This document shows, piece after piece, positions 1-64,000 of a stretch of DNA of 64,000 nt. Below the pieces are notes generated by a model, which was not told the origin of the DNA, searched no databases, and saw nothing but the letters and a program-made list of their open reading frames with translations. The stretch is taken from the NCBI GenBank assembly GCA_965262935.1, contig OZ253572.1, positions 4,420,042 to 4,484,041 of the forward strand. The letters run 5' to 3'. The position numbers and the translations under genes were made by a program. The DNA comes from Spirochaetia bacterium. Lineage in GTDB: Bacteria > Spirochaetota > Spirochaetia > SZUA-6 > Bin103. How positions within the stretch are numbered: position 1 is the stretch's first letter; each line of letters opens with the position of its first letter.

Positions 1-185
1 CCGGCCACATCAAGTCGGCGCTGGTCGGCGTCTCGCTGAGCCTGATCGTCGACGGCGGCGCGCTGCAACTCGGCCACTCGCAGGCGGTCTACTTCATGGA
101 ATTCGACGGCCCGCGCGACCGCCAGCTCTACCTGCAACCGATGCCGGCGGCCGCCCCGCGCAAGGAGGCACATGACGATGTCTGA
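1..185 (+). CDS. YjbQ/UPF0047 family protein, C-terminal part (5' end outside window)
   Basis: Frame 3 reads GHIKSALVGVSLSLIVDGGALQLGHSQAVYFMEFDGPRDRQLYLQP... and ends at TGA 183-185. The HIK..L.G.S......G.L.LG..Q.....EFDGPR pattern is typical of the YjbQ family. It overlaps the next start by 14 nt. Confidence 0.55.
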   Translation, partial: GHIKSALVGVSLSLIVDGGALQLGHSQAVYFMEFDGPRDRQLYLQPMPAAAPRKEAHDDV

Positions 186-1077
186 TGCTGTGGACAAGCT
201 CTACCGGCAGTACGAGTATGCCGCCAACGTACCGCGCCGCGGCCTGCTGATCGACGGCAAGCCGGCGCTGACCGGCATCGACCCGAGCCGCATCGGCGAC
301 TACGTGATCGTCACCGTACGCGACCCGCTGTGCGCCTACGACGACGATCCCGCGCAGCAGGTTGCCGGCAACCTGCGCGACGCCGAGCTGGTGGCACGCA
401 CCGGCATGTTCACCACCTACAGCGGCTGGTTCGAAGACGCCCACATCAGCGTGGTCAGCGGCGGCAGCGGCTCACCGGAAGCGGAGCTGATCCTGCACGA
501 GTTCCTGGAGCACACCGAGGCCAGCGCCTACCTGCGCCTGGGCGGTTCCGGGGGCATGCACGAATCGGTGCGCCCCGGCGACGTGGTGATCAGCCAGGGC
601 GTGGTGCGCGACGAAGGCATGACCCGGGCCTACGTCGAGCCCTCCTTCCCGGCCGTCGCCAGCCCCGAAATCGTGCTCGCCCTCGCCCAGGCCGGCGAAC
701 ACCTGGGCGTCCGCTACCACGTCGGCATTACCCGCTCCAGCGACAGCGACTTCTGCGGCGTCGGTCGTCCGTCCGTAGGCGGCTACATGCAGCCGCGCCA
801 CCTGGAAGTGCTCGACTACTACCGCCGCGCCGGGGTGCTCAGCGGTGACCGTGAGTCGGCGGCGCTGGTCACCCTGCCACTGCTGTTCGGCAGGCGCGGC
901 GGCTCGATCTGCTCGGTCGCCGACAACATGGTGACCGGCGACAAGTTCCGCGCCGGCGCCGGCCACGACACCGCGCAGCGGGTCGCCCTGCGCGGACTCG
1001 CCATCCTGGCCCGCATGGACCGCGCCAAGGCGGCGGCGGGCCAACGCTACTGGACCCCGGCGCTGCGCTGCCCGTAG
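172..1077 (+). CDS. nucleoside phosphorylase (PNP/UDP family, uridine phosphorylase-like)
   Basis: 301-aa ORF with motifs VSGGSGSPEAELILHEF, LRLGGSGGM...PGDVVI and VVRDEGMTRAY, typical of PNP_UDP_1 enzymes. Confidence 0.8.
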   Translation: MTMSDAVDKLYRQYEYAANVPRRGLLIDGKPALTGIDPSRIGDYVIVTVRDPLCAYDDDPAQQVAGNLRDAELVARTGMFTTYSGWFEDAHISVVSGGSGSPEAELILHEFLEHTEASAYLRLGGSGGMHESVRPGDVVISQGVVRDEGMTRAYVEPSFPAVASPEIVLALAQAGEHLGVRYHVGITRSSDSDFCGVGRPSVGGYMQPRHLEVLDYYRRAGVLSGDRESAALVTLPLLFGRRGGSICSVADNMVTGDKFRAGAGHDTAQRVALRGLAILARMDRAKAAAGQRYWTPALRCP

Positions 1078-1115
1078 CGCGCGGGTCCTGTACCCGAATG
1101 CGTCTGGCCGAGCCG

Positions 1116-1961
1116 CTACTCGAGCGCCCGCTGGTCGCTCAGATCCTTGGCGCCGGCGCTGCGCGACATCGTGGCCCCGCGCCATTCCTTGATCTCCAGG
1201 TCGGCGAGCGTGTTGGCGATCATGTATTGCGTGGGAAGGTCTTCCCAGGTTGCACGGTGGAACTGCACCGAACCCTCGCCACGCCACATCTGCTGGGTCA
1301 CAGCGTTGCTGTTGCCATTCGGCGTCAGGCAGGCATATTCGACGTCGGCTTCGCCCCATGCGCCGGTGCGCGGCATGTACTTGTAGTGCAGCGTTCCTTG
1401 TGGGACACCATCCACCTCGACGGGCGGCGCTGGCGGAAAGTCGCTGGCGCTCAACTCCTTCATTCCGGTGAGGCGCAGGTCCATGAACCGGAAGCCTTGC
1501 CAACTGGCGGTCAAATGGGTCTCGTCGTTGCGGACCACCGGGTCCGGCAGATCGGCGAAGATCTTGGAGAAGCCGATTTGCTCGCGGCCAGTGAGGATGG
1601 GGTCGGTCATGTTCTCCCACAGCACGGTAAGCAACGAGCCAGCGGCGCGATCTTTGGTGCCCTGATATTGCACCGGAAAGGTGACGCCCAGGACATTGTA
1701 GCCACGCCCGGCCAGCCACTCGATCTCCTTCATGTGCGTGGTGAAAACAGAGACCACCGGCTCGCCGCGCAGCGAAAAGCCGGGCGGCAACAGCGCCTCG
1801 AGTTGTTCGGCGTTCGAGAGAAAGCTCACCGAGTAGGTCATATTCTTGGGGTAATCGATGCAGGCGAAGCGGCGCCCGTCCGGCCCCTGGCGCGGACCGG
1901 TCATCGGCCCGAAGTGGATCGGCATCAAATACATGACGCCTTTGTCTAGTTGATAGGACAT
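1116..1961 (-). CDS. acetoacetate decarboxylase family protein
   Basis: ORF 1116-2018. I prefer the start at MSYQLDKGVMYLMP (ATG 1961). The MPIHFGP, YPKNMTYSVSF and LHYKYMPR patterns are ADC-like. Confidence 0.75.
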   Translation of the reverse strand: MSYQLDKGVMYLMPIHFGPMTGPRQGPDGRRFACIDYPKNMTYSVSFLSNAEQLEALLPPGFSLRGEPVVSVFTTHMKEIEWLAGRGYNVLGVTFPVQYQGTKDRAAGSLLTVLWENMTDPILTGREQIGFSKIFADLPDPVVRNDETHLTASWQGFRFMDLRLTGMKELSASDFPPAPPVEVDGVPQGTLHYKYMPRTGAWGEADVEYACLTPNGNSNAVTQQMWRGEGSVQFHRATWEDLPTQYMIANTLADLEIKEWRGATMSRSAGAKDLSDQRALE

Positions 1962-2064
1962 CTCTACCGTAGCGTGGCGACCGCACGCCGCCACGTCAAC
2001 CTCACGCACTGCACGCACTGCCTCAACCGCCTCGCCGCCTCACCGCGCTGTGGCATAATGCGCT

Positions 2065-2652
2065 ATGGCTCGACTCCCAGTGCTCGACATCAATCAGCTC
2101 ACCGACCAACAACGCGCCGTGCTCGACGCGATCAACGCCGGCCCACGTGGCGCCACGGATCCGGGTATCGGCCTGCGCGGTCCATTTGGCGTGTGGGTGC
2201 GGTCGCCAAGCATCGGCATGCCTGCGCAGCAACTCGGTGCCGCTGCCCGGTTCCACACGTCGCTAAACGACCAAGTACGAGAGGTGGCGATCTGCGTCGT
2301 CGGCGCCTACTACCGCGCGAAGTTCGAGTTTGCGATGCATGGTCCAATGGCGGTGGCGGCGGGGGTCGATGCGGCTGCCATCGAGACCATTCGTCTGCGC
2401 GGCACACCGCCGCTGCCCGCCGATCAGGCAGCCAGCCACGAGCTAGCCGTGCAGCTCTTGCGCGACCACCGCATCGACGATGCCACCTACCAGACTGCCG
2501 TCGGCGTGCTGGGCGAAGGCGGCGTCATCGAGCTGGTCAACATCATCGGCTATTACTGCCTGGTCTCGTTGGTCCTGAACGCCTTCGAAGTGCCCCTCCA
2601 GGCGGGCATGACCGACCCGTTCCCGTCGGGAGGCATCGAGAATCTCGAGTGA
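2065..2652 (+). CDS. carboxymuconolactone decarboxylase (AhpD-like) family protein
   Basis: 195-aa ORF. The [25 protein letters not shown] and [19 protein letters not shown] helices are typical of the CMD family. Confidence 0.75.
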
Positions 2653-2781
2653 CACGAGATTGCCGTGTTCGTCGTAATCAAGGATCACACCAGGCTTGTG
2701 CTCGTCGCTCTCCGCGATCGCGGCATTCTCCTTGAGGATCACGATCAACGAGTCTGTCTTGAGGTCATACGTCGCTTTCAT
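2443..2781 (-). CDS. DUF2283 domain protein (putative antitoxin-like partner of DUF4258)
   Basis: [18 protein letters not shown]...[22 protein letters not shown] matches the DUF2283 pattern. The ORF has no stop until 2443, so its tail is antisense to the CMD gene. The true 3' end is uncertain. Confidence 0.6.
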
Positions 2782-2788
2782 GGTTCGT

Positions 2789-2890
2789 TCACGCCTCCCA
2801 GTACTTGGCGACTCGGCTCGTGAGATACACGGCTACCACCTCGTTGGGCACTCGATCGACGTCGAGCGCGATCCGGTCTGATGCGATCAC
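2789..2890 (-). pseudogene. DUF4258-like toxin remnant (C-terminal ~33 codons only)
   Basis: The minus-strand translation [33 protein letters not shown] resembles the ...VITAYKTSKIKKY tail of DUF4258 proteins. It lies directly upstream of the DUF2283 gene. Confidence 0.3.
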
Positions 2891-3419
2891 CGGCGCACGG
2901 CGTCGCAGAACCTATATCGCTAGTGCTGGTTGCGGCTCGTAGCGCCGGACCTCGATCTCATCCTCTCGCGCTTGCGCCTGTACGACGTCGTAGGCCCTTC
3001 GTCTTGGTGATAGTCGACCAATTCAACCGCTTGAGCCCACGATAGCGAGAGCTCCGTATCACCTCCCGAACCGTAATGTGTCAGTCGACACTTGTCAACG
3101 GGGCCGGAGAAGAGAAGCCACGCAGTCCTTTCCCTTCTACGCGGGATGATCGAGTGCCAAGGGATCCACACGTGACGACTCCCGGATCGGGCGCGCGGCC
3201 GTGGGCGGGGTGGGAATACGAAAACGGCAACGGCGGATGACAAGATCAGGCCGCTACGGTCTCACACGCACCGCGCACCGAGGGCACCCGGTCAGGCCGC
3301 GGCCCTGAGCGGAGCGATGCGCGCGCCGGCGTGCATCAGTCCGCCCAACCGGTCCGACCGCTCAGCGAGTGCCAGCGTGACTGAACGCGGTAAGCGGCCC
3401 GTGCTGGAAAAAATCGGTT

Positions 3420-3451
3420 GGAAAACCGGGGGAAAACCGGGGAAAACCGGG
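3420..3451. repeat. tandem GGAAAACCGG(G) x3
   Basis: ggaaaaccggg ggaaaaccgg ggaaaaccgg read directly. It ends 5 nt before the conserved GGGGTTGACAC motif. Confidence 0.9.
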
Positions 3452-3646
3452 CGCAGGGGTTGACACACTTTTTCGCCGTCGTTGCTGGCCCCTGGTGCGC
3501 CTCGGAACCCTGCAATGGTCTGTGCGCCTCCCGTTGTCCGACCGCGTGCTGTTAGCGGTGCCATAGTGCGCCGTGTGGGCGCTGCCAGTGCCCGGTCGAG
3601 GACTTGCAACAATCTGCTATCTCTCAACCGAGTGTATAATTACGGC

Positions 3647-5776
3647 ATGATAAGCGTGACTTGCAGACGACCGTTCAGCGAGCTGGGCGATCAGCAGCTC
3701 CTCGATCAGACCAGGCGTCTGGCCGCCAATCAGCGCTGCATCGAAGTGCACATCCTGGACCATCTCGACGAGATAGACCGCCGCGGTCTTGCGCTGCGGC
3801 GCGGGTTCTCGAGCCTGTTCGACTACGCGGTGCGGGAGTTGCGCTTCACCGACGCGTCCGCGCAGCGGCGCATCCAGACGATGCGGCTGTGCCGGAGGCA
3901 TGGGTGGGTGCGGGCCAGCCTGCAGAGCGGAGAGTTGAGTATGACCTCGGCGGCGCAGTTGGAAACCACCTTTGCCGGTGCCGAGCGGGCCGAGCGCCAG
4001 AGCCGTACCGGGCGCCGGAACGTCGGTCAGGGTCGCTGCGACGATCAGGACCACGATTCCGCTGGCCGAACCAGGCAGCTTGGGCTGCCGGCAGCGCCGA
4101 GCGAAGCGGGTGAGCGAGGGGAGCGCGGGCCCCGATCGGCGCCGGAGCTTGCACCGCCGGCCGAGCAGTGCGCCGGTGATGCGACGGCGGTGAACACGCG
4201 CGTGGCGCCGGTGGCGAGCCACGCTGTTGCGCAGGACTGCGGCGCCGGGCATGCCGGCGCGCTACTGCCGCGGCCGAAATTGAGCGGGAACGCCTCGCTG
4301 TTTCCGGTGCCCTCCTGCGCTCCCGATCCCGATCCCGTTCCCGTTTCCGCCGCGCCGTCATCGGACGAAGGCCATGCTCCACAACTTCTGCCGCCGACGC
4401 ATCTCCCGGCGCTGGCGTCGGCGCCAGCGCCCGTGCCCGCGCCCTTTCTGCCGGTCGCGGCGCCATCGGAGTCGCTGCGGGCCGCTTCGCGCGCGCCGGA
4501 ATCGTCCCAGGATGATCCGTTTGCGCAGCTGTCGCCCGGCCCGGTGTCGGTGGCTCCGCTACTGCACCCGCAACGCCAGCGCGAGCTGATCGAGCAGGCC
4601 GCCGGCATGAGCACCCGCCAGGTCGCCGACCTGCTGGCTGCCGCCGGTCCCGAGGTGGTGCCACCGCGCGACACGCTGCGCGCCGTGGCGCCCGACCGCT
4701 ACACCTTGAAGGTGACCATCGACCAGGAGTGCGAACAGGGACTGCGCCGGCTGAAGGATCTCATGTCGCACCTCGACCCGCGCATGTCGTGGGGCGACCT
4801 GGTGGCGCGCATGGTGCGCGAGGCGGTGGCGTGGCACGACTCGCGCGGCGGCGGTAACGGGCACAGGCGGCGGCGAAGCGCGGGCAGCGCGGGCGCATCA
4901 CCGCGGCGGGCGCCGAACCGGACACATGCCGCCGCGGCGCCGGCGGCCCCGGCTCGGCTCGGAGGCGGCGATACTCCGGCGCCGCGGGGTGACACCGCCG
5001 CTGGCGAAAGGCAGAACCCGATCGTGATGTCGGCCAACGCTGCTGCGGCGCCGCAGTCAGCACCCGCTGCGCTGGTAAATGGCGCCCGCGTAGGTGGTGT
5101 TCCAGCGGCTGCGCCCGACGCCGCTGCTGCGCCGCAGTCAGCGCGCGCCGCACTGTCAGATGGCGCCCGCGCAGGTGGTGTTCCATCGGGCGCGCCCGAC
5201 GCTGCTGCGGCGCCGCAGTGCGCGGGCGGCGCCTCGGCGGATGGCTCGCATGCGGGCGCCGGGGTGCCGGTTTCTCCGGTCGCTACTCCGGCGCCGGAGC
5301 CGGTACTCGGCGTGTTCCCTGACGGCGAACTGCCCGGCGCATCCGGGGCAGCGGGCGGCGCCTCGGCGGATGGTTCCCATGCGGGCGCCGGGGTGCCGGT
5401 CTCGCCGGTCGCCACTCCGGCGCCGGAGCGGGTACTCGGCGTGTCCCCTGACAGCGGACCGAGTGGCGCCTCAGCCGGAGCAGCGGCGCACACGACACGC
5501 GAATCTGTCCACAGCTCCCACCAATCCCCGCCACGGCGCCACATTCCTGCGGCGGTCCGGCGCCACGTTTGGCAACGCGACGGAGGACGCTGCTGTTATC
5601 GTGATCCGCTCACCGGGCGCCGCTGCACCTCTTCCCATCTGCTGCAGATCGACCACCTGCTGCCGGTCGCCCAGGGCGGTGGTCCGGAGCCGTCCAATCT
5701 CAAGTTATCGTGCTTTGCTCATCACCGCCTGCGCCACGGCCACGGACCGGCTCCGGCTCCGGAGCCCCAGATGTAG
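3647..5776 (+). CDS. DUF222-like / HNH endonuclease protein (REP13E12-type), copy 1
   Basis: ORF 3482-5776. The start is set at ATG 3647, 7 nt after TATAAT 3635-3640. The C-terminus WQRDGGRCCY...SSHLLQIDHLLPVAQGGGPEPSNLKLSCFAHHRLRH is an HNH motif. The N-terminus (LDHLDEIDRRGLALRRGFSSLFDY) resembles the N-terminal domain of this family. Confidence 0.8.
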   Translation: MISVTCRRPFSELGDQQLLDQTRRLAANQRCIEVHILDHLDEIDRRGLALRRGFSSLFDYAVRELRFTDASAQRRIQTMRLCRRHGWVRASLQSGELSMTSAAQLETTFAGAERAERQSRTGRRNVGQGRCDDQDHDSAGRTRQLGLPAAPSEAGERGERGPRSAPELAPPAEQCAGDATAVNTRVAPVASHAVAQDCGAGHAGALLPRPKLSGNASLFPVPSCAPDPDPVPVSAAPSSDEGHAPQLLPPTHLPALASAPAPVPAPFLPVAAPSESLRAASRAPESSQDDPFAQLSPGPVSVAPLLHPQRQRELIEQAAGMSTRQVADLLAAAGPEVVPPRDTLRAVAPDRYTLKVTIDQECEQGLRRLKDLMSHLDPRMSWGDLVARMVREAVAWHDSRGGGNGHRRRRSAGSAGASPRRAPNRTHAAAAPAAPARLGGGDTPAPRGDTAAGERQNPIVMSANAAAAPQSAPAALVNGARVGGVPAAAPDAAAAPQSARAALSDGARAGGVPSGAPDAAAAPQCAGGASADGSHAGAGVPVSPVATPAPEPVLGVFPDGELPGASGAAGGASADGSHAGAGVPVSPVATPAPERVLGVSPDSGPSGASAGAAAHTTRESVHSSHQSPPRRHIPAAVRRHVWQRDGGRCCYRDPLTGRRCTSSHLLQIDHLLPVAQGGGPEPSNLKLSCFAHHRLRHGHGPAPAPEPQM
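5036..5220 (+). repeat. in-frame 81-bp tandem repeat (~2.3 copies) inside HNH gene
   Basis: The gctgctgcggcgccgcagtca... unit recurs at ~5036, ~5117 and ~5198. It encodes AAAPQSA.AAL..GAR.GGVP..APD. Confidence 0.8.
5225..5482 (+). repeat. in-frame 129-bp tandem repeat (2 copies) inside HNH gene
   Basis: The ggcggcgcctcggcggatgg... unit starts at 5225 and again at 5354. It encodes GGASADGSHAGAGVPVSPVATPAPE.VLGV.PD twice. Confidence 0.85.
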
Positions 5777-6014
5777 CGCTTCCTCCGCGCTGCTGGCGCG
5801 CAACTCGACTGCGCTGGCCGACGGCTCGCAGGTGGCCCAGCGGGACACACTTCGCATCTCCGCAAGCCGAGCGTGCATCTTCGCTGCCGCATCATCAGAC
5901 CCTGGCCGTGGTCTACCGTCTACGAATTCCTGCCGCTTCCGGCGTTCGGACCCCCGTGGGCGGCCGTGAGCGCCACGGCTTGCCATGCGGCGCCAGTGTG
6001 ATACAACACGGGGC

Positions 6015-7790
6015 ATGACTTGTATGACCTCGGCAGGTTCCACCCGGCCGTTCACGGGGACGCCGTCGCAGGTGGTGGTGGAACAGCTCGCCGCCCTCGG
6101 CGTCCGCTACGTATTCAACAACACGGGCTCGCATGAAGCGGCGTTCTTCGACGCGTTGTATGGCCGCGCCGGCATCCACGGCATCCTGGGGCTACACGAA
6201 GGCGTGGTTACGTCGATGGCCGGCGGTTACGCCCAGGTGGGGCCGCAGCCGGCGGTGATGCTCGCGCACCTGGACGCCGGCCTTGGCCAGTCGCTGGGGC
6301 AGATGTTGAACGTGTGGAACGCGAAGCTGCCGGTGGTGACCCTGACCTACGCGGCCGATACCGGCAGCGCGGTCGACAAGCGCGGCTGGGGCCATCATAT
6401 CGACCACAGCTTTGGCCCGACCTACCTGTCGGCGCCTTACGTAAAGGCGAGCTGGGCCGTTATCGACCCGGCCGGTCTGGCGCACGCGGTGTACCGCGCG
6501 GTCCTCACCGCCATGACGCCGCCCATGGGACCGGTGCACCTGGCCATCTATGAGGACGCCATCGGCATGCAGCCGATCGAGGCCACCATCATCAAGGGGC
6601 CGCTGCCGGAACTGCGCGCCGGTTACCCGAGCGACGCCGAGGTCGAGGCGGTGATGCGGGCGCTCGCCGCGGCGCAGCGACCGTTGCTGTACGTGGGCGA
6701 CGGCATCTGGAAGAGCGGCGCCGCGCAACGGCTGAACGCGTTCGCCGACCGCGTCGGTGCGCGGGTCGCCGATGGCGACCAGTTCAACCGCGCGGTGCAG
6801 CCCAACCATCCGCTGAACTGCCAGGACCTCGCGGCGCTCGATCCCGACTTCGTGCTGGCGATCGGCGTGCGCCAGCACAGCTTCTCGCGAGCGCACGCGG
6901 CCTACCGCAAGTTTCCCCATGCCCGAATCGTGGCGGTCGGCCCCGACGTCGAGAACCTCACCAACATGGCAGGGTTGAGCGCGGCGGTCGTGGCGGACGA
7001 GGCGCGCACGCTGGAGCGCCTGTCGGCGTGGCTGGATGCCGCGCCCGGTGCGCCGGCTGTGGCGGGCGCTGCGTCCGCTACCGGGGCCGCGGTCGCCGCG
7101 CGGCGAGAGCAGGCCTTGCAGGCGGCGGCCGAGGAACTCTCACAGCGGCATGCCACGCGGCCGACGGCGCCGGCGCCCGCCGGCACCGTGCGCGCGTGGG
7201 TGCTCGCGGACGAGGTGCACAAGGCGGCCGAGGCGGTCGGCGGCGCCAACATCACCATGGAGAACTTTGCCCTGTGGGCGTGGAACGGCGGCATTCAGCC
7301 GCCCGGCCGCTCGGAGTACATCCCGCAGGCGGGCGGTTCCGAGGGCTACGGCATGGGAGCCGCGATCGGGGTAAAGCTGGCGGCGCCCGACACGCCGGTG
7401 ATCGCCGTGGTCGGCGACGGCTCGGTGTTCTATGGGGACACCGCGTTCTGGACCGCGGCCCACCACCGGGTGCCGGTGTTGTACGTCGTGCCCAACAACG
7501 GCGGCTACGGGATCGTCGCCGGCAGCTTCGTGCGGGTCGCTTCCGCAGGCGCGATGGGCGCGGCCGGCGAGTGGCCGGGAGTGGTGCTGGACGGCATCGA
7601 CATGGTCGGGGTCGCCAGGGCGTACGGGGTCGAAGGGCGCGACATTCGCGCCGAGGCGGAGTTGCCGGACGCGCTACGGGCGGGCCTGGAGGTGGTCCGG
7701 AACGAGCGGCGGCCCTACCTGCTGAATGTCCACATCCCCTCGGTGCTGCCGGAAGGGGGACGCCAGGCGGCTCCCTTTCAGCTCGCGTGA
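6015..7790 (+). CDS. thiamine-pyrophosphate-dependent enzyme (acetolactate synthase / benzoylformate decarboxylase-like)
   Basis: ORF 5985-7790. N-terminal PYR domain (VVEQLAALGVRYVFNNTGSHEAAFFDAL, GGYAQVGPQPAVML). C-terminal TPP motif GDGSVFYGDTAFWTAAHHRVPVLYVVPNNGGYG. The start is ambiguous (5985, 6015 or 6024). Confidence 0.8.
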   Translation: MTCMTSAGSTRPFTGTPSQVVVEQLAALGVRYVFNNTGSHEAAFFDALYGRAGIHGILGLHEGVVTSMAGGYAQVGPQPAVMLAHLDAGLGQSLGQMLNVWNAKLPVVTLTYAADTGSAVDKRGWGHHIDHSFGPTYLSAPYVKASWAVIDPAGLAHAVYRAVLTAMTPPMGPVHLAIYEDAIGMQPIEATIIKGPLPELRAGYPSDAEVEAVMRALAAAQRPLLYVGDGIWKSGAAQRLNAFADRVGARVADGDQFNRAVQPNHPLNCQDLAALDPDFVLAIGVRQHSFSRAHAAYRKFPHARIVAVGPDVENLTNMAGLSAAVVADEARTLERLSAWLDAAPGAPAVAGAASATGAAVAARREQALQAAAEELSQRHATRPTAPAPAGTVRAWVLADEVHKAAEAVGGANITMENFALWAWNGGIQPPGRSEYIPQAGGSEGYGMGAAIGVKLAAPDTPVIAVVGDGSVFYGDTAFWTAAHHRVPVLYVVPNNGGYGIVAGSFVRVASAGAMGAAGEWPGVVLDGIDMVGVARAYGVEGRDIRAEAELPDALRAGLEVVRNERRPYLLNVHIPSVLPEGGRQAAPFQLA

Positions 7791-7805
7791 GGTTGGTTCA
7801 ACCGT

Positions 7806-8852
7806 TCAACCGAGTTCGATACCGAGCTTCGCCGCGGCCTCGGTCATCTGCTTCCAGGTCGGTTCGTCCACGAACACGCCGTCGGCCTCTCGTTGCCCGC
7901 GGTTGCGCGACTCGGGCTCACCCGGCACCAGAATCTCGTCGAATCCTGCCATCAGGGAGGAACTCTTCAGCCACTCCACGAACGCCGCCGTGTCGCGCTT
8001 GAAGTCGTCGGGGGCGATGAATGCCGCGATGTCGAGTGCCATCATGAACACGCCGTTGCCCCAGCGCGTCTGACCGGCGCGGCTGTAGCCGGCCCCGCCA
8101 AGGGCGCCCGACAGCACTTCTACCAGAATCGACAACGCGAAGCCCTTGTGGGCGCTGTCGCCCCCGAACGGAAGGATGGCGCCTCGGGGAGGGCCGTAGA
8201 ACTGCTCGGGGTCGGTAATCGGGCGTCCGTCGGCGTCGAGCGCCCAGCCGTCCGGCATCGGCTCGCCGAGGTTGCGCTTCATCTTGATCTTGCCCTCGGC
8301 GACCACGCTGGAGGTCATGTCGACGACGATCGGCAGCTCGCCGCCGGTCGGCACGCCAAGCGCGATCGGATTGGGCGACATGCGCGGCTGGGCGCCCCCG
8401 AAGGGCACTTGCAGCAGCCCGCCGCCATGGTTGTTGCAGGTCACCAGGCCGATCATGTCGTTGGCCGCGGCCGTCTCCACGTACTCGCCGAGCCGGCCGA
8501 TGTGGCCGCAGTTGAACACCTCGACCACCCCCACCGAGGTCTGCCTCGCCTTCTCGATGGCCAGTGCCATGGCCTGCGTGGCGACCGTCTGGCCGAAGCC
8601 CCACTTGCCGTCGACCACGGCCGAGGCGGGGGCTTCGCGAACCACCTCGATGGTGACGCCCGGCACGAAACCGCCTTGTTCCAGCACGCCGAGGTACTGG
8701 GGCAGGCGCGTGACGCCGTGCGAGTCGTGGCCCATCAGGTTGGAGAGCACCAGCGATCCGGCGATGTGCCGGGCCTCATCGTCAGACAGACCCGCCGCGC
8801 CAAGCAGGCGCTGCGCGTGGGAGGTGAGTTGATCGGGAGTGAAAGTTGGCAT
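7806..8852 (-). CDS. Ldh_2 family (malate/L-lactate/sulfolactate dehydrogenase-type) oxidoreductase
   Basis: The start is set at MPTFTPDQL (ATG 8852). GHDSHGVTRLPQY, NCGHIGRLGEY, SPNPIALGVP and ILPFGGDSAHKGFALS are Ldh_2 signatures. Confidence 0.85.
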   Translation of the reverse strand: MPTFTPDQLTSHAQRLLGAAGLSDDEARHIAGSLVLSNLMGHDSHGVTRLPQYLGVLEQGGFVPGVTIEVVREAPASAVVDGKWGFGQTVATQAMALAIEKARQTSVGVVEVFNCGHIGRLGEYVETAAANDMIGLVTCNNHGGGLLQVPFGGAQPRMSPNPIALGVPTGGELPIVVDMTSSVVAEGKIKMKRNLGEPMPDGWALDADGRPITDPEQFYGPPRGAILPFGGDSAHKGFALSILVEVLSGALGGAGYSRAGQTRWGNGVFMMALDIAAFIAPDDFKRDTAAFVEWLKSSSLMAGFDEILVPGEPESRNRGQREADGVFVDEPTWKQMTEAAAKLGIELG

Positions 8853-8946
8853 GTCAGCCCCGCCATGGTAGCAGACCGGCGCGGGAAATACGAGGATACG
8901 AGGCGACTCACTTGTCGCGGCGCGCGCGGGCAGGTATAGTTCGGGC

Positions 8947-9498
8947 ATGGGAAGCATTGGCGGTAGCACGGCGTGGCGGCGATCACTGGTCGCGCTGGCG
9001 CTTACGACCCTGATTCCCGCGACACTGATGGCAGCCATACCGGAGACAGGAGCAGCGGCGCCCGATTTCGAGTTGCCGAGCGCCGCCGGCGACACCCTCA
9101 CGCTGACCGCCACCCTGGAAGAAAACGCGGTGGTGCTGGTGTTCTACCGCGCCTTCTGGTGAACATACTGCCGGCGTCAGCTCGTCGAGCTGACTGAACA
9201 CTACGCAGAGATCACGGAGCTCGGAGCGGAGGTGCTGGCGATCAGCACCGACGACCTGTCGGGAGCGCATGCGATGGTCGCCAAGGTCGGCATCGAGTTT
9301 CCGGTGCTGTACAACAGCGATACCTCTGTCGTGGACGCCTACGGCGTGTACAACCTGCGCGGCGACAATCTGGCCGCCCCGTCAACGTTCATCATCGATA
9401 CCGAGGGCATCGTGCGCTGGTCGCACATCAGCCGGCGCACCAGCGACCGCCCCAAGACGTCCGAAATCATCAAGCAGCTCAAGAAGCTGAACGAGTAG
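8947..9498 (+). CDS. AhpC/TSA-redoxin (peroxiredoxin-like) protein with in-frame TGA 9160-9162, candidate selenocysteine (UxxC)
   Basis: ORFs 8947-9162 and 9232-9498 share one frame and are separated by a single TGA. Read through, the product is ...APDFELPS...VVLVFYRAFW[TGA]TYCRRQLVEL...LAISTDD...FPVLYNSD...FIIDTEGIVRW. Alternatively it is a nonsense pseudogene. Confidence 0.6.
9176..9194 (+). promoter_or_regulatory. candidate bacterial SECIS hairpin
   Basis: GTCAGCTC-GTC-GAGCTGAC is a perfect 8-bp stem with a G/U-containing apical loop. It starts 13 nt after the in-frame UGA. Confidence 0.4.
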
Positions 9499-9505
9499 CG
9501 CGGCC

Positions 9506-10486
9506 ATGGCCACCACTGAATCACCGATCGCCGGCCGCGACTGGAACGGCATCGTCACCTACCCCGATCCCGCCGTGCAGGTGCACGACCCGCGATTCGC
9601 CCTGATGAGACTCGGCAATGCAGCCGTGGAGCGGCTCTACACCGGCGCGCGCTGGGCCGAGGGCCCGGTGTGGTTCGGCGATCACGACTGCCTGCTGTTC
9701 AGCGACATCCCCAACAACCGCATCCTGCGCTTCGACGCCGCCAGCGGTCAGGTCAGCGAGTTCCGCCGGCCGTCCAGCAACACCAACGGCAACTTCCGCG
9801 ACGCCCAAGGGCGGCTGCTGTCGTGCGAGCACGACACCCGGCGCGTCACCCGTACCGAGCATGACGGTTCGATCACGGTGCTGATCGACCGCTTCGACGG
9901 CAAGCCGCTGAACGGGCCGAACGACCTGTGCACCCACCCCGACGGCTCGATCTGGTTCACCGACCCCGGCTACGGCACCCTGTTTCAGTACGAGGGGCAC
10001 TGGGCCGAGCACGAGTTGCCGGCGCGCGTCTACCGCCTCGATCCCGCTACCGGCGCGGCCACGGTGGCGGTGGACGACATGGTGATGCCCAACGGCATCT
10101 GCTTCACGCCCGACTTCGCCGGGCTGTACGTGGTGGAGACCGGTATCTCGCACCACCCCGGCACCCCACGCGTGATCTACCGCTACGATGTCGCCGGCAA
10201 CCGGACGCGCGCTCAGCGGGTGTTCGTCGACATGAGCCCGGGCAACTCCGACGGCCTGCGCGTCGACATCTACGGCAACGTGTGGGCGGGCGCCGCCGGG
10301 CCGGGAGACAGCTACAACGGGGTGCACTGCTTTGCCCCCGACGGTGAGTTGATCGGTCAGATCCATCTACCCGAGAAGTGCGCCAACCTGTGCTTCGGCG
10401 GCGCCAAGAAGAACCGCCTGTTCATGGCTGCCAGCCAGTCGCTGTACGCGGTGTACCTGGAAACGGCCGGCGCGCAGAGCCCTTAA
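9506..10486 (+). CDS. SMP-30/gluconolactonase/LRE family protein
   Basis: 326-aa ORF. EGPVWF, SDIPNNRILRFD, PNDLCTHPDGSIWFTDPGYG, PNGICFTPD and SDGLRVD are typical lactonase propeller motifs. Confidence 0.85.
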   Translation: MATTESPIAGRDWNGIVTYPDPAVQVHDPRFALMRLGNAAVERLYTGARWAEGPVWFGDHDCLLFSDIPNNRILRFDAASGQVSEFRRPSSNTNGNFRDAQGRLLSCEHDTRRVTRTEHDGSITVLIDRFDGKPLNGPNDLCTHPDGSIWFTDPGYGTLFQYEGHWAEHELPARVYRLDPATGAATVAVDDMVMPNGICFTPDFAGLYVVETGISHHPGTPRVIYRYDVAGNRTRAQRVFVDMSPGNSDGLRVDIYGNVWAGAAGPGDSYNGVHCFAPDGELIGQIHLPEKCANLCFGGAKKNRLFMAASQSLYAVYLETAGAQSP

Positions 10487-10525
10487 GTTCTGCGGCCCGC
10501 GGGCACAGCGCGCGCATGCTGCACC

Positions 10526-10554
10526 TTGCCCGGAGGCGCGCTTGTCCCTATAGT
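10526..10554 (+). promoter_or_regulatory. possible sigma70-type promoter for the transketolase-like gene
   Basis: TTGCCC (10526-10531), a 17-nt spacer, then TATAGT (10549-10554). It lies about 50 nt upstream of the AAGGAG RBS and ATG 10606. Confidence 0.3.
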
Positions 10555-10605
10555 GCAGAGGGCCGCGCGGGTTCCTCGCCGGGCCCCTTCAAGGAGTACG
10601 CAGCT

Positions 10606-13173
10606 ATGTCAGGGTCGAACGGCACCTCAACCGTAGGAGTTCGCGAGCGCGAGCGCCCTCATATTCCGCTCCAACGGGCGGTCGCGGTTCCCGCCTACGA
10701 CGCGGAACGATTCGAGCAGGTGGGTTTTCTGACCGCCATGACCCTTACCCTGCTCGGCAACTACGCGCAGACGGGCCACTTCGGCGGGCCGCTGGCCTAC
10801 ACCCCGTACAACGTCGCCCTGCATCTGGCGGGCCCCGACGCCGGCGGGCTGCGCTACGACTACCGCCGCCCCAAGCACCCGTTCGCGGACCGCTTCCTGC
10901 TCGCCGGCGGCCACAACGTTCCCACCGGCTACGCACTGTGGATGATCATGGGGGAGGCGCTGGCGCGGCGCCGCGCCGCTACCGGCGATGACCGCTACTA
11001 CGCGGACCCCAAGCAGGGGCTCCTGTCGATCGACTGCCTCGGGTTCCGGCGCGGCGCCGGTGCCCTGGCCACCCTGCTCGCCGATCACGGCCTGACCGAG
11101 GATCCGCTGTTCGCGCAAGCCAAGCTGCGCGGCATCCGCGCCCTGGCCGGCCACGCCGAGACCACCGACGTGACCAACGACGTGAACGGCGGCCCTTCCG
11201 GAATCGGCATCGGCAGCTCCGCCGGCAAGGCGGCGTTCTGGGACTTTGTCGGCGCGCCATCGTCGCTCAAGGTGATGGCACTGGAAGGGGAGTTCGCCAT
11301 GACCGCCGGCCATGCCCAGGAGTTGAAGACGCAGGCGATCGCCCAGCAGGTGGGCAAGCGGCTGCGCATCCTGCTGTCCTACAACAACGCCGGCATCGAC
11401 GACCGGCTGCAGGGCGGCGTGGTGCCGGACGGCATGGACGGGTACGACATCGCCGAACAATGGGCATCCTACGGGTGGAACGTCCTGTCGCTGGACAACG
11501 CCAACTGCTACGACGAAATCCTCGCCGCGATGCGCTCCATGGAGCAGTGGGATGCCGACGACCGGCGCCCGATGATCGTGGTCGGCCGCACCACCAAGGG
11601 CTGGTGGCCGGCCGCCACCAATGGCGCCATCCCGGGGTTCGGCGAGCAACTGGTCGGCTACCACAGCCATCCCTACGAGATGAAGATGAACGCGCCCTAC
11701 TTCGTCGCACTGGCCGCAACCTTCGAACAGCGCTTCGGGGTGACGTTCTCGGGCATCCGCGACGGCGCGGTCGATGATCCGCGCGAACGGCTGATCCAGT
11801 TCAAGACCAACATCGACATCGCCATGTCGGCCCTGGACCGGAACGGCCTCGGCGAGTGGCTGGCGGACCGCCTGCTGGAGATCGCCGACACCGTACCGAA
11901 CGCGTTGCCGTTGCGCATCGATGCGACCATCGATCCGTTCCAGGACGCCCGGCTGCAGGTGGCTTCCCTGCCGTCCGAACCGACCACGGTAGCCGTGACT
12001 CATCCCACCAGCGGCGAGCAGTCCGAGGTAACCGTCAACCTGTTCAAGAAACCCGGCGAGGTGGCCGGCACGCGGCGCGCCATCGCCGACGTGATCAAGT
12101 GGATGAACTACGTGACCGGCAACCGCTTCATCACCGTGGCCGCCGACCTGTCCGGGTCGATCAACGTCGAGAGCGGCTCGCTGACCGGTCACTACGACCC
12201 GGTGCGCAACCCCGCCGGCACCCGCTTCAAGGCCGCCATCCAGGAAGCGTGCAACACGCTCACGGCGATCGGACTGGTGAGCCAGAGCGCATCGCCGGAT
12301 GCCGGCGTGCACGGCGGCGTATGGGCGCTGAGCGGCAGCTACGGCGCGTTTACGCCGCTGATGTACCTGCCGGCGCGGGTGTGGAGCCAGCAGAATCAGG
12401 ACAGCCCGTTCCGAGTCGGCGTGCTGAACATCCTCGCCGGCCATTCCGGCCCCGAGACCGCCGCCGACGCGCGCACCCACTTCGGCATCTTCGCGCCGCA
12501 GGTGTGGCGCCTGTTTCCGCGCAACCAGGCCATCGTGCTCAACTTCTGGGATTACAACGACGTGGCGCCCGGTTACTTCGCGGCCGCCGAAATCGCCGCC
12601 CGCGAAGCGCAGGTCGGCATCATCGTCATCGAGGTGGCGCGCCCCGACTTCCCGGTGGCGGACCGCTCGACGTTCGCCGACAGCGACCGCAATGCGGCCG
12701 CCAAGGGCTTCTACCTGATCCGCGACTACGCCGCCGGCCGCCCGCGCCACGGCTACGTGGTGGTGCAGGGATCGAGTTCCACCTTCAACCTGGTGCAGGC
12801 GATTCCGCGGCTCGAGCAAGCGGGCATCAACGTCAAGATCGTTGCCGCGGTCAGCGAAGAGTTGTTCGACCGCCAGCCGCCGGCGTATCGCGACGCCGTG
12901 CTCCCCGCCGAGGCGCGCGCCGACATGATGGTGGTGAGCACCGGCACGCAGCGCATGTGGCCGTTGCGTGACGTCGGCCCGCTGGTGACCGAGTACTCGT
13001 TGACCTCGGACTGGCACCAGCGCTGGCTCACCGGCGGCAGCGAAGCCGACGTGATCGCCGAGGCGCACCTGGACACCGAATCGATCGTTGCCGGCGTGCA
13101 GCGGTTCGCGGCCGATCGCGCGCAGCGCCTCGACCGCCAGCGCCGGCTGCTCGCCGCGCTCGATCCCGCGTGA
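10606..13173 (+). CDS. transketolase-like TPP-dependent enzyme (855 aa)
   Basis: ORF 10378-13173. The start is set at ATG 10606, preceded by AAGGAG (10591-10596). GHFGGPLAYTPYNVALHL, GGHNVPTGYAL and NGGPSGIGIGSSAG resemble the transketolase N-terminal domain. Confidence 0.7.
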   Translation: MSGSNGTSTVGVRERERPHIPLQRAVAVPAYDAERFEQVGFLTAMTLTLLGNYAQTGHFGGPLAYTPYNVALHLAGPDAGGLRYDYRRPKHPFADRFLLAGGHNVPTGYALWMIMGEALARRRAATGDDRYYADPKQGLLSIDCLGFRRGAGALATLLADHGLTEDPLFAQAKLRGIRALAGHAETTDVTNDVNGGPSGIGIGSSAGKAAFWDFVGAPSSLKVMALEGEFAMTAGHAQELKTQAIAQQVGKRLRILLSYNNAGIDDRLQGGVVPDGMDGYDIAEQWASYGWNVLSLDNANCYDEILAAMRSMEQWDADDRRPMIVVGRTTKGWWPAATNGAIPGFGEQLVGYHSHPYEMKMNAPYFVALAATFEQRFGVTFSGIRDGAVDDPRERLIQFKTNIDIAMSALDRNGLGEWLADRLLEIADTVPNALPLRIDATIDPFQDARLQVASLPSEPTTVAVTHPTSGEQSEVTVNLFKKPGEVAGTRRAIADVIKWMNYVTGNRFITVAADLSGSINVESGSLTGHYDPVRNPAGTRFKAAIQEACNTLTAIGLVSQSASPDAGVHGGVWALSGSYGAFTPLMYLPARVWSQQNQDSPFRVGVLNILAGHSGPETAADARTHFGIFAPQVWRLFPRNQAIVLNFWDYNDVAPGYFAAAEIAAREAQVGIIVIEVARPDFPVADRSTFADSDRNAAAKGFYLIRDYAAGRPRHGYVVVQGSSSTFNLVQAIPRLEQAGINVKIVAAVSEELFDRQPPAYRDAVLPAEARADMMVVSTGTQRMWPLRDVGPLVTEYSLTSDWHQRWLTGGSEADVIAEAHLDTESIVAGVQRFAADRAQRLDRQRRLLAALDPA

Positions 13174-13211
13174 CCAGCGCCGCATAAACCTGACCCTCGG
13201 AGTAACCGAAT

Positions 13212-14441
13212 ATGAGCAACATGATGAGTCGTTCCCGCACCCCCCGCCGCATCTCCCGTCTGGGCACCGAGACGGCGTTCGCCGTGTCCGGCGATGCGGC
13301 CGCGTGGGCGGCGCAGGGGCACCGCGTGTTTCCCTTCCACCTCGGCGACATGAACATTCGCACGCCGTTGAACATCATCCGCGCCGCGTACACGGCCATG
13401 ATCGACGGCAGAACGTTCTACTCGCCGGCCGGCGGCGTCCCGCAGCTGCGCGGGGCAATTGCGGATGCGCTGAGCGCCGAGCGCGGGGTGAACTACGAAG
13501 CCACCAACGTATCCGTACAGCCGGGCGGGAAACCGTGCATCGGCAAGTTCCTGATGGCGGTGATGGAAAACGGCGACGGCGTGCTGTACCCCAATCCCGG
13601 CTACCCGATCTACGAGTCGCAGGTCGACTTCCTCGGCGGCCGCGGCCAGCCCTACACCTACCTGGTCGACGAGGGGCGGTTCCGCATCGATCGTGACTCC
13701 GTCCTGCGCGCCGTCGACGACACCACGCGTGTGCTGATCGTCAATGCGCAGCACAATCCCACCGGCGCGGATGCCAGCGCGGAAGAGTTGGAGTGGCTCG
13801 CCGGCCTGGCCCGCGATCGCGACCTGTGGGTGCTGTCCGACGATCCCTACATCGACATCCGCTTCGCCGGCACCAGCCACTCCATCGTCGAGTTCGACGG
13901 CATGGCCGAGCGTACGGTGATCGCCTACACGTTCTCCAAGAAGTACGCCATGACCGGCTGGCGGCTCGGCGCCGCGGTGGGGCCGGAATCGGTCATCGAC
14001 ATCATCACCAAAATCAACACCAACGACGAGTCGTGCACCAACCAGTTCGTGCAACTGGGCGGGGTGGAGGCGCTGCAGGGCGATCAGAGCGGCTCCGAGC
14101 ACATCATCAACACCCTGCAGGGCCGCCGCAACTGCATCGTCGACCTGTTGAACGGCATCGAAGGCGTGTCGGTACCCGACTCGGACGCCACCTTCTACCT
14201 GTTCCCTGACGTGACCGACGTCTACCGCTGGCTCGGATACCGGGTGGGCAACGACGAAGATGCGCAGACGTTTCGCACCACCACCATGCAGGAGACCGGC
14301 GTGTCGTTCTGCGCGCGCACCCACTTCGGGCGGTCGCTGCCCGGCGAGGAGCGCGTGTATGTGCGCTTCGCCTACTCCGGAATCGACGAAAAGGACGCCC
14401 GGGAGGGGCTGGCGGCGCTCAAGAGGTACTGGGAGGCGTAA
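13212..14441 (+). CDS. PLP-dependent aminotransferase, class I/II
   Basis: 409-aa ORF. YSPAGGVPQLRGAIA, LYPNPGYPIYES, NAQHNPTGA and YTFSKKYAMTGWRLG (PLP-lysine motif). Confidence 0.85.
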   Translation: MSNMMSRSRTPRRISRLGTETAFAVSGDAAAWAAQGHRVFPFHLGDMNIRTPLNIIRAAYTAMIDGRTFYSPAGGVPQLRGAIADALSAERGVNYEATNVSVQPGGKPCIGKFLMAVMENGDGVLYPNPGYPIYESQVDFLGGRGQPYTYLVDEGRFRIDRDSVLRAVDDTTRVLIVNAQHNPTGADASAEELEWLAGLARDRDLWVLSDDPYIDIRFAGTSHSIVEFDGMAERTVIAYTFSKKYAMTGWRLGAAVGPESVIDIITKINTNDESCTNQFVQLGGVEALQGDQSGSEHIINTLQGRRNCIVDLLNGIEGVSVPDSDATFYLFPDVTDVYRWLGYRVGNDEDAQTFRTTTMQETGVSFCARTHFGRSLPGEERVYVRFAYSGIDEKDAREGLAALKRYWEA

Positions 14442-14480
14442 CCTTCGGGCAGCCTGAGCGGACCGGTTGTTGCCGGCTGA

Positions 14481-15851
14481 GTGCCCGCCGTACTATCTTG
14501 CCGCGTGCAGCACGCAACGAGAACCGAGTTCCTGAAGCGCGACCAGCGCCATCTGATTCACCCGATCCACAGTCGCAGCGTCCATGCCGCCGGCCACGTG
14601 TGGGTGCGCGGCCACGGCGCCGTGATGGAGGACGCCGACGGCAGCGAGTACCTGGACGGCCTGTCGGGGCTCTGGAACGTGGTAGCCGGCCACGGCCGTA
14701 CCGAGCTGGCGGATGCCGCCGCCCGGCAGATGAGCACCCTCGCCTACTGCTCCGCCTACGCCGGCAGTTCCAATCCGGCGGCCATCGAGCTGGCGGAACG
14801 GCTGGCCGGGCTCACCTACCCGTCGATCAACCGTTTCTTCTTCACCTCCGGCGGCGGCGAGTCCAGTGAGACCTCGTTCAAGCTGGCGCGCTCCTACTGG
14901 AAGCTGCGCGGCAAGCCGCACAAGACCAAGGTGATCTCGCGCCAGTGGGGCTACCACGGCGTGACGCTCGCCGCCATGAGCGCCACCGGCATCGCCTCCT
15001 ACTGGCCGGCGTTCGAACCGCGCGTGCCCGGCTTCATCCACATTCCGTCACCCTACCCGTACCGCTACGTGGCGCCGGCGGGGGTGAGTCAGGGGATTGC
15101 AGCGGCCGACGAGCTGGAGCAGGCGATCCTGCGCGAGGGCGCCGACACGGTGGCGATGTTTCTGGCCGAACCGGTGCAGGGCGCCGGCGGGGTGATTGTG
15201 CCGCAGGACGATTACTTCCCGCGCATTCGCGAGATCTGCGACCGCTACGACGTGCTGTTTGTGGCGGACGAGGTGATCACCGGCTTCGGGCGCACCGGCA
15301 CGCTGTTCGCCCTGGATCACTGGGGCGTGCAGCCGGACGTGATGCAGTTCGCCAAGGCGGTGACGTCAGGCTACTTCCCGTTCGGCGGCGTGGGCGTCAA
15401 CGACCAGATTGCCGAGGTGTTGGACGATGCCTCCGGCCCGTGGATGCACGCCTACACCTACAGCGCCCACCCGGTGGGCTGCGCGGTGGCGATGCGCGCC
15501 ATCGACATCATTCTGGACGAGGACTTTCCGGGGCAGGCGGCCGCCAAGGGCGACCGGCTGTTGAACGGTCTGACGGCGGCGTTGGCGGACCACCCGCATG
15601 TCGGCGACGTGCGCGGCAAGGGGCTGATGTGCGCCGTCGAGATCGTGCAGGACAAGGCCACCAAGGAAGAGTTCCCGGCCGCCGACAACGTCGGCAACAA
15701 GGTACATGCCGCCACCGGGCGGCGCGGCCTGTTCAGCCGCGTGCGCGGCGACGTGTTCCTGCTCGCCCCGCCGGTAGTCAGCAGCGAAGATCAACTCGAC
15801 CGGATGGTGGACATCCTGCACGAGTCCGTGCTCGAGGTCCTGCCAGCCTGA
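14481..15851 (+). CDS. class III (omega) aminotransferase
   Basis: 456-aa ORF. GLWNVVAGHGR, FFTSGGGESSETSFKLAR, GYHGVTLAAMSATG, VADEVITGFGRTG and the FAKAVTSGYFP Lys motif. An alternative GTG start lies at 14505. Confidence 0.85.
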   Translation: MPAVLSCRVQHATRTEFLKRDQRHLIHPIHSRSVHAAGHVWVRGHGAVMEDADGSEYLDGLSGLWNVVAGHGRTELADAAARQMSTLAYCSAYAGSSNPAAIELAERLAGLTYPSINRFFFTSGGGESSETSFKLARSYWKLRGKPHKTKVISRQWGYHGVTLAAMSATGIASYWPAFEPRVPGFIHIPSPYPYRYVAPAGVSQGIAAADELEQAILREGADTVAMFLAEPVQGAGGVIVPQDDYFPRIREICDRYDVLFVADEVITGFGRTGTLFALDHWGVQPDVMQFAKAVTSGYFPFGGVGVNDQIAEVLDDASGPWMHAYTYSAHPVGCAVAMRAIDIILDEDFPGQAAAKGDRLLNGLTAALADHPHVGDVRGKGLMCAVEIVQDKATKEEFPAADNVGNKVHAATGRRGLFSRVRGDVFLLAPPVVSSEDQLDRMVDILHESVLEVLPA

Positions 15852-15894
15852 TCAGGGGCGGGGCGCGGCGCCCCGCCGCGCCGGTTTCGCGGCG

Positions 15895-16728
15895 CTAACG
15901 GTACGTGACGTCCTCGATGTAGGCGTAGGCGGTGAGCGGCGCCGCGGCGAGCAGGCCGCCGTCCACCGGCAGCACCACGCCCGATATCCAGCGCGCCTCG
16001 TCGCTGGCCAGAAACACCGCCGCCCACGCGATGTCCCACGCGGTGCCCTCGGTGCCGAGCGGGCCGGCGCGGCGGCGCAGGTCGCGGGTGCGCTCCGACA
16101 TGTGACCGGTGAACGCGGCATGCAGGTGTCCGGGCGCGATGCAGTTGGCGCGGATCCCCTCGCGGCCATGGTATACCGCGGTGGTCTTGGTCAACATGTG
16201 CAGCGCGCCCTTGGCGATCCCGTACGGCACGTTGACCGCCATGCCGGCGGTCAGGCCGTCGATAGAGGACACGTTGATGATCGATCCGCCGCCGGCCGCG
16301 ACCATGGCGGGGATGGCATGCTTGCTGGAGTAGATCGCGCTCTTGAGATTGACGTCGAGGCTGTGCTCCAGAGTCGCTTCGTCCAGGCCGCTCACCGTAC
16401 CCCTGGCGGCGCCGGTGCCGCAGTTGTTGAACAGCACGTGCAGGGCGCCATAGCGGTCCACCGCCGCCGCCACCATGGCCGCGCACTGTTCGCTCTTCGA
16501 CACGTCGGCGGCGAACGCCGACGCCTCCCCGCCCGCGGCGCGGATCTCCGCCACGGTGCGCTCCGCGTTGTCGGCGTGCAGGTCGGCGACCAGCACCCTG
16601 GCGCCCTCGCGCGCCAGCGCTACCGAGGTGGCGCGTCCGGTGCCCAGCTCGGTCCCTTCGCGCGCGCCGCCGCCGGTGACGATGGCCACCTTGCCAGCCA
16701 GCCGGCCATTTCCCTTGTTCGATTCCAT
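15895..16728 (-). CDS. SDR family oxidoreductase
   Basis: The start is set at MESNKGNGRLAGKVAIVTGGG (ATG 16728). TGGGAREG dinucleotide motif, NNCG, and the catalytic YGIAKGAL (YxxxK). Confidence 0.85.
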   Translation of the reverse strand: MESNKGNGRLAGKVAIVTGGGAREGTELGTGRATSVALAREGARVLVADLHADNAERTVAEIRAAGGEASAFAADVSKSEQCAAMVAAAVDRYGALHVLFNNCGTGAARGTVSGLDEATLEHSLDVNLKSAIYSSKHAIPAMVAAGGGSIINVSSIDGLTAGMAVNVPYGIAKGALHMLTKTTAVYHGREGIRANCIAPGHLHAAFTGHMSERTRDLRRRAGPLGTEGTAWDIAWAAVFLASDEARWISGVVLPVDGGLLAAAPLTAYAYIEDVTYR

Positions 16729-16859
16729 TGCCAACCGAGCATGCCGGATTCTCACCGCTTCGGGTAGGGGGTGGCGGCTGGCGCCCGCTCCCGCGAGCTT
16801 GCCACGTCCTCCCGGACGGCGGCGGTGCGGTCGATGCGCGGCAGGCGGGCGGGCGCGAG

Positions 16860-17342
16860 CTATCGTGCGCGGTCGATGCGCAGCAGGCGAGCGGTCGCGG
16901 CGCCGGTGTTGGTCCACGCGCCTTCGACGCTCAGCACCGCCATGGCGCCGGTCGGCAGCGCGATGAAGCGCCCCGACAGCCCGGTGGCCAGCTCGCTGAA
17001 GGTGGGATTGTGGCCCACCAGCAGCACCCGCTGCAGCGCCTCATCCAGACCGTGGACCAGGCGCAGCACGGCTTCCGCATCCGCCAGGTAGATCCCGTCG
17101 CGGCGGATGATGCGCTGTTCCGGCAGCCCGGCCGCCTTGGCCCACAGCGCGGCGGTTTGCACGGCGCGCGCCGCCGTGCTGGCGATCACCAGTTCGGGAA
17201 GTTCTCCGTCGGCGGCAGAGCGGCTGCCCAGGGCCGCCGCCTCGCGCCGCCCGCGGTCGGTCAGCTCGCGGTCGTGGTCGCGCTGCCCCGCCGCCCGCGG
17301 TCCGGCCTTGGCGTGGCGCAGCAGATACAAGGTCTTGGACAT
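16860..17342 (-). CDS. sixA: histidine phosphatase family protein (SixA-like)
   Basis: The start is set at MSKTLYLLRHAKA (RHA/RHG catalytic motif). LTDRGRREA and the LLVGHNP motif are present. Confidence 0.7.
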   Translation of the reverse strand: MSKTLYLLRHAKAGPRAAGQRDHDRELTDRGRREAAALGSRSAADGELPELVIASTAARAVQTAALWAKAAGLPEQRIIRRDGIYLADAEAVLRLVHGLDEALQRVLLVGHNPTFSELATGLSGRFIALPTGAMAVLSVEGAWTNTGAATARLLRIDRAR

Positions 17343-17347
17343 CGGCT

Positions 17348-18694
17348 CTACTCCTCCTGCAGCTCGTGCAGCGCCAGGTTGCGGGCGAGTACGCACCCCG
17401 GCGCCCCACCGACGAACACCCGCGCCTCCACCGCGCACGCCGCGGCCGGCGCGCGGGCGCTGACGCGCGCTCCGCACCACGGTACCACGCCCGCGAGCGG
17501 CGTGCTGTGCGGGGCAGCCGGCGCGCTGCAGAGCGCGCCATCCTCGCGGTCGAGGAAGTAGAGTTGCAGGTGCGCCCGCGCCGCCGGGGCCATCGTCTCA
17601 GTGCGCAGCTCGCCGGTCAACTCGTAGCGCCGCCCGGGCACCACCGCCACCCGCTGTGCCAGGAATAGCGCGCCGTGGCCGCGGTTGTCCAGACCCGATG
17701 CGCCGTCGGCGCCGTACCCCGGCTCCCCCGCGCCCTCCGCGAAACGGCGGTAGCAGTGCCAGCCGGCCGGCACCCCGGCCGCGTCGGCATCGGCCAGAGC
17801 GCCGTTCACCAGCCGCGCAACCGTGGCCACGCGCGGGCGGTAGTTGGCGAACTGCCATACGATTTCGCCGCCCCGGTTCACCTCGATCACCCGGTGGTGG
17901 TGCTGGTCGGAAATCAGCGTGTTGCCGTCCGGCAGCCGGTCGGCCTCGTAGAAGCTGGCGTAGTAGTTCACCGCGAACTGCCACTCGATCGCGCCGAGCG
18001 GGCTCAACTCCACCACCCGGTGGTGGCGCGAGTCGGTGACCAGCAGCCGGCGGTCCGCGACTCGATCGACGTCGCGCGGAAAGCTCAGCGGTTCGCCCGC
18101 GCCGCCGCCGTAGCTCCACACCACCTCGCCGCCGCGATTCAGTTCCAGGACGCGGTCGGCGCCCGATGCCGCCACCAGGATGTTGCCGTCCGGCTGCGGA
18201 TCGGCGTTGTGCGGGCCGCGAATCGCAACGCCGCTGAAGCTCCAGCGCACCCCGCCCGCTTCGTCGACGATCACCACGCGGTCGTGGTTGCGATCGGTGA
18301 CCATGATGGTGCCGTCGTCGAGGCGGTGGGCATCGTTCGGATAGGCGAACCGCGAGCCGTCGGAGAGGGCGCCCCAGGCGGATGAATCGCAGCGTACGGC
18401 GCCGTCCTCCGCTACCAGCAGCAGCCGCTGATGGTTGGTGTCGGTGATCAGGGTGGATCCGTCCGTCTGCCGCTCGGCGCTGTGCGCGAAGGCGAGGCCG
18501 CCGGCGTAGCGCCATACCACTTCTCCGGCGCGGTTCACCTCCAGGATCTCGCTGCCCTCGCCCAACTCGTCGCCGGCATCCGCGATCAGCGTGTTGCCAT
18601 TGGCCAGACGCTGCACGCTGCAGGGGAACTCCAGCACGCCGGCCCGATCGCGGCTTTCCTGCGGGAGCGCTGCCAGCTCACTCATCCTGGCCAC
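17348..18694 (-). CDS. beta-propeller repeat protein with C-terminal beta-sandwich-like domain (function unknown)
   Basis: Six repeats of DG(N/S/T).L(I/V).D...H.RV.E(V/L) (for example DGSTLITDTNHQRLLLV, DGNTLISDQHHHRVIEV). It lies 5 nt upstream of sixA on the same strand. Confidence 0.6.
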   Translation of the reverse strand: MARMSELAALPQESRDRAGVLEFPCSVQRLANGNTLIADAGDELGEGSEILEVNRAGEVVWRYAGGLAFAHSAERQTDGSTLITDTNHQRLLLVAEDGAVRCDSSAWGALSDGSRFAYPNDAHRLDDGTIMVTDRNHDRVVIVDEAGGVRWSFSGVAIRGPHNADPQPDGNILVAASGADRVLELNRGGEVVWSYGGGAGEPLSFPRDVDRVADRRLLVTDSRHHRVVELSPLGAIEWQFAVNYYASFYEADRLPDGNTLISDQHHHRVIEVNRGGEIVWQFANYRPRVATVARLVNGALADADAAGVPAGWHCYRRFAEGAGEPGYGADGASGLDNRGHGALFLAQRVAVVPGRRYELTGELRTETMAPAARAHLQLYFLDREDGALCSAPAAPHSTPLAGVVPWCGARVSARAPAAACAVEARVFVGGAPGCVLARNLALHELQEE

Positions 18695-18751
18695 CAGACC
18701 GTAGGACCGTGGGTTCCCGACTGGTGCTGACCGCCAGCCACCACGCCCGCG

Positions 18752-20917
18752 CTACAGGGGCGCGATGTCGACGTCCCAGTATTCGACGCGCCCCTCCTCG
18801 CCGATCAGCGCCACCGCGCCGCCGCGCAGCGCATCGTCGGTAGCCTCGATGGCGGGGCCGCCATCCACGGAGCCGCGAATGGTGGAGCCGTCCACTTCCA
18901 GGGTGAGCCGGTGCTGTTCGTCAAGCGCGCCGGCCAGCGGCGTTTCGCCGAGCACCACCGTCTCGTGAACGTGACGGATCAGCCGTACCACGCCGTCGCC
19001 GCCGATCAGCAGCGCGTAGTAGCGGTGCATGCCGCCGGCGCGCGCGCCGATGCCGCCCGCCTCGGCCATGTGGATGCGCATCGTGGCGGTAACCCGGTAA
19101 TCGGTCCAGCTCTCGCTGCCCTGAAACGCCAAGCCGACGCCCTCGTTCTGGATCAGCCGCATCGGTTCCGCCCAGTCCTTGGGCCAGAACAGGGAGGCGC
19201 CGTTGACCCAGGCGCGCCCCCACCACGGCGGCACGCGAAACTTGGGGCGCTCGGTCGCGGCGCCGCTCGGCCGCGACAGGCTGGTGCGCGGGGCGCCGTC
19301 CCAAGTCAGCCAGTCGAGGTACAGCGTACCGGCGGCGGCGGTGCCCCCGTTCGCGGCGGCGCCGCCGGTTGCCGTGGAAACCACGGAAACGCCGACCCGG
19401 GCCACCGGATGACCGTTGGTGTCGGGCATCTCCCAGGCCAACTCGGCGCCGGCGCCGGGCGCCAGTTGCACCGGATCGGAGACCACCTTCTCGGTGTCGT
19501 CCGCGGCGCGCACCACCTTCGCCCACAGCCGGCAGGCCACGGCGCCGGTTGCCGCGGCGTCCAGGTCGACCCGCGCGCGGATGCGCTGCCCGGGGTGGAG
19601 GGTCGGCGAGGCCAGGAGCTGGTAGCCGCCCACCTTGTCGGCGTCCATCGGAATGAAGGTGGCGACCGACGCGCCGGCGCCACGCGTGGCATCGACGCCC
19701 TCGAACCGCACCGCCAGCCGTCCGCCGTCGTTGGCCACGGAGGTCGCCGCGCCGCCCGGCTGGAACCCCTGCACCGACCCGGGCAGCGAGAAGTGGTAGC
19801 GCGCCCCCTGCTTGGGCGCCAGCGGATCGAGCCCGTGCAGGCCGCGGCCCAGGTTGATCAGCCGGTACGACTGCTGCACCGCGTCGGTAATGCAGCGCCC
19901 GCCGTCGGCGGTGGGCAGGTAAAGCCGGTCCGCCACCGGGCCGCGCCACTTGCCGACACCGGCGCCGTTGCCGTCTCCGTTCGCCGGGGCGGCGTCGATC
20001 CCTTCCAGGCCGCCACGGATGCCAAGCAGGCAGCCGACGTTGCCGGAGTTGCAGTCGGTGTCCCAACCGCAGGTGTTGGCGATCATCAGCGAGTGGCCGA
20101 AGTCGCCGCCGCCGGCCAGCAGGGCCAGGATGATGATCGCGTGGTTCGGGACCATGTGACAGTTGCCGCCGTATTTGTCGTAGCCGTAGCTGCCCTGGAT
20201 GCGCGCGAAGCTCTTGCGCCAGTCGTCGCCGTCGGCGGCGTGCCACTCGCGAAGGTCGCCGATCAGGCGCGCGATCACCGAGTCGGCGGGAACGAAACGC
20301 ACCGCGGTGTCCAGCAGGGTGTCGATGTTCGACTCCGTGAACGCCGCCGCCTCCATCGCCGCCAGCACCTGGGCGCCGTACACCGCCTCGCCGTCATGGC
20401 TCACGCTGCCCGCCTTGGCGGCCAGCGCGGCGGCCAGCTCCGGGTCGCCCGGCGCCACCATGGCCCAGCCGTCGATGAAGATCTGGGCGCCGATCTGCTC
20501 TGCCACCACCTTGCTGTTGAGGGCGATGGAACCGCTGCGCGGCGCCTCGATGCCGTTCTTGAGGCGCAGGTAGGCGGTGTGCTCGGTGGAGTTGCCCAGG
20601 CCGCCCCACCACAGCACGGTGCGCTCTTCGATCAGGTAGTTGAGCCAGGTGCGCCCGATGTCGGCAGCACTGAGGTCGGCGCCGCCGGCGAAGTCCTCCA
20701 GCGCGCGAATGAAGGTGAACGTACCCGAAATGTCGTCGTCGGTGACGATCAGCGGCACGCCGAGGCGCTCGTGCACATAGTCGGTAATCTCACCGAGCTC
20801 GCGCTCGATGCGCGCGAACTCCCAGCCCTCGAACGGGCGCCCCAGGTAGACGCCGATGATCTTTCCCAACACGCCCGCGTAGACGCGTTCCGCATAGTCT
20901 TGTGGTAGCTGCATCAC
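18752..20917 (-). CDS. ADP-ribosylglycohydrolase family protein fused to a ~370-aa C-terminal extension
   Basis: The N-terminus GVLGKIIGVYLGRPFEGW, TDDDISGTF and GWDTDCNSGNVGCLLG are ARH signatures. My guess that the C-terminal half is beta-rich (LamG/DUF1080-like) is unverified. Confidence 0.8.
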   Translation of the reverse strand: MMQLPQDYAERVYAGVLGKIIGVYLGRPFEGWEFARIERELGEITDYVHERLGVPLIVTDDDISGTFTFIRALEDFAGGADLSAADIGRTWLNYLIEERTVLWWGGLGNSTEHTAYLRLKNGIEAPRSGSIALNSKVVAEQIGAQIFIDGWAMVAPGDPELAAALAAKAGSVSHDGEAVYGAQVLAAMEAAAFTESNIDTLLDTAVRFVPADSVIARLIGDLREWHAADGDDWRKSFARIQGSYGYDKYGGNCHMVPNHAIIILALLAGGGDFGHSLMIANTCGWDTDCNSGNVGCLLGIRGGLEGIDAAPANGDGNGAGVGKWRGPVADRLYLPTADGGRCITDAVQQSYRLINLGRGLHGLDPLAPKQGARYHFSLPGSVQGFQPGGAATSVANDGGRLAVRFEGVDATRGAGASVATFIPMDADKVGGYQLLASPTLHPGQRIRARVDLDAAATGAVACRLWAKVVRAADDTEKVVSDPVQLAPGAGAELAWEMPDTNGHPVARVGVSVVSTATGGAAANGGTAAAGTLYLDWLTWDGAPRTSLSRPSGAATERPKFRVPPWWGRAWVNGASLFWPKDWAEPMRLIQNEGVGLAFQGSESWTDYRVTATMRIHMAEAGGIGARAGGMHRYYALLIGGDGVVRLIRHVHETVVLGETPLAGALDEQHRLTLEVDGSTIRGSVDGGPAIEATDDALRGGAVALIGEEGRVEYWDVDIAPL

Positions 20918-21069
20918 GGCGGCATCCTACGGTGTGCCCCCGCCTCCTGCAACCGGCACCGAGCATCCCTCAGCATTCCCTCCCCGTACCGACGTTGGCG
21001 TACGGCGATTTGCCGTGCCGCCACAAGGCCGGTAGTATTGGCGGAGCGCCGCACGCAAGGAGAGCCGCC

Positions 21070-22080
21070 GTGGCAACCTCAGCATCCATCGCACATTCCA
21101 ACCTCGACGGTTTGCCGTTGGTCAACGGGGCATCGGTACCCGAGCCGAGCTTCGCGTACACCGATCTGCGCGGCATCGGCAAGGTCGACATCGACGACCT
21201 GCTCGACTACGTGCACGACACCGCCCGCGAGTTCCCGGGCTACCTGCGCCTGTACGAGAAGTACCTCAAGCAGCGCTGGGACGTCACCGAGCTCGACTTC
21301 ACCACCGACATCCGCGACTGGAACGAGCGCATGTCGGAGGCGGAGCGGGAGACGTTTCTGAAGGTCGCCTCCGGGTTCCACCACGGCGAGCGGCAGGTCA
21401 CCGTGTGTCTCGGGCCGCTGTTCATGGGCATTCCCGAGGACTACAAGATCTTCCTGTCCAGCCACCTGGAGGACGAGGCGCGCCACACGATCTTCTTCGA
21501 CCGCTTCTACCGCGAGGTGGTGGGCATGCCGGGCGACAGCATCATGGACCTGCTCGACCAGTCCTACCCGTTCATCGGCGACGCTTTTATCGGGCCGTTC
21601 GGGCTGCTCGCCTACCTGACCGACGACCTGCGCCGCAGCCCGTACGACAAGCACCTGCTGATGCAGTACGCGGTGACCTACATGCTGTGGATCGAGGGCG
21701 TGCTGGCGCTGTCTTCGATGAAGATCACCCTCGGCTACGCGCGCGACCGCAAGGTGCTGCCCGCCTACTACACCGGCTTCACCGCCACCTGCCGCGACGA
21801 GGCGCGCCACGTGCAGGCCGGCCTGCGCTTCATCCGCGAGCTGCTGAACGAGGATCCGGGGCTGGTGCACGACCTGCACGAGACGATGCGCACGCTGCTG
21901 ACATTCTCCAATACCGGCAGCATGCGGGTGACCTACGAGGTGCTCGGCTGGTCCGCGCAACGCGAGAAGGCGCTGCGCGGCCGCCAACTCCGCAAGAAGC
22001 TGAACCTGGTCGGGGTCGCCCTGCCCGCCGACGTCGAGGAGATGATCGACGAGATGGACCCGGTGATGGCCGGCGGCTGA
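21070..22080 (+). CDS. ferritin-like diiron protein, ribonucleotide reductase R2-like
   Basis: ORF 20902-22080. The start is set at GTG 21070, 7 nt after AAGGAG (21057-21062). Two ExxH motifs (HLEDEARH, CRDEARH) plus upstream acidic ligands (GFHHGE, WIEG). Confidence 0.7.
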   Translation: MATSASIAHSNLDGLPLVNGASVPEPSFAYTDLRGIGKVDIDDLLDYVHDTAREFPGYLRLYEKYLKQRWDVTELDFTTDIRDWNERMSEAERETFLKVASGFHHGERQVTVCLGPLFMGIPEDYKIFLSSHLEDEARHTIFFDRFYREVVGMPGDSIMDLLDQSYPFIGDAFIGPFGLLAYLTDDLRRSPYDKHLLMQYAVTYMLWIEGVLALSSMKITLGYARDRKVLPAYYTGFTATCRDEARHVQAGLRFIRELLNEDPGLVHDLHETMRTLLTFSNTGSMRVTYEVLGWSAQREKALRGRQLRKKLNLVGVALPADVEEMIDEMDPVMAGG

Positions 22081-22634
22081 TGGCGGCGATACCGTTCTTC
22101 TCCTCCGCTTGGGCGGACGCGGCGCGCACCGCGATCAACGAAGGGCCCGACCCGGCGACCGTCGAGCGCAAGCTGGAGGGATTCTGGAACTGGATCGAGC
22201 GCGCCAAGGCCAACGTCAACTGCACGCTCGGCCTGGCGGTGCGCGACCTGCCGGACGGCGGCCCCGACGCCATCGTGCTGGAGTTGGAGCGCGGCGCCTG
22301 CACCGGCGTCACCCTGACCACGCGGGCGCAGGCGGAGCCGCGCTGCACCTACCTGTTGGCCGGCGACTGCGCCGCCTGGCGCGAGGTGATGGACGGCTAC
22401 GACATGGGTCGCTCGATCATGTACCGCAAGCTGCTCCTGGAGCAGGGCGAGTTGCTGGTGTTCTTCCGTACCGTCTACTACTGGACCGAAACCCTCGCCT
22501 GCCTGCAACGCATCCCCACCGCCTTCCCCCGCGCCCTGGATCCGGGGGAACTGGCAGTGCTGCGCGAAGCCGGCCACGAGATGGAACGAAGCATCCGCGC
22601 CGCCCGCCACAGTCGAGGAGCGCCGCCGTTGTGA
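22080..22634 (+). CDS. SCP2 sterol-carrier-like domain protein
   Basis: The ATG at 22080 overlaps the R2-like stop (ATGA). FFSSAWADAARTAINE..., the GDCAAWREVMDGYDMGRSIMYRKLLLEQGEL pattern and the ~180-aa size are SCP2-like. Confidence 0.55.
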   Translation: MAAIPFFSSAWADAARTAINEGPDPATVERKLEGFWNWIERAKANVNCTLGLAVRDLPDGGPDAIVLELERGACTGVTLTTRAQAEPRCTYLLAGDCAAWREVMDGYDMGRSIMYRKLLLEQGELLVFFRTVYYWTETLACLQRIPTAFPRALDPGELAVLREAGHEMERSIRAARHSRGAPPL

Positions 22635-22933
22635 TCAGCGTGCTCGACACGACGGCGTTCTGCGCTGCCATGCGGCATGAGCCGGAGATGGTCTCCTTCC
22701 TCGGCGACCGTCCGCCGGGAGCGTTTGCGGTGGTGCCGCCGGTGGTCGCGGAGATCGAATACGGATTGCACCGGCTGGACCGCGCATCGCACCGCTATCG
22801 CCTGCTTGCCACCCAAATGGAACGGTTGCTGTCCTTGATCCCTCTGTGGTGGAGAATGCGCCATGATACCGGGCGAGACTCCGAGACTATCCCGAAAAGG
22901 AACGTGCGGTCTGGCGCGTGTTTGATCGGGTGA
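22631..22933 (+). pseudogene. PIN-domain VapC toxin, N-terminal ~70 codons fused to unrelated sequence
   Basis: The GTG at 22631 overlaps the SCP2 stop (GTGA). VISVLDTTAFCAAMRHEPEMVSFL...VPPVVAEIEYGL...RLLATQMERLL is VapC-like. PIN similarity is lost after ~22845. Confidence 0.45.
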
Positions 22934-23940
22934 ATTTCGAAGACGGCGTCGCGGCCGAGCGGATGAGCGCTGAGAACGTGCTGCTGAAGCTCGACTACCC
23001 TGCCTACTTCGATCTCCTTGACGTACCTTTGCCGGACGGCCACGCCGCTATCCTCGATGTGCTCCAGCAAGATCGGCTCATCACGCCTTGCGCGGCCGGT
23101 GGATTCGACGTCACGAATCTGGGTGCGATGCTGCTTGCCAGGAATCTTGGCGATTTTCGGTCGCTGCGACGTAAGGCCGTGCGAGTGATCGAGTACCGCA
23201 GACGGGACCGGACCGAGACGCTGAAAGAGCGGGAAGGCATCAGCGGCTATGCTGCGAGCTTCCAAGATCTGGTCGGTTACATCAACGCCCGACTGCCGGC
23301 GAGCGAGATCGTTGGTCAAGCGCTGCGGCGGACGGTGCCGGCGTTCCCGGAGATCGCGGTACGCGAACTGGTGGCGAATGCCCTGATCCATCAGGATTAT
23401 CTGGCAACCGGAGCCGGACCGATGGTGGAAATCTTCGCGGACCGGATTGAGATCACCAACCCTGGCGAGCCGCTGGTGGATACCCAGCGCTTCCTGGACA
23501 GCCCTCCACGATCGCGCAACGAGGTGCTCGCCTCGCTCATGCGTCGCTTCCGGATCTGCGAGGAGCGGGGCAGCGGGATTGACAAGGTGGTGGCCGAGGT
23601 TGAGCGCTACCACCTTCCCGCGCCTCTGTTCGAGACTCCGCCGAACTTCACACGGGTGGTTCTGTTCGCCCGCAAGTCCCTGACCGACATGGACAAGAAG
23701 GAGCGGGAGCGGGCCTGCTACCTGCACGCCTGCCTGAAGTACGTACAGCGGGAAAGCATGACAAACAAGTCGATTCGCGAGCGGTTCGGAATAGACGAAA
23801 AGAACCGGACGATCGCGTCGCGTCTCATCGGGGAGGTTGTAAAGGCGGGCTTCGTGGCTGTCCGCTTGCCTGAAGCGCCGCCCCAATACCGCGAGTACGT
23901 TCCGTTCTGGGCGTCGTCTGGGAACTCGATAGCGCCGTAA
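22918..23940 (+). CDS. ATP-binding protein of the RecG-like/HATPase_c_4 putative transcriptional regulator family, N-terminally truncated
   Basis: AVRELVANALIHQDY, IEITNPG, PRSRNEVLASLMRRFRICEERGSGIDKV and a C-terminal wHTH (MTNKSIRERFGI). The usual N-terminal AlbA_2 domain is missing. Only an ESETI..KR-like trace remains at ~22875-22900. Confidence 0.65.
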   Translation: MFDRVNFEDGVAAERMSAENVLLKLDYPAYFDLLDVPLPDGHAAILDVLQQDRLITPCAAGGFDVTNLGAMLLARNLGDFRSLRRKAVRVIEYRRRDRTETLKEREGISGYAASFQDLVGYINARLPASEIVGQALRRTVPAFPEIAVRELVANALIHQDYLATGAGPMVEIFADRIEITNPGEPLVDTQRFLDSPPRSRNEVLASLMRRFRICEERGSGIDKVVAEVERYHLPAPLFETPPNFTRVVLFARKSLTDMDKKERERACYLHACLKYVQRESMTNKSIRERFGIDEKNRTIASRLIGEVVKAGFVAVRLPEAPPQYREYVPFWASSGNSIAP

Positions 23941-23971
23941 TGCCGGTTCTGCTTGACCGACAACCCTTACA

Positions 23972-24150
23972 AGACCATGCGCACGCTGCTGATGTTCTCC
24001 AACACCGGCAGCTTGCGCGTGACCTACGAGGTGCTCGGCTGGTCCGCGGCATGGGATCAGGCGCTGTTGGAGCAGGGCGACCTGCTGGTGTTCTTCCGTA
24101 CCGTCTACGACTGAACCGAAACCCTCGCCTGCCTGCAACGCATCCTCACC
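23972..24150 (+). pseudogene. decayed paralogous copy of the R2-like/SCP2 gene pair with internal deletion
   Basis: 23972-24048 aligns to 21883-21957 and 24061-24150 aligns to 22431-22520, each about 90% identical by eye. The two segments are joined directly. Confidence 0.65.
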
Positions 24151-24203
24151 GGTTTCTCCCTTGCCGCGGCACGATGAGCGGGTCTCGGCCAGTACCCATT
24201 TAG

Positions 24204-24422
24204 GGGCGGTCGACGAACCCTGGCGAGAAGTCGGTCCTCGACGGCGTGGCAGACGATGCCGACATCGCCATTATCACGCGCCGGGACGCCGAGGACGCGG
24301 TGGTGATGTCGCTGGACTACTACAACAGTCTGATGGAGACGGTGCACCTGCTGAAGTCTCCGGCCAACGCCGCCCACCTCGCCGAATCAATCAGTAATGT
24401 CCGTGTTTCCAGCTCGTCTTAG
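24204..24422 (+). pseudogene. Phd/YefM antitoxin remnant (no start codon)
   Basis: The frame after TAG 24201-24203 reads ...VLDGVADDADIAIITRRDAEDAVVMSLDYYNSLMETVHLLKSPANAAHLAESI..., the YefM core. The N-terminal ~10 residues and the native C-terminus are missing. Confidence 0.55.
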
Positions 24423-24575
24423 CCCCAGTACCCGTTTCGAGGCCTGCTCGGCGTTCACTCGCGTTGCGGCCTGCGTGCTCGCTAAAAATATTGCGTTGCG
24501 CGCCCAAGGGCGGGGTGAGGGAGTACCGGTTGCGGTGAGGATGGCGTAGGCGGAGAAGGGAACGGGGCATAAAGT

Positions 24576-24616
24576 GTGAAGCCCGCAGCGTGAGAGCTGC
24601 GGGCTTCACTTATTTA
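24576..24616 (+). terminator. strong hairpin followed by a T-rich tract (intrinsic-terminator-like)
   Basis: GTGAAGCCCGCAGC-gtgaga-GCTGCGGGCTTCAC is a perfect 14-bp stem, followed by TTATTTA. It lies ~85 nt inside the left transposon end, and no intact upstream gene needs it. Confidence 0.4.
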
Positions 24617-24667
24617 CAGCCTGGCCGGCGGAGACAACCGCCAGCCGAGGCACAGGAGAGGCAGCGA

Positions 24668-25541
24668 GTGTTCCCAGGCGCAACCGAGGCACACGCGCTC
24701 CCGCTCGCGACGACGAACTACGAGGCGGATGAGGACGGAACCCTACACGCCGTGCTGCCGTCACGTTGCGTCTACGCCACGGGGGAGCAGACGTGCGCCA
24801 TGTTCGTCGATCACTACCGAAAGCGCAAGACCGGGCCGTGCTACCCGGTGGCGGTGGTGGGGTGCCGTGTGCATGGGATGCCGTGTGCATGGGAAGCGGC
24901 GCTACACGCTGTATCCAGCCGGGCACTATCCGTACGGACGGGTGGCGGTAGTGCCGTACAGCGCAAGCGGAGAACTGTTGTGGGAAGCTGACAGTGGCGG
25001 GCCGGCGTGGCAGGCGACGCTGTTCGGGGCGGCGCAGGATGCCGCGCAAGGGCAGATGTGGCGGTCCGAGCAGAACTGGTGGCAACGCTGGGATGCGCGT
25101 CGGCGGCGAACCCAAGGACGGCGGTTGGAGATGGCCGGACGGCTGACCGGGGTCAGTGGGGGATTGAAGGAGCGGGAGCGAGAGCAGATCGCGACGCGGT
25201 TGGGAGTGGCGACCATGACCGTGCTGTCGGGCGCGCACCGCTGGGGGCGCAGTTGGCAGAGCCGCGGGGCAGCGATCGTGGCGGTGCTGGTGGCGCTGGC
25301 CTGCAGCGCGACGCTGGGGGACCGCATGGGTGCCGCTGGTGCGGTCAGCGATCTGTGGGGGCCGCCGCGTCCGCGGCTGGTGGCGCGCTGGGAGCAGGCC
25401 GGCAAGAGCTGGCTGGTGGCCGCGAGCGGCGGTTCCGAAGCGCGGGAACAGGGCGCTGCCGGCAGCCATCGGGGACGGGCACCGCCGGCCACGAAAGCGC
25501 CCGTTCGAACCGTCTCGGGCAGCGCTACGGTAGGCTCATGA
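24668..25541 (+). pseudogene. transposon-associated Cys-rich hypothetical gene, frameshifted by a 16-bp tandem duplication
   Basis: ORFs 24590-24991 and 24729-25541 join if one copy of TGCCGTGTGCATGGGA (24863-24878 and 24879-24894) is removed. The stop overlaps the transposase ATG (ATGA at 25538-25541). The start is uncertain. Confidence 0.45.
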
Positions 25542-26947
25542 ATGATTCATCGCGTCCCCCGTTACCGGTCTCGGCTACCGCGCTGCTGCGCTACTCGGTG
25601 GTCGCCGAGGTGGAGGCCCTGGTGCTGCGCGGGTGGCCCGCGGGAGCTGCGGTACGCCACGTTGCCGGCGCCGACCGTGTCGACCTGGACGGTCGCCTGG
25701 TGCGCATCAGCGTGCGTACCCTGCAACGCTGGCGCGCGGCCTGGGCGAGCGGCAAGCTCGCCGCCCTGGAGCCGCGGCAGCGCACCCGCACCACGACCTC
25801 ACAGGCACTGAGCGTAGAGCTGGTCGCCTTCCTGCGCACCGAGAAGCGGTGTGATCCGCGCGCCTCGGCGCCGGAACTGGTGCGCCGCGCACGCGAACGC
25901 GGCATCGTCCCGGTCGACCAGAAGATCGATCGCACCAGCGTGTGGCGCGCGTGCCGGCGGATGGGCCTGCCGACGCGGCAGCGACCGCACAAGCGTGAGG
26001 GCGACACGCGGCGCTGGCAGTATGCCGAGCGCATGCAGTGCGTGCTTGCCGACGGCAAGCATTTCCGCGCCGGCGCGGCGCGTCTGCGCCGAGTGGCGCT
26101 GTTCTTCATCGACGATGCCACGCGCTACGGCCTGCAGGTGCGGGTGGGCACCGCGGAGTCCAGCGAGCTGTTCCTGCGCGCCCTCTACCAGATGGTCATG
26201 CGGCACGGCTTGGCTGACTTGTTCTTCCTCGACAAAGGACCGGGCTTCAACTCCCACGATACCAAGGCCGTGGTCCAGGGCGGCCTGGGCGCGTTGCTGA
26301 TCCACGGCACCACCAGGTATCCGCAAGGCCACGGCGCCATCGAACGCTTCAACCGCACCGCTTACGATCAGGTGCTGCGTTCCCTCGATGGCGCCGCCGA
26401 CGTGGACCCCGCCTGCGATGCGCTCACGCTACGCCTGAACCACTTCCTGGAGCGCTACAACGACACCCCGCACGAGACCCTGGGCAAGGATATCACCCCG
26501 CGCCAGCGCTGGGAGCAAGGACGGGGTCTGCGCTTCCCCACCGACGACGCCGATCTGTACCGCCGCTTCGTGGTGCGCGCCATGCACAAGGTTTCCAACG
26601 ATCACGTCATCAAGGCCGACGGTCGGTTGTGGGAAGCGCCGCGCCGCAGCGCAGCCAGTTGGGTCGAGGTGGCGCGCCACGTGCTCGACGGTCGGCTGTG
26701 GGTTCAGCACCAGGGGCGCATGATCGAGCTCGCCGAGGTGGATCCGCAGGCCAACGCGACCGCGCCGCGCGGCTCCGGCAACACGCCGCAACCGACCGCC
26801 GGCAAGGACGGCGACGAACTGCCTGCCACCGCGGCCGGCATCGCCTACGCCAACGACCTGCGCCCGCTGGTCGACCCCGAGGGCGGCTATAGCGATCCGC
26901 ACGACGACCAACACGACGACCAACACGACCAGGAGCAGCACCCATGA
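25538..26947 (+). CDS. DDE (rve-type) transposase, Mu/Tn552/TniA-like
   Basis: ORF 25007-26947, start set at ATG 25538 (MNDSSRPP). N-terminal HTH region. DDE core ...VLADGKHF..., FFIDDATRY, FLDKGPGFNSHD and YPQGHGAIERFNRT. Confidence 0.85.
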   Translation: MNDSSRPPLPVSATALLRYSVVAEVEALVLRGWPAGAAVRHVAGADRVDLDGRLVRISVRTLQRWRAAWASGKLAALEPRQRTRTTTSQALSVELVAFLRTEKRCDPRASAPELVRRARERGIVPVDQKIDRTSVWRACRRMGLPTRQRPHKREGDTRRWQYAERMQCVLADGKHFRAGAARLRRVALFFIDDATRYGLQVRVGTAESSELFLRALYQMVMRHGLADLFFLDKGPGFNSHDTKAVVQGGLGALLIHGTTRYPQGHGAIERFNRTAYDQVLRSLDGAADVDPACDALTLRLNHFLERYNDTPHETLGKDITPRQRWEQGRGLRFPTDDADLYRRFVVRAMHKVSNDHVIKADGRLWEAPRRSAASWVEVARHVLDGRLWVQHQGRMIELAEVDPQANATAPRGSGNTPQPTAGKDGDELPATAAGIAYANDLRPLVDPEGGYSDPHDDQHDDQHDQEQHP

Positions 26948-27747
26948 GCCACGACCTCAGCCCCCTGGGCTTTCGCAAGACCCCCTTTACCCGCGAGTTG
27001 ACCGTGCGCGAGCGCTTCCCGCTCGATCCGCAGGCACAGGTCGCCGCCGCGCTCACCGAGGCGGTGCAGGAGCGCATGAGCGCCGCCCTCATCGCTCCCG
27101 CCGGCACCGGCAAGACCGTCGCCTTGCGCATGCTCGTCGCCGCTCTGCCGGAAACACGCTTCCAGGTCCATTACGTCAAGGTGACCGGCCTCTCCAAGCG
27201 TGACCTGTGCAAGGAAATCGCCGTCGCCTGCGGCCTCTCGCCCACCGGCATCTATCCCGCTCTGGTGCGCAAGCTGCAGGACGCTTTCGCACATACCACC
27301 AGCGACGGTATGCGGCCGGTCATCCTGCTCGACGAAGCCCATGACCTGCGCCCCGAATCGTTGGCCATGTTGAGGGTCCTCACCAACTTCGAAATGGACA
27401 GTCGCCTCGTCGTGTCCCTCGTGCTCGCCGGCCAGCCACACCTGAGACTGCTCCTCCGGCACCCCGAACAAGCCGCCATCGCGCACCGCCTGGCGCATTA
27501 CGCCGAGTTGCGCCTGCTGTCTCGTGATGAGACCCGCGCCTACCTCGAACACCGCTGCACCCTCGCCGGCGCTCGCACCAATCCCTTCGACGGCGACGCT
27601 CAGGAAACCATCTTCGAAATGAGCCGCGGCAACCTGCGCGCTATCGACCGCTTGGCCTTGGCGGCCCTGCACCTCGCCGCCAAGTCTTCCCACACCACCG
27701 TCAGTTCCGGCGACGTGATCGCCGCTCGCAAGTCGCTGTGGCCATGA
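26944..27747 (+). CDS. AAA ATPase transposition helper (TniB/MuB/ExeA-like)
   Basis: The ATG overlaps the transposase stop. Walker A APAGTGKTV, Walker B VILLDEAHDL, plus LVLAGQPHL and SRGNLRAIDRL. Confidence 0.8.
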   Translation: MSHDLSPLGFRKTPFTRELTVRERFPLDPQAQVAAALTEAVQERMSAALIAPAGTGKTVALRMLVAALPETRFQVHYVKVTGLSKRDLCKEIAVACGLSPTGIYPALVRKLQDAFAHTTSDGMRPVILLDEAHDLRPESLAMLRVLTNFEMDSRLVVSLVLAGQPHLRLLLRHPEQAAIAHRLAHYAELRLLSRDETRAYLEHRCTLAGARTNPFDGDAQETIFEMSRGNLRAIDRLALAALHLAAKSSHTTVSSGDVIAARKSLWP

Positions 27748-28679
27748 CCAATCCGCTGCCCACCGTTCCCGTCCATGCCATCGATCCCCAACCCGACGCT
27801 CCCCAGTGGTTGGTGCGCGACCTCTGGACCACCGCCGCCGTCGGGGTTGTCGGCGGCAGCCCCAAGGTTGGCAAATCGTGGTTTGGCCTCGATCTCGCCG
27901 TCTCGGTCGCGTCCGGCACCCCCGCCCTCGGGCGCTTCCCGGTCGACGCCACCGGACCCGCCCTGGTGTATCTCGCCGAGGATGCTCTGCCCCGCGTCCG
28001 TGACCGTGTCGCCCACTTGTGCCGCCACCGCGGCCTCGATCTGTCCCGCCTCGACCTGCAGGTCGTCACTGCCGACCGGTTACGCCTCGATACCGAACGC
28101 GACCAACTCGCTCTCGACCAGACCGTGCAACGGATCCGCCCGGCACTACTGCTGTTGGACCCCCTGGTCCGACTTCATTCTCTCGACGAAAACAGCGCTT
28201 CAGACATCTCTTCTCTGCTCGCCTTTCTGCGCGCCATCAACCGCCGCCATCAACTCGCTCTGGTCCTCGTCCACCACATGGCCAAGCGCTCCAGGCGCAA
28301 TCTCGGCCAGTCCCTGCGCGGCTCTTCCGATCTCCATGCCTGGACCGACTCCGCCTGCTATCTCGTGCGGCGCCCCGACGACCGTCTGCAACTCACCGTC
28401 GAGCACCGCTCCGCTCCCGCTCCCGACCCCCTCCTGCTGCGCCTCTCAGGCGGCGGCGACCAGCCTCTCTCGCTGCTCGTCGACAGCGCCGACGCCCCGC
28501 CGCCCCCGCTCGCCGAGGCGGTCCGCGCCGCTCTCCGCAGCGCCGGCCAGCCGCTCTCCAGGACCGTCCTGCGCCAACGCCTGCGCATCAACAACGCTCG
28601 TCTCGGGGTCGCCCTCCAAACTCTCCAACAACGCGGCCTCGCCGTCCGCAGCCCCAACGGCTGGCACCTGCCGTCATGA
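27738..28679 (+). CDS. AAA_25 / RecA-like (RepA-type) ATPase with C-terminal winged-helix
   Basis: Overlaps the preceding gene by 10 nt. Walker A GGSPKVGKSW, Walker B LLLLDPLVRLH, LVLVHHMAK. The C-terminal LSRTVLRQRLRINNARLGVALQTLQQRGLA is wHTH-like. Confidence 0.7.
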   Translation: MAMTNPLPTVPVHAIDPQPDAPQWLVRDLWTTAAVGVVGGSPKVGKSWFGLDLAVSVASGTPALGRFPVDATGPALVYLAEDALPRVRDRVAHLCRHRGLDLSRLDLQVVTADRLRLDTERDQLALDQTVQRIRPALLLLDPLVRLHSLDENSASDISSLLAFLRAINRRHQLALVLVHHMAKRSRRNLGQSLRGSSDLHAWTDSACYLVRRPDDRLQLTVEHRSAPAPDPLLLRLSGGGDQPLSLLVDSADAPPPPLAEAVRAALRSAGQPLSRTVLRQRLRINNARLGVALQTLQQRGLAVRSPNGWHLPS

Positions 28680-28717
28680 TCCGCACCCTCGGTTGCCTAC
28701 CCGCTCTCATCCGGCCG

Positions 28718-28768
28718 CCGTTCCGCTGTTCCACCGTTCCGCTCCAGGCACGCGCTCGGAACGGAACG
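28718..28768. repeat. GTTCC(G/A)C(T/C) x3 followed by inverted CGGAACGGAACG
   Basis: GTTCCGCT GTTCCACC GTTCCGCT (28720-28743), a 13-nt spacer, then CGGAACGGAACG (28757-28768). It starts ~40 nt after the AAA_25 stop and lies inside the right transposon arm. Confidence 0.8.
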
Positions 28769-28983
28769 ACCACCGCCACACTCCGCGTCATCTATCCTGC
28801 AACCAACCTCGGCCCGGGGCGCGCAACGCAACAGCTAAATCGCCCACTGGCGATCCTTCTTCATCGGAGTGCTTCAGTGTAATTCGTTACCTCCCTGCAC
28901 CGCTCCGACTGCTTCCGGCTGGAGCGACAGTTGCCGGGCGGGATTCGCACCCGCTGGGATACAGCGCCTTTCCACGGCGCACG

Positions 28984-29061
28984 GCAGACCTGGACTATTC
29001 ACAAATAGCTGCCGCGTACTGGGCGCAGATTGGCGTCGAGGTCGAGATTGATGAGCTGCCG
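28984..29061 (+). pseudogene. short fragment of a family-5 ABC substrate-binding protein
   Basis: ADLDYSQIAAAYWAQIGVEVEIDELP resembles the ...qw.kiGv.vei... segment of peptide/nickel SBPs. There is no context on either side. Confidence 0.3.
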
Positions 29062-29115
29062 GCCCGGGGAACGGGTGAACCGAATGTTTGCATAGGAACG
29101 AAATCGCGAGCCGCC

Positions 29116-29613
29116 TCAGCTATGGGGCTTCACGTCCGCGGCCGAAATGGCGCCGAAGCTTCCCCCTCGCTCTTCGAACATACCTAGGAAGTTGCCGTCT
29201 GGGTCCTGGAAGTGAACGAGCAACAGCTGGTTCTTGCCGTCGTCGTGGGCCACATACGGCTGCTCCGGGAACTCCACTCCCTTGCGCTCGAGTTGGGCAA
29301 CCGCAGCGTCGATGTCGTCAACCAGGTAGTAGAGCGCCGACTTCGTCCTGAACTCTTCGGATTCCGGAATGCCGAGAAATATGGTGATGTCGCCACACCG
29401 GAAAAAGGCATATGGGGAGTCCCCAGTTTTGGAATCCCACCTCAACGGCCTGAACGGCGGGCGCTTGATCTGAAACAGGAGCTCCATTCCGAGCGTATCC
29501 CGATAGAAGCTGACGGCGCGATCAATGTCGGTAACGCTGATAAAGGTCTGAACAATTCTCTTCAATAGGTTGTCGGTCACGCTGTCGGTCACTGCAATAT
29601 CTCCTGTCTTCAT
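29116..29613 (-). CDS. VOC (glyoxalase/bleomycin-resistance/dioxygenase) family protein
   Basis: 165-aa ORF. FISVTDIDRAVSFYRDTLGMELLF and HFQDPDGNFLGMFE are typical VOC beta-alpha-beta-beta-beta modules. G+C is visibly lower than in neighbours. Confidence 0.7.
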   Translation of the reverse strand: MKTGDIAVTDSVTDNLLKRIVQTFISVTDIDRAVSFYRDTLGMELLFQIKRPPFRPLRWDSKTGDSPYAFFRCGDITIFLGIPESEEFRTKSALYYLVDDIDAAVAQLERKGVEFPEQPYVAHDDGKNQLLLVHFQDPDGNFLGMFEERGGSFGAISAADVKPHS

Positions 29614-29625
29614 ATATGTTTGCGC

Positions 29626-30590
29626 TCAAGAGTAGAGGTGGCAGACGACCTTGTGTCCTGGCGCCGGCTCGATCATCTGAGGTTCGAGGGCGGCACAAGG
29701 CTCGAAGACCGCCTGACAGCGGGGGTGGAAATGGCAGCCCTGAGGCGGGTTCACCGGCGATGGCACCTCGCCCGTCAGGATGATCTCCTCCCTCTCGATG
29801 TCCGGTGCGACGGCAGCGCTGCCGACATCAGGGCGCGGGTATAGGGGTGCAGGGGGTTCTCGAATAGCTCCTCGGACTCCGCCTCCTCGACCAGGCGACC
29901 CAGGTACATGACCCCTATCTTGGCGCACATGTACCGCACCGTGGCCAGGTCGTGGGCGATGAGCAGGTAGCTGAGGTCGTGCTCCTGTTGCAGGTCCTTC
30001 AACAGGTTCATGATCTGGGCGCGGATGGAGACGTCCAACCCAGAAACCGGTTCATCGAGAATGATGATCTTGGGACCGAGGGCCAGTGCCCGGGCCATGG
30101 CGATCCTCTGCCGCTGTCCGCCGCTGAACTCGTGGGGAAAGAGGTTGGCCTGGTAGGCCTGTAGGCCAACGTCTTGGAGGACCTCGCTCACCCTGGCCCG
30201 GATCTTCGCCGTGGTCATCGTGGTGTTGATTTGCAGCGGCTCGGCGATGATTTCTCTCACCCGCATGCGCGGATTCAGCGAGGCCCACGGGTCCTGGAAC
30301 ACGGCCTGAACCGACGACTTGTACCGCCTGGCGCCCTCCCGATCCAGGTTCAGGGCGTCCAGGTCTTCGTACTGGATACCCCCGTCCGTCGGCTCCTCCA
30401 GCAACAGGACCATCTTCGCAGTGGTCGTCTTGCCGCACCCGGACTCGCCGACCAGGCCGTAGGTCTCGCCCGGCTTGATCGAGAACGAGACGCCGTCCAC
30501 CGCCTTGAGAGAGGCCCGGTGGCGCCTGAGCAACCCGCCGGTCACCGGGAATTGCTTCTTCAGGTTGCTTACCTGCAGAAGTACCGACAT
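29626..30590 (-). pseudogene. oligopeptide/dipeptide ABC transporter ATPase (OppF/DppF-like) with frameshift near 29812-29830
   Basis: ORF 29775-30614 (start MSVLLQV at 30590; GESGCGKTT, FSGGQRQR, ILDEPVSGLD) loses frame after HPYTRALMSA. The conserved tail REEIILTGEVPSPVNPPQGCHFHPRC...CHLY continues in ORF 29626-29928. Confidence 0.75.
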
Positions 30591-30985
30591 TACGCACTTT
30601 CTCGCAGCCAGCATGCAGCCGTGTGTCTGACGCCGACGGTCACGGAAGGAGGGTACTCCTCGTGACAGCGCTCATGAACATGAGGACACCGAGGCGCGAA
30701 AGAGCAACCGTCAGGCAGGTCCCACAGGGCAGGAGGCTGTCCGTCGATGGCGTAGAGCCGCTCCACGCTCTGTTCGAGCTTCGGCACCGCGTTGATCAAC
30801 GCCTCCGTGTACGGATGCGACGGGCTATCGAAGATCTGTCGTACATCCCCTTCCTCCACAATGCGCCCGGCGTACATCACCGCTACTCTGTCGCACATCT
30901 TGGCCACGATTCCGAAGTCGTGGGTGATGAACATCAGCGCGCAGCCCGTCTCCCGCTGGAGATCCTGTAAACCGGCATTGATAGT
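30590..30985 (-). pseudogene. OppD/DppD-like ABC ATPase, C-terminal third only (5' part removed at the IS21 end)
   Basis: ...VTINAGLQDLQRETGCALMFITHDFGIVAKMCDRVAVMYAGRIVEEG...HPYTEALINAVP. Walker A/B are absent. Similarity stops where the IS21-type terminal repeats start (~30984). Confidence 0.7.
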
Positions 30986-31344
30986 GACCCCCCCTCGGCA
31001 TTTTTAGCGACCCCCCGGTCGGCATCCAAAACGACCCCGGGTCGGCACTCAAAACGACCCCCCTCACGGTGCATGGTTTGTGCGTGCAAACAACGAACCA
31101 CGTGAGGAGGGTCAGATGGCCAGGAGGACAGCCACGATGGAACTACAGGATATCGTCAATCGATTGAGGATGAAGCAGTCGATCAAGGCGATCAAGCGGG
31201 AGACCGGCAAGCACCGGAGTGTGATTCGCAGGGTGCTGCAACTCGCCGAGCAGGAGGGGTGGCTGGATGAGCAGCAAGAGTTGCCGTCCGAGCAGCAGCT
31301 GCAGGAGGTGTACCACGAACAGCGGATCGGCGAGGAGGGTCGCC
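30984..31344 (+). mobile_element. IS21-family element A, left end plus 5' part of istA only (interrupted by element B)
   Basis: Four GACCCC(C)..TCGGCA-type repeats (30985-31075), a GAGGAGG RBS, and ATG 31116 encoding MARRTATMELQDIVNRLRMKQSIKAIKRETGKHRSVIRRVLQLAEQEGWL (IstA HTH). It is cut at 31344/31345. Confidence 0.55.
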
Positions 31345-31535
31345 TGTGGCGCGACAATCAAGGTGAGAACGTAGCGACAATCAAGATGAGAATGCCGAGG
31401 CGGCTGACAGCCCTCTGATCGGGGGGAGGTTGGCCGCCGCTGACGGAGGGAGGGCGTAGCCCGACCGTAGTCAGCGGCGCGGCGGCGCCGGTGGGGGCCG
31501 CCGTCGGTGATCGTGGCCGACCCGGCAAGTAAGGT

Positions 31536-33095
31536 GTGCCTGAGTACCCAACGAAGGAGCACCCATTGCCAGGCCGACATCTTACCGATCGCCAAGTGAG
31601 GCTCTACATGAGTTTTCGTCGCAAGGACACCCCGTCAGTGGCAGCGGCCAAGGCGTCATTCAGCAGCGCCACCGCCTACCGCATCGAGTCCGATCCACAA
31701 CCGCCGTCACAGAAACAGACGCCGCGCAGCAGCCGCCGTTCCGACCCGTTGGACGGCATCTTCGAGAAAGAAGTGGTGCCGTTGCTGGTCGAGTCCCCGT
31801 CTCTGCGTGCGGTGACCATCTTCGAAGAACTGCGCCGCCGCGATCCAAAGCTCCCTGCCAGCGTGCGCCGTACCCTTGAGCGCCGCGTGCGCCGGTGGCG
31901 CGCCCTGCATGGGCCCGAACAGGAGGTGATCTTCGCCCAGAAGAATCCACCCGGTCGCCTCGGCCTGTCCGACTTCACCGCCACCGGAGACCTCGGCGTC
32001 ACCATCGCCGGTGTGCCCTTGACGCATTTGCTGTATCACTTCCGGCTGCCCTACTCGGGCTTCGAATACGCTGACGTGGTGCTCGGCGGCGAGAGCTTCG
32101 TCGCCTTGAGTGGCGGCTGCCAGAACGCCTTGTGGCTGCTCGGTGCGGTCCCGCAAGAGCACCGTACCGACAGCCTGTCGGCCGCCTACCACAACCTCGA
32201 TCGAGCCGCCGCTGACGATCTCACCCGTCGCTACCAGGAGTTCTGCGACCACTACGGCATGTGCCCCACGCGCAACAATCGCGGCAAGGCCCATGAGAAC
32301 GGCAGCGTCGAAAGCGCCCACGGCCACCTCAAGCGCGCCATCGAGCAAGCCCTGCTGCTGCGCGGCTCCCGTGACTTCGACGACATCGCTGCCTATCGCG
32401 CCTTCATCGCCGAGATCGTCAGTCGCCACAACGCTCGCCACCGTGCCCGCATCGACGCCGAACGCGCCGTGCTGGCGCCGCTGCCGGCGCAGCGCACCGC
32501 GGACTTCGAGCTGGAGCGCGTCCAGGTCACCCCGCACTCCGGCTTCAACCTGCGCAAGGTGTTCTACTCGGTGCCGTCACGGCTGATCGGCCACACCCTG
32601 CGCGTCCACCTCTACGATGATCGGCTGGAGCTGTTCGTCGGCTCCTCCCCACTGCTGACCCTGCCCCGCGGTCGCGCCCATAGCGACGGGCGCCGCGGCC
32701 ACGTGGTCGACTATCACCATCTCATCCATGCCCTGCGCCGCAAGCCGATGGCCCTGCTGCACCTCGTCTACCGCGATCAGTTGTTCCCGCGCGACGCCTA
32801 CCGCCGCACCTTCGACGCGTTGCTCGATGCGCTCGATGAGCGCGCAGCCTGCCGGCGCATGGTCGGGCTGTTGGCCCTGGCCCACGATCGTTGCTGCGAG
32901 GCAGCGCTGACCACACGGCTTGCCGACCTCCTCGAAGCCGGCACTTTGCCTGAACTGGAACCACTCGAGGCGCTCTTCGCTTCCGATCCGCAATCGCTGC
33001 CCGATCTCGACGTACGCCTAGGGTCGCCGGCCGACTACAACGACCTGCTTGACCACCCCGCCGAGCTCGCCACTCCACCGGCAGGCCCAGCATGA
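31536..33095 (+). CDS. istA: IS21 family transposase IstA
   Basis: 519-aa ORF. A possible TTG start at 31566 follows AAGGAG. The DDE region (SDFT..., YHFRLPYSGFEY..., NNRGKAHENGSVESAHGHLK) is typical of IstA. Confidence 0.9.
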   Translation: MPEYPTKEHPLPGRHLTDRQVRLYMSFRRKDTPSVAAAKASFSSATAYRIESDPQPPSQKQTPRSSRRSDPLDGIFEKEVVPLLVESPSLRAVTIFEELRRRDPKLPASVRRTLERRVRRWRALHGPEQEVIFAQKNPPGRLGLSDFTATGDLGVTIAGVPLTHLLYHFRLPYSGFEYADVVLGGESFVALSGGCQNALWLLGAVPQEHRTDSLSAAYHNLDRAAADDLTRRYQEFCDHYGMCPTRNNRGKAHENGSVESAHGHLKRAIEQALLLRGSRDFDDIAAYRAFIAEIVSRHNARHRARIDAERAVLAPLPAQRTADFELERVQVTPHSGFNLRKVFYSVPSRLIGHTLRVHLYDDRLELFVGSSPLLTLPRGRAHSDGRRGHVVDYHHLIHALRRKPMALLHLVYRDQLFPRDAYRRTFDALLDALDERAACRRMVGLLALAHDRCCEAALTTRLADLLEAGTLPELEPLEALFASDPQSLPDLDVRLGSPADYNDLLDHPAELATPPAGPA

Positions 33096-33937
33096 GTACT
33101 CCAGCACCCATCGATACTGCCGCGCTCAACCTGATGCTCAGCGAACTGCGCCTGCCCACCATCAAAGCTCTGTGGCCTCAGTTCACCGCACAGGCCGACC
33201 GCGAAGGCTGGCCCGCCGCGCGCCTGCTGACCGCCTTGACCGAACACGAAATCGCCGACCGCGCCCGGCGCCGCTTCCAGCGCCGCCTCGGCGAAGCTCG
33301 GCTGCCGAGCGGCAAGACCCTCGACAGTTTCGACTTCTCCGTCGTGCCCACTCTCTCCAAGGCGCACGTGATGGCCCTCTGCGCCGGCGACCGCTGGCTC
33401 GACGAAGGCTCCAACCTGCTGCTCTTTGGTCCGCCCGGAACCGGAAAAACCCATATCTCCGCCGCCATCGGCCTGGCTCTCATCGAGCACGGCTACCGGG
33501 TGCTGTTCACCCGCACCACCGATCTCGCACAACGCCTGCAGGCCGCGCGCCGCGAATTGGCCCTCGAGGCCGCCATCAGGAAGCTCGACAAGTTTCACCT
33601 CCTGATGCTCGATGATTTTTCCTACGTCACCAAGGATCAGGCCGAGACCAGCGTCCTGTTCGAACTGATCAGCGCGCGTTACGAGCACCGCTCCCTGCTG
33701 ATCACCGCCAACCAGCCGTTCGGCCAGTGGGACAAGATCTTCCCCGAGCCGGCCATGACCGTCGCTGCCATCGACCGCTTGGTGCACCGGGCCACCATCT
33801 TCGAGCTCAACGTCGAAAGCTATCGGCGGCGCACCGCCATCGACAACAAACGCCAGCGCGCAGCGGCTGCCGAGGTCGATGCCGCAGACCAGACCGCTGC
33901 CGCACCGTCGGCACCGTTACGTAACGGTGCGCAGTGA
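33092..33937 (+). CDS. istB: IS21 helper ATPase IstB
   Basis: 281-aa ORF overlapping the istA stop. LRLPTIKALW, Walker A GPPGTGKTH, Walker B LLMLDDFSY, and ITANQPFGQW. Confidence 0.9.
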   Translation: MSTPAPIDTAALNLMLSELRLPTIKALWPQFTAQADREGWPAARLLTALTEHEIADRARRRFQRRLGEARLPSGKTLDSFDFSVVPTLSKAHVMALCAGDRWLDEGSNLLLFGPPGTGKTHISAAIGLALIEHGYRVLFTRTTDLAQRLQAARRELALEAAIRKLDKFHLLMLDDFSYVTKDQAETSVLFELISARYEHRSLLITANQPFGQWDKIFPEPAMTVAAIDRLVHRATIFELNVESYRRRTAIDNKRQRAAAAEVDAADQTAAAPSAPLRNGAQ

Positions 33938-33939
33938 CC

Positions 33940-34227
33940 ATGGCTTTGACCAACGCCCAGCGACAACGGCGTTATCGAGAACGCCACAAGGCACCGCAAA
34001 CGCAGGTGCACTACCGACGACCGCAGGACCGCCGATCCCGACCGCAGCTCTGGCAGGACGCGGTACGCACCCTGCTCGACCTTCAGGATGAGTACCAAGC
34101 GTGGCTCGACAACCTGCCCGACAGTCTCGGGGAGTCCGCCCTCGCACACAAGCTGCAGGCGATTTGCGCCCTTGACCTTGCCGAACTGGGCAGCGTCGAG
34201 CCGCCACGCGGGTTCGGGCGTGACTGA
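33940..34227 (+). CDS. small conserved hypothetical (passenger ORF inside IS21-B)
   Basis: MALTNAQRQRRYRERHK...QDEYQAWLDNLPDSL...LDLAELGSVEPPRGFGRD starts 3 nt after the istB stop. My memory of similar ...PPRGFGRD tails on mobile DNA is unverified. Confidence 0.4.
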   Translation: MALTNAQRQRRYRERHKAPQTQVHYRRPQDRRSRPQLWQDAVRTLLDLQDEYQAWLDNLPDSLGESALAHKLQAICALDLAELGSVEPPRGFGRD

Positions 34228-34858
34228 GGCAACCCGCAACTCGCCCGCTCCGTTCGTCAAGCCCTGACTTGGCGGCCCCTGGCGGCCCCTGGGGCCGCGC
34301 TACGGTGCCGACCGGGACTCCACGGTCGCTGCGAGCAGGGCGCCAACCTACGCCCTGCCGGCGTTGCTCGCGGTGCATGGCCTGCAAAAATCGTTCGAGG
34401 ATCGCCGTGGCGGGCTGCGCGGCATCAAGATGGTATCCGGATACCCCCGAAAATCACCTCCCGCTGCCCCTTCACGCCATGTTTGGGTTCACCCGAAGTG
34501 TGCTCCAAGCAGTCCCGATTTCGCCGTCGAGTTCTCTCCATTCTCCCGCCCAGCCCGCTCACTGCGACTGCTCATCTGCAGCCCCTTGCACAACCAACCG
34601 CCCTACGTCACCCTGGGTCTCGTTGCGACATCGATTCTCATCCTGATTGTCGCGCCACAGTTCTTGGAGACCCGAAGTACTCCTCAGACGAATTGGCATG
34701 AATCTGGCACCATCTGGCACCGAGTCCGGGTATACGTCGATCTGGACGTTGAATACACTACGCCCGAGCCGGGTGGTGCATGCCGTGTTGATGGCAGCCG
34801 CACTCGCGCACGCCCAGCGAGCCCGGCCACGACGCCAACAACATTGGGAGCACTACAT

Positions 34859-35896
34859 ATGTCAAGATTGAAAATCACCGCCGTTCTGTCAGTGACGGCG
34901 ATTGCCCTCGTGCTGGCCGGATGCGCGGGAATGGCCCGGCGTCCGCAGGCCGACCCTACGGTGATGACCTACAACCTCTACCTCGGGACCGATGTGGCCA
35001 GCATCTTCACAATCACCGACGCCGCAATGCTACCCACCGAGATAGCAAGGATGTACGGCGAAATTAGGGCATCCGACTTCCCCGGACGCGCCGCCACCAT
35101 CGCCGCATCCATCAAGGAAGCTCAGCCGCACCTGATCGGCCTGCAGGAAGTTCCGTTGATTCGTTTCGGAAACAACGAATTGAGCTTCCGTGCGATTCTG
35201 ATGAGTGCGCTCGAATCCGCGGACCTGGACTATGAAGTCGCGGCCGAGGTTGAGAATGCTCACATCAAGCTGGACGGTGCAGCTCTGACGGACTTCGACC
35301 TGATACTGGCTCGCGGCGACGTCGAAGTGGCGCGGCCCATGAGCGCGAACTACACGGCCTCGCTACCCATTCAACTACCGGGCGCTGGCGGCGTCCTCAA
35401 GGTCTTGAGAGGATATGCCGCCGTCGACGCGACGGTTGGCGGGGTGACCTACCGCGTCGTCAATACCCACCTGGAGGCGACGCTGGAGGCGCTCCCGGGA
35501 ACGCTGCAGGCCACCCAGGCGATTCGTGTTGCGCAAACACAAGAACTGGTGGCCAGTCTGAGCACCGAGACGTTGCCGGTGATCCTGCTGGGAGACTTCA
35601 ACACGCCGGCGCCGGACGGCCCCGCGTACAAGCTTCTGCTCGATGCCGCGTACATGGACGCATGGCGGGCGGACTCCGAGGGAGACGGAAACACCTGCTG
35701 TCAGGACGCGGACCTGAGGAACGAAGAGAGCGACCTGAACAAGCGGATCGACCAGATATTCATCAAGGGTGTGAGCCTGCGGGAGGGCGCCGCCATCCGC
35801 ACGGCCACGGTCGGCGACCAAACCGAGGACAAGACGGACGGCGGTCTCTGGCCGTCGGACCACGCGGGCGTGATCGCGCATCTGCCGGTAGAGTAG
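34859..35896 (+). CDS. endonuclease/exonuclease/phosphatase (EEP) family lipoprotein
   Basis: ORF 34364-35896, start set at ATG 34859 (MSRLKITAVLSVTAIALVLAGC, lipobox). MTYNLYLG, IGLQEV, VVNTHLE, LGDFN and WPSDHAGV are EEP catalytic motifs. Confidence 0.8.
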   Translation: MSRLKITAVLSVTAIALVLAGCAGMARRPQADPTVMTYNLYLGTDVASIFTITDAAMLPTEIARMYGEIRASDFPGRAATIAASIKEAQPHLIGLQEVPLIRFGNNELSFRAILMSALESADLDYEVAAEVENAHIKLDGAALTDFDLILARGDVEVARPMSANYTASLPIQLPGAGGVLKVLRGYAAVDATVGGVTYRVVNTHLEATLEALPGTLQATQAIRVAQTQELVASLSTETLPVILLGDFNTPAPDGPAYKLLLDAAYMDAWRADSEGDGNTCCQDADLRNEESDLNKRIDQIFIKGVSLREGAAIRTATVGDQTEDKTDGGLWPSDHAGVIAHLPVE

Positions 35897-35907
35897 GCTG
35901 CGGCAGG

Positions 35908-36757
35908 TCAGCGGCCGCGCCAGACGGGGGCACGTTTCTCGACGAACGCCTGCATGCCCTCGCGGGCGTCTTCGCTGGCCAGCATCGCCTCGTAGGCGGT
36001 AGCTGCCGGCGAAGGCGGCTTCGACGAAGCCGCGCGCGAGGCCACGCAACATCATCTGCTTGGTGGCGCGCACGGCGAGCGGGGCGGCGGCCAGCAGTGC
36101 GCCGGTCCAGCGCGCGACCTCCGCCGGCAGCTCGGCGGCGTCGACCACGGCGTTGAGCAGGCCGCGGGCGAGCGCTTCCTCGGCGCTCAGCAGGCGCCCG
36201 GTGAGGGCGATCTCCATCGCCTGCTTGAGCGGGATCTGGCGCGCCAGGCGGTGCAGGCCGCCGTGGGCGGCCAGGCCGACGCGCGGCTCCGGCAGCCCGA
36301 AGCGGGCGTGGCGGGCGGCAATGGCCAGGTCGCAGGCCAGCACCAGCTCCAGGCCGCCGCCGATGGCATCGCCGTTGACCGCCGCGAGCACCGGCTTGTC
36401 CAGGTCGAAGCGCTCGGTGAGCCCGCCGAAGCCGGTGGCCGGCATCTCGTCCACGCCGCTGCGCGCGCGCTCCTTGAGGTCGGAGCCGACGCAGAACGCC
36501 CGCTCGCCGGCGCCGGTGAGCACCAGTACGCGCGCCTCCCGGTCCGCCGCGTAAGCGTCGAATACCGCCGCCAGTTCGGCGTGGGCCGCCGCATGCAGGG
36601 CGTTGCGGCGCTCCGGACGGTTCATGGTGACGGTTACCACGGCGCCTTCGCGCCGTACGCCGAGGTGCCGTACCCCGCGCCCGTCGGCCCGTCGAGCGCT
36701 TCCTTGACATCGGCCATGTGCCACCCTACCCTGCCGTGGTCCTGCCGCCCATCCCAA
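35908..36757 (-). pseudogene. enoyl-CoA hydratase/crotonase with frameshift at ~35998-36012
   Basis: The main frame (TTG 36757; VTMNRPERRNALH, FCVGSDLKE, AAVNGDAIGGGLELVLACD) runs on into the EEP gene. The canonical tail ATAYEAMLASEDAREGMQAFVEKRAPVWRGR* is in another frame and ends at TGA 35908-35910. Confidence 0.7.
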
Positions 36758-37711
36758 CGAGGCGCCGCGGGGCCAGAATCAGGAGGATCCCACATCCTGT
36801 GCCCGCCGCAAAAGGTCCACTTCGCCGACGCCGAGGGGCGCTTCCATCTGCGGCCGTTCGTGTACCACCTGACTACCGAGCGCAACATGGACACCTTCGC
36901 CCTGGACTGCCGGGAGGACACGACGGTGCGCTTTCCGATCCACCTGCTGGTGCGCGGCGACGAGTATCGTCTGTGGGGGCTGATCCCGGGCAGGCTGCAT
37001 CTGCTCGGCATCAGGGAAGAGGGCGCGTTCTACCTGTTCGGCACCGACCATCTGGGCCGCGACCTGTTCTCACGCGTGTTCTACGCGGCGCGCATCTCGC
37101 TGTCGATCGGCTTTGTCGGGGTGGTGATCAGCTTCGTGCTGGGCTGCATCCTGGGCGGCGTCTCCGGCTACTTCGGCGGCACCGCCGACATGGCGATCCA
37201 GCGCATGATCGAGTTTCTGAGCTCGAGTCCCCAGATCCCGCTGTGGATGGCGTTGGCCGCCGCCATCCCGCAGAGCTGGCCGGCGCTGCGCGTCTACTTC
37301 ATGATCATCGTGATCCTGTCGATCATCGGCTGGACCGGGCTGGCGCGCGTGGTGCGCGGCTACATCATCGCGCTGCGCGAGTCGGACATGGTGGTCGCCG
37401 CCCGGGTGGCGGGCGCCGGCACCGCGCCGATCCTGTACCGCCACCTGCTGCCGGCGTTTCTGAGCTACCTGATCGTGCACCTGACCCTGGCGGTGCCGAG
37501 CAAGATCCTGGCCGAGACGGCGCTGTCGTTCCTGGGCCTCGGGCTGCGGCCGCCGGTGGTGAGCTGGGGCGTACTGCTGAGCGCCGCCCAGAACGTCAAG
37601 ACGGTGTACCTCAACCTGTGGCTGATGATCCCGGCCCTGTTCGTGATCGTCACCGTGCTGGCATTCAACTTCATCGGCGACGGCATGCGCGACGCCGCCG
37701 ACCCCTACTGA
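36716..37711 (+). pseudogene. OppC/DppC-like ABC permease lacking the N-terminal ~65 residues (first TM)
   Basis: From ~36790 it aligns with residues ~65-376 of the intact paralogue at 43460-44590 (ILCPPQKVHF.. vs IFVPPQRIRMF..). The upstream part of ORF 36251-37711 is antisense to the crotonase gene. Confidence 0.65.
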
Positions 37712-37718
37712 TGGCCGT

Positions 37719-38690
37719 GTGAGGCCGCTCTTCGATCTCGACGCGGTGGTGGCGGGCGCACGCGATCTGTGCACCGCCCTGCTGCGCGACTGCGAGCCCT
37801 ACGGCTGCTTTCGCTGGCGGGAACAGCCGCTGCCCGACCTGCTCTACCTGAACGACGTGGTGATGCTGTGCTGGGTGATCGACGACCTGCCCGCCGACCC
37901 CGAGCTGCGCGCCCGCTGGGCGGCCACGCTGAACCGGTTCCAGTGCCCGGAGGGCGGCGCCTACTGGTATCCACCGTTTGCGCAGCCGAGTTGGCAGCAC
38001 GCGACCATGAACACGGTGATCGCGCTCAACATGCTGGGCGCCCGCCCGGCCTGCCCGCTCGCCATGCTGGAGCCGCTGCGCGACATCGACACCTGCCGGC
38101 GCTGGGTGGAGTCACACGCCGACCCGCTCACCGCGGTCCCCCACCACCGCTACGGGCTCGGCGCGGTGCTCATGCACAGCAGCCCGCCGCCGCCACCCGG
38201 CTGGGCGGACGTCTTCCTCGCCGCCATCCGCCGCCTGCAGAACCCGGCGACCGGCCTGTTCCCCAACGCCGCCGGGCGCGCCAACATCAGCGCCACCTTC
38301 ATGTTCGCCAAGATTCTGTTGAACGCGGGCGGCGAGCTGCCGCGCGCGGAGGCGATGTTCGACGCGCTGCTCGCCGCGCAACGCCCGCACGGCGCCTTCA
38401 CCGATCACGACACCCTCGGCTACCACGACATGGACGCCGCCTTCCTGCTCGCCCACATCGCCGAGCGCCACGGCCACCGGCGCGCCGACGCGCGCGCCGC
38501 CCTGCGCCGCCTGGCCGCCAGCTTGGGCGACCTGTGGCAGCGAGACGGCGCGTTCCGGTGCGACCCCCACCAGGCCCTGGCCCTCCTCAGCCTGGCCGGC
38601 GTGCTGGCGCGCGCCCTCGGCGCCGAGGTGGCCGGCACCGCCACCTGCCGCTTCCACTTCACCGACCCCACCCTGCTACGCGCCACCTGA
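37719..38690 (+). CDS. hypothetical protein
   Basis: 323-aa ORF with GTG start, 8 nt after the permease stop. Coding-like composition. I recognise no motif. Confidence 0.45.
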   Translation: MRPLFDLDAVVAGARDLCTALLRDCEPYGCFRWREQPLPDLLYLNDVVMLCWVIDDLPADPELRARWAATLNRFQCPEGGAYWYPPFAQPSWQHATMNTVIALNMLGARPACPLAMLEPLRDIDTCRRWVESHADPLTAVPHHRYGLGAVLMHSSPPPPPGWADVFLAAIRRLQNPATGLFPNAAGRANISATFMFAKILLNAGGELPRAEAMFDALLAAQRPHGAFTDHDTLGYHDMDAAFLLAHIAERHGHRRADARAALRRLAASLGDLWQRDGAFRCDPHQALALLSLAGVLARALGAEVAGTATCRFHFTDPTLLRAT

Positions 38691-38772
38691 TGCCGTGTGC
38701 TGTACAGATCGTCGCCGCCCGCAATACGCTACGGTGGCTGTTGCACGGACGGGCAGAGGGAGGAGAGGCTGC

Positions 38773-39702
38773 ATGGCGATAGGAAGGCACTCCAAAGAGT
38801 TACGCGCGTGGATCGACGACGCGGTCGGCTTGTCCGGCCACACGGACGGCGCGATCCACGCCGCCGCTGACGACACGCTGGCCATCGCCATGCAGCAGGG
38901 CCCGCGCCCGGAGCAGCAGGACTGCGGCGCGGCGCTGCTATGGGTGCCCCGTTTCGGCGGCTCCGCCTCCTGCGCGGCGGTGATCGCCGACGGCATGGGC
39001 GGCATGGAGGATGGCGGCTGGGCGAGTCGTCACGCGGTCGGCGTGGTCGTCGATCGCTGTCTCTCCGGCAAATACGACACGCCGCGCGACCTGCTCGCCA
39101 GCGCCCTGGCCGCGGCGCAGCGGGAAGTGCTGGAAGCGCTCGACGGCATGGGCGGCACCACGCTGACCGCCGCGGTCTGGGACCGCAGCGGCGGGATGCT
39201 CGTGCACATCGGCGACACCCGCGCGCACCTGATCGAGCCGGGGCGCCCCTTCCGGTGCCTTACCGCCGATCACACCGAGGCCGGGCATGCCGACGCGCTC
39301 GACCGCCTGACCACCGGCCGGCCAGACGAACCGTACCGGCCGACGGGGCCGGACAGCAGCCTGATCGACGTCATCGGCGTGCCGGACGGCATCCTGGCCG
39401 AACGCCACGTCCTGCATACCCCGCGCGTCGGCCGCTACGTCATGACCACGGACGGCGCGCACGACCCGATCCGGTGGGCGGGAACGGCCGCCTTCGAAGA
39501 AGGCAGCGGCGCGCAGCACTGGACCGCCCGACGCAGCGTCGAGGCGATCTGGGAGCGCCTCGCGAACGAGTCGCTGTCCGACAACGCCGCCGTCGTGGCA
39601 ATCGAGCCCGGCAGGGCCTTGCAGCATGCGGAGCAGGAGTTGCGGTCCGGCGACATCCTGCTGGTGGGCCCGACCGGGGCGCTGCGTCAGACGCTGAAGT
39701 AA
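38773..39702 (+). CDS. PP2C-family serine/threonine phosphatase
   Basis: ORF 38695-39702, start set at ATG 38773 after GGGAGGAG. AVIADGMGGMEDGGWAS, GGTTLTAAVW, VHIGDTRAHL and VMTTDGAHD are PP2C metal-binding motifs. Confidence 0.75.
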   Translation: MAIGRHSKELRAWIDDAVGLSGHTDGAIHAAADDTLAIAMQQGPRPEQQDCGAALLWVPRFGGSASCAAVIADGMGGMEDGGWASRHAVGVVVDRCLSGKYDTPRDLLASALAAAQREVLEALDGMGGTTLTAAVWDRSGGMLVHIGDTRAHLIEPGRPFRCLTADHTEAGHADALDRLTTGRPDEPYRPTGPDSSLIDVIGVPDGILAERHVLHTPRVGRYVMTTDGAHDPIRWAGTAAFEEGSGAQHWTARRSVEAIWERLANESLSDNAAVVAIEPGRALQHAEQELRSGDILLVGPTGALRQTLK

Positions 39703-39729
39703 CGCGCGCTCCGGGCTCAACCGGGTACG

Positions 39730-40023
39730 TCATGCGACTCCGGCGAGCCGCTTTACCGTATTTCTGATCGCCTCCCCGGCATCTCGCGCGGCTACCTCAA
39801 GTTCGTAGTGAGACTGCAGGTTGAGCCAGAAGGCAGCGGACACGCCAAAAGCACACTCCAGGCGCAGTGCGGTGTCCGCCGTGATGCCGCGCCGGCCACG
39901 TACAATCTCGCTGACTCGATTCTGCGGTATGCCGAGCGCCTTCGAGAGGCCGTTGGCGCTCAACCCGAAGGGCTTCATGAAGTCTTCGTGAAGGGTCACC
40001 CCTGGGTGTATGGGTCCTATCAT
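39730..40023 (-). CDS. higA: HigA-family antitoxin (XRE HTH)
   Basis: IHPGVTLHEDFMKPFGLSANGLSKALGIPQNRVSEIVRGRRGITADTALRLECAFGVSAAFWLNLQSHYEL is a textbook HigA sequence. Confidence 0.85.
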   Translation of the reverse strand: MIGPIHPGVTLHEDFMKPFGLSANGLSKALGIPQNRVSEIVRGRRGITADTALRLECAFGVSAAFWLNLQSHYELEVAARDAGEAIRNTVKRLAGVA

Positions 40024-40301
40024 CGGTGGTAATCCGTCAGCTCCACGTTGGTTGGTCCGTCGTTCCAGTCGAACACGATACGGTACTGATCATTGACGGC
40101 AACGGCCCACTGGCCGGCGCGGTCGCCCCTGAGCCGATGCAGCCGTGCGCCGGGGTTGTTGCGCAGGTCATCCAGCGTGGCCGCGGCATTGAGGACGTTG
40201 AGCCTGCGCTTGGCCTGAGCTTGGATGCTCTGGAACCGGCGCACGCGCTGGTCGAGCCAGACGGCCTCCGTATCCCGGTCGGCAAACGACCGCAACGGCA
40301 T
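40020..40301 (-). CDS. higB: HigB-type toxin (RelE/ParE superfamily, plasmid maintenance killer)
   Basis: FADRDTEAVW..., LDDLRNNPGARLHRLRGDRAGQWAVAVNDQYRIVFDW...VELTDYH. The stop overlaps the higA start by 4 nt. Confidence 0.85.
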   Translation of the reverse strand: MPLRSFADRDTEAVWLDQRVRRFQSIQAQAKRRLNVLNAAATLDDLRNNPGARLHRLRGDRAGQWAVAVNDQYRIVFDWNDGPTNVELTDYHR

Positions 40302-40432
40302 GGATCAATATGTAATACGGCGTGCGTATATGTCAACGCCCTGCCGGGTCACGCAGGTGGAATTGTGTACAGGGCACGCGAGGTCTGCTATTCTCGGCGG
40401 TGCTATTGTCTGCACCACCCAAGGAGGTTGTT

Positions 40433-42358
40433 GTGTACCGAATACTCTCTCTGATTGCCGCGCTGGCATTGCTCGTTGCCGCGGGGGCCTGGGCCGGCGG
40501 CGAGACGGAACAGGCCGGCGCCGCGCCGGCGACCGATGTCGACACCAGTGTTATGGAGGCGCCGGCGCTGGCGGCCCTGGTCGCTTCCGGCGAACTGCCG
40601 CCGCTCGCCGAGCGCCTGCCGGACGAGCCGCTGGTGATCACCCCGCGCGACGAGCCGGGCCGCTACGGCGGCACCCTGCGCCGCGCCTGGCGCGGTCCGT
40701 CGGACGGCTCCAACGTCAAGCGCCTCATGTCGCAGCGCCTGGTCCGCTTCACCCCCGACGTCAGCGCGATCATCCCGAACCTGGCGACCGGTTTCGACGT
40801 GGGGGACGGCGGGCGCGAGTTCGTCTTCCACCTGCGCCCCGGCACCCGCTGGTCGGACGGCGACGAGTTCTCGGCCGAGGACTTCGTCTGGTGGTACGAG
40901 AACATCTTCACGAACACCGAGATCACCCCGCGGCCCTGGTCGTGGCTGACGGTCGCCGGCGAACCGGTCAAGGTCGACAAGCTGGACGATTACACGGTGC
41001 GGTTCCGCTTCAAGGAGCCGTACGGCCTGTTCACGGCATTTCTGTCCGCTTCGCAGGGCTTCAACTTCATCCTGCCGTCCCACTTCCTGAAGCAGTTCCA
41101 TCCCGACTTCGCCGACGCCGACGAGCTGGCGGCAATGATGAAGGAAGCGGGGGTCGAGGAATGGACCCGGCTCATCGGGCCGCACCTCGGCGGCCGCCGG
41201 ATCTACACGCCGGGTGACCCCTCCCTGAGCGCCTGGGTGGCGGTAACCGATCCCGCCTCCACGCGCTTGGTGATGGAGCGCAACCCCTACTTCTGGTGGG
41301 TGGATACCGAGGGGCGCCAGTTGCCCTACATCGACCAGGTCACCTTCGACCTGGTGACCGACGGCGAGGTAATCAACCTGAAGGCGTCGGCGGGCGAGCT
41401 GGACTTCCAGTTCCGCCACCTGAGCCCGACCAACTTCACCCTGTTCAAGGAGAACGAGGAACGAGGCGGCTATCGCACCTTGACCTACATCCACGATCGG
41501 GAGCAGGACGGCATCATCAGCATCAACCTGTCCAACAAGGACCCGGACAAGCGCGCCGTGGTGAGTGACGCGCGCTTCCGCAAGGCGATGTCCCACGCGC
41601 TCAACCGCAACGACATCAACGAGCTGGTGTACGGTGGCCTGGCCGGCATTCCGGCCCAGGCACAGCCGTTTCCCGAGTCGCCGTTCCACCTGCCCGAGTT
41701 GGCCACCGCCTACGTGGATTACGACCCCGACAAGGCCAACGCGCTGCTCGACGAGATGGGGCTGAGCGCCCGCGACGGCAGGGGCTTCCGGCTGGGCCTC
41801 AGCGGCGAGCCCTTCAGCCTCACCCTCGAAATCACCGACAATTTTTCCGACCTCGCCGAGTTGACCCGGGAATACTGGCAGGCGGTCGGCGTCAAGACCA
41901 ACATGAAGGTGATCGAACGCTCCCTGTGGCAGGAGCGCTACGAGACCAACGAGATGGACGTGAGCATGTGGGGCGGCAGTGGCGGCATGATGCCGCTGAC
42001 CTGGCCGCGCTACTACGTGCCCACCGGCGGGCAGGTGCTGTGGGCGCCGGCGTGGCAGTTCTGGTACGAGAGCGGCGGCGTGCGGGGCGAAGAGCCGCCC
42101 GACTACGTAAAGCAGGCGATTGCGCTGTACGAGGAGATCAAGCTGACCGTCGATCCCGAAAAGCAGCACGAACTGTTCAAGGATATCCTGCGCCTGAAGT
42201 TGGAGCACCTGTGGGATATCGGCACTCTGAGCCCGCCGACGCCTATCATCGGGGTGGTCAACGCAAAGATGCGCAACGTACCGGAGCGGGCGCCCTACAG
42301 CGCCATCTCGCGTTCGCCCGGAAGCTTCCAGCCGGAGCAGTTTTACTACGTCGAGTGA
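40433..42358 (+). CDS. ABC transporter substrate-binding protein, family 5 (peptide/nickel type)
   Basis: ORF 40322-42358, start set at GTG 40433 after AAGGAGG. Signal peptide YRILSLIAALALLVAAGAWAGG. Typical SBP_bac_5 segments (WSDGDEFSAEDFVWWYEN, NPYFW, YDPDKANALLDEMG). Confidence 0.85.
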   Translation: MYRILSLIAALALLVAAGAWAGGETEQAGAAPATDVDTSVMEAPALAALVASGELPPLAERLPDEPLVITPRDEPGRYGGTLRRAWRGPSDGSNVKRLMSQRLVRFTPDVSAIIPNLATGFDVGDGGREFVFHLRPGTRWSDGDEFSAEDFVWWYENIFTNTEITPRPWSWLTVAGEPVKVDKLDDYTVRFRFKEPYGLFTAFLSASQGFNFILPSHFLKQFHPDFADADELAAMMKEAGVEEWTRLIGPHLGGRRIYTPGDPSLSAWVAVTDPASTRLVMERNPYFWWVDTEGRQLPYIDQVTFDLVTDGEVINLKASAGELDFQFRHLSPTNFTLFKENEERGGYRTLTYIHDREQDGIISINLSNKDPDKRAVVSDARFRKAMSHALNRNDINELVYGGLAGIPAQAQPFPESPFHLPELATAYVDYDPDKANALLDEMGLSARDGRGFRLGLSGEPFSLTLEITDNFSDLAELTREYWQAVGVKTNMKVIERSLWQERYETNEMDVSMWGGSGGMMPLTWPRYYVPTGGQVLWAPAWQFWYESGGVRGEEPPDYVKQAIALYEEIKLTVDPEKQHELFKDILRLKLEHLWDIGTLSPPTPIIGVVNAKMRNVPERAPYSAISRSPGSFQPEQFYYVE

Positions 42359-42453
42359 CGCCGGCGGCGCTCGCGAGACACGTCAAGGGGAGGCGGTGTG
42401 GCAACGCACCTGCCTCCCCGTTTGCTGAACGCACACAAGAGTGAGCCGGTAGA

Positions 42454-43449
42454 ATGTTCCGTTACATCGGGCGGCGGCTGTTCTACATGGTGCCGACGCT
42501 GCTGATCATTTCGATCATCAGCTTCATCCTCATCCAGCTGCCGCCCGGCGATTACCTGAGCGCCATGCAGGCCGAACTCTCGGAAACCGGCGACTGGGTC
42601 GACAACGAGACGCTGGACGCCCTGCGGCGCCGCTACGGCCTGGACAAACCGATGTGGCAGCAGTACCTGATCTGGCTGTGGGGCGTGATGCAGGGCGACT
42701 TCGGCGTATCGTTCGACTGGGACAAGCCGGTGTCGGAGCTGATCTGGAGCCGGCTCGGGCTCACCATGCTGGTTACCCTGGCGACCCTGATCTTCACCTA
42801 CGTGGTGGCGATCCCGATCGGGATCTACTCGGCCACCCGCCAGTACTCGCTGCTCGACTACGGCTTCACGTTCACCGGCTTCATCGGGCTGGCCACGCCC
42901 AACTTCCTGCTCGCGCTGGTGCTGATGTTCGTGTTCTACCGGGTGTTCGGGCTCAGCATCGGCGGCCTGTTCTCGCCGCACATGATCGGCGCCCCCTGGT
43001 CGTTGGCGCGCGTCTTCGACCTGATCAGCCATCTGTGGATCCCGGTCATCGTGATCGGCACTGCCGGCACCGCCGGGCTGATGCGGGTGATGCGCGGCTG
43101 TCTACTCGATGAGATCCGCAAACAGTATGTCGTCACCGCTCGATCCAAGGGCGTGGGCGAGATTCGCCTGCTGTTCAAATACCCGGTGCGCATCTCGCTG
43201 TTCCCGATCGTGTCCACCATCGGCTGGCTGCTGCCGGAGATCATCTCCGGTTCCGCGATCACGGCGGTGGTCCTGAGCCTGCCGACCACCGGACCGCTGC
43301 TGCTGCAGGCGCTGCTCAGCCAGGACATGTTCCTGGCCGGTTCGTTCCTGTTCGTGCTGGCCACGCTGACGGTGATCGGCACCCTGGTATCGGACATCCT
43401 GCTGGTGATACTCGACCCGCGCATCCGCTTCGAGCGGGCGGAGACTTAG
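42454..43449 (+). CDS. ABC transporter permease (OppB/DppB-like)
   Basis: MFRYIGRRLFYMVPTLLIISIISFILIQLPPGDY..., and the EAA-loop region YVVTARSKGVGEIRLLFKYPVR. Confidence 0.9.
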   Translation: MFRYIGRRLFYMVPTLLIISIISFILIQLPPGDYLSAMQAELSETGDWVDNETLDALRRRYGLDKPMWQQYLIWLWGVMQGDFGVSFDWDKPVSELIWSRLGLTMLVTLATLIFTYVVAIPIGIYSATRQYSLLDYGFTFTGFIGLATPNFLLALVLMFVFYRVFGLSIGGLFSPHMIGAPWSLARVFDLISHLWIPVIVIGTAGTAGLMRVMRGCLLDEIRKQYVVTARSKGVGEIRLLFKYPVRISLFPIVSTIGWLLPEIISGSAITAVVLSLPTTGPLLLQALLSQDMFLAGSFLFVLATLTVIGTLVSDILLVILDPRIRFERAET

Positions 43450-43459
43450 TAGCTAGCGT

Positions 43460-44590
43460 ATGGCCGACACGCTGCAGCAGGCGACGAAGCGCGGCATCGA
43501 GGAGACCGACGAACGGGAGAGCTACTTCCTCGCCTCGCAGTGGCAGCTCATGTGGCGCAACTTCAAACGCCATCGGCTGGCCTTGGTCAGCGCCGCGGTG
43601 CTGGCGATCGCCTACCTGGTCGGGATCGTGGCGCCGTTCGTGGCGCCCTACAGGTTGGAGCAGCGCCACGTCGAGTACATCTTCGTGCCGCCGCAGCGCA
43701 TCCGCATGTTCTCCGAAGGTCGTCTGGTTGCGCCCTACGTGGTCGGGCTGCAGAAGCACATCGACCAGGAGACGCTGCGCCGGATATATACGCCGACCGG
43801 CGAGCGCTACCCGATCCGGCTGTTGGGGCGGGGGGCGGAGTACCGGCTGTGGGGGCTGTTCCCGACCGACCGCCACCTGTTCTCGGTTGCGGAAGGGGGA
43901 GTGGTGTTCCTGCTCGGCACCGACCGCATGGGCCGCGACCTGTTCTCACGCATCGTGTACGGCGCGCGCATCTCGCTCACCATCGGCTTGCTCGGGGTGT
44001 GCTTCTCGCTGCTGATCGGCCTCACCTTGGGCGGCATCTCGGGCTACTTCGGCGGCGCCGCGGACATGATCGTGCAGCGCATCATCGAAGTCATCATGTC
44101 GTTTCCCACCATCCCGCTGTGGATGGCGCTGAGCGCGGCGCTGCCGCCCGATTGGTCGTCGCTGGCGGTATACTTCGCCATCACCATCATCGTGTCGCTG
44201 ATCGGCTGGACCGGACTGGCGCGGGTGGTGCGCAGCAGACTGCTGTCGGTGCGCGAGCAGGACTTCATCTCGGCGGCCAAGATCGCCGGCAGCAGCGTGC
44301 CGGACATCGTGCGCCGCCACATGCTGCCGAGCATGCTCAGCTACATCATCGTGTCGCTGACCCTGTCGGTGCCGGGCATGATCCTGGCCGAGACCTCGCT
44401 GTCGTTCCTGGGCCTGGGGCTGCGCGCGCCGGTGACCAGCTGGGGCGTGCTGCTGAAGGAGGCGCAGAACGTGCAGACGGTGGGCATCAACCCGTGGCTG
44501 ATCCTGCCGGTGTTCGCGGTGATCGTCACCGTACTGGCCTACAACTTCCTCGGCGACGGCCTGCGCGACGCCGCCGACCCCTACCGCTAG
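43460..44590 (+). CDS. ABC transporter permease (OppC/DppC-like)
   Basis: 376-aa ORF. LGTDRMGRDLFSRIVYGARISL, FISAAKIAGSSVPDIVRRHMLP and NFLGDGLRDAADP. No ATPase genes follow. Confidence 0.9.
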   Translation: MADTLQQATKRGIEETDERESYFLASQWQLMWRNFKRHRLALVSAAVLAIAYLVGIVAPFVAPYRLEQRHVEYIFVPPQRIRMFSEGRLVAPYVVGLQKHIDQETLRRIYTPTGERYPIRLLGRGAEYRLWGLFPTDRHLFSVAEGGVVFLLGTDRMGRDLFSRIVYGARISLTIGLLGVCFSLLIGLTLGGISGYFGGAADMIVQRIIEVIMSFPTIPLWMALSAALPPDWSSLAVYFAITIIVSLIGWTGLARVVRSRLLSVREQDFISAAKIAGSSVPDIVRRHMLPSMLSYIIVSLTLSVPGMILAETSLSFLGLGLRAPVTSWGVLLKEAQNVQTVGINPWLILPVFAVIVTVLAYNFLGDGLRDAADPYR

Positions 44591-44824
44591 CCACGCCGCC
44601 CCACCTACCGCAGAAATAACCCTCGATTTCGTCGGTCTGGGGGTTGACACGGTTTTGGCCGTCCGATCCGGAAGCGTGCCCGACCCTGCCGCAATCCTGC
44701 GTACCGCGGGCGTAGCGGGCGCTGTCCCGGCTCGCCCGCCACCAATCGACCCGAAAAGCCGAAAGTCGGCGTCCGGCGCCGCCACGGGCCGTCAGGGGGT
44801 GTCTGAAATCCGGGTGTACGATGG

Positions 44825-46444
44825 ATGATCATGGAACACGACACGATCACGATTTCGCAGGCGACGGCAGTGACGACGCCTGAACCGCCGGTGGTTATGC
44901 CGCCGGCCGAGCTGGAACTGCTCGGCAACCAGATCGCCGAGTTGTCGGCGCGCATCGACGCCGCCACCTACGAACTGCTGTGCCACCTGCACGAGTTCGA
45001 TCTCCGGCACGGCTGGGAAGGTTGGCGCTCCTGCGCCCACTGGCTCAACTGGCGCACGGGCATCGACCTCGGCGCCGCGCGTGAGAAACTGCGCGTCGCC
45101 GCCGCGCTGGCCGATCTCAACCACGTCTCTGCCGCCATGGCCCGCGGCCAGCTGTCCTACTCGAAGGTGCGCGCCCTGACCCGGGTGGCCTCCCCCGCCA
45201 CCGAAGCGCGGCTGCTGGCGGTCGCCTTGTGCGCCACCGCTGCGCAGGTGGAGCGGCTGGTGCGGGCCTGGCGGCGGGCGGACCGCGACGCACAGCCGGA
45301 TGCCGAGCAGGTGCTCCTGGCCAGCCGCACCCTGAGCATGCACATGGACGTGGACGGCATGGTGGTGCTGCGCGGGCGGCTGCCGCCGGAGGTGGGCGCG
45401 CTGCTGCTGCGCGCCGTGGAGGCGGCACTGGAGCAGGTGCCGGCGAGCGCGGAGGGCGGCGAGCCCACGATCGCGCAGCGGCGTGCCGATGCGCTGGGGC
45501 TGGTGGCCGAGAGTGCGCTGGCCGGCGGGCTCGATCCGGGCAACCCCGCCGACCGCTTCCAGGTAACCGTCCACGTGCAAGCGGACGCTCTTCCCGCCCG
45601 CGACCCGGCCGACGAAGCACCGCGCGTTTCCGCGGAAACGCGAGAGGTCAGCCTGACGCTGTCGGAGCCGGTAGCTCCGGCAGCGCCGCGCGTTGCCGCC
45701 GATACGCGCGTGGTCAGCCCGCCGCCGCCGGAGCCGGGCGCGCAGACCACGAACCTTGGCGCGGAGCAGGCGACGATTGCCGCGCCTCACATTTCCGCGG
45801 AAACGTTCGAGGTCAGCGGAGCGGCTCTTGAACGTGTGGCTCCGGAAACAGACCTGGACGCCGGCCAGGCCGTCATCGAACAGTTGGGGGGCCTCCACGT
45901 CGGCAGGGAGGCGGCCCGCCGCGTGGCCTGCGATGCCGGCATCGTGGTGCTGCGCCACGCCGCCGATGGTCAGGTTCTGGATGTCGGGCGCAGGAGCCGC
46001 ACCGTGCCGAGCGCAATGCGCCGCGCCCTGCTCAGCCGGGACCGCGGCCAGTGCCAGTTTCCGGGCTGCGAGTCGCGCCATTGCGATGCCCATCACGTCG
46101 AGCACTGGGCGGACGGCGGGGAGACCCGGCTGCAGAACTTGGTTCTGGCGTGCCGTTTTCACCATCGCGCGCTGCACGAAGGGGGCTTTCGGGTGGTTCT
46201 GGGAGACACGGATGGGCAGTTCCGGTTCCTGCGCCCGGACGGCGAGCCGTTGCCCGCGGCGCCGCCGGTGTCGAGCTGGGAAGGGGCGCCGCTGGCGCCG
46301 ACGGAGGCGCGGCTGGCGGCAGCCGGCGTCAGCATCGGTCCGCATACCGCCACGCCGGAGTGGTACGGGGAGTCGCTGGACCTGACGGCGGCGCTGGACG
46401 TGCTGTGGGAGCCGCCGGCGGCCGTCGCGCTCGGCGGTCCCTGA
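44825..46444 (+). CDS. DUF222 / HNH endonuclease protein (REP13E12-type), copy 2
   Basis: 539-aa ORF. DUF222-type N-terminus (LLGNQIAELSARIDAATYELLCHLHEFD...SCAHWLNWRTGI...YSKVRALTRVA). HNH tail RDRGQCQFPGCESRHCDAHHVEHWADGGETRLQNLVLACRFHHRALHEGG. An alternative start is ATG 44831. Confidence 0.85.
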   Translation: MIMEHDTITISQATAVTTPEPPVVMPPAELELLGNQIAELSARIDAATYELLCHLHEFDLRHGWEGWRSCAHWLNWRTGIDLGAAREKLRVAAALADLNHVSAAMARGQLSYSKVRALTRVASPATEARLLAVALCATAAQVERLVRAWRRADRDAQPDAEQVLLASRTLSMHMDVDGMVVLRGRLPPEVGALLLRAVEAALEQVPASAEGGEPTIAQRRADALGLVAESALAGGLDPGNPADRFQVTVHVQADALPARDPADEAPRVSAETREVSLTLSEPVAPAAPRVAADTRVVSPPPPEPGAQTTNLGAEQATIAAPHISAETFEVSGAALERVAPETDLDAGQAVIEQLGGLHVGREAARRVACDAGIVVLRHAADGQVLDVGRRSRTVPSAMRRALLSRDRGQCQFPGCESRHCDAHHVEHWADGGETRLQNLVLACRFHHRALHEGGFRVVLGDTDGQFRFLRPDGEPLPAAPPVSSWEGAPLAPTEARLAAAGVSIGPHTATPEWYGESLDLTAALDVLWEPPAAVALGGP

Positions 46445-46469
46445 CCGCGCCGCCCTGCGCGCGGCAACG

Positions 46470-46590
46470 GAGGCCTTCAACGCGCTGTACGACGCCAACA
46501 AGCAGATGGTGTTCAGCAGCGACCGTCCGGTATCGGAGCGGATGAACACTCCGACTGCCTCATCAACCGCTTCGAGCGCGGCCTGAACGA
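46470..46590 (+). pseudogene. DnaA-like fragment (AAA+ domain III segment), frameshifted
   Basis: EAFNALYDANKQMVFSSDRP matches the DnaA F..FNAL....KQ.V..SDRPP box. After a frame change, LINRFERGL resembles L.SRFEWGL. No start and no Walker motifs. Confidence 0.4.
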
Positions 46591-46791
46591 GGCCGGCCAG
46601 GCGCCGCAACCGAGACCCCCGGCCTCCTTGGCAGCAGCGAAACCTGCCGGCTCGCAGATCGATGGGAATCTTCCGGGCGGGCAAGGACGGGCAACAATCC
46701 GGTTGGGAAGCTGCGCCTTCACACGCCCGTCGGTATTCGCCGCCATGTGTGAGATAGCTATCAGGACCTCATCAACTCCGCTCTGTTGCGC

Positions 46792-47943
46792 TCAGCCGAC
46801 GATAGACGAGACGTCGTACTCGTAGATCTGGCGGTTGCCGTCGGGTACGGCGTCGATGGTGAGCGAGCGGCCGTCGGGGTGCCAGCGCGGGTGCAGGTCG
46901 CAGCGCACGTCGCCGGTGAACAGCGGCTCGGAGTACATGCCGCCGATGTCGACGCGCCGGCCGGTGGCCATCTCGTACAGCATCAGTTGTGATATCCGCT
47001 CCTCGCCCTGCGGGTAGGTGTCGCACACCAGCCAGCGGCCGTCGGGCGAGAAGCAGGCGTGGCCGTCCGCGGGCAGGACGCCGCCGCCGAACGGCGCGAA
47101 GTCGCCCTGGTCCACGGTGAAGGAAACGAACTGCATGGTGCCGAGCAGATCGGTGGAAATCAGCAGGCGGTCGGGATCGAGCCAGGCGAAGTGGGAGATG
47201 CGGTGGGGAAAGCCGATCTGCAGCGACAGTTCGCTGCCGTCGGGGCGCACCGTCCACAGCGAGGTACGCAGCCCCTGTTCGCCGGCGCGGCGCATCCGGC
47301 ACAGGAACATCACCCGCGAGCCGTCGGTGTTGAACATCACGTGGTTGAACCACACCAGGCCGGTTGGCGGCTCGGCCAGCGCCGCGGCGCGGATTACCTG
47401 GGCGTGGGAAACCACGAGGCCGGCGCGTCCGCTGGCCAGATCGATACCGTACAGGCCGTCGTCCTCGGGCGCGATCGGCAGCGTGGCCGGGTCCGTATCG
47501 TTGGCATAGCCCACCACCGAGCGGCAGTGGTACATGCGCGCGTAGTTGAGGCCCAGCGCGGCGCGGCCGTCGCCGGTCACCGCCGCCACCGGCGCCTCCA
47601 GGGTGCGCGTGGCGCCGCCGTGCAGCGCCCGCGCGTGTGATACCACGCGCCCGCCCTGCCAGACGTTGTAGGTCAGTTCTTCGCCGTGGCCGGCGTCGAT
47701 CCAGTGCAGCATGCTGCCCTGCTGCAGGTTGAAGGCACCGGTCTCGGCCAGCGCCGTAAAGGAACCGCTGTCCGCGTCCACCAGACCGACGCGGGCGCGG
47801 TCCTCGGGCGCCGGCGGGCGGCGGTGGAAGTCGGTCTCCAGCGCCAGGTGGTGGCGGCCGCTGCGGTCCCAGGCGTTGATCCCGTAGTAGCCGAAGAAAT
47901 GGTGTGCCGGCCCCGAGGTGAGGCGGCGCGGCTCAATGTGCAT
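46792..47943 (-). CDS. PD40/TolB-like beta-propeller protein (oligogalacturonate-lyase-like fold), function unknown
   Basis: 383-aa ORF with repeated ..(S/N/H)PDG(S/R).(L/V) motifs (FNTDGSRVMF, VRPDGSEL, FSPDGRWLVCD, WHPDGRSLTID). Confidence 0.6.
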   Translation of the reverse strand: MHIEPRRLTSGPAHHFFGYYGINAWDRSGRHHLALETDFHRRPPAPEDRARVGLVDADSGSFTALAETGAFNLQQGSMLHWIDAGHGEELTYNVWQGGRVVSHARALHGGATRTLEAPVAAVTGDGRAALGLNYARMYHCRSVVGYANDTDPATLPIAPEDDGLYGIDLASGRAGLVVSHAQVIRAAALAEPPTGLVWFNHVMFNTDGSRVMFLCRMRRAGEQGLRTSLWTVRPDGSELSLQIGFPHRISHFAWLDPDRLLISTDLLGTMQFVSFTVDQGDFAPFGGGVLPADGHACFSPDGRWLVCDTYPQGEERISQLMLYEMATGRRVDIGGMYSEPLFTGDVRCDLHPRWHPDGRSLTIDAVPDGNRQIYEYDVSSIVG

Positions 47944-48229
47944 GGCCTGAGAGTGTACGCGTCCGGCATCGGGACAGCTATCGGTCCGCGCGGCCGCATC
48001 GCTGGGCGGCCGGTTTACGCTGGCAACCGGTCGAATCGTGCAGAGTATGGACGCTGGCGGGCACCGCAGTACCTGAGCCGGCCAGTCCTACGGGCACGAG
48101 CACGATGGCTTGGTCTCCACGTCGACCGAAAGATTCGCTAAGATAGACGCGAAATCAGGTGAAGCTCGTGCAACGGCGGACCCGGCGCGGCAAGGTCGAG
48201 GGGCATTTGAAGAAAATGGGACTGTCGCC

Positions 48230-49366
48230 ATGAGTCAAGAGTTCGATTTCGAGCATCTCGTCCGGTTGTGCCGGCGTGCGCATCAGGAAATGCAGGGGCG
48301 GGCCTCCCGCGCGGTCGATCGCTCGCTTGTCGAGCGGAATTGGCTTTTCGGGCGGTACGTCGTTGAATTCGAGAACGGCGGGGCAGATCGTACCGAACTC
48401 TATGGCAAAGCCTTGATTGCGCGTCTGTCCGCCAAGCTGAAAGCCGGGGGAGTCAAAGGGTGCTCTCAAACCAACCTGCGCAAGTTCCGTCACTTCTACC
48501 TGACCTATCCCGAGATTCAACAGACAGTGTCTGTTGAATCTCCTGAGCACACCGAGATTCGACAGACACCGCCTGTCGAATCACTCCTTACGCCTGCGGA
48601 CGACGGCACCATCGACCCCACGTACATAGGAGACCGATTCACCCTCGGCTGGTCCCACTACGTCACCCTCCTGACCATCGAAAACGCCGAAGCACGGCGC
48701 TTCTACGAGATCGAGGCGACGGACAACGGCTGGAGCGTGCGCGAGCTGGAGCGACAGATCGCCAGCTCCCTGTACGAGCGGCTCGCGCTCAGCCGCGACA
48801 AGGCCGCCGTCCGCCGGCTTTCCCGCGAGGGGCACGTGGTCGAGAAGGCGGCCGATCTGATCAAGAATCCGCTCGTGCTGGAGTTTCTCGGCTTGGAGGA
48901 AAAGCCGGCTTACTCCGAGAGCGAACTGGAGACGGCCATCATCGATCGGCTCCAACAGTTCCTGCTGGAGTTGGGCAAGGGATTCCTGTTCGAGGCGCGG
49001 CAGAAGCGGTTCACCTTCGACAACAAGCACTTTTTCGTGGACCTGGTTTTCTACAACCGCCTGCTGCGCTGCTACGTGCTGGTCGACCTCAAGCGCGGCG
49101 AGATAACCCATCAAGACCTCGGCCAGATGCAGATGTATGTGAACTACTTCGACCGCTACGTGAAGACCGAAGAAGAACTGCCAACCGTCGGCATCTTACT
49201 CTGCGGGAGCAAGAACGATGCCGTAGTCGAGCTGACACTACCGGAAGATACCAACATCTACGCATCCAAGTACCAGCTCTACCTGCCCTCTAAGCGAGAA
49301 CTCACTGCCCAACTGCAGAGTATCCAGAGAGAGTTGCGCAATCGGGAAGGCGAAGACGACAAATAG
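48230..49366 (+). CDS. yhcG: YhcG-family PDDEXK nuclease (DUF1016)
   Basis: ORF 48110-49366, start set at ATG 48230. RNWLFGRYVVE, WSHYVTLLTIEN...RRFYE, GWSVRELERQI, and the core GKGFLFEARQKRFTFDNKHFFVDLVFYNRLLRCYVLVDLKRG. Confidence 0.85.
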   Translation: MSQEFDFEHLVRLCRRAHQEMQGRASRAVDRSLVERNWLFGRYVVEFENGGADRTELYGKALIARLSAKLKAGGVKGCSQTNLRKFRHFYLTYPEIQQTVSVESPEHTEIRQTPPVESLLTPADDGTIDPTYIGDRFTLGWSHYVTLLTIENAEARRFYEIEATDNGWSVRELERQIASSLYERLALSRDKAAVRRLSREGHVVEKAADLIKNPLVLEFLGLEEKPAYSESELETAIIDRLQQFLLELGKGFLFEARQKRFTFDNKHFFVDLVFYNRLLRCYVLVDLKRGEITHQDLGQMQMYVNYFDRYVKTEEELPTVGILLCGSKNDAVVELTLPEDTNIYASKYQLYLPSKRELTAQLQSIQRELRNREGEDDK

Positions 49367-49376
49367 CGGGCAGGCA

Positions 49377-49838
49377 CTACGGGTAGCGCCCCGGGCGCCG
49401 ACCGGGACGCCCGCGAGGCAGTACTGGAGCGCTGGTACCGCAGTCAGCTCCGCGGTCAGTTGCCGGCACTGCGCGACCAATGGGAACGCCAGATCGGCGT
49501 GACCGTCGCCGACGTGCCACCGCGAGGGCAGTTGCGATATGTAGCGCGTCGAGCGTGCGCACTTGTACCGGGAATGGATCCATCGCCCGCTGCTTCATCT
49601 GCGTCGACAGCTCCAGGAGATCAATCCCGAAGAGTACCGCGTCCAGCCGTTCGCGCGCCACCGCCAGGGCTGCATCGTCGAGCTCGCCGGCGAGGCGGCA
49701 GCGATGCAGCACCCGCCGGCACTCGATCTCGATTAACTCGCTCGAGACCACGCGCGGGAACGCCAGTGCATGCCTGATCGGTTCCTCACCCAGCAGGACG
49801 TGACGCAGCAGAACCGACGAGTCCAGGTACGCTACCAC
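49377..49838 (-). CDS. vapC: PIN-domain VapC toxin with aberrant C-terminus (probably truncated at ~49520)
   Basis: MVAYLDSSVLL..., SSELIEIE and RTLDALHIATALA give three of the four PIN acidic positions. After residue ~107 the ORF is antisense to the DUF45 fragment (Arg/Pro-rich junk). Confidence 0.6.
   Translation of the reverse strand: MVAYLDSSVLLRHVLLGEEPIRHALAFPRVVSSELIEIECRRVLHRCRLAGELDDAALAVARERLDAVLFGIDLLELSTQMKQRAMDPFPVQVRTLDALHIATALAVARRRRSRRSGVPIGRAVPATDRGADCGTSAPVLPRGRPGRRPGRYP
49421..49516 (+). pseudogene. YgjP/DUF45 (M48-like metallopeptidase) fragment
   Basis: VLERWYRSQLRGQLPALRDQWERQIGVTVADV matches the conserved mid-section (..W.........l......W....G......v.ir) of DUF45 proteins. 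There is no HExxH part. It abuts the truncated vapC at ~49518. Confidence 0.4.
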
Positions 49839-50074
49839 GCTTCGCCACGCTCCTCGTCCAGATACGGCAGTGGATCGCGCGCCGTCAAAGGCCGCAGTTT
49901 CCGGTAGGCATAGGGCGCCTCGGCGGCCCGCACCACGCGAACGGCAGCCGGAATCGGCACCAGCAGCGCCACCGGCGTGGTGCGATCGAGGACCGTGACC
50001 GGCTCGCCTGCGCGGACTCGCCGCAACTCGGCGCTCAGCGTTGCCTTGAGCTTGGCAGTGGTTATTCTACGCAT
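49832..50074 (-). CDS. Phd/YefM-type antitoxin partner of VapC
   Basis: 80-aa ORF. MRRITTAKLKATLSAELRRVRAGEPVTVLDRTTPVALLVP. It overlaps the vapC start by 7 nt. Confidence 0.7.
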   Translation of the reverse strand: MRRITTAKLKATLSAELRRVRAGEPVTVLDRTTPVALLVPIPAAVRVVRAAEAPYAYRKLRPLTARDPLPYLDEERGEAW

Positions 50075-50220
50075 GCGACTATCCTATGACCCTCAGATAG
50101 TCACTTCGATCCGCCCGGGTCTCGGCGGTCTCGGGACGGACTGTTGCACTACCACCACACCGGTGGTATCAATCGACAGATGGGACAGACACGCTCGCGG
50201 CACAGCCGAGTCCACCGCCA

Positions 50221-51039
50221 GTGGCGCTGAACCGGCTGACCGCCAAACAGGTCGCCAGGTTCAAGATCGACGGGTTCCTGGTGGTCGAGGATCTGCTCGG
50301 CATGGAAGAAGTGGAGCGCCTGCGGCGCCACAGCGACCTGATCGCCGCGGGGAAGGCCGGCCACATCCCGGACGAAAGCACCTGGTTCGAGGAGGGCCAC
50401 GAGGCCGCGGCGGAATCCGGCCGGGGACGGGAGCGGGTGCTGTCGATCTTCAAACTGTTCAACCTGGCGGTACGCGACGCGGTCATGTGGCGGCACGCCA
50501 CCAACGTCAAGATCGTAGGAATAGTCAGAGATCTGCTCGCCACCGGCGACATCAAGATGTATGGCGACCAGCTCTTCATGAAGCCGCCGGAACGGGGATC
50601 GGCGATCCCATGGCATCAGGACTCGGCTTCGTGGTGCGACATGTTTCCGATGGACCTGGTGACCGCCTGGACCGCCATCGATCACGCCACCGAGGAGAAC
50701 GGCTGCCTGCGCTTCGTGCCAGGCACTCACCGTTGGGGCCGGCTGGTGGGCAAGGAGCCTCACGCCGGCATCCGGCCCGACGACGTGGAACCGTTCGACG
50801 CCGACCTCGGCGGCGAGTCGTGGCCAATCGTGCACGTGCCGCTACGTCCGGGAAGCGTCAGCTTCCACCACAGCCTGGTCCTGCACAGCAGCTCCGCCAA
50901 CACCTCCGGCAAGCGCCGCCGCGGCTACGCCGTGCACTACATGCGCGCCACCACCTGGCGCAACCCCGAGGTGGTCGGCGCCCCCGAGATGCCGCCTTTC
51001 AAGCAGGTGTGCGGGCGCTCGTTTCCCGGCCGCGTATAG
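50221..51039 (+). CDS. phytanoyl-CoA dioxygenase (PhyH) family Fe(II)/2OG oxygenase
   Basis: FKIDGFLVVEDLL, PWHQDSASW (HxD), TAWTAIDHATEENGCLRFVPGTH, and SVSFHHSLVLHSSSAN. Confidence 0.85.
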   Translation: MALNRLTAKQVARFKIDGFLVVEDLLGMEEVERLRRHSDLIAAGKAGHIPDESTWFEEGHEAAAESGRGRERVLSIFKLFNLAVRDAVMWRHATNVKIVGIVRDLLATGDIKMYGDQLFMKPPERGSAIPWHQDSASWCDMFPMDLVTAWTAIDHATEENGCLRFVPGTHRWGRLVGKEPHAGIRPDDVEPFDADLGGESWPIVHVPLRPGSVSFHHSLVLHSSSANTSGKRRRGYAVHYMRATTWRNPEVVGAPEMPPFKQVCGRSFPGRV

Positions 51040-51133
51040 GGGTACGGTTCGCGGTCGTAACTGTTCCCGGTAGCGCACCGTTGCACCGTTGCCGGCTTGC
51101 TTCGGGGTACGGTAGCCGGTACGGTACCGTGAG

Positions 51134-52207
51134 ATGTCTGCCTCGCGCCCACCATTCGAGCTGCACGCGCAGACCGTTCCGTCACCGGACAACACGGCAC
51201 AGACGTTCTACAGCTACACGCTCAACCCGGAGTCGGGCGTTCCGGCGCACTGGTGCGGACCGCTGCGGACGACCGGTTGTCACACCGCAGCCGCCGCGGA
51301 GCGCTTCGTCCGGCAGCGCATCGAGGAGCTGAAGCGGGGTGCACCCGACACCGAGCGGTGGTCCGACTGCAGCGCGCTGCTGGACGACCCGGAGCGGTTG
51401 CGCAGCGTGGCCGCCGAACGCGGCTACCTGTTTTTCCGCGCGCTGCTGCCGGCGCAGACGGTGCTGGAGGTACGGCATGACGTGCTGGGAGTGCTGGGCG
51501 ACCACGGGGCGCTGGCCGACGGCTCGGAGACCGACGCCGGCATCGCCAAGCCGGGACTGGTGCTGGAGGGTTCCAACCCGACCGACCAGTACCGCGCCTA
51601 CTACAACAAGGTGTTGAGCGTGCACAGCTTCAATGCGCTGCCGCACCATCCGCGCATCATGGCGGTGGTGGAGCAGCTTGTCGGCGACGCGGTGCTGGTC
51701 CACCCGCGACACATCTGCCACGCCATCTTCCCGGCACCGGAGACGTTCAAGACCCCGCCGCACCAGGACCACTTCTCGGTCGGCGGCACGCCGGCCACCT
51801 GGACCGTGTGGCTGCCGCTGGGCGACTGCGACTCGGCCCTGGGAGGCGTGATGCTGGCCGAGGGTTCCCACGCCGATGGCCTGCTGCCGGTAGTGGAGGG
51901 CTCGATCTGGGTCGATCCGGGAACCGAGCGGCGCTGGACCTGGAGTCCGATGGCCGCCGGCGACGTGGTGATGTTTCACAGCCTGGCCGTGCACCAGGGC
52001 CGCGACAACACCAGCGGCGACCGCATCCGGCTGGCCGCCAGCTTCCGCTACCAACCGGTCAGCGAGCCGGTCGACGAAGCCGCGCTCAAGCCGCAGCACC
52101 GCTACGCCGCGTGGGACGAATTGTACGCCGACTGGCCGCCGGACGACCCGCTCAGGTACTACTGGCGGGATTTGCCGCTGCAGGTCCAACCTACCGTCCA
52201 TCCATAG
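51134..52207 (+). CDS. PhyH-family Fe(II)/2OG oxygenase with N-terminal extension
   Basis: GYLFFRALLP, PPHQDHFSVGG (HxD), TVWLPLGDC..GGVMLAEGSH, and VVMFHSLAVHQGRDN. Confidence 0.75.
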   Translation: MSASRPPFELHAQTVPSPDNTAQTFYSYTLNPESGVPAHWCGPLRTTGCHTAAAAERFVRQRIEELKRGAPDTERWSDCSALLDDPERLRSVAAERGYLFFRALLPAQTVLEVRHDVLGVLGDHGALADGSETDAGIAKPGLVLEGSNPTDQYRAYYNKVLSVHSFNALPHHPRIMAVVEQLVGDAVLVHPRHICHAIFPAPETFKTPPHQDHFSVGGTPATWTVWLPLGDCDSALGGVMLAEGSHADGLLPVVEGSIWVDPGTERRWTWSPMAAGDVVMFHSLAVHQGRDNTSGDRIRLAASFRYQPVSEPVDEAALKPQHRYAAWDELYADWPPDDPLRYYWRDLPLQVQPTVHP

Positions 52208-52221
52208 CGAGGAGAGCGACC

Positions 52222-53316
52222 ATGACCATCGACAGTCATACCCACGTGAGCGTGCGCTGCGAAGCGGACTGGGACCTGGACAGCGCGGCCGCGACCATGA
52301 AGTACTGCTTCCAGCGCAACCTGGCCCGGCCCCACATCGAGGTGCGCCGGCTGGCCGACGACGCGGTGGTGGCCGACGGCTGGAAGACGCTGTGGGACGA
52401 GCACCGGCTGACCTCGTGGGACGGCTGCAAGGACGTCGGCCTGAGGATCGCGTGGCAGCGCGCCGGGCGGCCGACGGTGTCCTGCACGCCCTACTTCACG
52501 TGGCAGAGCGACGGCGAGGAGTTGTACGCGCCCGGCGACCACGTGCTGATTGCCTACAAGGGTCCGCCGCCGGAGGTGCTGCTGTGGCTGATGAACGCCA
52601 CCGGCATCGATCGGGCGGTGCTGCAACTGCCGCCGATCCACCTCAACAAGTTCTTCTCGCGAGTGGTGCACGAGCATCCGACCCGCTTCATCGGACTGTG
52701 CAACGTGGACGAATCGACGGCCTATACCAAGGAAAACCTGGACCGGCTGCACGTCTACGTCGAGGAGCTTGGCCTGCGCGGGTTCTACCATGAGCCGACG
52801 CGCGGCTGGGAGGGTTACACGTCGTTCCACTCCGCCAAGTTCGATCCGTTCTGGCGCGCGATCGAGGCTCTGGGCGTGGTGATGTACATCGGCGGCCCGT
52901 TCGGCGATTCCTACGATGAGTTCATCCCCAAGCTGGCGGCGGTGCTGCGGAAGTTTCCGGGCATCCGCGTGGTGCTGACCAACGGCGTGCTGGCGTCATA
53001 CGTGGCGGACGGCATCCCCGAGGAGTTCGCGAACGTGGTCAACAGCTACAACGTGCACACCGAAATCCTCACCAACATCGTCAACTACGGACCCAATGAC
53101 GAGGTGATCCGGCTACTCTACGATGCCTTCGGACCGAGCAAGCTGATCTGGGGGTCGGAGTTCGCGGCCTACAACCTCGTCGGGCCCCCGTTCACCCCGG
53201 AGCGCTACGCACAGAGCCTCAACTACATGCGGCGGCGCTGCGACTACATGACACAGGACGACCTGCGCCTGATCCACGGCGGCAACCTGCAGCGCGTGTT
53301 CGACATCCCCGACTGA
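52222..53316 (+). CDS. amidohydrolase-2 (TIM-barrel metal hydrolase) family protein
   Basis: ORF 51808-53316, start set at ATG 52222 after GAGGAG. MTIDSHTHV (HxH), IDRAVLQ, and KLIWGSEF...LIHGGNLQRVF. Confidence 0.7.
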   Translation: MTIDSHTHVSVRCEADWDLDSAAATMKYCFQRNLARPHIEVRRLADDAVVADGWKTLWDEHRLTSWDGCKDVGLRIAWQRAGRPTVSCTPYFTWQSDGEELYAPGDHVLIAYKGPPPEVLLWLMNATGIDRAVLQLPPIHLNKFFSRVVHEHPTRFIGLCNVDESTAYTKENLDRLHVYVEELGLRGFYHEPTRGWEGYTSFHSAKFDPFWRAIEALGVVMYIGGPFGDSYDEFIPKLAAVLRKFPGIRVVLTNGVLASYVADGIPEEFANVVNSYNVHTEILTNIVNYGPNDEVIRLLYDAFGPSKLIWGSEFAAYNLVGPPFTPERYAQSLNYMRRRCDYMTQDDLRLIHGGNLQRVFDIPD

Positions 53317-53369
53317 GACGGCGTGCTTACGATGCGCGCACATCGCCACGACACAACTGGAGGACACCG

Positions 53370-54890
53370 ATGACGGCCGAAGCCCATTCCGGAGACCTGC
53401 GCAACAGCCAGCTCTTCCTCGACGACCGCCTGATCGACGACCACGTCCGGGTACAGCGGGTGTGGCATCAGCCGCAGAAGTATCCCGAGCCGGTGATGGA
53501 GGGCAAATACCCGTGGGAGGGCGACTGTCCCTGCCTGTACGGGACGGTGCTGCGCGTCGACGGCACGTTCCGCATGTGGTACGTGGGAACGCGCAACTCG
53601 TCGAGACCGCGCGTCTGCTACGCGGAGAGCGATGACGGTCTCCACTGGGAACGGCCGCAGTTGGGCATCTGCGAGTTCGGCGGCAACAAGAACAACAACA
53701 TCGTGATCCAGCCGGCCTACCCGGACGGGTTCATCGACGACTGCGCCATGATCTACGAGCCCGACGACGAGTGGCCCTACAAACTGCTGTACTGGGACTC
53801 GCTGGACGTGAACCCCGACCACTGGGGCATCTTCGCCACCCGTTCGAAGGACGGCATCCACTTCGAATCGCTGGGCAACGTCCTGCACAAGTGGGACGAC
53901 CGTTTCGCAGCGGTCACCGACAAGGTGGACGGCAAGTACCGGGTCTACGGCAGAGGCACCTTCGAGACCGGCGTGGAGCGGGCCGGACTGTGGACGGGCC
54001 GCACCGACTTCGTTACCGAGTATGCCCTGGACCCGTTTCCGCGCAAGCGGCCCGTTTCCTACACCGAGAGCGAGGACCTGATCCACTGGACGCCCGGAGA
54101 GCAGGTAATCAAGACCGGGACCGACGATCCCTGGCAGATGCAGTACTACTCGCTCACGCCATTCTACTACGAGGGCATCTGGCTGGCCGGTCTGCTGCGC
54201 ATGCACACCATTCCCGACGTGCTGGAGGAGGAGCTGGTGTGGAGCTACGACGGCCGCAACTGGCAGCGCAGCATCCCCAGGCAGCCGTTCATTCCGCGCG
54301 GGCCCAAGGGCAGCTTCGACTCGGTGTGGCTCAACCTGCCCACCAACCCGCCCATCGTCAACTACAACCAACTGTGGTTCTACTATTCCGGCAGGGCCGG
54401 TGGCCACGGCGCGCAGTTCCCCGAGGCGTACGGGGCGATCGGTCTGGCCACGCTGCGCATCGACGGGTTCTGCTCGATGTACGGCGGTGAACAGCCCGGC
54501 GCGATGCTGACCAAGCCGGTCACCTGGCCGGGCGGCGAATTGATGGTGAACGCCGATCCGCGGCGCGACATCAGCGGCCACCACAGCGGCGATGGCGGCA
54601 CTTACGGCAGCGTCCGGGTAGAGCTACGCGACCCGGAGAACAAGCCGCTCGACGGCTACCGCTTCGCGGACTGCAACCCGGTCACCCGCAACACCCGGAA
54701 CTTCGATGAGGAACCGGTGTGGACGGCGCCGGAGCGGGACAACCTGGCGGTGAAGCCGCTGACCTGGCAGGAGGGTCGCTCCGCCCGCGAGCTGGCGGGC
54801 CGGCGCATCCGGCTGTTCTTCGAGGTCCGCGACGCCCACCTGTACTCGTTCCGTGCCGGGAGTCCTTCGTTTCGCGCGAGCAGTTCCTGA
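53370..54890 (+). CDS. five-bladed beta-propeller glycoside-hydrolase-like protein (family unassigned)
   Basis: 506-aa ORF. Recurrent DGTFRMWY, SDDGLHWERP, SKDGIHFE and SEDLIHW blades resemble the GH32/43/130-type fold. Confidence 0.5.
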   Translation: MTAEAHSGDLRNSQLFLDDRLIDDHVRVQRVWHQPQKYPEPVMEGKYPWEGDCPCLYGTVLRVDGTFRMWYVGTRNSSRPRVCYAESDDGLHWERPQLGICEFGGNKNNNIVIQPAYPDGFIDDCAMIYEPDDEWPYKLLYWDSLDVNPDHWGIFATRSKDGIHFESLGNVLHKWDDRFAAVTDKVDGKYRVYGRGTFETGVERAGLWTGRTDFVTEYALDPFPRKRPVSYTESEDLIHWTPGEQVIKTGTDDPWQMQYYSLTPFYYEGIWLAGLLRMHTIPDVLEEELVWSYDGRNWQRSIPRQPFIPRGPKGSFDSVWLNLPTNPPIVNYNQLWFYYSGRAGGHGAQFPEAYGAIGLATLRIDGFCSMYGGEQPGAMLTKPVTWPGGELMVNADPRRDISGHHSGDGGTYGSVRVELRDPENKPLDGYRFADCNPVTRNTRNFDEEPVWTAPERDNLAVKPLTWQEGRSARELAGRRIRLFFEVRDAHLYSFRAGSPSFRASSS

Positions 54891-54982
54891 CCGCCGGACG
54901 GACGGCTGCGGCGGCGGCGTTCCGGCACAGCAGCGGCCGGAGGCGATCGTGCGGCGTGGGGTGCCGGTCCGGCCTTGCTACG

Positions 54983-55579
54983 CTACAGCAGTGACCAGTC
55001 CGGTTCCGCGAGCGGATCTCCCAGCGGCCCGAACGTGTTGCGCACGATGCGCCGCCCGTCGAACCAGTTCAGGTACTCGGTGGCCGGCTGCATGGCGTCG
55101 TGCCACTCGCTCATGAAGCGTCCGAGCGTCGCTTCCATCCGCGCCACGACGCGGCGGTGGTCCGCGCTAGTAGCGACCAGGTCGCGTACCTGCAGCGGAT
55201 CGGCGCGGATGTCGTACAGCGCCGTGCTCCCGTCGAGGCAACGCCAGTCGCTCCAGCGCCCGGTGCGCACACCCTTCCACCGGGTACGTTCGGCGGCAGC
55301 GACGGCTGTTCCGGAACGCGCCGCAGGCAGTCGTCGGGGGCGAGCCGGCCGCTTGAGCGGCTGCCTCCCGGTGACCAGCATCGAGCGATACGGCGCGCAC
55401 AGGGAGCAGGTGGCAACGGCGTTGCTGAACCTGATCCTCTCACGCACGAGGCGGTCGAGGTTCGGAGTCGCGATCTGGCGCTCGCCGTAAGCCGGCAGCG
55501 AGCGCGCCCGCAGTTGATCGGCCAGCAGATAGCCGACGTTGGGTTGCTTCATCGGCAGTATCACCCGCGGCTGCACCAC
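54983..55579 (-). pseudogene. sulfatase with large internal deletion
   Basis: 198-aa ORF. The N-terminal sulfatase segment PNVGYLLADQLRARSL...TPNLDRL...CSLCAPYRSMLVTGR (CxPxR) is joined directly to a C-terminal segment (LYDIRADPLQVRDL...). About 250 central residues are missing. Confidence 0.6.
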
Positions 55580-55805
55580 TCATGGGCAGCGCTCTTTGGG
55601 GCGCCGCCGCCAGGATGGCGGTATGTGCCACGGTGGCGGACACTGTAACCACGACTTGGCGGCCCGGTCCACAGTGAAGGCCAAGCCATTTGTTTGCCGG
55701 CTGATGCGGCGCCGAACCGGTAGCAACGTTGATCCATCCGAAGGGCGTCGTCCATAATGGCCCCACAGTGACGGCGATGTTGGCGATGTTCGCTACTCAA
55801 GGTAC

Positions 55806-56777
55806 ATGAAGCGAGAACACGACATGGCGCCTACGCGGTTCTTCCACGAGATCTACGGCAACGTCCACGAGCTTCTCGATAAGGGCCCCTTCCGTTACGA
55901 ACGCGATCTGCAGGAGTTCTTCGAGAAGCACTTGCACACCCTGATTGGTGTTGAATTCCTCGCCTCGGAGCATCCGACTGGCCCGCTCCATGGCCGGCGA
56001 ATCGACACTTTGGGCATCGACGGGGCCGGTCGGCCCGTGGTCGTCGAGTACAAGCGGCGCCAGGATCAGAACGTCATCAATCAGGGGCTGGACTATCTCG
56101 CTTGGCTGGAGGACCATCAGGCGGAATTCCGAGAGCTTGTGCGAAAACAGCTCGGTGACGGGCGCGTCGCAGACATCGACTTCAGAGCGTCGCGCCTGCT
56201 GTGCATCGCCGAGGAATTCCCGCGTCAGGACAAGATCGCTGCGGAAAACAGCCGCCGGCCTATTGAACTGCTTCGCTACCGACGGTACGGCGATGCATAT
56301 GTGGCGCTGGAGTGGGTATACGGCGGCGAGGCACCGGAGCCGGTACCGCCGCCGGACATCCCACCAGCACCCCCCAAGCGCGCTGCGGGCGAAGACCCCG
56401 ACTACTCCCTTTACAAGACCTGGGACAAGACCAGCGAGGAAACCCAGACTCTCTTCCACGAGCTCGAGAAGTTGGTGAAGTCGCTCGGCAGTGTGCAAAC
56501 GGACTTTCACAAGAGCGTGATCTCATTCAAGTGCACGGCCGCCCCGGGCGACAAGCCGCCGGTAGTTGCTTACGTCCATCTTCGTGTCCGGAGCGGCCTC
56601 CGCGTACATATCCAAGAGAAGCACCTGGAGGCCATCCCTCTCGAGGACGGCTTCACTCGCCCCCACAATCGTATGTACCGAGAGATCGTCATCCGTGACC
56701 GGGAACACATCCGAAGGACGAAGCCGCTGTTGCGTGCAGCCTACGACGCTCTCTGTCGGCAGGCCGGTGCGTGTTAG
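55806..56777 (+). CDS. PD-(D/E)xK nuclease-like (NucS/DUF91-type core) protein with C-terminal DUF5655-like domain
   Basis: 323-aa ORF. ERDLQEFFEKHLHTLIG..., RRIDTLGIDGAGRPVVVEYKRRQDQNVINQGLDYLAWL (D...EYK), and a C-terminal F.....VSFK...VAYVHLR..GLRVHI pattern. Confidence 0.55.
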   Translation: MKREHDMAPTRFFHEIYGNVHELLDKGPFRYERDLQEFFEKHLHTLIGVEFLASEHPTGPLHGRRIDTLGIDGAGRPVVVEYKRRQDQNVINQGLDYLAWLEDHQAEFRELVRKQLGDGRVADIDFRASRLLCIAEEFPRQDKIAAENSRRPIELLRYRRYGDAYVALEWVYGGEAPEPVPPPDIPPAPPKRAAGEDPDYSLYKTWDKTSEETQTLFHELEKLVKSLGSVQTDFHKSVISFKCTAAPGDKPPVVAYVHLRVRSGLRVHIQEKHLEAIPLEDGFTRPHNRMYREIVIRDREHIRRTKPLLRAAYDALCRQAGAC

Positions 56778-56877
56778 GATGCGTGGCATTACTCGATACA
56801 GCGTCAACGCGGTTCCGCGCTCGGCTCCGGAAAGTGAACCGGAGTGTCCAGAGTTTCCGGGCTGCCGGCAGGTCCGG

Positions 56878-57015
56878 ATCTCGCGGGAGGCAATCGCCCA
56901 CAGGCCGCTGTTGGAGCAGCACTACGGCCGCCGCTTCCAGCGCCTGCCCTACTCACGGCGCGAACTGTTCGAGCAGATCGAGCAGCCGGCCCTGACGCCG
57001 TTACCGCAACACCAC
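56878..57015 (+). pseudogene. IS21 IstA internal fragment
   Basis: ISREAIAHRPLLEQHYGRRFQRLPYSRRELFEQIEQPALTPLPQHH resembles the ...HRP....PGSRR..FE..ERPAL.PLP segment of IS21-family transposases. No flanking IS features. Confidence 0.3.
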
Positions 57016-57169
57016 TCCCGCTGCAGCAGACCCGCGAAGTTACGCGCCCGCCAGGCGCCTCCGATCCCTTGGCTGGCGACGGGTGGTGCACGCGCGAGGG
57101 CGGCCCCCTCGCGGAGCCGGGAGCGGGACGGCCGCCGACCGCGCCGACCTGCAGCGGTTGGCAGTCGCC

Positions 57170-57580
57170 CTAGCCGGAATCCACAGTCAGCCAGCCGGTT
57201 CCGACCTGGAACCCGAGTGCTGCAGCGACTTCCCGTTGCGGACCGTCGAGGGTAATGAATCCAATCTCCTTTGCCCTTGGCGCGACGTAGAGCGCCGTGG
57301 CGATGTGCCACAGATCCGCACCCCGCAGGTAGCCGGCCTCCAGCGCGCGCGCCAGCTCGATAGCCAGCGGTCGGTCTGGCAGAATCCACTCGATCCTGGA
57401 GAACACCTCTGCGTCGAATTCTAGCCGCTCGCGAGCGAACGCCGCGCGCAGTTCCGCCTCCAGGAGATTCGACGACAGCAACCGCGAGAAGCTTTCCAGT
57501 CGCTCACCGGCTTGGCTAGCACCCGGTTCCTCGAAGGCGATGGCGACCAGCGTGGAAGTGTCAACGTAGGCGATGCTCAC
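57170..57580 (-). CDS. vapC: PIN-domain VapC toxin
   Basis: 136-aa ORF. MSIAYVDTSTLVA, SNLLEAEL, LRGADLWHIATAL and FITLDGPQ give all four acidic PIN positions. Confidence 0.85.
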   Translation of the reverse strand: MSIAYVDTSTLVAIAFEEPGASQAGERLESFSRLLSSNLLEAELRAAFARERLEFDAEVFSRIEWILPDRPLAIELARALEAGYLRGADLWHIATALYVAPRAKEIGFITLDGPQREVAAALGFQVGTGWLTVDSG

Positions 57581-57852
57581 CCGTTGCGCTCGGCAAGAAA
57601 GCGCTTGAGCGCACCTGCTCTGCGCGCCACGGTCACCAGCGGCTTACGTCGTGCACGCTGGCGCACCAGGATGCCACGCCGTTCCAGCTCGGCGAGCCGC
57701 TCTCCGATGGTCTGAGGCGTTTTCTCGATAGGCCGAATCTCTGCTACTGGCTCGCCGCGGCGAGTAACAGTGACCGGAGTGCCGGAGCTTACCAGACGCA
57801 GTACCTCGGAGAAGCGAGCCTTGGCTTCGTATGTGGAGAAGGTGGCATTCAT
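57577..57852 (-). CDS. Phd/YefM-type antitoxin partner of VapC
   Basis: The start is set at MNATFSTYEAKARFSEVLRLVSSGTPVTVTRRGEPVAEIRP (ATG 57852) within ORF 57577-58305. The stop overlaps the vapC start by 4 nt. Confidence 0.8.
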   Translation of the reverse strand: MNATFSTYEAKARFSEVLRLVSSGTPVTVTRRGEPVAEIRPIEKTPQTIGERLAELERRGILVRQRARRKPLVTVARRAGALKRFLAERNG

Positions 57853-58259
57853 CACGTCATTGTGACTAGTCAGACTATCTATGGCAACCGAATAGATCAT
57901 GCAATCATGCAAAGGATGCGATTCGTGCCACGGCGGCGGCTTCCCGCGTCCCAACCATGCAACGCAACTTCGCCGGGGCTCGCTCTGCGCCCCGCCCGCG
58001 CCGACCGCGGCTCGCTCAGCCGATCCTTGCCCGGAATCCGCTCCTTGCGCCGCCTGGACCGGCCTGCCGAGCGCCCTCGCCACCACTCTTCGCCGTGTCG
58101 CCGCTGCCAAACATCCTCTCCAGGCCGTCAACCACCGTTCACCGAGAATCGCTGGCTGGCTGTGGTTCAGCTTGACATTCTTGTGCGTGATTTGATATTC
58201 AAGGCGCGGTAAACCCGATAATTCATTTGGTGCCATAAAGTTGCTAAGTACCACCATGG

Positions 58260-58288
58260 TTGACACAGATTTCATAGTAGAGTATGCT
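58260..58288 (+). promoter_or_regulatory. sigma70-type promoter at the left edge of the low-G+C island
   Basis: TTGACA (58260-58265), a 17-nt spacer, then TATGCT (58283-58288). A second TTGACA lies at 58299-58304 and a third at ~58173, all in an AT-rich tract. Confidence 0.4.
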
Positions 58289-58386
58289 ATAGGGGCGGTT
58301 GACAACTATTCCGTGAATGATACGGTGCACGCCGAAACGCCCGGTACCACCGCACACGAAATCAGGTAGCCGGCTTGGAGTACGAG

Positions 58387-58533
58387 ATGAGCGTACCACA
58401 CTCTGAGCGCCGGATGTCGCGCAGGGCGGTCCTACCCGTGCCCGTCTGGAGTGCTGTGAAACTCCCGCCCCATGGCCAAGAACGCAGTATACGGCGCCCG
58501 GAGGTGTTATACGTTCCTAGGTATCGCGTATGA
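58387..58533 (+). CDS. possible 48-codon leader ORF coupled to the orphan operon
   Basis: ATG 58387 lies 6 nt after GGAG. The ORF reads MSVPHSERRMSRRAVLPVPVWSAVKLPPHGQERSIRRPEVLYVPRYRV*, and its TGA overlaps ATG 58530 (ATGA). No homology recognised. It may instead be a structured 5' leader. Confidence 0.25.
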   Translation: MSVPHSERRMSRRAVLPVPVWSAVKLPPHGQERSIRRPEVLYVPRYRV

Positions 58534-59159
58534 ACGTTGAAATGGTCGATTGGCTGAACGCCAGCGTCGTAATAGTCGGGTCAGGACTACTGGAAACTGA
58601 GAAGGAAATCCGTTCGTTTGCCGATCGAACCTCACCACAAGAAGTTCGATACAATTCCCTCCAGGGTCCGGACGGCACGAAACTCACTGCACAGTTAGAA
58701 ATCCGCAAGGAACGGGTTACCATCGAGGGAAGTAACGAGCGGGTAGCTATAGTCAAGGAGTATCCTGATGATGGTTGGGAAAGGCTTGCGGATATTGCTA
58801 CATTCGTTCTCGAATCCAGCGCGAATCCGGTTCTGACTGCTCGTGGTTACAATGTTGCGTTGGTATTCGGTTCGCAACAAGAGGTGACCGCCGACGAATA
58901 CATAGTTTCCAACATTTTTGCCTCTCTCGCAGTACCAGGATGGAATTTGAGTGGCGGCCTGGCCACTCTTAGATTTAAGGATGAAAACTGTCAAGGGGTT
59001 TGGACAGTGAAGATTGAGCCTCGTGTCGGTAGTAATGATCGTAGGGTATTCATGGATCTGAACCTCCATCTCCCCGGTGCGATAGAGTTGGATGAGATTG
59101 GTTATTACGTCGACTATACGCGTTCTGGAGCACTCTCTTTCTTGGAGTCCTTGAAGTGA
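58530..59159 (+). CDS. hypothetical protein A of orphan low-G+C operon
   Basis: 209-aa ORF with ~50% G+C and balanced amino-acid composition. No motif recognised. The stop overlaps the next start (GTGA). Confidence 0.6.
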   Translation: MNVEMVDWLNASVVIVGSGLLETEKEIRSFADRTSPQEVRYNSLQGPDGTKLTAQLEIRKERVTIEGSNERVAIVKEYPDDGWERLADIATFVLESSANPVLTARGYNVALVFGSQQEVTADEYIVSNIFASLAVPGWNLSGGLATLRFKDENCQGVWTVKIEPRVGSNDRRVFMDLNLHLPGAIELDEIGYYVDYTRSGALSFLESLK

Positions 59160-59881
59160 GCAGCAAGCAGTTTGGAATGGTGAACTTAGGTCGTCAGGTT
59201 AGACCCGGACTCGTTCCACATCAGTATAGATTCCACGTTGGTGATCGAGATCAGCCCTCGGATTCGACTAGCGACTACCATCCGGAAGCGGAGGCCATTC
59301 TTGACACTCGGGTGGTACGTCCCGTGGAGCCTGTCTCGCCCGCCGATGTTCTCGATCTGAACAGTGAGTACGACTTGCTCTACGGCACCGGTTTCCATTG
59401 CTCAACTCATCTCAGCATGGAAGTTGCCAAGAGGCGCTTGCTGGAAGCTGGGTTCATCTCTGGAAGCTACAAGATCGCCTCGTTGATCCATCCAACCTTT
59501 CAGGAGAATACTAGGGATCGAGAGCACCTTCTGAGCATGATCGATGAGGTTGAACAGGAGGCCAACAAGCCTGACTGGGATGGCGATGGTGCGGTTCCGC
59601 TGGACGCAGGTACTGTAGCGGTCGCCAGGGACCTTGTCGGTTGCTTTCCTTCGCTCAAGGAGCTTCCGGATGTCTCGGCTAGCCCACGCGGAGAGATAGA
59701 CTTCGATTGGGAAATTGAAAGACGGGTATCCCTCACGATATGTGTCTGTCGGCCGCCCCGTCACGACATCGTGTTTCTATCAACCAACGGAGCTACGGAG
59801 GTACGTGGTAGAGCGCCGTGGGACGGTGAGTTGCCTCAACCGGTTCGGTGCTGCTTCGAGATTATGAAGGGCTATCTTTGA
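59156..59881 (+). CDS. hypothetical protein B of orphan low-G+C operon
   Basis: 241-aa ORF with GTG start. The C-terminal part contains KPDWDGDGAVPLDAGTVAVARDLV...PDVSASPRGEIDFDWE. No assignable family. Confidence 0.6.
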   Translation: MSSKQFGMVNLGRQVRPGLVPHQYRFHVGDRDQPSDSTSDYHPEAEAILDTRVVRPVEPVSPADVLDLNSEYDLLYGTGFHCSTHLSMEVAKRRLLEAGFISGSYKIASLIHPTFQENTRDREHLLSMIDEVEQEANKPDWDGDGAVPLDAGTVAVARDLVGCFPSLKELPDVSASPRGEIDFDWEIERRVSLTICVCRPPRHDIVFLSTNGATEVRGRAPWDGELPQPVRCCFEIMKGYL

Positions 59882-60301
59882 GTGAAAGTGAGTACATTCT
59901 CCAGGTTCGCATACCATCGGAAAGAAGTGAACAGTACCCGGGCTCACTGGAGGTTGTTCTTACCACCTGAGGATGGAAATCTATCGATCTTCTCTGTCGA
60001 TGGGCTGTCTGAATCAGAGACTACGGATCTTGGTAGAAAAAAAGGACAGAAGCGGGCGGACAAACGTGGTGAGGACGTTTATCTTTACGGATGGGCTCGT
60101 CTCGGCAAGAAAGCACATGCGGTACTCATGGAGGAGAGGCTTTCGTTGAAACCTGATAACCGTCATCACAATGTTGTTGGATGGCCAGATGACGAGCTTG
60201 AAGTACGGCGTATCGCGAAAAGAGTCGCCTGTAGCTGCTGTTCACTATTGCTTGCTTGTCCGGTGAGGATTAGTCCAGCTCCCGCGCAAGCTGGCCCCTG
60301 A
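59882..60301 (+). CDS. hypothetical protein C of orphan low-G+C operon
   Basis: 139-aa ORF starting the nucleotide after the stop of B. HWRLFLPPEDGNLSIFSVDGLSESE...LYGWARL...HHNVVGWPDDELEVRRIAKRVA. No assignable family. Confidence 0.5.
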   Translation: MKVSTFSRFAYHRKEVNSTRAHWRLFLPPEDGNLSIFSVDGLSESETTDLGRKKGQKRADKRGEDVYLYGWARLGKKAHAVLMEERLSLKPDNRHHNVVGWPDDELEVRRIAKRVACSCCSLLLACPVRISPAPAQAGP

Positions 60302-60866
60302 ATCCTGCGCGTCCAGCCTTCCCACGATGGAAGCTGAGCCGTCGCCGGTACGGTGAGAGAGGTCACCGAGCAACTTGACCTCTTTACCATCTGCCATGTA
60401 CGTAGTTATGGGACCGGCTGCCCAGTGCGCGCGTGTCCTTATACGTGGCCATCGTCGGGTTGCCGGCGCCCTTGGGCCGTTCGCGATGCTCGCCTACGTT
60501 TGCCAATATGGCCGAGCGGTTGGGACAGATGTACCTGGAGGCGGAAGCCGACCGGCTCCCGCCTCCGGCGACCCCAAGGTCGACTACCGCCATCTCAGGC
60601 CCATCTTTGTCCTGCTCAACGTAGATCACCCGGCGCGTAAGCTCGGGCGCCACCTCATGACCTCGCCGAGGCCAGCCGACACCTCGATCTTCCCTCCCAA
60701 GCCGCTCACGATGTCATCAACCAGGCTCACAACCGACCGATTCTACCTTAACCTGCCTCTTGACATGTCGAAGGAACCAGGACCACCCCACCTTGACCGA
60801 TTTGACGATTAGGGGGTATAAAGTGACCAATCATCGTTTCATCTTTGAAATTACGAAGTCGATTGT

Positions 60867-61712
60867 ATGGCATACGATCATTACATTCCCCAGTTTATTC
60901 TGCGTAACTGGTCCATTGATCGGACTCACATCTGGACGTACTCTAGGAAGTCCGGCGTACAGCGAAAGCGCATCGACAAAGTTTTTGGTGGACGGAATCT
61001 ATATGCAAGGAAGTCTATCGACTCAACCAATAGTGCGAGCACTTCTGCGGATCCAAGAAAATTTCGACAGAGTGTTCGTAGCGACCCGCATCCCTACGAC
61101 CGAGACACAATGGGTCCATTAGAGTCGGCCGCGGCGCCAATCATAAAGCGCATTATCGTACGAGTTAAGCGTGGGCATCGACCACTTTAGAGTAGACGTG
61201 ACGCCGAGATACTGCAACAGTTTCTGTTTCTGACGGTTCGTCGCACACCGGAATCCCAACAGCGGATTTTTGAAGACTCAACGAAACAGGCTGACGAATT
61301 GGGTCTCGCGATCCTTAATGATCGCTTGAAAGATAGTCAGTACGATTATTCGTTCCAGAACTTGGAAGACTTGCATGAACAGTTTCCCCATACAGAGATT
61401 GTCCGAGATGTTGTGCGCTCAAACACCTTGGCGCAGTTTTCCGCGGGCGCAACTCCGAAGTTGCGCGCAGAGATCAAGCGGTTTTGCGAGGAAACGGGGT
61501 TCTTGATCCTTTCGACAAACGACACGCCGGGACAGTTTATTGTTTGAAGCTACGGACATGCTCCTGTAGTGACGAGCGATCGCGAGAAGTACGGTGTGGG
61601 CGTTATTCTACCGAGGTTGTTGTCTCAAACAAATATCGCAATGGCGGAACAGAGCCACACTATAGTTGCATCAACAAAGTACGAATTGCTGAAGTTTGGG
61701 CGCTATATGTAA
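60867..61712 (+). pseudogene. DUF4238 family gene with two in-frame stop codons
   Basis: The N-terminus MAYDHYIPQFILRNWS is the DUF4238 signature (HY.PQFYLR.F). One 281-codon frame is interrupted by TAG 61188-61190 and TGA 61545-61547, then continues (..LQQFLFLTVRRTPESQQ.., ..FLILSTND..). Confidence 0.6.
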
Positions 61713-61808
61713 TCGATCCCATCGTACCACAGGTCCATGAGCAGAACCGCAAGCAGCGACCACAGGAGCGGCCGGGCTGCACCGGAACGAGACACCGCGG
61801 CCCGGGCG

Positions 61809-62177
61809 CTACTGGTGGCGGAGCGTCGGGTCCAGGCTGTCCCGCAGACCGTCTCCGAACAGGATCAACGACAGCACCGCCAGGAACCTTGCAGTGCCCG
61901 GCAGCGTCGACAGGTACCAGTTGCTGATCAGGTAGTCGCGGCCTTCGCTAATCATCAGCCCCCACTCGGGATGCGGCGGCTGCGCACCCACCCCGATGAA
62001 GCCGAGCGCCGCGGTGGCGAGTATCGCCCAGCCGACGTTCATGGTGGAAGTCACGATCACCGGTCCCCACACGTTGGGCAGGATCTCGCGGAACAGGATC
62101 TTGAAGTCGCTCTTGCCCAGGACCCTGGCGACGCTGGAGTCCGCGCGAGCTGCGAAGATCAGTATTCGTGGGAGGAT
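61809..62177 (-). pseudogene. DppC/OppC-like permease, C-terminal ~122 codons only
   Basis: ...ARVLGKSDFKILFREILPNVWGPVIV...LGFIGVGAQPPHPEWGLMISEGRDYL...LILFGDGLRDSLDP is the tail of ORF 61809-63965. Upstream sequence in that ORF is unrelated run-through. Confidence 0.6.
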
Positions 62178-62624
62178 CTCGGAGGTTAGTGAGATATCAG
62201 GGATAGCGATAGAGCGCTTGTCGGACGGGTTTGGGTTGAAAGTCAATCTGCGTCGACAACCAACCACCATGGATGACTTGCCAAAGTCATACAAGGGCGT
62301 ACCTATCCGGTACGAAGTGGTTGGCGTTATTCGGGCACTTTCTGTACGACACGAGCGTACTTCCTTGTGGCCGGGCGGTTCTTCTGGCCGGCCTGACGCG
62401 CTCTGACCCGTTGGCAGGCACGCCCTTACGTGTACTTCGTCACTGCGCCCTTCACGGCTACAGCGCCCGAAGAGAAGGGCGGCGACCACGCGAGTGGTGC
62501 GCCACCCACCGGCAAGCATGGCCTCGGTCGTGATAGCGTCGCGGCCGGTGAGTTCGGAGGCGAGCTTGGCGCGCCCTGAATGCCCCGTGACACGCCCCTC
62601 CACGCCGCCCCAGTAGTCTTCGAA

Positions 62625-63239
62625 CGGCGGTCCCCTCACCAACGTCAAGGTGCGGCTAAGGCGAAGGCGCTGATGGTGGAAGCCGGCTATGCCGACGGCC
62701 TGGAGATGGATCTCTGGGGCCACAAGGAAGGCATCCAGGGCGTCAGCCCGCCGCTGATGATCGAGAAGATCGGCGCCGACCTGGACAAGATCGGGATCAA
62801 GACCACGCTCAAGTCGCCCACCTGGACGGTGATGTTCGAGAGTCTCTACAGCACCGATCCGGAAGCGCATTCTCCGGCGCTCTACCTCAAGGGCTACGGA
62901 GCGCAGGGCAGCAGCGATCCCGATGCTCCCGGCGGCTTCCCGGATCTGCTCACGGACCACCGCACGGTGGTCGAGGCTTCCGGCTTCAAGAAGGAGTACC
63001 TGCCCGACGTCGACTTCGACTACATCGACGAGATGATGGCCAAGATCAAGTCGGAAACCGATCCCGATGCGCGCAGCATGGCGGTCCAGGAGCTGGACCG
63101 GTACCTGCTGGTGTGGCACACCAACCTGCCGCTGACCCAGTCCCAGGACACGGCCGCCTACCGGTCCGACCTGAGCGGCGTGTACTGGCACGGATTCACC
63201 GACACCTTCGACTGGGCGGCGATCAGGAGAAGCCAGTAG
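62625..63239 (+). pseudogene. family-5 ABC substrate-binding protein, C-terminal part (internally deleted)
   Basis: A GPLTNVKVR trace in one frame is followed by AKAKALMVEAGYADGLEMDLWGHKE...KIGIKTTLKSPTWTVMFE...ETDPDARSMAVQELDRYL in ORF 62580-63239. Confidence 0.6.
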
Positions 63240-63314
63240 GCTATCGTACAGCATGCACGTTTCCGTCCTCGGCGACCGCATCGCCCCGGTCGCCGGGGAC
63301 GGCCCGTTTCGGCA

Positions 63315-63425
63315 GTGAAGATCTACGTCTACATAATCCGCAGGGTGCTCATGTGGCCGCTGGTGCTGTTCGGCGTGGTCACCGTCACCTTCATCATCCT
63401 CGATCCGCGCATCCGGTATGGTTGA
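63315..63425 (+). pseudogene. OppB/DppB-like permease remnant: N-terminus fused to the extreme C-terminus
   Basis: VKIYVYIIRRVLMWPLVLFGVVTVTFIILDPRIRYG*: the N-terminal TM1 (..Y..RR.l...p.l.gv....F) runs straight into the ..DPRIR tail, 36 codons in total. Confidence 0.45.
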
Positions 63426-63545
63426 CCCGTAGATCCGGATCACCTTGGCTCGGCTTCGGCTCAGGGACCGAGGATTGCGGCCCGGCCCGCCACGCCGGAT
63501 AATCGATGGATGGACCGGCATCTCGAGCTTCGTCCGCGCAGGAAG

Positions 63546-64000
63546 ATGAACGTGATCTGGGTGTTCGGCGACGCGCATCGGGCTCAGGCCTTGAGCTACC
63601 GCGGCGACCCCAACGTCAGTACGCCGAACATCGACAGCCTGGCGCGCAGGGGCGTTCGCCTCGACTCCGCCGTGGCCGGCGCGCCGTGGTGCTCGCCGTT
63701 CCGTGCCGCCCTCCTGACCGGGCTCTATCCGCATCAGTGCGGCGTGGTGCAGATCCCGCAACGGCTCGATCCGTCCATCCCGACCATCACCGGGCCCCTC
63801 CGGCAGGCCGGTTACCACACCGCATTCGTAGGCAAGTGGCACCTCGACGGCTTCGACGAGCACACCCACTACGTGCCGCCCGAACGCCGCGGCGGCTTCG
63901 ACTACTGGATGGGCTACGACAACAACAACAACCAGGAGGAGTGCTTCGTGTTCGGGACCGGACACGAATCGCCGCGCCGGCTCCCCGGCTACGAAACCGA
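63546..64000 (+). CDS. sulfatase (3' end outside window)
   Basis: MNVIWVFGDAHRAQAL..., TPNIDSLARRGVRL, the CSPFRAALLTG (CxPxR) formylglycine motif, and GKWHL. The ORF is open to the window end. Confidence 0.8.
   Translation, partial: MNVIWVFGDAHRAQALSYRGDPNVSTPNIDSLARRGVRLDSAVAGAPWCSPFRAALLTGLYPHQCGVVQIPQRLDPSIPTITGPLRQAGYHTAFVGKWHLDGFDEHTHYVPPERRGGFDYWMGYDNNNNQEECFVFGTGHESPRRLPGYET

Follow-up and report, generated by a model that had tools for sequence, protein, structure and literature searches.

An in-frame TGA at the first redox cysteine of an AhpC/TSA-type redoxin: evidence for a putatively exported Prx-like UxxC selenoprotein in a Chloroflexota-centred clade

Prx-like selenoproteins with a UxxC motif are computationally predicted proteins that appear as "Prx-like protein" in the survey of the Sargasso Sea, a 2005 paper that already counts them among the known selenoprotein families (PMC1088965). 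They are also present in other inventories, including the GOS survey, in which Prx-like 1 (pfam00578, UxxC) is represented by 225 sequences (PMC2398784), and a 2026 review with the entry "Prx-like thiol:disulfide oxidoreductase, PF00578, UxxC/UxxU" (PMC13188914). The bacterial SECIS, the RNA hairpin associated with selenocysteine (Sec) codons, is described by a stem of 4–16 bp, a UGA-to-loop distance of 16–37 nt and a minimum free energy of −7.5 kcal/mol or lower (PMC13188914, Fig. 2), and by an apical loop of 3–9 nt with a G among its two opening nucleotides and usually a G or U next (PMC13188914).

The gene described here is encoded in a 64,000-nucleotide stretch of DNA deposited as Spirochaetia bacterium (contig OZ253572.1), the whole of which is referred to below as the window. 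A preliminary description of this DNA had noticed a redoxin gene interrupted by a TGA and followed by a hairpin, and had proposed it as a candidate UxxC selenoprotein; the observation is confirmed by the present analysis and the interpretation is supported. In all probability the locus is a single intact gene for a selenoprotein of 183 residues in which the TGA would be decoded as Sec. The features of the gene are collected in Table 1.

Table 1. Features of the predicted selenoprotein gene, in positions of the window
Feature	Position	Strand	Description and/or basis
Promoter-like site	8912-8940	+	-35 TTGTCG 8912-8917, 17-nt spacer, -10 TATAGT 8935-8940; consensus scan
Predicted selenoprotein CDS, complete	8947-9498	+	183 codons + TAG; Met1...Sec72 (TGA)...Cys75...Glu183
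Putative N-terminal export signal or membrane anchor	8947-9045	+	Residues 1-33: MGSIGGSTAWRR-SLVALALTTLIPATLMA-AIPE; hydrophobicity
Predicted selenocysteine codon TGA, residue 72, first position of U-x-x-C	9160-9162	+	TGA/Cys pairing in relatives
TGC, Cys75, predicted resolving Cys of U-x-x-C	9169-9171	+	Invariant in alignment A2
Predicted SECIS hairpin, 8-bp stem, GUC apical loop	9176-9194	+	bSECIS criteria, conservation, covariation
CCG, Pro145 in ...AAPSTFIID...	9379-9381	+	Alignment A4; phmmer alignment to ResA 3c73

Translation of the window yields one plus-strand frame that spans the entire gene with the TGA as its sole in-frame interruption and that closes with the TAG at 9496–9498. The read-through protein is ...NAVVLVFYRAFW*TYCRRQLVELTEHY..., which reads ...VVLVFYRAFW*TYCRRQLVEL... 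around the codon and carries the motif FYRAFW-U-TY-C across it. The coding sequence is collinear with its orthologues at ~50–84% identity, with no frameshifts. When the read-through product was used as a Pfam query with Cys substituted for the TGA, it matched AhpC-TSA with an E-value of 7.2e-32 and 110 bits (cutoff 26) over residues 35–158, a match that crosses the TGA, and Redoxin with 2e-22; this bears out the earlier reading of the product as a continuous AhpC/TSA redoxin. In the comparative alignments, Cys-substituted sequences or the orthologue P0001 stood in for the read-through translation. The gene had been described as two open reading frames (8947–9162 and 9232–9498) in the same frame, with only the TGA between them. 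The shared frame and the single TGA agree with the translation and both pieces occur in the list of open reading frames, but position 9232 is an internal GTG chosen by the gene caller and the frame is in fact open from 9163.

That standard gene callers would split or truncate such a gene had been anticipated, and nearly all calls at this locus and at its orthologues are indeed split or truncated, the JGI call P0001 having a W at the TGA. Because nearly every public call examined has this form and one mistranslates the codon as W, the "broken" gene drops out of functional and selenoproteome inventories, as do more than 100 copies in at least 60 species-level genomes. Taken at face value, the split found in most of the assemblies examined corresponds to two small genes, one encoding a 71-residue exported peptide that stops at the TGA and the other an internally started C-terminal protein of 88–112 residues. 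Two genes are nevertheless very unlikely, as neither half forms a complete fold (both the AhpC/TSA domain and the predicted beta-sheet extend across the TGA), the two residues of the redox motif would end up in different proteins, and the internal starts selected by the callers vary among orthologues from 1 to ~22 codons past the TGA.

Relatives of the gene were sought in a database of 5.8 billion protein sequences, and their DNA was then fetched. The closest database proteins are gene calls of ~100–120 residues that abut the position of the TGA: P0002–P0005, P0007 and P0008 begin 1 to ~22 codons past it and P0006 terminates exactly at it (...FYRAFW). At the DNA level, a TGA occupies the aligned codon in all nine distinct closest orthologues (~50–84% protein identity), none of which has any other interruption. 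When the GTDB representatives, one genome for each species, were scanned, 80 loci were recovered, with the TGA form in 60 species-level genomes and TGC or TGT in 15. The distinct TGA-bearing copies number 126, from at least 60 genomes, and the gene often occurs in tandem (three copies in 28 of the 60 TGA genomes, two in 9 and one in 23). The hosts of the TGA form are four metagenome-assembled genomes (MAGs) deposited as "Spirochaetia bacterium" and ~55 MAGs of Dehalococcoidia, Chloroflexota and SAR202, with GC contents of 42–71%; the four former are the nearest relatives, syntenic with the window at 86–90% nucleotide identity.

The holders of TGC or TGT (n = 15) are more distant homologues from other phyla that read FYRGFW-C-xx-C. 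These Cys forms (LVFYRGFW-C-PY-C and similar) belong to Blastocatellia, Gemmatimonadales, Bacteroidia and other groups. Searching 1.8 billion representative sequences exhaustively by HMMER with P0001 as the query (54% identical to the window protein) retrieved a CxxC homologue, FYRAFW-C-TN-C, with 52% identity to the query, and many further homologues reading FYRGxW-C-Px-C. The TGA is thus the counterpart of the leading Cys in a CxxC motif, the usual criterion for a Sec/Cys pair, and the preliminary description was right in placing it at the first redox Cys, where Cys homologues read FYR[AG]xW-C-xx-C.

Upstream of the gene, a consensus scan detected a single promoter-like site where 0.1 would be expected, its -10 hexamer ending 6 nt ahead of the ATG at 8947. 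Eight relatives retain both hexamers and a gap of 6–7 nt before the start codon, whereas the flanks diverge; the conserved hexamers and start distance fix the start codon at 8947, and the short gap suggests that the mRNA may be leaderless. The divergent neighbour is an Ldh_2 gene (7806–8852, minus strand). On the other side, an SGL/gluconolactonase-like gene (9506–10486) begins 7 nt past the selenoprotein gene and is followed further downstream by transketolase-like and aminotransferase genes. The SGL gene adjoins the redoxin gene only in the nearest relatives, and clustering of at least 60 loci revealed no conserved functional partner (e.g., CcdA/DsbD), only the housekeeping synteny of close genomes. 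Elsewhere the window contains mobile-element-like genes and a fragment of a group II intron.

A perfect 8-bp hairpin begins 13 nt past the TGA, composed of the stem arm GTCAGCTC (9176–9183), the loop GTC (9184–9186) and the return arm GAGCTGAC (9187–9194); it overlaps codons R77–T83 (RQLVELT) and folds alone at −11.3 kcal/mol. Stem, loop and distance are as first described, and the expectation that they would suit a bacterial SECIS holds for all four published properties, namely the loop (GUC), the stem length (8 bp), the UGA-to-loop distance (21 nt) and the folding energy (PMC13188914). As evidence, however, the hairpin has two sides: it is conserved and covarying in relatives, but in this single sequence it is not statistically unusual, since single-sequence folding of the 61 nt at 9155–9215 gives a z-score of −0.66, within the shuffles, and an equally long SECIS-compatible stem follows 4.2% of all TGA triplets of the window. 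It was judged on comparative data because the single-sequence fold is indistinguishable from shuffles.

The comparative data link the hairpin to the TGA form. A stem of at least 5 bp at the matching offset is present in 112 of the 126 Sec copies as against 2 of the 15 Cys copies, and the remaining 14 Sec copies have a version of the hairpin with one mismatch. Across 114 distinct sequences, 81% of the cells in the stem columns pair, compared with 11–45% when the partner columns are slid, and the covariation score was reached by none of 500 shuffles. Pair 21–31 joins the third base of a Gln codon and the first base of a Leu codon, both synonymously changeable, and is found as A-U (CAA/UUG) in 52 sequences, G-C (CAG/CUG) in 40, G-U in 21 and as a mismatch in 1 (n = 114); an A-C mismatch occurs at this Gln/Leu pair in 6 of the 15 Cys forms. 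In a second covarying pair (G-C 83, U-A 13, C-G 2) the amino acids change alongside. Part of the stem conservation is protein-driven, because the conserved Q-L-x-E-L is encoded by the six core pairs, and the Cys form L085, with QLKEL, folds a similar 6-bp stem. No Rfam family matched the hairpin in a search of 9100–9300 at a permissive threshold; GA-cis appeared only below threshold (25.9 bits against a gathering value of 34.7) and was taken as a chance match.

Purifying selection acts on both halves of the gene. Pairwise dN/dS values are mostly ~0.1–0.5 on both sides of the TGA (34 codons upstream and 124 downstream), e.g., 0.10 upstream and 0.24 downstream between the window and L001. The preliminary description had considered a TGC-to-TGA nonsense mutation in a window rich in pseudogenes as a real alternative, by which the gene would be the remnant of a former CxxC redoxin. 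A one-base change would be enough for this, and the mobile-element-like genes and group II intron fragment of the window are in line with it. Even so, a pseudogene is highly improbable given the TGA in 126 distinct copies from genomes of 42–71% GC, not one of them with a second lesion, together with dN/dS well below 1 downstream of the TGA, the covarying hairpin and the conserved promoter and start codon; there is no overlapping gene on either strand that could be the source of the downstream conservation. The supposed abundance of pseudogenes also failed to materialise in this respect, as this locus proved to be the only same-frame split flanked on either side by coding-like composition when all six frames of the window were scanned.

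A sequencing or assembly error for TGC, TGT or TGG, which had likewise been a concern and which has only its prior probability in its favour, can be regarded as practically negligible. An identical locus of 2981 bp, TGA included, is present in three long-read assemblies that are independent of one another and have zero mismatches in the gene (coverages of 27x, 27x and 39x according to the contig names); a short-read assembly has 3 mismatches elsewhere in the gene and retains the TGA, so that all four independent assemblies have it. A genome-wide reassignment of TGA (code 4 or 25) was also rejected, as TGA terminates 23 of the 43 high-GC3 (coding-like) open reading frames of the window. Nonsense pseudogene, read error and alternative code are thus excluded on the basis of the dN/dS values, the independent assemblies, the use of TGA as a stop and the scan for splits.

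It could still be supposed that the UGA is read through as a residue other than Sec, either as Cys by means of a tRNA-Sec-like tRNA and SelB or as Trp, Cys or Gly by a near-cognate or suppressor tRNA, for example, in which case the gene would encode a redoxin of the ordinary CxxC or WxxC type. The W that the JGI pipeline gave to this codon in P0001 agrees with such decoding, as do the unusually shaped tRNA-Sec-like tRNAs of bacterial genomes and metagenomes (PMC5389517). Both this decoding and the ordinary redoxin that would result from it are unlikely. The stops of the coding-like open reading frames speak against codes 4 and 25, the position aligns with a redox Cys as in a classic Sec/Cys pair, and a hairpin of SECIS type that accompanies the TGA form but not the Cys forms is the signature of SelB-dependent decoding; the W in P0001, a call on a 1.3-kb contig, is most simply the translation-table choice of the caller.

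The machinery for Sec insertion was also searched for in the available DNA. ARAGORN detected no tRNA-Sec in the window and 71 related loci, although this program may miss the 8/4 type, which has been reported for Chloroflexi (PMC5389517). Genes for selA, selB and selD were found neither in the window nor in ~1.5 Mb of related loci, and none would be expected there; the six-frame search of the 1.5 Mb for the motifs of SelD (G[C/U]GxK), SelA (GDKLLGGPQ) and the SelB-type GTPase (GHVDHGKT) gave one chance match and zero genes.

With regard to the protein, the AlphaFold2 model of the orthologue P0001 (pLDDT 95) places the Sec position directly before helix 41–52 and the Cys in the first turn of this helix. 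The best Foldseek matches are the peroxiredoxins Bcp4 and AhpE (TM 0.92–0.93), and sequence searches recover both Prx-like proteins and ResA. In alignments with true peroxiredoxins, Sec72 falls in the Thr column of PxxxTxxC and Cys75 lines up with the peroxidatic Cys. The catalytic Pro, Thr and Arg of the peroxiredoxins are absent, their places being taken by Arg, Sec and Pro145, respectively. Pro145, which is not invariant (the orthologue L012 has Thr), thus stands where peroxiredoxins have the catalytic Arg and TlpA/ResA-type proteins the cis-Pro. The protein therefore combines the scaffold of a peroxiredoxin (AhpC/TSA, Bcp/AhpE-like) with a thioredoxin-like active site; given the position of Sec and the loss of these three catalytic residues, it is unlikely to act as a peroxidase by the Prx mechanism.

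The N-terminus, which had been noted to resemble an export signal, contains the hydrophobic segment WRR-SLVALALTTLIPATLMA with a best 15-residue Kyte-Doolittle window of 2.09. The resemblance is family-wide: 120 of 130 Sec copies and 14 of 15 Cys copies have a similar hydrophobic stretch ahead of the domain, and in many relatives a lipobox-like ...A(C/G)C is found, with Pro/Thr-rich linkers after it. These features point to an extracytoplasmic protein, either membrane-tethered or secreted, with cleavage and location predicted from the sequence.

The following model can be proposed. The UGA at 9160–9162 would be decoded as selenocysteine, with the in-gene hairpin acting as a bacterial SECIS whose GUC loop, 21 nt past the UGA, would recruit SelB-GTP-Sec-tRNA(Sec) to the oncoming ribosome, so that the codon would be read as Sec and not as a stop. 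The hydrophobic N-terminus, which in many relatives resembles the signal of a lipoprotein, would put the protein outside the cytoplasmic membrane, where it may work as a selenol/thiol-disulfide oxidoreductase that, like TlpA/ResA-type reductases, alternates between reduced and oxidised states, here by way of a selenylsulfide between Sec72 and Cys75. To judge from the motifs, this oxidoreductase function and redox chemistry are likely.

The gene indicates that Sec decoding occurs in the high-GC lineage from which the DNA comes and in many Dehalococcoidia/SAR202-type bacteria, and that these organisms would have, often in triplicate, a selenol redox center outside the cytoplasmic membrane, as the predicted export implies. 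What is known about the encoding of Sec is unchanged, as Prx-like UxxC proteins were already entered in the earliest selenoproteome surveys of metagenomes. A further and rather doubtful possibility is that the clade constitutes a distinct uncurated subfamily of Chloroflexota-wide, triplicated cell-surface Sec oxidoreductases of Prx fold with an extracytoplasmic role that has no precedent among known selenoproteins. Its members would then be signal-anchored proteins or lipoproteins with Pro/Thr-rich linkers, with three tandem UGA paralogues amplified in many Dehalococcoidia/SAR202-type genomes and the SECIS locked into the QL(V/G)EL codons, and they might, for instance, use their selenol to deal with oxidants or disulfides from outside the cell, or serve in the maturation of respiratory enzymes.

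Compared with the bSECISearch model and its archetype, E. coli fdhF, the hairpin is likewise intragenic and has a G and then a U opening a small apical loop. It differs from them in that the loop is a minimal one of 3 nt (5 nt in many paralogues) without a bulged U, and in that the Q-L-x-E-L codons dictate the stem core.

With PrxU (T-x-x-U), BCP/PrxQ and AhpE the protein has in common the fold (TM 0.92–0.93 to Bcp4/AhpE) and the Pfam family, whereas its Sec lies three residues earlier than that of PrxU, in the Thr column of Prx. The peroxiredoxin signature PxxxT/SxxC(U) and the catalytic Arg are absent from the window protein, and its scores are below the cutoffs of the curated HMMs (PrxU 46.7 against 270, BCP 46.5 against 140, AhpC 45 against 272). 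The best NCBIfam model is the SelL-related NF040769, with 74.6 bits against a cutoff of 120 and a match limited to residues 38–133, which also represents a Prx-like scaffold with a CxxC-type motif. We take this model to relate to the eukaryotic/aquatic SelL family, which has a UxxU motif, unlike the UxxC found here.

The TlpA/ResA/CcmG(DsbE) proteins share with it the dithiol-type W-C/U-x-x-C at the N-terminus of a helix and a Pro aligned with that of the cis-Pro loop; they are membrane-anchored or exported, and a hydrophobic N-terminus is present here. The alignment to ResA extends over domain residues 1–119 (~1e-10). However, the overall fold is nearer to Bcp/AhpE, the predicted nucleophile is Sec instead of Cys, and the curated HMM scores are all below cutoff (ResA 60.7 against 170, TlpA 26.2 against 230, DsbE 30.1 against 123). 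Cytochrome-maturation genes do not lie nearby, although cytochrome oxidase genes are located beside the orthologue L016.

The closest correspondence is with the Prx-like UxxC selenoproteins (representative WP_010940744.1), and the gene fits this known kind when matched feature by feature to the published descriptions. Common to both are the PF00578 domain, the pairing of Sec with the first Cys of CxxC homologues, the position of the bacterial SECIS just 3' of the UGA and the replacement of the T-x-x-C/U of true peroxiredoxins by a thioredoxin-like U-x-x-C (as in PMC1088965). The clade described here differs in that it reaches the cutoff of no curated NCBIfam selenoprotein model, is centred on Chloroflexota, has a predicted export signal or lipoprotein anchor and often occurs as 2–3 tandem copies. 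The gene belongs to a putatively exported, often triplicated, Chloroflexota-centred clade, which lies beyond the coverage of the curated models.

The genomes closest to the window (loci L017-L020 of relatives) are syntenic with it and share 86-90% nucleotide identity. All other carriers of the redoxin in its Sec form, that is, with TGA at the first redox position, belong to the Chloroflexota/Dehalococcoidia, and the name under which L017-L020 were deposited looks doubtful. Many Dehalococcoidia/SAR202-type genomes encode three redoxin paralogues in tandem, spaced by ~590 bp. A separate in-frame TGA, a hairpin and a lipoprotein-like leader are present in each copy; the hairpin of one paralogue type (PYCRAQLGDL) contains a stem mismatch.

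Upstream regions aligned from the window and the relatives L001, L005, L009 and L017-L020 share a conserved -35/-10 pair and lack a Shine-Dalgarno sequence, the redoxin start codon being located only 6-7 nt past the -10 hexamer. Judged from these alignments, the gene looks leaderless. In L001 the annotated start lies 32 codons too far upstream. Annotation has also affected the TGA itself, which was rendered as Trp (FYRAFWWPYC) by the JGI gene call (L003/L004, JGI 3300064085), presumably because an alternative translation table was picked for a 1.3-kb contig; the resulting database entry, P0001, is full-length yet the wrong protein. Within the redoxin coding sequence, the Rfam model of GA-cis RNA scores 25.9 bits, short of its gathering score of 34.7, and this match is probably due to chance.

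Elsewhere in the window, ~3.3-4.9 kb of the segment 1083-5960 (especially 2650-5960) have no counterpart in L017 and L018, and the equivalent place in L001 is occupied by a GH116 glycosidase gene. Local GC reaches 75% in this segment, none of its ORFs displays coding-like GC3 and the longest ones have no Pfam match; it may have decayed or been replaced. Further downstream, a gene for a protein of 646 residues, whose HTH matches are weak and lie below the cutoff, and two ATPase genes form a transposon-like or mobile-element-like trio, adjoined by a group II intron fragment near which no intron-encoded protein was found.

Features and loci discussed in the text
Feature	Location	Strand	Details
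-35/-10 pair	8912-8949
GA-cis match	9224-9289	+
646-residue protein, then AAA_22 and AAA_25 ATPase genes	25007-28679	+
Group II intron D1-D4 fragment	28819-28956	-	Rfam RF02003, 56.6 bits
Triplicated redoxins (examples)	L058 at 9504/10109/10697		also L036, L037, L048, L050 and 23 further loci
L017-L020	CBDBOV010000003.1, OZ242313.1, OZ251575.1, OZ241863.1		deposited as 'Spirochaetia bacterium'
Cytochrome c oxidase operon (COX1-COX4)	L016, 2524-6089

On a single contig, that of the relative L016, ~0.8 kb separate the redoxin orthologue from a cytochrome c oxidase operon, an arrangement that recalls the part played by TlpA in oxidase maturation.

Follow-up and report, generated by a model that had tools for sequence, protein, structure and literature searches.

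The reference systems for regulated DDE transposition are elements of the Mu, Tn7, and Tn5053 types, which also underlie CRISPR-guided transposases. We know of no described element of these types that carries a RecA-fold, plasmid-helicase-like ATPase together with a cognate DNA site. The element analyzed here lies in a 64,000-nucleotide stretch of a Spirochaetia bacterium genome (GCA_965262935.1 OZ253572.1:4420042-4484041), called the window below. It is a decaying, compact DDE transposon of the Mu/Tn7 superfamily with a cassette of an AAA_25 gene and a pentamer array, the gene product being a putative helicase that would open the right end. Its features are as follows:

24481..24485, plus strand: left copy of the target duplication, GCTAA, then three extra A (24486-24488); based on paralogous empty sites
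24489..28833, plus strand: whole element, 4345 bp
24489..24505, plus strand: left terminal inverted repeat, TATTGCGTTGCGCGCCC, with the tip TA, whereas the right end and marine relatives have TG
24576..24616, plus strand: terminator-like hairpin with a 14-bp stem, then TTATTTA, just inside the left end; read from the sequence
24668..25541, plus strand: gene 1, encoding in its intact form a 285-aa Cys3-His protein of unknown fold; frameshifted here
25538..26947, plus strand: gene 2, DDE transposase, 469 aa, with an N-terminal HTH and an RNase-H-like core (D172, D232, E269)
26944..27747, plus strand: gene 3, MuB/TnsC-like AAA_22 AAA+ ATPase, 267 aa (Pfam AAA_22, 2.8e-21)
27738..28679, plus strand: gene 4, 313-aa ATPase of the AAA_25 type with a RecA fold; winged helix at the C-terminus (about residues 258-310)
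28720..28767, plus strand: pentamer array, with GTTCC at 28720, 28728, and 28736, a conserved 17-nt spacer, and GGAAC at 28758 and 28763
28817..28833, minus strand: right terminal inverted repeat, TGTTGCGTTGCGCGCCC, with the tip ...CA
28834..28838, plus strand: right copy of the target duplication, GCTAA; based on paralogous empty sites

The hallmarks of the Mu/Tn7 superfamily are present, namely a DDE transposase, an adjoining ATPase of the MuB/TnsC/TniB type, and TG...CA ends with a 5-bp duplication, with the qualification that this lineage has TA at its left tip and that three extra bases accompany GCTAA in the window copy. Like Tn5053/Tn402 (tniA-tniB-tniQ-tniR), the element is compact, has an AAA+ ATPase gene after that of a TnsB/MuA-like DDE transposase, makes a 5-bp duplication, and has no TnsA. 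In contrast to Tn5053/Tn402, it lacks TniQ, the TniR resolvase, a res site, and a match to the Pfam TniB model, and it has an upstream Cys3His protein and a downstream AAA_25 ATPase with its pentamer array. The A/B module of phage Mu is similar in the PHROG assignments (Mu-type transposase and protein B), the match to MuB (8xvb), the 5-bp duplication, and the CA right end. Compared to phage Mu, however, the element is 4.3 kb long, has no phage genes, encodes two extra dedicated proteins, and shows Pfam Mu-transpos_C in some family members only. It is not a transposable phage, since its 4345 bp hold four genes only and no phage structural or lysis genes. The best structural-sequence relatives of the two core proteins are ShCAST TnsB (8e-14) and ShTnsC (1e-4), and the 5-bp duplication is also shared with Tn7-like elements and type V-K CASTs, but TnsA, TniQ/TnsD, and a CRISPR module are absent and no attachment-site specificity was seen.

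Tn6049 of Cupriavidus metallidurans is a small, multicopy element with a transposase and a "gspA" general-secretion-like ATPase, and an AAA_25 protein was not reported for it (PMC2864759). It resembles a 3.5-kb sister element found in six copies in the genome studied here, the "gspA" ATPase being of the AAA_22 type; the likeness is by description only and is offered as a lead.

Ends, copies, and target duplication

This 7.0-Mb genome has five full copies of the element, 85-100% identical, along with fragments; the interval 24489-28833 is one of the five, and similarity among them begins and ends exactly at these two positions. The window copy is a real multicopy transposon of the Mu/Tn7 superfamily, but it is decayed, and frameshifts are present in most copies in this genome. 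It sits inside a group II intron fragment, its gene 1 is frameshifted, and it is probably non-autonomous. A first-pass annotation had reported a perfect 15-bp inverted repeat, which is exact at 24491-24505 and 28817-28831, and had flagged the termini as uncertain. The five-copy comparison puts both termini 2 bases further out (24489 and 28833), boundaries that the other genomic copies share. The terminal repeat is 17 bp long, its two copies differing at one position (left, TATTGCG...; right, TGTTGCG...), and the element reads TATTGCGTTGCGCGCCC...GGGCGCGCAACGCAACA, its right end being ...AACA. Across phyla, the left repeat is conserved as T[AGC]TT[AG]CGTTGCRYGCCC. The stem of the left-end hairpin is retained in the Spirochaetia copies and absent from the marine and Anaerolineales relatives. 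Several of the copies in this genome abut the edges of other repeats.

GCTAAA flanks the element left and right, at 24481-24486 and 28834-28839, and had been proposed as a target-site duplication, partly because it seemed rare. The window contains it 4 times compared to 6.9 expected, a count that is not evidence alone. One possible explanation is that the matching flanks are a coincidence, either because there is no fixed target duplication or because recombination placed this copy. This would agree with the finding that GCTAAA is not over-represented, with the position of several copies at other repeats' edges, and with the flanks of the five copies here, since in no case do those of a single copy form a clean 5-bp duplication. 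The duplication is nevertheless real because uninterrupted paralogous copies of the flank read across the junction. About 10 such paralogues of the flanking repeat, a group II intron, are present in the same genome; they read ...GTGCTCGCTGAATCGCCC... through the junction, show the target GCTGAATCG, and have GCTGA at the duplicated position. Clean 5-bp duplications were also found in two other genomes (G002 and G018), where four copies are perfect (CGTGC, ACCGT, ACCGC, and CCAGG) and the flanks of a fifth agree at 4/5 bases, and three of four copies of a sister lineage (G020) have a perfect 5-bp duplication. Coincidence is thus largely refuted, and we regard it as highly improbable. The paralogous empty sites confirm the duplication that had been proposed, while its length is corrected from 6 bp to the 5 bp of the family.

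Between GCTAA(A) and the left tip lie three (or two) extra A, and two copies have 3-4 extra bases at the left junction. These extra bases, together with the TA left tip, count against our main reading, as precise Mu-type joining predicts no extras. Two other sets of flanks were set aside. The 5-bp matches between different copies (CCGGC and CCAGC) are weak as a sign of inter-copy recombination, since at least one flank is the border of a different repeat. In metagenome contigs, the flanks are inconsistent, probably through chimeric assembly, and their target duplications were left unused.

The core transposition genes and gene 1

The four translationally coupled genes overlap as first described, sharing ATGA at 25538 and at 26944 and 10 nt at 27738-27747. 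An rve DDE transposase had been recognized in gene 2, and this is borne out by a DDE triad (D172, D232, and E269) conserved in 19 family members and by a family profile whose best PDB match is ShCAST TnsB. Pfam detects an HTH and a weak rve_3 in the window copy; across the family, rve is found in 12/19 members and Mu-transpos_C_2 in 3/19. The transposase matches phrog_310 at 4e-27, and PHROG assigns it as a Mu-type transposase. In the PDB profile search with the family, the IS21 transposase IS5376 scored just 0.09, and gene 3 had no match to IstB_IS21 in Pfam, which argues against membership in IS21. IS481 membership is likewise not indicated, since NCBIfam NF033577 (IS481) gave 101 bits against a cut-off of 224 and the element has three further genes besides the transposase.

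The ATPase encoded by gene 3 had been called TniB/MuB-like. A partner ATPase of the MuB/TnsC/TniB type is supported: the protein matches phrog_296 "DNA transposition protein" at 1.7e-28 (transposition protein B in PHROG), its family profile matches MuB (8xvb) at 8e-6 and ShTnsC in the PDB, and PADLOC reports TnsC_V-K at 3.8e-5. Gene 3 has no match to the Pfam TniB model, and we refer to it as a MuB/TnsC-like AAA_22 protein. TnsA was not matched in Pfam or NCBIfam by any gene, and the four genes fill the element. No recombinase domain that would indicate a serine resolvase (TniR/BinL) was found in any of the four proteins with the same two databases. In the mechanism that we favor, the transposase would nick the 3' ends and join them to a target captured by its AAA+ partner, as in Mu and Tn7. 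As the element lacks both a resolvase and a 5' nuclease like TnsA, the strand-transfer product probably needs replication or repair, as in Mu.

Gene 1 had been described as a Cys-rich first gene. It is present, with a GTG start at 24668 and a ribosome-binding site, AGGAGAGG, upstream, but the 270-aa open reading frame reported for it begins at a false start and covers only its downstream part. In the window copy, the gene is frameshifted by a 16-bp stretch repeated exactly in tandem (24863-24894), and L002 is the only copy in this genome in which it is intact. The protein has 850 cluster representatives at 50% identity, and C34, C43, C66, and H69 are invariant in the alignment of homologues. 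It had no match in Pfam, PHROG, NCBIfam, PDB sequences, or PDB folds; the AF2 model used for the fold comparison was mediocre (pLDDT 63.7). TniQ was matched neither by gene 1 nor by any of 35 diverse homologues, and no PDB profile match was obtained. This putative zinc-binding protein, a fourth conserved component of the element, may be an accessory DNA-binding or target-choice factor.

Two other readings of gene 1 were rejected. In one 85%-identical copy (L005), gene 1 and the transposase form a 777-aa open reading frame. This is neither programmed frameshifting nor an ancestral fusion, since only L005 has the 1-nt insertion that produces it, the frame downstream of it is low-complexity junk there, and gene 1 is a separate conserved frame in G002, G018, and distant relatives. 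The upstream genes of sister lineages (a weak DUF6431 in G020, an HTH-bearing frame in an alphaproteobacterial lineage, and a 264-aa frame in the 3.5-kb element) gave hhalign E values of 0.13-0.43 with gene 1, so the resemblance is positional only.

The AAA_25 gene and the pentamer array

Gene 4 matches Pfam AAA_25 at 1.8e-33, and its AF2 model ends in helix-helix-helix-strand-strand, in agreement with the AAA_25 protein with a C-terminal winged helix proposed earlier. Its placement "in place of TniQ" is accurate for position only, as no relation to TniQ was found for either accessory protein. The gene order of Cys3His protein, TnsB/MuA-like transposase, MuB/TnsC-like AAA_22, and RSF1010-RepA-like AAA_25 was found at about 20 loci of metagenome-assembled genomes and metagenomes in many phyla. 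The AAA_25 gene is present in every related element with enough sequence and never absent from close relatives, which does away with the concern that it is a mere neighbor. These data support the view that it is an integral, conserved part of the element.

The array of two direct and two inverted pentamers always lies 3' of the AAA_25 stop codon, ahead of the right end. The half-site varies with the AAA_25 clade (GTTCC, CTTCC, or GTTTCC) while the 2 + 2 layout is unchanged. The motif was found 9 times in the genome compared to 0.11 expected, and seven of the nine are in right ends of the element. DNA similarity to the G020 lineage runs from 27756, 18 nt into the AAA_25 gene, to 28768, one base past the last GGAAC. 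In that lineage, the transposase and AAA_22 are about 30% identical to those described here, and the ends are different, with their own 5-bp duplications. This shows that the AAA_25 gene and the array are a cassette exchanged between transposon lineages. The exchange amounts to a natural "swap experiment" and, with the covariation of the half-sites, supports the pairing of the ATPase with the array. The GTTCC repeats had been suggested as transposase-binding sites; co-transfer and clade covariation assign them to the AAA_25 protein instead.

The transfer of the cassette as a unit, and the existence of sister elements without it, could also mean that it is selfish or passenger cargo, such as a plasmid replication remnant or a defence gene, with no role in transposition. 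We consider this improbable. In at least three lineages, spanning 43-100% identity, the AAA_25 gene has a constant position and is coupled in translation to the AAA_22 gene, and the elements are just 4.2-4.8 kb and never hold other cargo. Gene 4 had no PADLOC match, and plasmid records gave no AAA_25 match and only three weak matches to the transposase. Its dN/dS (0.17-0.22) is the lowest among the four genes. The sister 3.5-kb element encodes the transposase and AAA_22 without AAA_25, and its six copies in this genome are 99.97-100% identical. Such elements appear to be the most active of the related elements here, suggesting that AAA_25 is dispensable for the core machinery in general.

Possible roles of the AAA_25 protein

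The only PDB sequence match of gene 4 is RepA of plasmid RSF1010 (1g8y, 4e-5). The two share Walker A and B and HHxSK, and their folds compare with TM-scores of 0.54 and 0.67, the latter normalized to RepA length. The core of gene 4 is a RecA fold of the RepA type that includes both Walker motifs and those of RepA, and the alignment shows no variation in Walker A, Walker B, DEN, HHxxK, or GQxLRGS. PHROG places it with primase-helicase and DnaB-like families. The RSF1010 origin is recognized by RepC and not by RepA. RepA also has no winged helix, whereas gene 4 carries its own predicted DNA-binding domain and resides in a transposon. From sequence relationships, a helicase or replication role is inferred for gene 4.

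The layout of the array, with four pentanucleotide half-sites in inverted pairs around a spacer, is like that of the SV40 large T and papillomavirus E1 origins. There, a ring ATPase contacts the half-sites through its DNA-binding domain. This is a functional analogy by layout alone, since large T and E1 belong to the unrelated SF3 AAA+ superfamily and gene 4 has a RecA fold. The AAA_25 protein may bind the array through its winged helix and assemble there as an ATP-driven ring. Our preferred reading is that this helicase would open the right end so that replication runs through the element. The element encodes no primase or polymerase, which counts against a helicase. More specifically, and tentatively, the transposon might bring its own replication starter, a ring ATPase that loads on the array after strand transfer and unwinds into the element. 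If this is true, replicative transposition would be independent of the host restart primosome, the spread over more than a dozen phyla could be explained, and Mu-like transposons would exchange the helicase and its "origin" as a module.

Another possible explanation, which we find rather doubtful, is that AAA_25 is not a helicase but an ATPase that marks the right end by site-specific DNA binding. Such a protein might regulate transpososome assembly, end choice, transposition immunity, or expression, like a switch or clamp protein, and we hold that role to be equally doubtful. The array is conserved at one end only, in sequence and spacer, and the winged helix of the AF2 model and the good transposition of AAA_25-less elements would fit a marker. 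The fold matches are KaiC, DnaB, RadA, and RepA, and the best include KaiC and RadA/Rad51, which are not helicases. A fold search with the predicted model does not tell a helicase from KaiC/RadA-type RecA ATPases. A marker fits less well with the replicative helicase RepA as the only sequence-level structural relative, with the primase-helicase and DnaB-like PHROG families, or with the invariance of RepA motifs including HHxxK and GQxLRGS. In addition, it is not obvious why a regulator should be under stronger purifying selection than the other three genes.

The preferred helicase reading raises the question of whether a bacterial cut-or-copy transposon loads its own helicase. The combination of a RepA-like ATPase and a DNA site defines a large family across many phyla and adds two uncharacterized protein families to the transposition toolkit. 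The first-pass annotation did not recognize the combination with an AAA_25 protein, and literature searches (AAA_25/PF13481 with transposon, RepA-like with TniB, DUF6431, and MuB with DnaB-like), of incomplete coverage, found no published description. The four-gene element is widespread and apparently undescribed. The same gene order was also found on metagenome contigs of about element size, and the family accounts for many orphan contigs of about 4.3 kb annotated as "AAA family ATPase" or "hypothetical protein".

Boundaries and insertion site of the element

Further copies were sought by using the whole stretch as a query against the 7.0-Mb genome from which the window comes, as the first-pass annotation had proposed. 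Five full-length copies and eight fragments were found. The full copies comprise the window copy (100% identical), three at 95-96% identity and one at 85% identity. Similarity starts at TATT(G/A)CGTTGCG and ends at GCAACG(C/T)AA(C/T)A in every copy. Because these limits are common to all copies, the element was delimited as follows, with a terminal repeat of 17 bp containing one mismatch.

Window 24489-28833: element, 4345 bp, set by the limits of similarity among copies

Re-inspection of the window sequence confirmed the positions annotated earlier for the gene overlaps, the hexamers and the 15-bp inverted repeat, and GCTAAA lies outside the element. This hexamer had been read as consistent with a target-site duplication. 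The window copy is inserted in a group II intron fragment, and its flanks (24423-24488 and 28834-28983) are the two halves of that fragment. The joined flanks match about 10 uninterrupted paralogues in the same genome across the junction (87-92% identical), one of which is a match to Rfam RF02003 (group-II-D1D4-4) on the opposite strand. At the junction, the paralogues read GTGCTC-GCTGA-ATCGCCC. Since they run across it uninterrupted, GCTAA is the duplicated sequence, and its left copy is separated from the TATT tip by three extra A. The proposed duplication therefore stands according to the paralogous empty site, but it is 5 bp long, with an extra AAA (24486-24488) at the left. The left junction of L002, another full copy, has the same oddity, with duplication CATGG and an extra CCGC before the tip. 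One idea is that the extra bases may come from cleavage out of register at the TA tip, which is non-canonical.

Of the five full copies in this genome, not one is flanked by its own clean duplication. Some of their flanks are edges of other repeats, and rearrangement and nesting have blurred the duplication record here. Copies in two other complete genomes are flanked by 5-bp duplications: CGTGC, ACCGT, ACCGT/ACCGG, ACCGC and CCAGG. Inside the left end is a terminator-like hairpin (window 24576-24616), conserved in Spirochaetia-labelled copies only, which may block read-through from outside.

Transposition genes and the Cys3His gene

Gene 2, the DDE transposase, combines an HTH with an RNase-H-like core that contains D172, D232 and E269. 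Its family profile matched ShCAST TnsB in the PDB (8e-14) and also retroviral integrases; rve was matched by 12 of 19 family members and Mu-transpos_C_2 by three of the 19. Gene 3 is an AAA_22 ATPase, the profile of which matched MuB (8xvb, 8e-6) and ShTnsC (1e-4) over the full length of these targets. PHROGs labels the two products "transposase" and "DNA transposition protein", respectively. An acidic motif, TAAxLAFxxDLxPLVDxDGGF, is conserved at the transposase C-terminus (window ~26800-26944) in all family members and, by analogy with TnsB and MuA, could be a hook that touches the AAA+ partner.

Gene 1 encodes the Cys3His protein, in which C34, C43, C66 and H69 are invariant across 34 homologues and the C-terminal half is helical. 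It had no matches in Pfam, NCBIfam, PHROGs or PADLOC; 35 diverse members lacked both Pfam domains and relatives in the PDB, and its AF2 model (pLDDT 63.7) had no fold match. A full HMMER scan gave 850 representatives at 50% clustering. Alignment of the copies revealed a disrupted gene 1 in all but one of the five: the window copy and L004 carry a 16-bp tandem duplication, and L003 and L005 carry 1-nt insertions. The AAA_22 gene of L004 also carries a 5-bp insertion. Only L002 has an intact gene 1, of 285 aa, with a GTG start after AGGAGAGG (window 24668). In relatives at 71-85% identity, the gene stands apart from the transposase gene, and its frame is conserved. A 777-aa fusion of gene 1 and the transposase in L005 was rejected as an artefact because it is made by a 1-nt insertion private to that copy.

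The AAA_25 gene and its pentamer array

The fourth gene, AAA_25 (1.8e-33), belongs to the element and is not a mere neighbour, the alternative that the first-pass annotation had left standing. This four-gene order is present in every close relative, namely four copies in a genome of the same genus, one in a genome of the same family and one that is disrupted. The order also recurs in marine and sediment metagenome contigs (4.3-5.9 kb) and in about 20 MAG loci labelled Nitrospiraceae, Gemmatimonadales, Longimicrobiales, Dehalococcoidia, Anaerolineales, Rhodothermales, Actinomycetes, Eisenbacteria and others. Gene 1 homologues of 30% identity still come first, on one contig with all four genes and on another that stops within the third. 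We found no description of the four-gene element in the searchable literature, and the database names of its proteins go no further than "AAA family ATPase" or "hypothetical protein". Compared with three diverged copies, dN/dS was lowest in AAA_25 (0.17-0.22), followed by AAA_22 (0.19-0.31), the transposase (0.31-0.37) and gene 1 (0.46-0.50).

Across phyla, the right arm keeps one layout: two to three GTTCC are followed by a conserved spacer and two GGAAC, then by about 50 bp and the terminal repeat. These pentamers had been suggested as transposase-binding sites. A cassette swap, half-site co-variation and the rarity of the motif argue instead that the array belongs to AAA_25. In a second lineage, from a same-family genome, the transposase and AAA_22 are just 29-33% identical to those of the window, compared to 76-77% for AAA_25. 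This lineage has other ends (TGTCAGYGCCCGCGATCTGGT), 5-bp duplications of its own (CCATG, GCAGG, CGTGT) and an upstream CxxC gene unlike gene 1. DNA similarity to it runs from window 27756, 18 nt inside the AAA_25 gene, to 28768, one base past the last GGAAC, with identity of up to 82% to the copy in genome G018. Thus, gene and array were exchanged as one cassette.

The half-sites also vary with the ATPase. About 30 loci with AAA_25 at least 59% identical have two to three GTTCC, 22 nt and two GGAAC; a clade at 43-46%, mostly Alphaproteobacteria, has two CTTCC, 25 nt and two GGAAG; and a third lineage has two GTTTCCC and two to three GGGAAAC. This third lineage (4.28 kb) occurs three times in the window's genome (C1 near 3871k, 4008k and 6917k; 98.8-99.4% identical). 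Its genes encode a protein with an HTH and cysteines, a DDE transposase and both ATPases, AAA_22 and an AAA_25 that shares 44.7% identity with that of the window.

Nine matches to GTTCC-N14-20-GGAACGGAAC are present genome-wide (0.11 expected), and seven of these are right ends of the element. The other two (GTTCC-N17-GGAACGGAAC, C1:5036311-5036342 and 5056081-5056112) differ in spacer and lack an AAA_25 gene nearby. The array does not form a clean hairpin because the internal spacing of its arms is unequal; repeated protein-binding half-sites fit better. In L002, L003 and L004, a 16-bp deletion between direct repeats has shortened the array (right-arm alignment columns 4262-4277), which leaves one GTTCC rather than three in its left arm. 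No copy in this genome combines an intact gene 1 with a complete array.

Possible roles of the AAA_25 ATPase

The comparisons establish the identity of the parts, the mobility of the element, its 5-bp duplication and the pairing of cassette and sites. Going by protein families, a TnsB/MuA-like enzyme would nick the 3' ends and carry out strand transfer, with the MuB/TnsC-like ATPase holding the target. The joint would require Mu-like replication or repair, since there is neither TnsA nor a resolvase. The RepA-like protein would bind the four half-sites and assemble there.

We tentatively favor gene 4 as a possible helicase that would open the right end for replication. In the PDB, only the RSF1010 RepA helicase is related to it by sequence (4e-5). 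Walker A (GxPKxxKS), Walker B (LLLLDP), DEN, HHxxK and GQxLRGS do not vary across 30 sequences. In the predicted structure, a RecA core is accompanied by a winged helix at the C-terminus (helix-helix-helix-strand-strand). Its fold matches are KaiC and RadA/Rad51 besides DnaB and RepA, so the fold alone is no proof of a helicase. Gene 4 as a regulator that marks the end is only slightly less probable than a helicase, and gene 4 as cargo is very improbable.

The core machinery can work without gene 4, since a sister element lacks it.

C1:1437270-1440797 (locus L035 3771-7298) and five more places: 3.5-kb sister element

The six copies are 99.97-100% identical, and the element looks recently active. 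It has ends TGTTGTATCCCA..., duplication CACGC, a 264-aa Cys-rich ORF, a DDE transposase (30% identical) and AAA_22. Tn6049 of Cupriavidus, described as a transposase and a "gspA" ATPase (PMC2864759), may by that description be of the same simpler kind without AAA_25.

Follow-up and report, generated by a model that had tools for sequence, protein, structure and literature searches.

Three adjacent genes of no recognisable family, here called A, B and C, lie on a low-G+C block in the 64,000-nt stretch of Spirochaetia bacterium DNA that was analysed (the window). The first-pass annotation had put them forward as a candidate novel defence or toxin-antitoxin (TA)-like system. The question raised by this locus is whether the three genes constitute a conserved unit and, if so, what kind of system that unit might encode.

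Organization of the operon

The three ORFs are intact, translationally coupled and positioned exactly as first called (Table 1). The A/B junction reads GAAGTGAGC, so that the TGA of A overlaps the GTG of B, and a GGAG is found 8 nt upstream of that GTG. No nucleotides (0 nt) separate the TGA of B from the GTG of C, and both junctions, of 4 nt and 0 nt, are accompanied by Shine-Dalgarno-like sites. Production of a B-C fusion by stop-codon readthrough was considered and rejected: the two genes are in a common frame here, but overall this was the case in 22 of 100 loci, and the median distance from the stop of B to the start of the C profile was 36 nt (100 loci). The possible fourth gene suggested in front of A (ORF U) was dropped, leaving a three-gene operon, as its frame is split by a 1-nt indel in L001, the sole relative that could be aligned there. 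In more distant cassettes no homology was detected upstream of the start of A. The 5' leader contains two candidate promoters, TTGACA-16-GATATT (58172-58199) and TTGACA-17-TATGCT (58260-58288), and both TTGACA boxes are kept in the alignment with L001. This promoter evidence is weak, since the consensus scan returned 3 sites where 1.7±1.2 were expected. An Rfam scan of 56500-61500 produced no significant match.

Table 1. Features of the A-B-C locus in the window
Feature	Position	Strand	Description
Mobile cassette (leader, A, B and C)	58152-60345	+	Low-GC insert
Two sigma-70-like promoter matches	58172-58288	+	5' leader, consensus scan; candidates only
Small ORF U	58375/58387-58533	+	Probably not a gene; part of 5' leader
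Gene A	58530-59159	+	209 aa, ATG start; first-slot accessory protein, rare family
Gene B	59156-59881	+	241 aa, GTG start
Gene B, N-terminal half (residues 1-111)	59156-59488	+	Variable extension, predicted to be disordered
Gene B, C-terminal domain (residues ~112-241)	59489-59881	+	Family-defining conserved alpha/beta domain
Gene C	59882-60301	+	139 aa, GTG start; candidate effector/toxin, small alpha/beta protein

Foreign origin and mobility

The low G+C content of the block was confirmed, at 0.485-0.55 over 58200-60400 (400-nt windows) versus 0.61-0.71 in the flanks, the latter having been overestimated at 70-78% in the first reading. GC3 values of 0.50 (A), 0.59 (B) and 0.47 (C) compare with 0.88-0.95 for typical host genes. 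A blastn alignment to L001, a cassette in a Spirochaetia MAG (OZ242313.1), showed 90% identity over 2196 nt, began and ended sharply at exactly 58152 and 60345, and was bounded by unrelated flanks. Together with the atypical GC3 this bears out the earlier view of the block as foreign: the window cassette is horizontally acquired DNA of ~2.2 kb. The flanks also differ among L001, L002, L004, L005 and L134, and the 2.2 kb are transferred together as one piece.

A module of this kind could be encoded by a phage or another mobile element and serve that element, not the host, in counter-defence or addiction. Transposases adjoin several cassettes (IS66 in L002, L003 and L005; a Mu-like transposase in L134), one cassette lies on a contig classified by IMG/VR as viral (L129), and a TIGR04255-B-C-like cassette (TIGR04255 is described below) is placed terminally in a Ralstonia prophage record, adjoining a PAAR-DUF4123-Tox-REase-5 module. 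However, T6SS genes are present where the Ralstonia record ends, so this part may be host DNA, and no integrase or transposase was found adjacent to the window cassette. Among the 2.9 million viral contigs of IMG/VR there was no relative of B and one of C, and 50,697 phage genomes contained no match to B. We consider service to the element a very unlikely explanation.

Conservation of the B-C pair

Orthologues of A, B and C, in the same order and at 52-92% identity, were found on five independent contigs, so that the triplet recurs in other genomes. Values of dN/dS were 0.14-0.34 for A (0.16-0.31), the C-terminal domain of B, and C, which places A, B and C alike under purifying selection; the first reading had proposed either selection or recent acquisition from their intact reading frames. 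Within B, dN/dS was 0.73 for the N-terminal half versus 0.14 for the C-terminal half; half of this protein, the disordered half, evolves almost neutrally. The B gene of L001 was left out of these calculations, its in-frame stop having shifted the codon threading (an artefact).

The part of the module that is conserved is B followed by C, with B directly upstream of C in 91 of 91 testable loci. The B family occupies 40 genome loci across many phyla, and hosts include Spirochaetia, Binatia, Latescibacterota, Dehalococcoidia, Thermodesulfobacteriota, Proteobacteria, Planctomycetes and Acidobacteriota; the pair is patchy in distribution and is conserved across at least eight phyla. Three two-gene modules (L021, L026 and L032) consist of a short B and C and lack the first gene. 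C was missing beside B in 13 of 105 loci, and it was frameshifted or split next to an intact B in four loci (L004, L016, L037 and L044). This one-sided dependency of C on B is typical of toxin/antitoxin pairs.

In four of the 13 loci lacking C, the gene after B encodes a TIR, FRG+TPR or AAA_15/21 protein, in some cases inside type I restriction-modification (R-M) loci. L015 has two B genes: a short B precedes a protein with a Pfam TIR_2 domain (the corresponding protein of L030 is nearly identical in sequence), and a B located downstream of a fused N6_Mtase/Methylase_S gene precedes the FRG+TPR protein. In L028 an AAA_15/AAA_21 ATPase gene follows a B that is itself downstream of HsdS.

If the genes were a small, mobile accessory operon serving the cell outside any conflict, for instance by encoding a helper complex in regulation or metabolism, this would account for the many cassettes that sit amid ordinary metabolic genes (L004, L006, L008 and L009) and for the lack of a recognisable toxin or nuclease motif in A, B or C. 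In L029 and L135 an orphan B is translationally coupled to purC, directly upstream of it, and hence B can exist in non-conflict contexts. Such a role fits poorly with the patchy spread over these phyla, with the foreign composition and the variable flanks around a sharp 2.2-kb unit, with several copies per genome in L029 and L035, with the R-M loci and effector genes beside B, and with the association of TIGR04255 and a zeta toxin described below; overall we think it unlikely.

Protein C

The three products had been described as unrecognisable, and four HMM libraries and PDB sequences indeed assigned no family to any of them. Protein A had no match in Pfam, NCBIfam, PHROGs, PADLOC or PDB sequences, and B had none in Pfam, NCBIfam, PHROGs or PDB sequences. 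C had none in NCBIfam, PHROGs or PADLOC, nor among PDB sequences with either shallow or deep profiles, and Pfam matched none of 114 members of its family (C and 113 relatives). In PADLOC-DB v2, A and C were without a match, B matched only PDC-M32A, and the TIGR04255, B and C proteins of canonical cassettes were negative or weak. Across the libraries searched, A, B and C showed no homology to a known toxin, antitoxin or defence protein. AlphaFold gave confident models of the C-terminal domain of B and of C, and Foldseek found no fold match for either.

Relatives of C formed 221 representative clusters (50% identity; E≤1e-3), mostly of standalone proteins of 125-135 aa, and the source names of the members all read 'hypothetical protein'. 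The model of C had a pLDDT of 94.4 and a pTM of 0.86, with best Foldseek E values of 0.26 against the PDB and 0.11 against BFVD. Residues R8, P28, S35, H95, N97, G100, W101 and P102 are 85-96% conserved; R8, S35, H95 and N97 make up a near-invariant polar set, and R38 is present in most relatives. C thus looks like an enzyme-like alpha/beta protein of ~130 aa, where 'enzyme-like' is drawn from the conserved residues only, since its fold matched no known toxin.

Among known toxin superfamilies, C matched none of RelE/ParE, PIN, MazF, HipA, zeta, Fic/Doc, GNAT, ART, RES and HEPN in the Pfam, PDB sequence and Foldseek searches (no Foldseek match at E<0.1). An R-S-E ADP-ribosyltransferase (ART) toxin was considered because R8, S35 and H95 fall on predicted strands 1, 2 and 5, and was not supported: His replaces the catalytic Glu, and ART structures were absent from the Foldseek matches. 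Matches of C residues 75-112 to giant CARD-NACHT repeat proteins were judged spurious. Each repeat matches weakly to a clade-specific 'GW.DEE.EVR' segment, with scores summed over 6-18 repeats, and a broad C profile matched no CARD-NACHT protein.

Protein B

The C-terminal domain of B (~115 aa, alpha/beta) has the motif 'WDGxGA...P.G.I.F.W'. It was modelled with pLDDT >90 as helix-helix-five strands-helix, and its best match to a PDB fold had an E value of 0.3; residues 1-111 had a pLDDT <50. Over 106 sequences, conservation reaches 90% or more at W141, D142, A146, P171, G179 and W185. Conservation of the N-terminal half is absent in distant homologues, and its length varies with the first gene (Mann-Whitney p=0.02): this N-terminal, predicted disordered extension is ~125 aa with A, ~56 aa (46-99) with TIGR04255, and often ~12 aa where there is no first gene.

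These residue patterns suggest a division of labour, in which C keeps polar residues while the conserved positions of B are mostly W, G and P. They bear on the converse assignment of roles, in which toxicity or effector activity would reside in B (or A) and C would supply the antitoxin or immunity function. C is small, as such a protein might be, and gene order alone does not decide the matter, as the antitoxin gene is downstream in some TA families. The catalytic-looking polar residues are nevertheless in C, and B is half disordered; moreover, B occurs alone or with other effectors and C never without B, the opposite of what would be expected if B were the toxin. Of the explanations we weighed, reversed roles appear the least probable.

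Protein A and the first-gene slot

The A family is rare, with six clusters among 5.8 billion proteins, and 13 non-redundant loci have A in front of B. Usually the first gene encodes a protein of TIGR04255, an NCBIfam family described as 'sporadically distributed', which fills the slot of A directly upstream of B-C in 55 of 78 C-anchored loci. The window has the rarer protein A in this slot, apparently unrelated to TIGR04255 by sequence. Motifs compared by eye (GYNV versus RYIN; DLNLH versus LDIDY) had raised the suspicion that A is a diverged TIGR04255 protein, an idea that profile searches did not support. At a cut-off of 30 bits the NCBIfam TIGR04255 HMM did not match A of the window or the A-family members of L009, L017 and L034, whereas the first-slot proteins of L047 and L051 scored 82.6 and 67.6 bits. 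Two hhalign runs of the A profile versus TIGR04255 gave probabilities of 0.04-0.2%, the value being 0.04% with a 54-sequence TIGR04255 profile.

TIGR04255 genes were also seen on plasmids. On Vibrio plasmid CP063527.1 a TIGR04255 gene is followed by a 179-aa gene and then a Zeta_toxin gene, and on a Thermus plasmid TIGR04255 lies beside VapBC and Cas6. The middle and third genes following TIGR04255 on Crinalium, Thermus and Vibrio plasmids are outside the B and C families. In the literature searched we found no mention of TIGR04255, CHP04255 or IPR026349.

Genomic neighborhood

The surroundings of the window cassette had been called defence-island-like, which holds only modestly: this is a small accessory islet and not a large defence island. 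The VapBC pair at 57170-57852 was identified as a VapC PIN protein (57170-57580) and a Phd/YefM protein (57577-57852). The supposed PDDEXK/DUF5655 nuclease at 55806-56777 had a weak DUF5655 match and a strong PADLOC match to PDC-S18 (E 1e-72). The DUF4238 remnant was recovered as a fragment (60867-61190; E 8e-11), and YhcG was found at 48110-49366; the ORF taken for another VapBC (50169-50579) had no Pfam match. Most other neighbors are metabolic (PhyH, amidohydrolase, sulfatase and ABC-transporter fragments).

Some of these surroundings suit a non-toxic, infection-activated defence of three components, in which sensing would fall to A or TIGR04255 and the effector function to C, with B as an adaptor or scaffold and not an antidote, all three being held in an inert complex until a phage cue. 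Cassettes occur in defence islands (L002, with a type ISP R-M enzyme, a GmrSD fragment and PycTM as neighbors) and here beside PDC-S18; the B domain pairs with TIR, FRG and AAA_15/21 proteins inside R-M loci; the first-slot proteins are interchangeable, with an extension of B matched to them; and B has no recognisable DNA-binding domain. That C depends strictly on B, and that it decays where B stays intact, fits an antidote at least as well, however, and the modules of short B and C do without a first gene. We regard infection-activated defence as a minority possibility to be taken seriously.

A model for the A-B-C module

In our assessment the chances are about even that A-B-C is a three-part system of a family not described before, either TA-like or acting by abortive defence. 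The original proposal of a defence or TA-like system thus gains support at the level of inference, from the dependence of C on B, the effector partners of B and the occurrence of TIGR04255 with a zeta toxin. Weighing against it are the cassettes amid metabolic genes, the orphan B genes at purC, the scarcity of B and C in viral contigs, the absence of a DNA-binding domain from B, and the failure of A, B and C to match known toxins, antitoxins or defence proteins. C would be a growth-inhibiting effector, and the C-terminal domain of B, which also pairs with TIR, FRG+TPR and AAA_15/21 effectors, would bind C and neutralise or control it. The N-terminal extension may tether B to the first-gene product, so that A would stabilise or sense through B. 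C would then be freed if A or B were lost or titrated away, as might happen when a phage infects or the element disappears.

A broader and bolder reading, which we hold tentatively and think somewhat doubtful, is that first gene-B-C represents a new modular tripartite conflict class. A promiscuous B domain would couple effectors (C, TIR, FRG, AAA_15/21) to interchangeable first-slot partners by means of a matched disordered 'addiction' extension, and C would be a toxin whose catalytic fold has no counterpart in the PDB. A first functional assignment would then follow for TIGR04255, an orphan family of wide distribution.

B and C are without a family annotation or a structural relative, yet the pair is conserved across at least eight phyla. 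If the TA-like or abortive-defence reading is true, the module would provide a new effector fold; a new neutraliser domain that swaps partners, among them TIR, FRG and OLD-like ATPase effectors; and a second, unrelated example of an antitoxin with a disordered extension that relies on a third protein. If it is wrong, this is still a widespread mobile operon. Cultured organisms are represented: Ralstonia solanacearum has a cassette, and Vibrio, Crinalium and Thermus have TIGR04255 modules on plasmids.

Comparison with known systems

Classical type II antitoxins carry a DNA-binding domain (HTH, RHH, AbrB or Phd) and autoregulate. B differs in this respect: neither Pfam nor NCBIfam revealed a recognisable DNA-binding domain, and its model consists of a disordered N-terminus and an alpha/beta domain. 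The pair resembles type II systems in being made up of adjacent, co-directional, coupled small genes and in the pattern of a putative toxin never found without its putative antitoxin, with orphans of the latter occurring. The weak PADLOC signal of B to PDC-M32A (E 0.015 for the window protein; 1.7e-4 for B of L051) reflects an alignment of the B domain to profile positions ~257-340, that is, only ~80 of 375 positions, with scores below any safe threshold; PDC-M32 is a phage-defence candidate in PADLOC that is itself uncharacterised.

The module shares with omega-epsilon-zeta an arrangement of three genes with the toxin last (C being the putative toxin here), and on the Vibrio plasmid TIGR04255 holds the position of omega. 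However, C and B are not zeta and epsilon proteins, respectively, and TIGR04255 and A proteins are 210-260 aa long and lack a ribbon-helix-helix domain.

Toxin-antitoxin-chaperone (TAC) systems consist of HigBA, HicAB or MqsRA together with a SecB-like chaperone. No SecB-like domain was found in A by Pfam, NCBIfam or PDB sequence searches, B and C are outside known toxin and antitoxin families, the extension of B is N-terminal whereas that of TAC is C-terminal, and the accessory gene comes first and not last. The likeness lies in the three coupled small genes; the predicted disordered extension of B, present with the third gene and largely absent in two-gene versions, may be a parallel to the chaperone-addiction (ChAD) extension of TAC antitoxins. 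Panacea/DUF4065 is a hyper-promiscuous antitoxin domain. The B domain has far fewer documented partner types and neither a Pfam nor a PDB fold match, but like Panacea it is found upstream of unrelated effectors, namely C, TIR_2, FRG+TPR and AAA_15/21 proteins.

Organization and composition of the operon

The first-pass annotation had described three coupled plus-strand genes, designated here A, B and C, and an ORF listing returned all three with the same boundaries. The GTG start of B is overlapped by the TGA stop of A (GAAGTGAGC), with a GGAG lying 8 nt 5' of this junction, and the GTG of C directly follows the TGA of B with no spacer, as had been reported. The block has a G+C content of 0.485-0.55 compared with 0.61-0.71 on both sides, so that the low-G+C island stands, but the 70-78% first estimated for its flanks was too high. 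Third codon positions set the operon apart from the host more sharply than overall G+C: GC3 is 0.50 in A, 0.59 in B and 0.47 in C, versus 0.88-0.95 in typical host genes of the window. The possible fourth gene proposed upstream was rejected: its frame can be aligned only in the closest relative (L001, Spirochaetia MAG contig OZ242313.1), where a 1-nt indel breaks it, and it was therefore treated as part of a leader of ~380 nt. Two sigma-70-like matches in this leader are candidate promoters; the evidence is weak, since three sites were observed where 1.7 were expected.

Coordinates of features in the window and in other loci (L-numbers) carrying cassette genes
Feature	Location	Strand	Remarks
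Gene A	58530-59159	+	209 aa
Gene B	59156-59881	+	241 aa, GTG start
Gene C	59882-60301	+	139 aa, GTG start
Upstream ORF (rejected)	58375-58533	+	52 codons
VapC (PIN) and Phd/YefM antitoxin	57170-57852	-	E 2e-10 and 6e-9; intact pair, 4-nt overlap, directly 5' of cassette
PDC-S18 candidate nuclease	55806-56777	+	323 aa, PADLOC E 1e-72
YhcG/DUF1016 PDDEXK nuclease	48110-49366	+	E 3e-53
Sulfatase	54983-55579	-	N-terminus only
DUF4238	60867-61190	+	N-terminal fragment
SBP_bac_5	62580-63239	+	middle part
GC-rich element	57919-58156		~240 nt
Copies of GC-rich element	L002 19475-19714; L004 15931-16072		L004 copy reversed
IS66 and DruA-like (PF14236)	L002 13621-16045; L003 4668-7092; L005 5372-7763
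Two short-B genes	L015 5298-12384		Latescibacterota; TIR_2 gene at 11515-12384
TIGR04255, 179-aa hypothetical, Zeta_toxin-family	L132 158-2105		Vibrio parahaemolyticus plasmid CP063527.1; zeta Pfam E 3e-12
TIGR04255-B-C-like	L133 377-4384		Ralstonia phage YO139_2 record ON170239.1
Orphan B overlapping or abutting purC (SAICAR synthase)	L135 8001-9388; L029 7686-9356		Thermodesulfobacteriota-type contigs

Protein families and predicted folds

None of the three proteins had a significant match in Pfam, NCBIfam, PHROGs or PADLOC, the sole library signal being that of B to PADLOC PDC-M32A (E 0.015), and profile searches of PDB sequences gave no match. Public sources label every sampled member 'hypothetical protein', and a Pfam domain was found in none of 114 C-family members checked. 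One half of B is variable and predicted to be disordered, and the other is a conserved domain. In its AlphaFold2 model (14-sequence alignment), residues 1-111 have pLDDT <50, and residues 112-240, with pLDDT >90, start with a pair of helices, continue as an antiparallel sheet of five strands and end in a further helix. The model of C (114-sequence alignment) reached pLDDT 94.4 and pTM 0.86. Foldseek gave no PDB match for B (best E 0.3), and C had none in the PDB (best E 0.26) or BFVD (best E 0.11); the products first called unrecognisable are so in fold as well, for the confident models of C and the B C-terminal domain. Conserved positions in B are mainly W, G and P, and those of C include a polar set of R8 (90%), S35 (95%), R38 (79%, Ser in the window clade), H95 (96%) and N97 (85%), together with a G100-W101-P102 turn. 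Giant CARD-NACHT proteins (P0024-P0027, P0029 and others), in which a ~150-aa repeat with '...LEVLKLQ.EKKPVELRGWSDEESEVRSF' recurs 6-18 times, were rejected as relatives of C, since they reached a narrow C profile only via summed weak matches.

Distribution of the B-C pair

Few relatives came from a word-indexed protein search, in which B was represented by 14 clusters, A by 6 and C by 2, and an exhaustive HMMER search placed 221 representative clusters (E≤1e-3), mainly standalone proteins of 125-135 aa, in the C family. In the contexts of five relatives A and B are adjacent with a 4-nt overlap, and tblastn placed C immediately 3' of B in each of the five contigs, where gene callers had left it uncalled. 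A B-anchored genome scan gave 40 loci, every one from a MAG, spread over Spirochaetia, Binatia, Latescibacterota, Dehalococcoidia, Thermodesulfobacteriota, Alpha-, Beta- and Gammaproteobacteria, Planctomycetes and Acidobacteriota. A metagenome scan anchored on C added 77 loci. Six-frame ORFs of these and of one locus classified as viral (L129) were searched with profiles; B is directly 5' of C in 71 of the 78, C lies at a contig edge in the remaining seven, and a gene resembling TIGR04255, the NCBIfam family that usually fills the first slot, directly precedes B in 55.

Across all non-redundant loci B is upstream of C in 91 of 91 testable cases, a conserved co-occurrence and gene order, and B occurs without C in 13 of 105. 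In four loci (L004, L016, L037, L044) C is split or frameshifted beside an intact B, and three (L021, L026, L032) are two-gene modules of a short B and C. The core of the cassette is the B-C pair, with C dependent on B. Even in the most distant loci, L047 and L051, the downstream genes align to C (hhalign probability 88.6%, E 2.6e-6) over the motifs F.P, SV.R, G.A and HA.I.

The first slot and the B extension

The first genes of L047 and L051 exceed the NCBIfam TIGR04255 cut-off (E 4e-23 and 1e-18). The A family (15 unique sequences) fills this position in other loci but is absent from the C-anchored metagenome set, and hhalign detected no kinship between it and TIGR04255 (probability 0.2% from shallow profiles, 0.04% from one built on 54 sequences). 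No paper found by literature search mentions TIGR04255. The length of B preceding its 113-position conserved domain tracks the first gene (Mann-Whitney p=0.02), with a median of 125 aa behind A (range 63-145, n=13), 56 aa behind TIGR04255 (46-99, n=42) and 43 aa where there is no first gene (n=29, bimodal, many ~12 aa).

Partner genes and conflict context

Short B genes without C precede other genes. One L015 copy lies between a fused N6_Mtase/Methylase_S gene and an FRG+TPR gene and the second is 5' of a TIR_2 gene (Pfam E 1.8e-17), whose product is near-identical to the protein after the short B of L030; in L028 a short B 3' of HsdS is followed by an AAA_15/AAA_21 ATPase. Orphan B genes lie 5' of purC in L029 and L135. 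L135 is also bordered by two GajA/GajB-like (OLD-TOPRIM + UvrD) pairs.

In cultured bacteria, plasmids carry further small cassettes that TIGR04255 heads, with partners of neither the B nor the C family: two hypothetical genes in Crinalium, one beside VapBC and Cas6 in Thermus brockianus, and in Vibrio a block ending in a zeta-toxin-family gene, which puts a known toxin in the slot held elsewhere by C. In a prophage record from Ralstonia solanacearum, TIGR04255 (E 9e-50), B (E 4e-9) and a gene with weak similarity to C (hmmsearch E 1.5e-4) adjoin a T6SS effector module of the PAAR-DUF4123-Tox-REase-5 type. They stand at one end of the record, which is P2-like and unverified and probably continues into host DNA.

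Proximity to defence genes varies among cassettes: that of L002 is surrounded by a type ISP R-M enzyme, a PycTM gene and a GmrSD fragment, together with IS66 and a group II intron, and the neighbours in L004, L006 and L008 are metabolic. Of the defence-type genes first described around the cassette in the window, the VapC/Phd pair, the PDC-S18 gene and the DUF4238 fragment are neighbours. YhcG (GC 0.59, below its neighbours) is a second small accessory islet ~9 kb 5' of the cassette, with metabolic genes between. The PDC-S18 gene, which PADLOC lists as a phage-defence candidate, is intact and moderately low in GC (0.61); the N-terminal nuclease region of its product is NucS-like, and the C-terminal part has a weak DUF5655 match. 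Gene fragments around the islet suggest that genes have inserted and decayed here more than once. The GC-rich element just 5' of the cassette is single-copy in the window and has no Rfam match; copies 76-78% identical to it lie at 5-9 kb from the cassette in two further contigs.

Mobility and selection

Besides being coupled, the operon evolves under purifying selection and moves horizontally. Identity to the nearest genome copy, that of L001, is 90% over exactly 58152-60345 and then ends, and this sharp boundary, with the GC3 contrast, upholds the foreign origin proposed earlier. Flanks are unlike in every locus, including a 94%-identical copy (L134) that adjoins a Mu-like transposase. In three contigs an IS66-family transposase gene overlaps a DruA-like gene beside the A-B-C cassette, and this pair may be the vehicle that moves it. 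Nei-Gojobori dN/dS was 0.16-0.31 for A, 0.16-0.30 for C and 0.14-0.15 for the B C-terminal domain, in agreement with the selection first suggested, and 0.73 for the B N-terminal half (B values without L001).

Proposed function and comparison with known systems

A defence or TA-like function, as first proposed, is at present the hypothesis that these sequence comparisons support best. We give about an even chance to a TA-like arrangement in which C would be an effector or toxin and the B C-terminal domain would bind and restrain it, and elsewhere other effectors. The B extension would bind the first-gene product, so that A or TIGR04255 might control B stability or sense a trigger, by analogy with TAC systems, whose antitoxins are chaperone-addicted. 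The main alternative, an infection-activated sensor-adaptor-effector complex lacking constitutive toxicity, is judged less probable; the sequence data fit both readings.

The cassette failed every membership test applied, whether for known type II toxin and antitoxin families, for all PADLOC systems or for ART toxins, and protein A failed that for TIGR04255. It differs from TAC in having no SecB-like protein, and from omega-epsilon-zeta in that C is not a zeta toxin. Among known systems, it would come closest in its working to tripartite TA or abortive-infection modules that use a promiscuous neutraliser domain; its proteins and folds are new, and its logic is probably familiar.
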